12,424 nucleotides of DNA from Naegleria gruberi (lineage: Eukaryota): the NCBI GenBank assembly GCA_000004985.1, contig GG739002.1; one strand, given 5' to 3'. The notes beneath the pieces were generated by a model, which saw only the letters and a list, made by a program, of their open reading frames with translations, did not search any database and had not been told where the DNA came from. Below are positions 1 to 12,424 of the stretch, piece after piece. Each line of letters starts with the position of its first letter. Position 1 is the first letter of the stretch. A program made the position numbers and the translations under genes.

Positions 1-240
1 ATTATCAAATGTCAAACACTATTTAACATCATGAATAATATTTAATAATATTTAATAATAGACAAATTCTAAAAGTAAAAAGAAATATTCATTTCTATGT
101 ACACCATTTTGGAAATTAACATCATTGGGTAGATCATCCATGTTATATTTATATATTAGTTTATTAATTGTTATATTTTTTGTAATTTTATCTGCTTTAC
201 ACGCTCCTTATTTGTATTTTTATGCACAAGTATGTTTATA

Positions 241-297
241 TTTAATAATAATAATATTTAATAATATATTTAATATTACAATAATATTTAATATTTA
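241..297. repeat. aataatattt-type simple repeat in the 5' flank of the OSCA-like gene. The same family occurs at 34..60, in intron 1 (582..603), intron 4 (1545..1622) and intron 5 (2040..2122)
   Basis: The unit taataatatttaataata recurs and is near-palindromic (aatatt). Every non-coding piece of the first 2.7 kb is built from it. Confidence 0.8.
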
Positions 298-332
298 TTG
301 TAAAGAAAACTAATCCTTCAACATTTTTTCAA

Positions 333-505
333 ATGAGTATGGCTAACTATGATTTAAATGCAAGTGGTGGTGTTAATATTGCATTTGGTACTCTTGAAGT
401 TGTAATTGCTTTATTTTCTATTGTTTATTTACGTTTCCTTTTTTGGATAACTAATAGAATTAATGATAAAGTTGCAAAGAGAACTATTTCAGTAGCTGAT
501 TATTC
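333..505 (+). CDS. OSCA-like gene exon 1 (ATG at 333, ends in phase 2 before GTAAGT at 506)
   Basis: Reads MSMANYDLNASGGVNIAFGTLEVVIALFSIVYLRFLFWITNRINDKVAKRTISVADY(S). The donor is tcg|gtaagt. Confidence 0.6.
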
Positions 506-2727
506 GTAAGTTTTTAGCATTTATTTTTTAATTTATTAAATATAATTAAATTATTTAAATATTACCATATATATACTATTTAACAATAATATTTAATAAT
601 AATTAGAGTACATATTCGTGATTTACCATCAACAGAAGCAGCACATGGTAAAAAACGATTATATAAACATTTTAGTAAATTTGGTAAATTAGATAATATT
701 GCACTAGCCTTAGATTGTGGTGATATAAGTAAATCTATTAAAAAGAAAGATGAACTAATTAAGGAAATTGAAAAATGTGATATTGTAATTAGTAGAGGTG
801 GTTGTTTTGTTTTAATTGAAAAAATTAAGAGAATTTACTTTTCAATTTATTTAAATTTTATTCAAAAAGATATTGCTAAAAGTATGAGAAAGAAAGCTTA
901 TAGATGTACAGGTGATGCTTTTATTAGTATGTTATTTATATATATCTTTATATATTTATATATTTAATATTTTTAATATTTTTATATTTTTATATTTTAT
1001 AATTTTATATTTTTATATTTATTTTAATATTTATTTTATTATTATTAAAATGGTAATGAATTCAGCATTTGAAAATGAAAAGTCTAGATTTAAATGTCTT
1101 CATACATTTAATAGACCAATGATTCAGAGAATTTGTTCTAAATCTGGTACTTATTCTAAAAAGAAACATAGAATTAGAGTTGAACCTGCACATGAACCTC
1201 ATGATATTATTTGGGAAAATTTGTATGTTATTTTTAATTTAATTTTAAATATTTATTTTATATTTATTTTTATATATTTTAAATATTTTTTAGAGAATAT
1301 TCTGTAATTTCCAAATATAGTAGACGTTCAGTATCATTTTTAGCAACAGTACTATTTTCAGGTGCAGTGGTTGCAGTAGCTGTTGTTTTAGAAGTTTTGA
1401 AAAAGGACAAATTTTCAAGTATTTCCATTTCTGATTGGATTGAAAATCCTTCCTTCCAAAATTGGCAAATTTTTGCGAGTCTCGGATTGTCAGTTTTGGT
1501 TTTTATTCTTGTACAAGTAATGACCTATATTTTATATTGTAAGTTTTATTTAAATATTATTTAATATTTAATATTAAATACTTTACAATAATATTAAATA
1601 ATAATATATTACAATATTAATAGTATTATCTAATTTTGAAAAACATCGTTTTCAATTAAATGCTAAACAAAGTTTAATGATGAAAGTAACATTTGGTTCC
1701 TTCTTAACAACAATAGCCTATTTATTTGTATATTTAACATCACCGACAGTTGGCAGTTATTATTCTGAAATGACAGATAATAGTGTTATTATACCAAAAG
1801 GAGCATTTACAATTGGTAATGCTAATATTCCAATTCTAGTTGAAAGTTCAGCATGGTACAGTTCATTATTTTTTGTAACATGTACAAGTGTTGCATCAAA
1901 TACTATTAAGGATGCCTTATTAGGAATTTATCATTATTTTTTAAAAAGATATAGAATTGCAACAAGTGTTACACAAGAAGATTTAAATAAGGCACATGAA
2001 CCACCTGTTTATTCTTATGAATGTATGTTTTTTATTTAAATTTTATCATTTTAATATTTTAATATTTTAATATTTTTTAATTTATTTTTTAATTTAATTT
2101 TAATATAAATATAAATATATAGATAGATATTCATATCAATTAAAAAATATGTTTATTGGTATTGTATTTAGTGGATTATTTCCAGTATCATTATTTATAA
2201 TAACAGGTGGATTAATGGCATGTTATTTTGTTGATAAATTTAATATTTTAAAAATTTATAGAGCTGAAGGTAAAGAAGTTGACTTGTTATCACCTACAGC
2301 ACTCAATTTTTTATCAATTGCATTTTTATTAAGATATATTTTAATGTCAATTACAAGAATTTACTTTACAATAAGTTTAAATTATGATCCATCAAATACT
2401 AGTCAACCTGTACTTTCTATTATTACTCCTTATCATATTTGTTTCTTTTCTGCATTTTTACTTTATATTATTTATTTAATTATTCATTTCTTTACAACTG
2501 GTACTAATTTTGTACAAAAATATTTTTGTTGTCCTAGATTTAGACATCCAAATTATATTACTAAAAATGGTGAAAAATCTATTAATGATTATAGAAATGG
2601 ATTTGATAAATATATTCCACCAATTGATGTTTCAAATGTTAAATATGTTTATCATGGTGAAGAATTAGAAACTGTTGATCCAAATCAAGCAAATTTACAT
2701 CCAAAAACAGCTGCACAAATTGTTTAA
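333..2727 (+). CDS. Six-exon gene for a CSC1/OSCA/TMEM63-like (DUF221) calcium-permeable stress-gated cation channel homologue, about 622 aa. Exons are 333..505, 607..926, 1066..1222, 1324..1538, 1624..2022, 2123..2727
   Basis: The spliced translation carries OSCA-family landmarks. These are an N-terminal TM helix (GTLEVVIALFSIVYLRFLFW), a YSVHIRDLP segment (compare TVLVRNVP), AFITFENEKSR (compare AFVSFKSR), the signature VEPAHEPHDIIWENL (compare APEPRDVFWSNL), and then multiple TM helices. All five introns begin GTAAGT or GTATGT and end in AG. The exon lengths sum to 1869 nt, which is 623 codons, and the phases are consistent at every junction. The stop is TAA at 2725..2727. Reading without splicing hits a stop in every intron. 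Confidence 0.7.
607..926 (+). CDS. OSCA-like gene exon 2
   Basis: The acceptor is aattag|a at 605..606. Reads (S)VHIRDLPSTEAAHGKKRLYKHF...RCTGDAFI. The donor is a|gtatgt at 927. Confidence 0.6.
937..1048. repeat. AT-only microsatellite filling intron 2 (tatattttta / tattttata type units)
   Basis: The interval contains no G or C. It is made of reiterated tatttttata, tattttat and aatatttatttta units. Confidence 0.8.
1066..1222 (+). CDS. OSCA-like gene exon 3 (carries the AP-x-P-x-DI-x-W-x-NL signature)
   Basis: The acceptor is ttcag| at 1064..1065. Reads (T)FENEKSRFKCLHTFNRPMIQRICSKSGTYSKKKHRIRVEPAHEPHDIIWEN(L). The donor is tt|gtatgt at 1223. Confidence 0.6.
1324..1538 (+). CDS. OSCA-like gene exon 4
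   Basis: There is a tandem acceptor atatag|tag|, with AGs at 1319..1320 and 1322..1323. I chose 1323 because it keeps the conserved W-E-N-L motif. Reads (L)RSVSFLATVLFSGAVVAVAVVLEVLKKDKF...QVMTYILY. The donor is t|gtaagt at 1539. Confidence 0.5.
1624..2022 (+). CDS. OSCA-like gene exon 5
   Basis: The acceptor is attaatag| at 1622..1623. Reads (L)LSNFEKHRFQLNAKQSLMMKVTFGSFLTTIAYLFVYLTSP...VYSYE. The donor is t|gtatgt at 2023. Confidence 0.55.
2123..2727 (+). CDS. OSCA-like gene exon 6 (terminal)
   Basis: The acceptor is atatatag| at 2121..2122. Reads (Y)RYSYQLKNMFIGIVFSGLFPVSLFIITGGLMACYF...HPKTAAQIV and ends at a TAA stop. Confidence 0.55.
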
Positions 2728-2799
2728 TAAAAAATAATTTAAAACTAGATCAACTCCACATTCTTCGAATAGAATTTAACATAATAAAGAGTAATTTAT

Positions 2800-3418
2800 T
2801 TATTGGAACATTTTAAATATATGAAATACATTTGGCACCAACATTTCCAATGTTATTGTCACACTAATATTAAGTTTGGTTAATTGATGTAAATCACAAA
2901 TATATTTGGTTCCTTCGTCTTTGATGTCATTTTTGCTTAGATTAAGTATTGTTAATTGTTTCAGTTGACTAATAAATTTTGCTCCTTCAATACCAATTTC
3001 ATTTGATCTAATATCAAGGCATGTCAATTGCTTCAATCCCCTATATATTGAGCACCTTCCACACCAATCCTATTATGACCAATATTAAGATTTGTTAATT
3101 GATCCATTTTACTAATAAACCTTGCTCCCTCTCCATTCATCTTACTCTCATCAACAGTATCAACAGTAATACTAAGAAAAAACTCTTTTGCTGCAATTTC
3201 ATATTCAGCTCTTGTTTCTTCTATAATATCATAAGAAAAATCAAGACTTGTTCATTAAACCAAATGCGATCATGTTCTTTTCTTTTATATTGTAACAATT
3301 GCCATTTCATTTTCATGTCACACCTCAATAACAGTTTTCTTCTTTGCACAACATTTTAACCATTGTCTTGAAACTAAAGTACAGGTCATTGCTAAAAATT
3401 TAAACTCTTCATGGAATG
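2800..3418 (-). CDS. Leucine-rich-repeat protein of RNI/ribonuclease-inhibitor type. It is 5'-truncated by the gap, has one 75-nt intron (3247..3321), and has one apparent +/-1 frameshift near 3037..3041
   Basis: The minus-strand translation gives tandem repeats of about 24 aa of the L-x-x-L-x-L-x-x-N-x-I-G-x-E-G-A type. The text reads LDFSYDIIEE TRAEYEIAAKEFF LSITVDTVDESKMNGEGARFISKMDQLTNLNIGHNRIGVEGAQYIG | (shift) | LKQLTCLDIRSNEIGIEGAKFISQLKQLTILNLSKNDIKDEGTKYICDLHQLTKLNIS...MFQ, then a stop at 2800..2802. The upstream exon reads ...FHEEFKFLAMTCTLVSRQWLKCCAKKKTVIEV and joins in frame through a GTGACA...ACAAG intron. Confidence 0.55.
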
Positions 3419-4782
3419 NNNNNNNNNNNNNNNNNNNNNNNNNNNNNNNNNNNNNNNNNNNNNNNNNNNNNNNNNNNNNNNNNNNNNNNNNNNNNNNNNN
3501 NNNNNNNNNNNNNNNNNNNNNNNNNNNNNNNNNNNNNNNNNNNNNNNNNNNNNNNNNNNNNNNNNNNNNNNNNNNNNNNNNNNNNNNNNNNNNNNNNNNN
3601 NNNNNNNNNNNNNNNNNNNNNNNNNNNNNNNNNNNNNNNNNNNNNNNNNNNNNNNNNNNNNNNNNNNNNNNNNNNNNNNNNNNNNNNNNNNNNNNNNNNN
3701 NNNNNNNNNNNNNNNNNNNNNNNNNNNNNNNNNNNNNNNNNNNNNNNNNNNNNNNNNNNNNNNNNNNNNNNNNNNNNNNNNNNNNNNNNNNNNNNNNNNN
3801 NNNNNNNNNNNNNNNNNNNNNNNNNNNNNNNNNNNNNNNNNNNNNNNNNNNNNNNNNNNNNNNNNNNNNNNNNNNNNNNNNNNNNNNNNNNNNNNNNNNN
3901 NNNNNNNNNNNNNNNNNNNNNNNNNNNNNNNNNNNNNNNNNNNNNNNNNNNNNNNNNNNNNNNNNNNNNNNNNNNNNNNNNNNNNNNNNNNNNNNNNNNN
4001 NNNNNNNNNNNNNNNNNNNNNNNNNNNNNNNNNNNNNNNNNNNNNNNNNNNNNNNNNNNNNNNNNNNNNNNNNNNNNNNNNNNNNNNNNNNNNNNNNNNN
4101 NNNNNNNNNNNNNNNNNNNNNNNNNNNNNNNNNNNNNNNNNNNNNNNNNNNNNNNNNNNNNNNNNNNNNNNNNNNNNNNNNNNNNNNNNNNNNNNNNNNN
4201 NNNNNNNNNNNNNNNNNNNNNNNNNNNNNNNNNNNNNNNNNNNNNNNNNNNNNNNNNNNNNNNNNNNNNNNNNNNNNNNNNNNNNNNNNNNNNNNNNNNN
4301 NNNNNNNNNNNNNNNNNNNNNNNNNNNNNNNNNNNNNNNNNNNNNNNNNNNNNNNNNNNNNNNNNNNNNNNNNNNNNNNNNNNNNNNNNNNNNNNNNNNN
4401 NNNNNNNNNNNNNNNNNNNNNNNNNNNNNNNNNNNNNNNNNNNNNNNNNNNNNNNNNNNNNNNNNNNNNNNNNNNNNNNNNNNNNNNNNNNNNNNNNNNN
4501 NNNNNNNNNNNNNNNNNNNNNNNNNNNNNNNNNNNNNNNNNNNNNNNNNNNNNNNNNNNNNNNNNNNNNNNNNNNNNNNNNNNNNNNNNNNNNNNNNNNN
4601 NNNNNNNNNNNNNNNNNNNNNNNNNNNNNNNNNNNNNNNNNNNNNNNNNNNNNNNNNNNNNNNNNNNNNNNNNNNNNNNNNNNNNNNNNNNNNNNNNNNN
4701 NNNNNNNNNNNNNNNNNNNNNNNNNNNNNNNNNNNNNNNNNNNNNNNNNNNNNNNNNNNNNNNNNNNNNNNNNNNNNNNNNN
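3419..4782. other. Assembly gap (1364 N)
   Basis: The interval is a run of n. Confidence 0.98.
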
Positions 4783-4827
4783 TCAATCAATCAATTACAA
4801 AAGAGAACTGTTGGTGAATATCTAGCA

Positions 4828-5199
4828 ATGGTAACACATAACAGTGGTAACAAGCATGATGAAAATAAGAATTCTTCCTCAACCAACAAAAAGAAGAAAC
4901 CACTCAAAGGTATTTCAGTAGGTGCACCACTTCCATTCTTTGGAACATGTGAACATTACAAGAATTCAAAGAGATGGTTCAGGTTCGATTGTTGTGGACG
5001 TGCCTATCCATGTGATATTTGCCATGAACTGGAATGCACTGCTCCATCTTCTGACATTATGGGTAGAAAAATGATTTGTGGATATTGCTCAAGAGAACAA
5101 GGACTTGCCCAGACATGTCACTTTTGTCAAAAGAATTTAATCAAAAAGATTTCAGAAAAAACTGGTAGAAGTGCTGCAAAAACCAAACAGCATAAATAA
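4828..5199 (+). CDS. Small CHY-type zinc-finger protein (zf-CHY, Hot13-like), 123 aa from the first ATG. The reading frame stays open upstream to the gap edge at 4783
   Basis: The text C-E-H-Y-x7-F-x-F-D-C-C-G-R-A-Y-P-C-D-I-C-H-E-L-E...C-G-Y-C...C-H-F-C matches the CHY zinc-finger Cys/His pattern. The stop is TAA at 5197..5199. There is no in-frame stop between 4783 and 4828, so the N-terminus may lie in the gap. Confidence 0.55.
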   Translation: MVTHNSGNKHDENKNSSSTNKKKKPLKGISVGAPLPFFGTCEHYKNSKRWFRFDCCGRAYPCDICHELECTAPSSDIMGRKMICGYCSREQGLAQTCHFCQKNLIKKISEKTGRSAAKTKQHK

Positions 5200-5410
5200 T
5201 TATCCTCCTTATTGCTTTACTCTTGTAATAAAAGAACAAATATTTTGAATAGGTCCTTCTTTTAAATTTTCATCCAAGTCTGAAATGTCAACTGGTTCTT
5301 GTGCCTTTAGTTTTTTTGACCTTCCACAAGTTGAACTTTTCTTATCTGAAAACTAATCTTCCACTTCTCTTTCAAGAGACTGGTCACCAGAATCAAGAAT
5401 TAAAAACGAT

Positions 5411-5695
5411 TTACTGTTTTTGACCTATTCTTGTAACAATTATATCTACTGTCTTTTCTGAGAATATCAATCCAGGGAAAACCTGCTGGTAACTTAATTG
5501 TAAACACAGAGAGTCAGAAGAGCAATGCTGTAATTGTTCAAATATGATTATTGTTCTATTGGATGGTAAAAGATGATGACCCAAAAACTTTCCAGTACGA
5601 GGTTTGTGAAATACTCTCTTTCTCTCGCGTGACTTGCTCTTGGTATAGTTCAGTAATTGGTCACAATTTTGTGTTGCTTTAAGAGTTTGATCCAA
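5411..5695 (-). other. A 94-codon open frame in the SAME frame as 5705..6379, separated from it only by the TAG at 5702..5704. It could be a C-terminal extension (through sequencing error, readthrough or an in-frame mini-intron) or a chance ORF in the 3'UTR
   Basis: The text reads ...VVQITC * KELDQTLKATQNCDQLLNYTKSKSRERKRVFHKPRTGKF.... The frame is identical on both sides of the TAG. A 30-nt GT..AG stretch (gttagaaggagttggatcaaactcttaaag) spanning the TAG is in frame. Confidence 0.25.
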
Positions 5696-5704
5696 CTCCT
5701 TCTA

Positions 5705-6379
5705 ACATGTAATTTGGACAACCGAATTGAAATCAACCCTCTCTTTGTAATAATCAATGGCAGAATATGGTAAAATTACATCTAAAGATGTATCGTCCTC
5801 ATTTCTTGCAATCATTGGTCCAATCACATCTATATCCTCAGGTTTTCCTTCGAATGAGGTGTAATTTCTGTTTGTAGAATATTGATGAGAACTTCTTTTT
5901 GTCTTTGATAATATTCTGAACTTGGGTACTGAGAGTGGAGTTTTGATTAAGGAGCATAATTGCAAGCCAAATTTGTACAGTGTAGCCTTTAAAAGATCCA
6001 GACAGACACTACAAGAGTTATTGAAAGTGGCAAACCACTCCTTAGGGAAATATAAAGTTGTTTCTCTGATATACCTTAATGCACAAGTATCTGGAATTTT
6101 TAGTGTAATGATGTCATTTTCAAGGTTGATTCTCACCAATCCAGAATGGTTAAACGGTAGGAGATATTTAATTACTTCATTTGAACTTCTTCCAGTCAAA
6201 ACACCACGATTTTCATCTTTTTCCAAACCAAACCAATTAGGGAATGAGAAAATAATGACCAATTTTTCTAATAGCTTCTCCTTTAAAGGTGTTTTCATGC
6301 TAATAGTGAGGAGCTGTTTTAACATGTTCTGTTGTTTGGTCCTGTAAATGTTATATGCACTATCGAGTGTGTCTAGCAA
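5705..6379 (-). CDS. Hypothetical protein ORF. It is either the downstream exon(s) of the 6475..6947 gene or a separate tandem gene starting at the ATG on the minus strand at 6323..6325. It ends at TAG (5702..5704)
   Basis: It is a 225-codon open frame with protein-like composition (…LVIIFSFPNWFGLEKDENRGVLTGRSSNEVIKYLLPF…DTCALRYIRETTLYFPKEWF…). I recognise no domain. A possible phase-0 intron, aag|GTGTTG (donor at 6531) … caacAG| (acceptor at 6329), would join it to the upstream ORF, but this is unverified. Confidence 0.4.
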
Positions 6380-6474
6380 TAATTGTTATGGGAAGACTTG
6401 AATGGTTCCTTAGTTCTAGTAAGAAGTATAGCATGTTCTTAGGCGTTCCTGAAAGATCTTCTTCAATTTTGCTT

Positions 6475-6947
6475 TTAAATTGTTTGGCCTTCTATTTGTA
6501 ATTCTGTCCATTTTAAAACAATATTCAACACCTTCTGAACTCGTTCTGCAGAAAAGGATGGCAATGGAGGGCAAGCAATAGAATCAAACTGACTCTTTCC
6601 TTGGATGTCATCATTTCCCAACGCACTTGTTCCTGTAAGTATCATCTTTACATTATTCGAGCAGGGTGATATGGAATAAAGTACCTTTAAGAATTGATGG
6701 TAATCTTCCATTAGTAATTGGCAATCATCTATATGAAAAAATAATAAAGCATCCTTCCCTAAAACTTTACTTTCTCTGAAAAGGTTTCCTTCTGGATTTG
6801 TTACGATTATTCTTTTGTTTGTTTGGCTAAACTGGGGTAAATAATTAATGGTTGAACCAAAAAATTGATGCCATCCACTTGCAGAATTCAGGAATCCAGA
6901 AATACTCGGGCTTATTAGTACTTGATAAACATTAGGGAACAATTTTG
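6475..6947 (-). CDS. Partial CDS whose 5' end is in the gap. It carries a degenerate AAA+-like Walker-B / sensor-1 segment, of the kind seen in ORC3-, Rad17- or clamp-loader-type initiator ATPases. The function is uncertain
   Basis: The text ...KRIIVTNPEGNLFRESKVLGKDALLFFHIDDCQLLMEDYHQFLKVLYSISPCSNNVKMILTGTSALGNDDIQ... fits the hhhhDD (Walker B) … hhhhTGTS (sensor 1) spacing found in ORC/RFC-like proteins. The frame is open into the N run, with no start codon. The TAA stop is at 6475..6477. Confidence 0.35.
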
Positions 6948-7500
6948 NNNNNNNNNNNNNNNNNNNNNNNNNNNNNNNNNNNNNNNNNNNNNNNNNNNNN
7001 NNNNNNNNNNNNNNNNNNNNNNNNNNNNNNNNNNNNNNNNNNNNNNNNNNNNNNNNNNNNNNNNNNNNNNNNNNNNNNNNNNNNNNNNNNNNNNNNNNNN
7101 NNNNNNNNNNNNNNNNNNNNNNNNNNNNNNNNNNNNNNNNNNNNNNNNNNNNNNNNNNNNNNNNNNNNNNNNNNNNNNNNNNNNNNNNNNNNNNNNNNNN
7201 NNNNNNNNNNNNNNNNNNNNNNNNNNNNNNNNNNNNNNNNNNNNNNNNNNNNNNNNNNNNNNNNNNNNNNNNNNNNNNNNNNNNNNNNNNNNNNNNNNNN
7301 NNNNNNNNNNNNNNNNNNNNNNNNNNNNNNNNNNNNNNNNNNNNNNNNNNNNNNNNNNNNNNNNNNNNNNNNNNNNNNNNNNNNNNNNNNNNNNNNNNNN
7401 NNNNNNNNNNNNNNNNNNNNNNNNNNNNNNNNNNNNNNNNNNNNNNNNNNNNNNNNNNNNNNNNNNNNNNNNNNNNNNNNNNNNNNNNNNNNNNNNNNNN
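6948..7500. other. Assembly gap (553 N)
   Basis: The interval is a run of n. Confidence 0.98.
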
Positions 7501-7943
7501 AATGGGTTAAAGCACCAATGAAAATTGATGGTAAAACATTTGTAACTTGTGAACAATACATGATGTATCAGAAGGCACAATTATTCAATGATCATGAAAT
7601 GGCAGAAAAGATTTTAAAAACCTCCGATCCAAAGCAATGTAAAGAATTTGGTAGAAAAGTCAAGAATTTTGATACCAATCAATGGGAAGCCAATAGAGAT
7701 CGAATTGTTTATGAGGGAAATTATGCAAAATTCACACAAAATGAAGAAATGAGAAGAGATTTACTTTCCAGATTGGATGTTGAATATGTTGAAGCTTCTC
7801 CATATGATAAAATTTGGGGAATTGGATTGGAAGAGAAGGATCAGAGAGCTCATGATAGATCTCAATGGAAAGGTTTGAATTTATTAGGTAGAATTATTAC
7901 ACAGATCAGAGATGATTTAATTAATGAATCAGCAAAAAAGTAG
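7501..7943 (+). CDS. NADAR domain protein (DUF1768, YbiA-like N-glycosidase family). It is partial, with its 5' end in the gap
   Basis: The text MKIDGKTFVTCEQYMMYQKAQLF … KFTQNEEMRRDLLSRLDVEYVEASPYDKIWGIGLEEKDQRAHDRSQWKGLNLLGRIITQIRDDL aligns block by block with E. coli YbiA (VDGKTWPTSEHYFQAQKF … LVEHTENDAYWGDG … NRLGYLLMELREQL). The stop is TAG at 7941..7943. Confidence 0.75.
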
Positions 7944-8006
7944 AAATTTTATATTTTTCTTAAATTGCAATAAATTTGATCAATATCGAAATTTACAATT
8001 TAAAAA

Positions 8007-9316
8007 ATGGCACAAGAAAAGTATGGTTTTATTGGGAGCATTTCACTCCTGAATCAAAAATTAGAAACACGAATTATTTCTAATTATTTATCAAATTGGC
8101 AAATTCATTATGCAGTTTCGGATTGTTTCAGATATGGTACTATTGCATGTTTAGGATTAAATTTAAGTGAAAATCCCAATGAAATTAAATGTATCATTAT
8201 AAATGATAATCATAATACTAGCAAGCCTCTTGATTTAAATATATGTGAATTAGTAATTGAATTTAAAAATCATGATCCATTGAAATTTGAATGGAAACAT
8301 GTTAAACATTTAGCAATTTCAAAACAATTTCTATTCATTTGCACACATTCTAACAAATTATTTGGAATTAGAAGGGAAAGTGACTTGTATGATGAGAAGG
8401 TTAAACCATTTACGAAATGTATTTCAACTCATGGTAAAATAATTGAAAAGAATATCAATCCCTCACAACCAATAATTTCAAAGGCACCATCTTGTTATAA
8501 TATCTTTGAGATTAATACTGGTAATAATATATTATTTAATAATATTGAATTCATATCAGCTAATATGTGGGCTCTTTTTATTTTATCATCTAATGGAAAT
8601 TTATATAGTATTGGATATAATGGAGATGGAGCTGCTGCAAGAGGTATGAAAAATGTTCAAGATGTTGAATTGGGTGAATGTGAAATCAAGTTGAAAGGTA
8701 AAAAATGTCAAAAGCCAAAATTTATTAAGGTTCTTGGATATAAAAATAAGGTAGCTGCACTTACTGATAATGGAAGAATTTTTTTATGTGGAGAAGGTGA
8801 GTTGTTCAGGTATTGGAATAGTTCAATAATATTTGCAAGATGTTTTACCATTTATGGGTGAGAAATCACGTCGTAATGTTTACGCGTTTAAAGAATTAGA
8901 ATTACCTTACTATTTTACTGATATGGATTTTGATACTACTAATGGTATAACTGGATTTATTAGTGATGATAATTGTGGAATAATAATTGAAAGAGGAGGA
9001 AATGTCAGGAAAATATTTGAAAAAGATATTCAATTGAAGAATTATTCAAGAGATGATAGTGAAGATGAGGAGGATGATGAAAAAGATATTGGAAACCAGG
9101 CAGAAGAAAAGAAACTAATCAAATATTTACGTCATGCTGACTGTGATATTTTAATATATGATAATTATTCTATTGATATCAAATATAGAGGTGTATATTA
9201 TTCATACAAATTGTCAAGTCCTATTTGTTATCCTAACAATGGATGTATTTATGAATTGGCATGTGACAGATTGAATGAACTACGTTTTTGGAGACCAGAA
9301 ACTTTTATTTTATTGT
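8007..9316 (+). CDS. Two-exon partial gene for an RCC1-like repeat protein (beta-propeller type) with an acidic downstream region. The exons are 8007..8796 and 8840..9316 and the intron is 8797..8839. The gene runs into the gap
   Basis: ATG is at 8007. The repeats ALFILSSNGNLYSIGYNGDGAAARG and KVAALTDNGRIFLCGE resemble RCC1 blades. A canonical gag|GTGAGT donor sits at 8797 and an acceptor tttgcaAG| at 8838..8839. Splicing turns G-E-G into G-E-D-VLPFMGEKSRRNVYAFKELELPYYF…SRDDSEDEEDDEKD… and removes the TGA at 8859..8861. The downstream frame stays open for 159 codons until the N run. Confidence 0.5.
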
Positions 9317-10502
9317 NNNNNNNNNNNNNNNNNNNNNNNNNNNNNNNNNNNNNNNNNNNNNNNNNNNNNNNNNNNNNNNNNNNNNNNNNNNNNNNNNNNN
9401 NNNNNNNNNNNNNNNNNNNNNNNNNNNNNNNNNNNNNNNNNNNNNNNNNNNNNNNNNNNNNNNNNNNNNNNNNNNNNNNNNNNNNNNNNNNNNNNNNNNN
9501 NNNNNNNNNNNNNNNNNNNNNNNNNNNNNNNNNNNNNNNNNNNNNNNNNNNNNNNNNNNNNNNNNNNNNNNNNNNNNNNNNNNNNNNNNNNNNNNNNNNN
9601 NNNNNNNNNNNNNNNNNNNNNNNNNNNNNNNNNNNNNNNNNNNNNNNNNNNNNNNNNNNNNNNNNNNNNNNNNNNNNNNNNNNNNNNNNNNNNNNNNNNN
9701 NNNNNNNNNNNNNNNNNNNNNNNNNNNNNNNNNNNNNNNNNNNNNNNNNNNNNNNNNNNNNNNNNNNNNNNNNNNNNNNNNNNNNNNNNNNNNNNNNNNN
9801 NNNNNNNNNNNNNNNNNNNNNNNNNNNNNNNNNNNNNNNNNNNNNNNNNNNNNNNNNNNNNNNNNNNNNNNNNNNNNNNNNNNNNNNNNNNNNNNNNNNN
9901 NNNNNNNNNNNNNNNNNNNNNNNNNNNNNNNNNNNNNNNNNNNNNNNNNNNNNNNNNNNNNNNNNNNNNNNNNNNNNNNNNNNNNNNNNNNNNNNNNNNN
10001 NNNNNNNNNNNNNNNNNNNNNNNNNNNNNNNNNNNNNNNNNNNNNNNNNNNNNNNNNNNNNNNNNNNNNNNNNNNNNNNNNNNNNNNNNNNNNNNNNNNN
10101 NNNNNNNNNNNNNNNNNNNNNNNNNNNNNNNNNNNNNNNNNNNNNNNNNNNNNNNNNNNNNNNNNNNNNNNNNNNNNNNNNNNNNNNNNNNNNNNNNNNN
10201 NNNNNNNNNNNNNNNNNNNNNNNNNNNNNNNNNNNNNNNNNNNNNNNNNNNNNNNNNNNNNNNNNNNNNNNNNNNNNNNNNNNNNNNNNNNNNNNNNNNN
10301 NNNNNNNNNNNNNNNNNNNNNNNNNNNNNNNNNNNNNNNNNNNNNNNNNNNNNNNNNNNNNNNNNNNNNNNNNNNNNNNNNNNNNNNNNNNNNNNNNNNN
10401 NNNNNNNNNNNNNNNNNNNNNNNNNNNNNNNNNNNNNNNNNNNNNNNNNNNNNNNNNNNNNNNNNNNNNNNNNNNNNNNNNNNNNNNNNNNNNNNNNNNN
10501 NN
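9317..10502. other. Assembly gap (1186 N). There is one extra n at 10514
   Basis: The interval is a run of n. Confidence 0.98.
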
Positions 10503-10602
10503 TCATAAAAGACNCAATCAACCAAAATGGTTTGTGAGCGTTCAGACTGAATGTTGATGACACTTTGAAAAGATGCCGGCAAATAATTGACACAATCAAA
10601 AA

Positions 10603-12424
10603 ATGCACCTCTTATCTCATCAACACTTGTTGCATTCTTTCAAAAAGTGTCTTCTCCAACAACGCCAACAACAACAACAAATTATTCTTCTCTTACTAGT
10701 ATCGTTATTTCTTGTACTTAATTATCAACAAGTTATGGCCATAAATCCATTATCTATGAAGTTTGGTGGTGAATTATCTGCATCTATGAATGGTCATCAT
10801 TATATTTATTACTACGAAAAGACAATGTTTAATTTAATCTCCATTAAAAACAAATATGACATTTATAATGACACAATGTTATTTAATTCTACTAATTCTA
10901 CTAATTCTACAAATTATGGAACATGTAATCCAATATTATTTCAATTAGGTGATTTTAGTAGAGATGGACCTAATCTACTTTATTCTATTTGTCCTGACAC
11001 TTGGTTGACATCTGCTGTTTCAATTGTATTTTTATTGGTATATATAACTAAAATGGATTCGAATAGAAAGGAAACTAATCATGAAAATTTGAAATCTTCA
11101 ATGAAAGTAGTTCCAAATAATTCAAATATGAATTCTCCAAAAAGTCAATTGTCAAATGTTGAAAGCATTATCAATAATAATCAAGATTCCAGTGATGCCA
11201 CTTCATCTGATGGTGATAATTATTCATATTGGATTGAAAATGAATTGGAAATGAAAAAGAATGTCAAAATTCAAAAGATTTTCAACATTTTACTGAGTCA
11301 GAAATTTGTAATTGCCACCTATCTCACTTCATTCATTATTCACATTTTACTATTCATATTTTTTGGAGCTGTTGAGGAGGGAATTTACAATCAAGATCCA
11401 ATCAAATCAAATAATCAAAGAATTTTCATGGGAGATGGTGGTTTCTTTGTCTCCTCGAGGGGATGTGTCATTACCAATGCCATTACAATTATAGTAGCCA
11501 TTGAATCATTGTTTTATATTGTGGTGGAGATTGTCTTTTTAGTGTTGTGCTTTATCATTCCTAGAGATACGTGGTTTATTAAGAGAGAGACATTATTATT
11601 GACCTTATTGCAATTCTTTTCAATTATTTTATTTGCAATTTGTGGATTTTTGGTACAGGTGACCAAGTTGACTGATTTTTTTGTTCCATTTGGGTTTACC
11701 TTAATGGTTTATTCATTTACTGAGGTTGTGATATGTGTCTTGTTGCCAATATTATATTCTATAGTATTATTGAATCGCACGAAAAAGGAAAGAGTGGAAG
11801 AGTCTGAATTGGAACACTTTTTAAAAAGTAAGAAAACTTTTAATATTTTATTGGATTTTGCTAGAAGAAGGTAAGTGTAAAATTAGTTTAGTTTCTAATA
11901 ATGATTTAAAGTTACTGTCCTGAATCTGTGTTATGTTATCAAGATATTGAAAGATTTAAATTGACAAATAAGAAAAATAGAAAGCAAGCTGCACTTCACA
12001 TTACTAAAACTTATCTGAAACCAAATTCACCTCTCGAATTGAACTTTCCAAAACTTTCTCAAATGTTTGAACAAATATCCAAAGCAATTGAAACTACACC
12101 ACTATTGGAAACAAACTTTTTTGATAATATTCAATGGCATTGTATTGAGGATATGACAGATGTATTCGAAAGGTTGAAGAGTCAAAATAAGGAAGTAAGA
12201 AATATTCTAAAGCAATGGAAAGTTGCATCCCTTAATGATTTAACCACTTCTCAACAAGTTACTCTTCATAACATTACAAGCAATGATACTAATAATAATA
12301 ATAATCAGGAAGAATTGAAAGATATCAAATTGGAATCTAATCACAATTCGCCCATTCAACAAGTTGATGAGCAACAATTAACTAATTCTATAGAGAAATC
12401 AAATGAAAATATGAAGAATCCAAA
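10603..12424 (+). CDS. Seven-transmembrane receptor fused to a C-terminal RGS domain (AtRGS1-like, or fungal class-VI GPCR-like). Exon 1 is 10603 (or the ATG at 10735)..11870, the intron is 11871..11911, and exon 2 is 11912..12424 and continues past the window
   Basis: There are about 7 hydrophobic helices (LTSAVSIVFLLVYIT; FVIATYLTSFIIHILLFIFFGAV; ITNAITIIVAIESLFYIVV; EIVFLVLCFIIP; LLLTLLQFFSIILFAICGFLV; FFVPFGFTLMVYSF; VVICVLLPILYSIVLL). Then comes ELEHFLKSKKTFNILLDFARR, a 41-nt intron (ag|GTAAGT…ttaaAG|), and SYCPESVLCYQDIERFK…KNRKQAALHITKTYLKPNSPLELNF…FFDNIQWHCIEDMTDVFERLKS. These match the RGS-box blocks (FLKSEYSEENIDFW…EEYKK; AKKIYNEFI…EVNLD; [23 protein letters not shown]). Unspliced, the frame stops at TAA 11872..11874. 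Confidence 0.72.
10657..10680 (+). repeat. (caa)n / poly-Gln-encoding tract (QQRQQQQQ) upstream of the likely receptor start
   Basis: The sequence is caacaacgccaacaacaacaacaa. Confidence 0.8.
10885..10914 (+). repeat. (aattctact)x3 coding repeat that gives NSTNSTNSTN, three tandem N-glycosylation sequons in the receptor N-terminal ectodomain
   Basis: There is a direct 9-nt tandem repeat that is in frame with the receptor CDS. Confidence 0.8.

Follow-up and report, generated by a model that had tools for sequence, protein, structure and literature searches.

A GC-richer segment of an unplaced Naegleria gruberi scaffold, with part of a CHY-zinc-finger gene and a decayed AAA_22-like gene copy, is probably native DNA

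Results

The stretch of DNA analysed here (the window; 12,424 nt) corresponds to an unplaced 12.4-kb scaffold in the published assembly of Naegleria gruberi NEG-M, and 25% of this scaffold consists of three assembly gaps. The intervening pieces are numbered piece 1 (1-3418), piece 2 (4783-6947), piece 3 (7501-9316) and piece 4 (10503-12424), so that both edges of piece 2 are gaps. Position 10514 is a stray N. No Rfam families were found in the window. The features considered below are the following.

77..2727, plus strand: OSCA/TMEM63-like channel gene of the left flank, with at least seven exons and six introns, each some 70-139 nt long and composed of AT microsatellites
2803..3418, minus strand: frameshifted leucine-rich repeat (LRR) (pseudo)gene of the left flank, entering gap 1; its translation, once frame-corrected, is recognised by Pfam LRR_6 and LRR_8
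3419-4782: assembly gap 1
4783..5199, plus strand: CHY-zinc-finger gene, 3' part, with codons at 4786-5196 and the stop at 5197-5199
5200..5208, no strand: intergenic spacer of 9 nt separating two convergent stop codons, the sole true spacer of piece 2
5209..6947, minus strand: decayed, unannotated copy of an AAA_22-like P-loop NTPase gene, read by three-frame translation
6948-7500: assembly gap 2
7503..7943, plus strand: NADAR-domain gene of the right flank (Pfam NADAR, 170.5 bits; EFC35859.1 / XP_002668603.1, annotated from the ATG at 7518)
9317-10502: assembly gap 3

In the left flank, the OSCA-like product was recognised by Pfam PHM7_cyt with 30.5 bits, and RSN1_7TM scored 23.3 bits, under its cut-off. 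With the last exon as query, the nearest relatives were a metagenome protein (P0008, 76%), Willaertia magna (64%) and Acrasis kona (38%). In the right flank, the first 35 or so residues of the NADAR protein fall in the gap 6948-7500. Its annotated model of 141 aa has an exact match in the protein collection, and the window product matches its 90% cluster-mate (P0007; XP_002678031, 180 aa, on a 441,990-bp scaffold) at 145 of 145 residues, the window copy having one extra C-terminal K. An apparent frameshift near 8800 in the RCC1-like gene of this flank was considered as a disablement and rejected, being a 43-nt GT..AG intron.

The CHY gene is annotated as a model of 123 aa from the ATG at 4828 (EFC35858.1 / XP_002668602.1), to which the window product is 100% identical. 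Residues 41-103 of this product carry a zf-CHY domain (PF05495) with 39.9 bits against a cut-off of 31.3, and 136 of 137 residues align with residues 338-474 of a 474-aa N. gruberi protein encoded on the 441,990-bp scaffold (P0003; XP_002678032). The true N-terminus, of about 337 residues, falls in the gap 3419-4782. The single difference between the two copies is an N/S substitution; together with the extra K of NADAR, this indicates that the window represents a distinct allele or copy and not the same reads.

The minus-strand AAA_22-like copy was compared with the only two relatives found, an N. gruberi paralog (P0004) and a metagenome protein (P0005). Relative to both, the reading frame is broken by five frameshifts (near 6477, 6385, 5990-6005, 5866 and 5414-5418) and by in-frame TAG codons at 5702-5704 and 5353-5355; the final stop lies at 5209-5211. 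After frame correction, the translation shares 68% identity with P0004 over 340 aa, and 41% with L001 over 512 aa, the latter match extending to about 5335. The paralog passes AAA_22 (PF13401) with 30.5 bits against 27 bits. The window copy resembles these P-loop NTPases in a Walker-B-like hhhhD(D/E) motif (LLFFHIDD) followed by ILTGT, but differs from the family in its frameshifts and stops and in the loss to the gap 6948-7500 of about 70 N-terminal residues, including the Walker A region, whose counterpart in P0004 is residues ~57-63 (GTGKT). Moreover, Pfam searches with window ORFs and the frame-corrected 573-aa translation gave no hit for this copy, and the AAA_22 gathering score was not reached. 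The long C-terminal part contains no known domain, and no relative of it has a solved structure; PDB sequence searches with P0004 and P0005 gave nothing significant, and a scan of JGI metagenomes for this family returned no relative. Judged from these comparisons, the gene is specific to Heterolobosea.

It is conceivable, though rather unlikely, that the organism has an intact minus-strand gene, whose frameshifts and stops here arose as sequencing errors in a leftover scaffold of low coverage. The scaffold is small, gap-rich and carries a stray N, a second gene of a multi-copy family (LRR) is frameshifted too, and the piece keeps a coding-like GC of 34%, whereas true non-coding DNA here has 5-20%. 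However, the five frameshifts and two in-frame TAG codons are found within 1.7 kb, whereas the CHY (411 nt) and NADAR (438 nt) sequences are undisrupted and 99-100% identical to their twins. In addition, one of the frameshifts falls at a deletion of 6 residues in comparison with the paralog, and no gene model is annotated at this locus, between CHY and NADAR, either in the window copy or in its twin (the accessions are consecutive).

Regarding base composition, the preliminary description had singled out piece 2 as GC-rich, and its GC content is indeed the highest of the scaffold, at 34.5% compared with 22.7% (1-3418), 28.3% (7501-9316) and 29.5% (10503-12424). In 200-nt windows, the GC content of piece 2 ranges from 0.30 to 0.40 with a median of 0.345, the medians of pieces 3, 4 and 1 being 0.28, 0.29 and 0.225. 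The mean GC of the N. gruberi genome is 35% (PMC9928731 Table 1; PMC6125883 Table 1). With this mean alone as the yardstick, piece 2 lies within the range of its host, and therefore the AT-rich flanks are the unusual part. Piece 2 is 98% coding or ex-coding. In piece 1, 23% of the sequence is intron and spacer, and its 797 non-coding nt have a GC content of 9.7%; introns of the OSCA-like gene are at about 5.6%. Throughout the window, coding DNA has 27-35% GC versus 5-20% in introns and spacers. When only coding sequence was considered, piece 2 still had 34.6% GC versus 26.7, 28.8 and 29.2% in the flanking pieces; thus, coding density explains only part of the contrast.

Several details of the earlier account were not borne out. 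The interval 5200..5410, described as non-coding DNA with 35-40% GC, has a GC content of 31.8% and, apart from the spacer at 5200-5208, belongs to the 3' end of the pseudogene on the minus strand. The scarcity of AATATT is not peculiar to piece 2 (1.9 per kb), because pieces 3 and 4 have 2.2 and 2.6 per kb and only piece 1 reaches 8.8 per kb; all AT tandem arrays of the window lie inside the OSCA introns. Spacers of 10-20% GC in the flanks were confirmed for pieces 1 and 3 and the intron of the RGS receptor gene. In piece 4, the upstream side of this gene (232 nt) has 34% GC. The dinucleotide distances from piece 2 to the other pieces (78-167) are comparable to those among the flanks (48-162), and piece 2 is no outlier.

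Codon usage differs in the same direction. The GC content at third codon positions (GC3) is 27.0% for CHY, 30.0% for the AAA_22-like copy, 9.5% for OSCA, 20.4% for LRR, 22.6% for NADAR, 15.9% for the RCC1-like gene and 25.8% for the RGS receptor. The pooled values are 29.4% in piece 2 versus 17.3% in the flanks (p = 9e-12), and the six G/C-ending codons named at the outset as frequent in piece 2 amount to 8.0-8.8 per 100 codons there compared with 1.6-4.1 in the flanks. The C- or G-ending shares of two-fold codons are also higher in piece 2, with a TTC/TTT count of 18/18 versus 5/48 in OSCA. However, the view that flanking genes use A/T-ending codons almost exclusively is too simple, as the flanks vary among themselves as much as they do relative to piece 2 (chi2 = 61.5, p = 1.4e-12), and the GC3 of NADAR (p = 0.11) and of the RGS receptor (p = 0.16) is not distinguishable from that of piece 2. 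In the window, it is the OSCA-like gene that stands out as the real outlier in composition. In a Naegleria-like metagenome contig (L002), the orthologs of OSCA and CHY have similar GC3 values of 44% and 38%, and thus the contrast is not a conserved gene-specific property; a conserved low GC3 of OSCA was accordingly rejected as an explanation.

Adjacencies that are independent of this scaffold were found for both joins. First, the CHY and NADAR counterparts are consecutive gene models (EFC45287/EFC45288) on the 441,990-bp N. gruberi scaffold, as are EFC35858/EFC35859 in the window. Their adjacency on the large scaffold is inferred from the shared scaffold size and consecutive accessions, not read from DNA, and near-identical twins were shown for two of the window genes only, CHY and NADAR. 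Second, L002 carries the OSCA ortholog (last-exon identity 74-76%), 100 nt of spacer and then, in the same orientation, the CHY ortholog, which along its full length shares 66% identity with P0003. The LRR (pseudo)gene is absent from this spacer. No CHY neighbour was found beside the more distant OSCA relatives (Willaertia L003 and metagenome contigs L004-L006), and the synteny support thus comes from L002 only. Third, the gaps suit the gene parts missing from them: gap 1 has 1364 nt, and CHY residues 1-337 need 1011 nt; gap 2 has 553 nt, and the N-termini of NADAR and the AAA_22-like protein need about 315 nt. A scaffolding mis-join, by which spurious mate pairs would have tied piece 2 to unrelated contigs, is contradicted on each of these three counts, and we consider it very improbable despite the small size and 25% gap content of the scaffold and the changes in composition across the gaps. 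Taken on gene order and gap size, both joins are corroborated, and the scaffold is probably correctly joined.

A foreign source was also considered, either as a contaminant contig or through a recent horizontal transfer that would have brought in the 2.1-kb segment from elsewhere. Every gene tested was closest to Naegleria or other Heterolobosea, which contradicts contamination. The evidence for native DNA includes the 99.3% twin of CHY and its 66% ortholog at the same syntenic position in L002, the paralog of the AAA_22-like gene (59-68% identity), the Willaertia magna and Acrasis kona relatives of OSCA, and the NADAR twin. In a word-indexed search, the second-best match of CHY was a flatworm protein with 49% identity. 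The combination of distant relatives and absence at the syntenic site, by which a horizontal acquisition would be recognised, was not found: L002 has the CHY gene, and the AAA_22-like gene, although missing at the syntenic position in L002, has a host paralog and no non-heterolobosean relative that could be found. Searches with piece 2 and the AAA_22-like gene revealed no prokaryotic, plasmid or viral relatives. The GC of the segment is above that of its neighbours but equals the mean of the host genome (PMC9928731), and its dinucleotide signature does not set it apart. A foreign origin is therefore scarcely credible.

Discussion

In the present study, the evidence from gene relationships, gene order and composition makes it highly probable that the piece 4783-6947 belongs natively to the nuclear genome of N. 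gruberi and lies where it should, and that its contrast with the neighbouring pieces results from coding density and from the spread of GC3 from gene to gene. In this segment, the 3' end of the CHY gene and a degenerate copy of a lineage-specific AAA_22-like P-loop gene converge with 9 nt between them. The GC-rich appearance probably has two reasons. First, piece 2 is without introns or real spacers, whereas 23% of piece 1 is intron or spacer, at about 10% GC. Second, genes of the region spread widely in GC3 (9.5 to 30%), those of piece 2 standing at the top end of this range. The residual excess of 5-8 points in coding GC is real and reflects amino-acid composition (GC1 and GC2) as well as GC3; candidate causes are a codon bias tied to expression, a local bias in mutation, or a recent origin of the pseudogene. 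Of the four explanations offered in the preliminary description, only local compositional or gene-to-gene codon variation survives, with its direction reversed, as it is the flanks, above all OSCA, that deviate; the other three are contradicted. The pattern is similar to ordinary intragenomic heterogeneity, in which coding DNA differs in GC from introns and spacers and GC3 varies among genes. No evidence of long, isochore-like domains was found here, and the scale is that of single genes.

A real local step in composition or an effect of codon bias is possible, although we regard it as doubtful. In such a case, CHY and the AAA_22-like copy would form a slightly GC-richer micro-domain or would be more strongly expressed, with preferred codons ending in C, or OSCA and the RCC1-like gene would lie in AT-drifting domains. 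This would account for the difference in coding GC and GC3 that exceeds the effect of coding density, and it agrees with the raised shares of C- and G-ending two-fold codons in piece 2. The OSCA ortholog of L002, with its GC3 of 44%, is not AT-shifted, indicating that the N. gruberi gene changed lineage-specifically, and genes with a low effective number of codons (ENC) are often highly expressed in related amoebae (PMC11702301). However, a gradient is observed and not a step at the gaps, since intermediate values (20-26%) are seen in LRR, NADAR and the RGS receptor, which statistically overlap piece 2. Moreover, one of the two genes of piece 2 is a pseudogene, and expression-driven selection cannot maintain its GC3.

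More speculatively, and with little expectation that it will prove correct, the window might record a gene-scale compositional divergence in N. gruberi, in which OSCA would have reached a GC3 of 9.5% and its introns would have expanded into microsatellites of about 5.6% GC, with genes only 1-2 kb away at 27-30% and the L002 pair remaining balanced (44 versus 38%). If true, this divergence would point to a sharply local mutation or repair bias, or to an expression-dependent bias. As a separate part of the same proposal, the AAA_22-like copy might be a pseudogene in one allele only, derived from an uncharacterised P-loop family of Heterolobosea.

Under the reading of piece 2 as native DNA, the status of the whole scaffold can also be addressed. 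Naegleria is described as a heterozygous diploid (PMC9928731, citing Fritz-Laylin 2010). Most likely, a region of the 442-kb scaffold recurs in near-identical form as the 12.4-kb scaffold, namely as the other haplotype, which the Sanger assembly left unmerged. It resembles haplotigs, i.e. unmerged allelic scaffolds, in being a small leftover scaffold that carries a near-identical copy in the same gene order as a large scaffold; a recent segmental duplication would look alike in the present data, which are protein twins for two genes. At both loci CHY and NADAR adjoin with no model called in between, but the window genes are interrupted by gaps and annotated short.

The finding itself is ordinary and has little biological weight. 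Its value is to clear the N. gruberi reference of a suspected mis-assembly, contaminant or transfer event, and to show that a GC contrast among short contigs can arise from coding density together with the normal spread of GC3 between genes. Three by-products concern the annotation. The 12.4-kb scaffold would be redundant with part of the 442-kb scaffold. The 123-aa CHY and 141-aa NADAR entries are gap-truncated forms of 474-aa and 180-aa proteins. Finally, CHY and NADAR are separated by an unannotated pseudogene, apparently a member of an orphan P-loop family.

Base composition and codon usage

The segment between the first two gaps (piece 2) is richer in GC than its neighbours, as the preliminary description had claimed: 34.5% at 4783-6947 vs 22.7% at 1-3418 (piece 1), 28.3% at 7501-9316 (piece 3) and 29.5% at 10503-12424 (piece 4). 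In 200-nt windows, GC in piece 2 is always at least 30%, vs medians of 28-29% for pieces 3 and 4. This contrast is ordinary, reflecting coding density and a gene-to-gene spread in GC3. The relevant features are as follows.

77-2727, plus strand: OSCA/TMEM63-like gene; six introns of about 70-139 nt, nearly all AT microsatellites
2803-3418, minus strand: LRR_6/LRR_8 gene; at least two frameshifts plus in-frame stops
3419-4782: N run (gap 1, 1364 nt)
4828-5199, plus strand: annotated CHY zinc-finger model, 123 aa (XP_002668602 / EFC35858)
5209-6947, minus strand: AAA22-like sequence (stop codon at 5209-5211), homologous to P0004 and P0005
6948-7500: N run (gap 2, 553 nt)
7518-7943: annotated NADAR model, 141 aa (XP_002668603 / EFC35859)
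9317-10502: N run (gap 3)
10514: single stray N

First, piece 2 is densely coding. The stretch 5200-5410, described as non-coding with 35-40% GC, measured 31.8% and is occupied by the AAA22-like sequence. The convergent CHY and AAA22-like stop codons are separated by 9 nt, and therefore about 98% of piece 2 is coding or formerly coding. The true non-coding DNA of the window is extremely AT-rich, with GC of about 5.6% in the OSCA introns, 18.7% and 12.7% in the spacers at 2728-2802 and 7944-8006, and 18.6% in the RGS intron; it makes up 797 nt (23%) of piece 1, at 9.7% GC overall, and essentially none of piece 2. In coding sequence only, piece 2 has 34.6% GC vs 26.7, 28.8 and 29.2% in the other pieces, with the excess distributed across codon positions 1, 2 and 3. 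Coding density thus accounts for much, but not all, of the contrast with piece 1. Relative to the 35% GC of the N. gruberi NEG-M assembly (784 scaffolds, 1,977 contigs; PMC9928731 Table 1; PMC6125883 Table 1), piece 2 sits at the average and its flanks fall short of it. Aatatt microsatellites are absent from piece 2, as had been noted, but pieces 3 and 4 likewise have none; all AT tandem arrays lie within OSCA introns, and AATATT occurs 1.9, 2.2 and 2.6 times per kb in pieces 2-4 vs 8.8 in piece 1.

Second, GC3, computed on frame-consistent coding models built for seven genes, varies from gene to gene.

GC3 by gene
OSCA-like (piece 1): 9.5%
RCC1-like (piece 3): 15.9%
LRR (piece 1): 20.4%
NADAR (piece 3): 22.6%
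RGS receptor (piece 4): 25.8%
CHY (piece 2): 27.0%
AAA22-like (piece 2): 30.0%

Of the G/C-ending codons, the six singled out in the preliminary description are indeed two to five times commoner in piece 2 than in the flanks, and piece 2 differs from the pooled flanks (p = 9e-12). The five flank genes are equally strongly heterogeneous among themselves (p = 1.4e-12), and neither NADAR (p = 0.11) nor the RGS receptor (p = 0.16) is statistically distinct from piece 2. The pattern is a range of gene-specific values with no step at the gaps, and an almost exclusive use of A/T-ending codons holds for the OSCA and RCC1-like genes, not for the remaining flank genes. Candidate causes of the residual spread include expression-linked bias, local mutation bias and a young pseudogene retaining coding composition.

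The compositional outlier of the window is the OSCA-like gene, not piece 2. By dinucleotide signature, a noisy measure at 2 kb, the OSCA segment is the most remote from all others, and piece 2 lies 78-167 x 10^-3 from the other pieces (flank-to-flank range, 48-162). On L002, a 13.3-kb ENA metagenome contig, the OSCA ortholog has a GC3 of 44%, beside a CHY ortholog at 38%; low GC3 as a conserved property of the gene is thereby ruled out, and the AT shift is thus peculiar to the N. gruberi lineage. Just 25-44 nt or so separate the coding blocks of the L002 ortholog, in contrast to the longer N. gruberi introns.

Joins across the gaps and origin of the DNA

The 123-aa CHY open reading frame is a 100% match to NEG-M XP_002668602, which identifies the window as one of the small unplaced scaffolds in the published Sanger assembly. 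A mis-join at the gaps was not supported. On the right, the NADAR accession directly follows that of CHY, and the cluster-mates of both, P0007 (NADAR, XP_002678031 / EFC45287, 180 aa; 90%-identity cluster) and P0003 (CHY, XP_002678032 / EFC45288, 474 aa), have consecutive accessions and lie on N. gruberi contigs of equal length (441,990 bp); thus, the pair would be adjacent models on one large scaffold too, in inverted order and with no model annotated between. On the left, a search of 1.84 billion representatives yielded only 18 relatives of the last OSCA exon. The best of them, P0008 (76% identity), is on L002, where a full-length CHY ortholog (66% identity to P0003) lies 100 nt past the OSCA ortholog (1452-3755) and is oriented the same way. 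This adjacency was not found in the more distant Willaertia magna scaffold L003 or metagenome contigs L004-L006, and support for the left join therefore comes from one close relative. The LRR gene, located between OSCA and CHY in the window where L002 has only the spacer, is probably a decayed lineage-specific insertion. Gap 1 must accommodate the LRR N-terminus and the 1011 nt that encode CHY residues 1-337, and gap 2 the missing parts of NADAR (about 105 nt) and of the AAA22-like N-terminus (about 210 nt, Walker A included).

Neither a contaminant contig nor horizontal transfer was supported. Among named organisms, the OSCA exon is closest to two heteroloboseans, Willaertia magna (64%) and Acrasis kona (38%); N. 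gruberi twins or paralogs exist for CHY, NADAR and the AAA22-like sequence, and piece 2 had no match among plasmids. Overall, the preliminary observation was partly confirmed, and of the explanations offered for it the benign one holds.

In the best reading, the scaffold redundantly duplicates part of the 442-kb scaffold with near identity. CHY and NADAR each differ by one amino acid between the two copies, which shows that a single sequence has not simply been assembled two times; we infer that the scaffold most likely represents the other haplotype of a heterozygous diploid, as Naegleria is stated to be heterozygous (PMC9928731). The CHY frame, with a Pfam zf-CHY match above threshold, has no stop between the gap edge and its end and aligns to residues 338-474 of the N. 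gruberi protein P0003 (136/137 identical). The window thus contains only the 3' 29% of the gene, and the 123-aa model is a gap artefact, a cut-down version of the 474-aa protein, just as the 141-aa NADAR model is a gap-shortened version of the 180-aa protein. The small scaffold therefore adds redundant partial models (XP_002668602, XP_002668603), raising the gene count.

A putative P-loop pseudogene

No gene model is annotated between CHY and NADAR, as their consecutive accessions indicate. Among billions of proteins, the AAA22-like sequence has just two detectable relatives: P0004, a predicted protein of N. gruberi that scores 30.5 bits for AAA_22 and is encoded on a 358,576-bp scaffold, and P0005, a 702-aa protein on metagenome contig L001. 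To follow the homology, the reading frame has to be shifted five times (near 6477, 6385, 5990-6005, 5866 and 5414-5418) and TAG read through at 5702-5704 and 5353-5355; once frame-corrected, the translation shares 68% identity with P0004 over 340 residues and 41% with L001 over 512 residues, extending to about 5335. Sequencing error might also produce such disruptions, but this is the weaker alternative because the adjacent CHY and NADAR coding sequences are intact. The locus is therefore read as a putative pseudogene, so far unannotated, from an orphan family of AAA_22-like P-loop proteins. No relative of this family was found in JGI metagenomes and no match in the PDB; in its C-terminal region of roughly 250 residues, neither a known domain nor a relative of solved structure was identified.

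Several minor observations were also made. L002 (8797-12834, minus strand) and L003 (17476-21453, plus strand) each carry a large UBA_4/ankyrin-repeat gene some 5 kb away from the OSCA ortholog, which hints at broader conserved synteny around the locus. What looks like a frameshift in the RCC1-like gene (8798-8840) is in fact a GT..AG intron of 43 nt; its GC content of about 30% makes it far less AT-rich than those of the OSCA gene. With 34% GC, the 232 nt preceding the RGS-receptor gene are probably not spacer but the end of another gene. On the minus strand, a short open frame (10503-10620), containing the N at 10514, enters piece 4 from gap 3.

Follow-up and report, generated by a model that had tools for sequence, protein, structure and literature searches.

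The locus lies on a small scaffold of the Naegleria gruberi NEG-M draft genome (contig GG739002.1), the whole of which, 12,424 nucleotides with a GC content of 20-35%, was analysed and is called the window in what follows. Its 3,104 N fall into three long runs, at 3419-4782, 6948-7500 and 9317-10502, which are assembly gaps. Five neighbouring genes, amounting to about 1,900 codons, are intact, namely an OSCA/TMEM63-like channel gene, a CHY zinc-finger gene, a NADAR gene, an RCC1-like gene and an RGS gene. The OSCA/TMEM63-like gene (333-2727, plus strand) has six exons, separated by canonical introns, and encodes 632 aa with PHM7_cyt and RSN1_7TM. Its region has a GC content of only about 20%, and its five introns, of 71-139 nt, begin with GTA[AT]GT and consist of AATATTTAATAATA-like repeats. 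They differ greatly from the short introns found where the scaffold has 30-35% GC, i.e. the 43-nt intron of the RCC1-like gene (8797-8839) and the 41-nt intron of the TM-RGS gene (11871-11911). Introns of these two lengths had been noted in a first-pass annotation made from the letters of the window, and both are real. The NADAR gene ends in a TAG at 7941..7943, where position 162 of the 163 in the Pfam model is reached.

Also located in the window is an LRR_6/LRR_4 repeat gene (2800-3418, minus strand) that runs into a gap. Its repeat, ...IGVEGAQYIG / LKQLTCLDIRSNEIG..., shifts frame at about 3040 by an apparent 1-base deletion and meets stops further upstream, and the gene may be a second pseudogene on this scaffold or a sign of locally poor sequence. 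The CHY zinc-finger ORF (4828..5199, plus strand, single exon) is exactly the N. gruberi protein EFC35858.1 / XP_002668602.1. These 123 aa represent no more than the C-terminus of a protein of 474 aa (compare EFC45288.1 on a 441,990-bp scaffold, whose C-terminus differs from EFC35858.1 at 1 of 123 residues), the remainder of the window protein (window 4783-5199, plus strand) being hidden in the gap at 3419-4782. The near-identity of the two CHY copies makes it probable that the scaffold represents a second haplotype or else a duplicate of very recent origin. That N. gruberi is heterozygous is mentioned in PMC9928731, with Fritz-Laylin et al. 2010 as the cited source.

An open frame divided by a TAG

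On the minus strand, a run of 227 sense codons (ORF1, 6385..5705) is directly followed by an in-frame TAG at 5702..5704, beyond which the same frame stays open for 96 further sense codons (ORF2, 5414..5701) and is closed by a TAA at 5413..5411. The TAG, the frame and the open stretch behind it had all been seen in the first-pass annotation, but its counts of 225 and 94 codons start from the first TTG (6379) and from the TTG at 5695 respectively. With a stop frequency of 7.3% per random codon at the local base composition (GC 0.35), the probability of 96 open codons is about 7e-4, so that such a stretch is rarer than the roughly 1% first proposed. Over the six frames of the whole window, 9 of 1305 inter-stop intervals reach 94 codons or more; besides ORF2 and one interval antisense to ORF1, these are the frames of coding exons or ORF1 itself (seven in all). 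The open frame split by the TAG is a real observation, and chance is ruled out. A 152-codon open frame without Pfam match on the opposite strand (5889-6344, plus strand), antisense to ORF1, probably results from the composition of the sense strand. A Pfam search of ORF1, ORF2 and the 156-aa remnant found upstream gave no matches. The codon-usage log-odds of ORF2 (z=2.6) are like those of the homology-supported segments, in a test that is weakly frame-specific and barely separates frames.

On present sampling, the family to which this gene belongs is known from Naegleria, Willaertia and one metagenome contig only. An exhaustive HMMER search of 1.84 billion representative proteins returned three relatives of ORF1, which are N. 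gruberi XP_002674134.1 (E=8e-46), a metagenome protein and Willaertia magna KAL9652979.1. A word-seeded protein search returned one relative, XP_002674134.1, and the same search with KAL9652979.1 returned only KAL9652979.1 itself. With the 187-aa AAA remnant of the window it gave nothing, though XP_002674134.1 is 57% identical to that remnant by tblastn; negatives from the word-seeded search are therefore unreliable. No further relatives were found in metagenome and prokaryote-genome scans, and a profile search of PDB sequences gave only marginal P-loop matches (E>0.1). The metagenome homologue discussed below is a longer cluster mate located on the 5,997-bp contig ERZ27315067 k141_1415138. 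The homologues carry an N-terminal AAA_22-type P-loop domain (Pfam PF13401), which scores 30.5 bits in XP_002674134.1, 36 bits in the metagenome homologue and 26.8 bits in KAL9652979.1, the cut-off being 27. As judged from sequence, the gene product would be an AAA_22-type P-loop protein of about 635 residues. An AlphaFold model of KAL9652979.1 built on a 5-sequence alignment reached a pLDDT of 39.5 and was unusable.

The closest relative lies in the same genome. The window copy is an unannotated paralogue of XP_002674134.1 (EFC41390.1, NAEGRDRAFT_70774, a 436-aa 'predicted protein' with Pfam AAA_22), to which it is 57-69% identical through the P-loop domain and the next region, up to the GYS/TVQIWLAIMLLNQ motif. 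NAEGRDRAFT_70774 differs by its location on another scaffold (358,576 bp) and by its one continuous reading frame, whereas following it along the window copy takes three frame changes. The model ends just past the QIWLA motif, about 200 residues before the end reached in W. magna, and may be truncated; because it stops before the TAG region, it is uninformative on the TAG.

The W. magna protein KAL9652979.1 (hypothetical protein ABK040_015494) belongs to the same family with about 26-31% identity and covers the full length. It differs from the window copy in that it is apparently intact, comes from a different genus and has no clear synteny with the window. Synteny through an RGS neighbour was considered and ruled out, the RGS architecture being different. 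The W. magna gene is an uninterrupted 635-codon ORF (JBEGDK010000058.1 6001-7908). The deposited KAL9652979.1 model, on the other hand, splices out JBEGDK010000058.1 6886-6950, which codes for the family-conserved LLDKIIFIFSFPEDFGF, and extends the C-terminus through a 37-nt intron (7862-7898 of the same record). The uninterrupted ORF is a better fit to the family alignment than the deposited model, which contains a false intron. The metagenome homologue shifts frame within contig positions 3000-3080, between IPDYFTIRYI (stop at 3031-3033) and KGYSIQIW, and some 23 conserved residues (YFPKEW...) are missing from it; either this copy is itself disrupted or the assembly is at fault.

Both homologues that reach the position of the TAG have glutamine there, encoded by CAA, as can be observed directly. 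The window codons GTC CAA ATT ACA TGT TAG AAG GAG (VQITC*KE) correspond to GTG CAA ATA ACC TGC CAA AAA GAT (VQITCQKD) in the metagenome homologue and to CGA ATT ACA AGT CAA AAA GAG (RITSQKE) in W. magna, so that VVQITC*KE of the window stands opposite IVQITCQKD and IVRITSQKE respectively. In the multiple alignment around this site, the window reads DFNSVVQITC*KELDQTLKATQ, the metagenome homologue DFNLIVQITCQKDYVVEKAKQ and W. magna EIKLIVRITSQKEGLGKLAKE. The extension of the relatives is equally a direct observation, their frames running on uninterrupted for 147-152 residues past the glutamine (147 in W. magna), and homology links the W. magna tail to the metagenome tail (E=8e-17). Whether homologues extend some 95 residues past the TAG had been raised in the first-pass annotation, and these two in fact go about 150 further. 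By tblastn, the C-terminal ORF of the metagenome homologue aligns through the TAG to 5435 and KAL9652979.1 aligns through it to 5468; BLASTP also carries the W. magna alignment straight across the TAG. ORF2 alone matches the metagenome tail collinearly (BLASTP, E=3e-4) and shares with it, at its end, a ...(V/L)FP(G/N)(L/M)... motif, while its similarity to the more distant W. magna tail is not significant. ORF2, being collinear with the continuation of the relatives, is therefore former coding sequence, a continuation of the same gene, and not a chance 3'UTR. A search for the gene in other frames past the TAA at 5411 gave nothing significant.

Frame changes along the copy

Upstream of ORF1, a P-loop (AAA_22-type) remnant is readable on the minus strand in frame -2 (6478..6945). 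Residues 71-232 of XP_002674134.1 align with 6945..6478 in this frame at 57% identity and residues 110-197 of the metagenome protein returned by the HMMER search align with the remnant at 49% identity (both tblastn). The remnant carries a Walker-B-like LLFFHIDD, in which D replaces E, and KMILTGT, and ends in a TAA (6477..6475) directly after ...LQIEGQTI. The assembly gap (N run, 6948..7500) hides the gene's 5' end together with the Walker A motif, and nothing readable in the window corresponds to residues 1-70 of XP_002674134.1, among them FEPTGTGKTT. The segment that follows, KSKIEEDLSGTPKNMLYFLLELRNHSSLPIT (6384..6476, minus strand), is readable in frame -3 only, with a surplus base at each end (about 6477 and about 6383). 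Residues 234-268 of XP_002674134.1 align with 6491..6384 in frame -3 at 61% identity (47 bits, tblastn), and residues 236-259 of KAL9652979.1 align with the segment in frame -3 too.

Within ORF1, three parts can be distinguished by their matches. The first, QLLLDTLDSAY...YFPKEWFATFNNSCSV (6009..6385, minus strand), is in the ancestral frame -1; residues 270-398 of XP_002674134.1 align with 6385..5999 at 69% identity over the first 129 ORF1 residues, and the metagenome homologue and KAL9652979.1 match this part as well. The middle, SFKGYTVQIWLAIMLLNQNSTLSTQVQNIIKDKKKF (5868..6008, minus strand), has its ancestral frame in -3, unlike the open frame of ORF1, and lies between two frameshifts, at about 6011-5993 and 5892-5855, that compensate each other. 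Its frame -3 translation matches W. magna (E=3e-9), XP_002674134.1 (2e-13) and the metagenome homologue (2e-10), all collinearly, whereas the translation of the same bases in the frame of ORF1 matches none of these three (E about 1). By tblastn, residues 393-430 of XP_002674134.1 align with 6008..5895 in frame -3, and the GY(S/T)(V/I)QIWLA... motif conserved in XP_002674134.1, the metagenome homologue and W. magna is encoded by the window in that frame. The last part, YTSFEGKPED...DFNSVVQITC (5705..5867, minus strand), is again in the ancestral frame -1 and aligns with EYAVFEGLPEG...DFNLIVQITC of the metagenome homologue and with W. magna.

The homologues thus demand four frame changes, directly observed at about 6477, about 6383, 6011-5993 and 5892-5855, with the frames following one another along the window in the order -2, -3, -1, -3, -1 and each piece being individually significant. 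Since the tblastn alignments abut or overlap, no intron explains these changes. Tiny GT...AG 'introns' of 23, 25 and 25 nt that would mend three of the frameshifts were tried and rejected; they would delete conserved residues and their donors are non-canonical. With the TAG as the one nonsense codon, five lesions, four of them frameshifts, fall within about 1.5 kb. ORF1 had first been taken as a single frame, but the alignments do not read it as one ancestral reading frame; it is a mosaic, the middle 45 codons or so of which lie outside the ancestral frame. That a shifted frame stays open over 35-45 codons has a chance of a few percent, for an observation made post hoc.

Origin of the stop codon

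A true stop at the TAG, with the downstream frame a chance 3'UTR, is barely conceivable. It would be consistent with the lack of a Pfam domain in ORF2 and with the lack of significant similarity between ORF2 alone and W. magna, but 96 open codons are expected so rarely (about 7e-4), the homologues have a glutamine at the site and continue for about 150 residues, and ORF2 is collinear with the metagenome tail at E=3e-4. The situation envisaged in the first-pass annotation, in which orthologues end at the TAG, is not the one found, as the homologues extend and ORF2 matches their tail. Just as hard to credit is the suggestion from the same source that the TAG sits inside a spliced in-frame mini-intron of 30 nt (GTTAGA...TTAAAG), which had been placed at 5673..5702 and actually occupies 5706..5677. 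The segment does have GT...AG boundaries and a length that is a multiple of 3; however, it encodes *KELDQTLK, aligned with QKDYVVEKAK in the metagenome homologue and QKEGLGKLAK in W. magna, and it is thus coding in the family. Its donor, GTTAGA, is to be compared with GTAAGT, GTGAGT or GTATGT in the seven introns of the window, all of which are longer (41-139 nt), and similar chance GT...AG 'fixes' could probably be drawn at the other lesions, where they would also remove conserved residues. Programmed readthrough of the TAG, also among the options first offered, or a reading of the TAG as glutamine, by which 96 residues would be added to a functional protein, is very improbable. Near-cognate insertion of glutamine at UAG is known in general, the TAG occupies a glutamine position and the frame past it is open and homologous to coding sequence. 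Against this, the upstream frame is already broken four times and the relatives carry a sense codon (CAA) with no conserved stop. The context of the stop is TAG-AAG-GAG, which differs from the CARYYA or CUAG readthrough type, and the sequence 3' of the TAG is without unusual structure (111-nt fold, z=0.17). Moreover, TAG ends the NADAR gene on the same scaffold (7941..7943), there are no tRNA genes in the window and no in-frame TAG occurs in the approximately 1,900 codons of the neighbouring genes. The genetic code on the scaffold is standard, with genes ending in TAA or TAG.

The reading that we consider probable is that the locus at 6945..5411 (minus strand) is a young duplicated pseudogene and the TAG a nonsense mutation within it. 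A nonsense mutation in a young pseudogene was among the options of the first-pass annotation, and it is borne out by the glutamine of the relatives and by four frameshifts that had gone unseen. The main rival, an unlikely one, is that the TAG and the indels are sequencing or assembly artefacts, due to low coverage of one contig in this small leftover scaffold, and that the gene is intact in the organism; a base-call error at the TAG had likewise been considered in the first-pass annotation. The scaffold has only 12.4 kb with three gaps and near-duplicates part of the 441,990-bp scaffold (with one difference in 123 residues between the CHY proteins), the gene is located in a 2.2-kb contig flanked by gaps, and another 1-base frame break is seen in the LRR gene at about 3040, near a gap. 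All four frame changes, besides, fit net 1- or 2-base indels, a pattern that low-coverage Sanger errors could mimic. On the other side, the five neighbouring genes, with about 5.8 kb of coding sequence (some 1,900 codons) between them, show no frame breaks, even though four of their ends adjoin gaps. If errors were uniform, the placing of five indels all within 2.1 of 7.9 kb of coding sequence would have a probability of about 1e-3. A near-identical intact protein was not returned from the protein database, which holds N. gruberi gene models such as XP_002674134.1, by searches whose negatives are not fully reliable. We infer that genuine mutations underlie the lesions and that this copy yields no protein.

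According to the pseudogene reading, 6945..5411 (minus strand) would be a non-functional, fairly young duplicated copy that continues 5' into the assembly gap. The TAG at 5704..5702 would be a substitution at an ancestral glutamine codon, in one step from CAG or in two from CAA, and the 96 codons past it would be what is left of the former C-terminal coding sequence, in which further stops have not yet accumulated. The frame-shifting indels, at least four in number, would make a full-length protein impossible whatever happens at the TAG, and one compensating pair of indels would have left the 227 codons of ORF1 open by luck. The ancestral frame contains a single stop in about 500 codons. Unique substitutions number 24 in the window copy versus 16 in XP_002674134.1 with the metagenome homologue as outgroup (p=0.27), and 24 versus 13 with W. 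magna as outgroup (p=0.10). The lone stop and the non-significant excess of substitutions both fit an inactivation, if any, of recent date.

Of the four known copies, three seem to be damaged, each in its own way: the window copy by four frameshifts and the TAG, NAEGRDRAFT_70774 by its early end and the metagenome homologue by its frame change. There is a slim chance that the AAA_22 family is under rapid birth-and-death turnover, as would be the case for immune/STAND-like or selfish-element-associated ATPases; the damage that hints at it is seen in draft assemblies and gene models. Still less likely than such turnover is expression of the window copy via recoding, with readthrough of the TAG as glutamine together with frameshifting.

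If the locus is indeed a pseudogene, its significance is mostly one of annotation, in that a small N. gruberi scaffold carries a pseudogene that had gone unannotated, and nothing follows from it for the genetic code, readthrough or splicing in Naegleria. The deposited models of the relatives are imperfect, with a false intron in W. magna and a probably truncated NAEGRDRAFT_70774. As for method, an ORF-stop-ORF arrangement may mix ancestral and shifted frames, and only homologues show its true state.

In comparison with known systems, the locus resembles readthrough genes, such as those with viral UAG-CARYYA or eukaryotic UGA-CUAG extensions, in having one in-frame stop followed by a long protein-like frame. 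It differs from them in that the stop is not conserved (CAA in relatives), neither context nor structure is of their kind and the upstream frame is broken. With eukaryotic duplicated (non-processed) pseudogenes, on the other hand, it shares a paralogous copy, disabling indels and a premature stop, together with long open stretches and a protein-level similarity that are still recognisable. Nothing about it is unusual for that class, the sole curiosity being the compensating pair of frameshifts that keeps 227 codons open.
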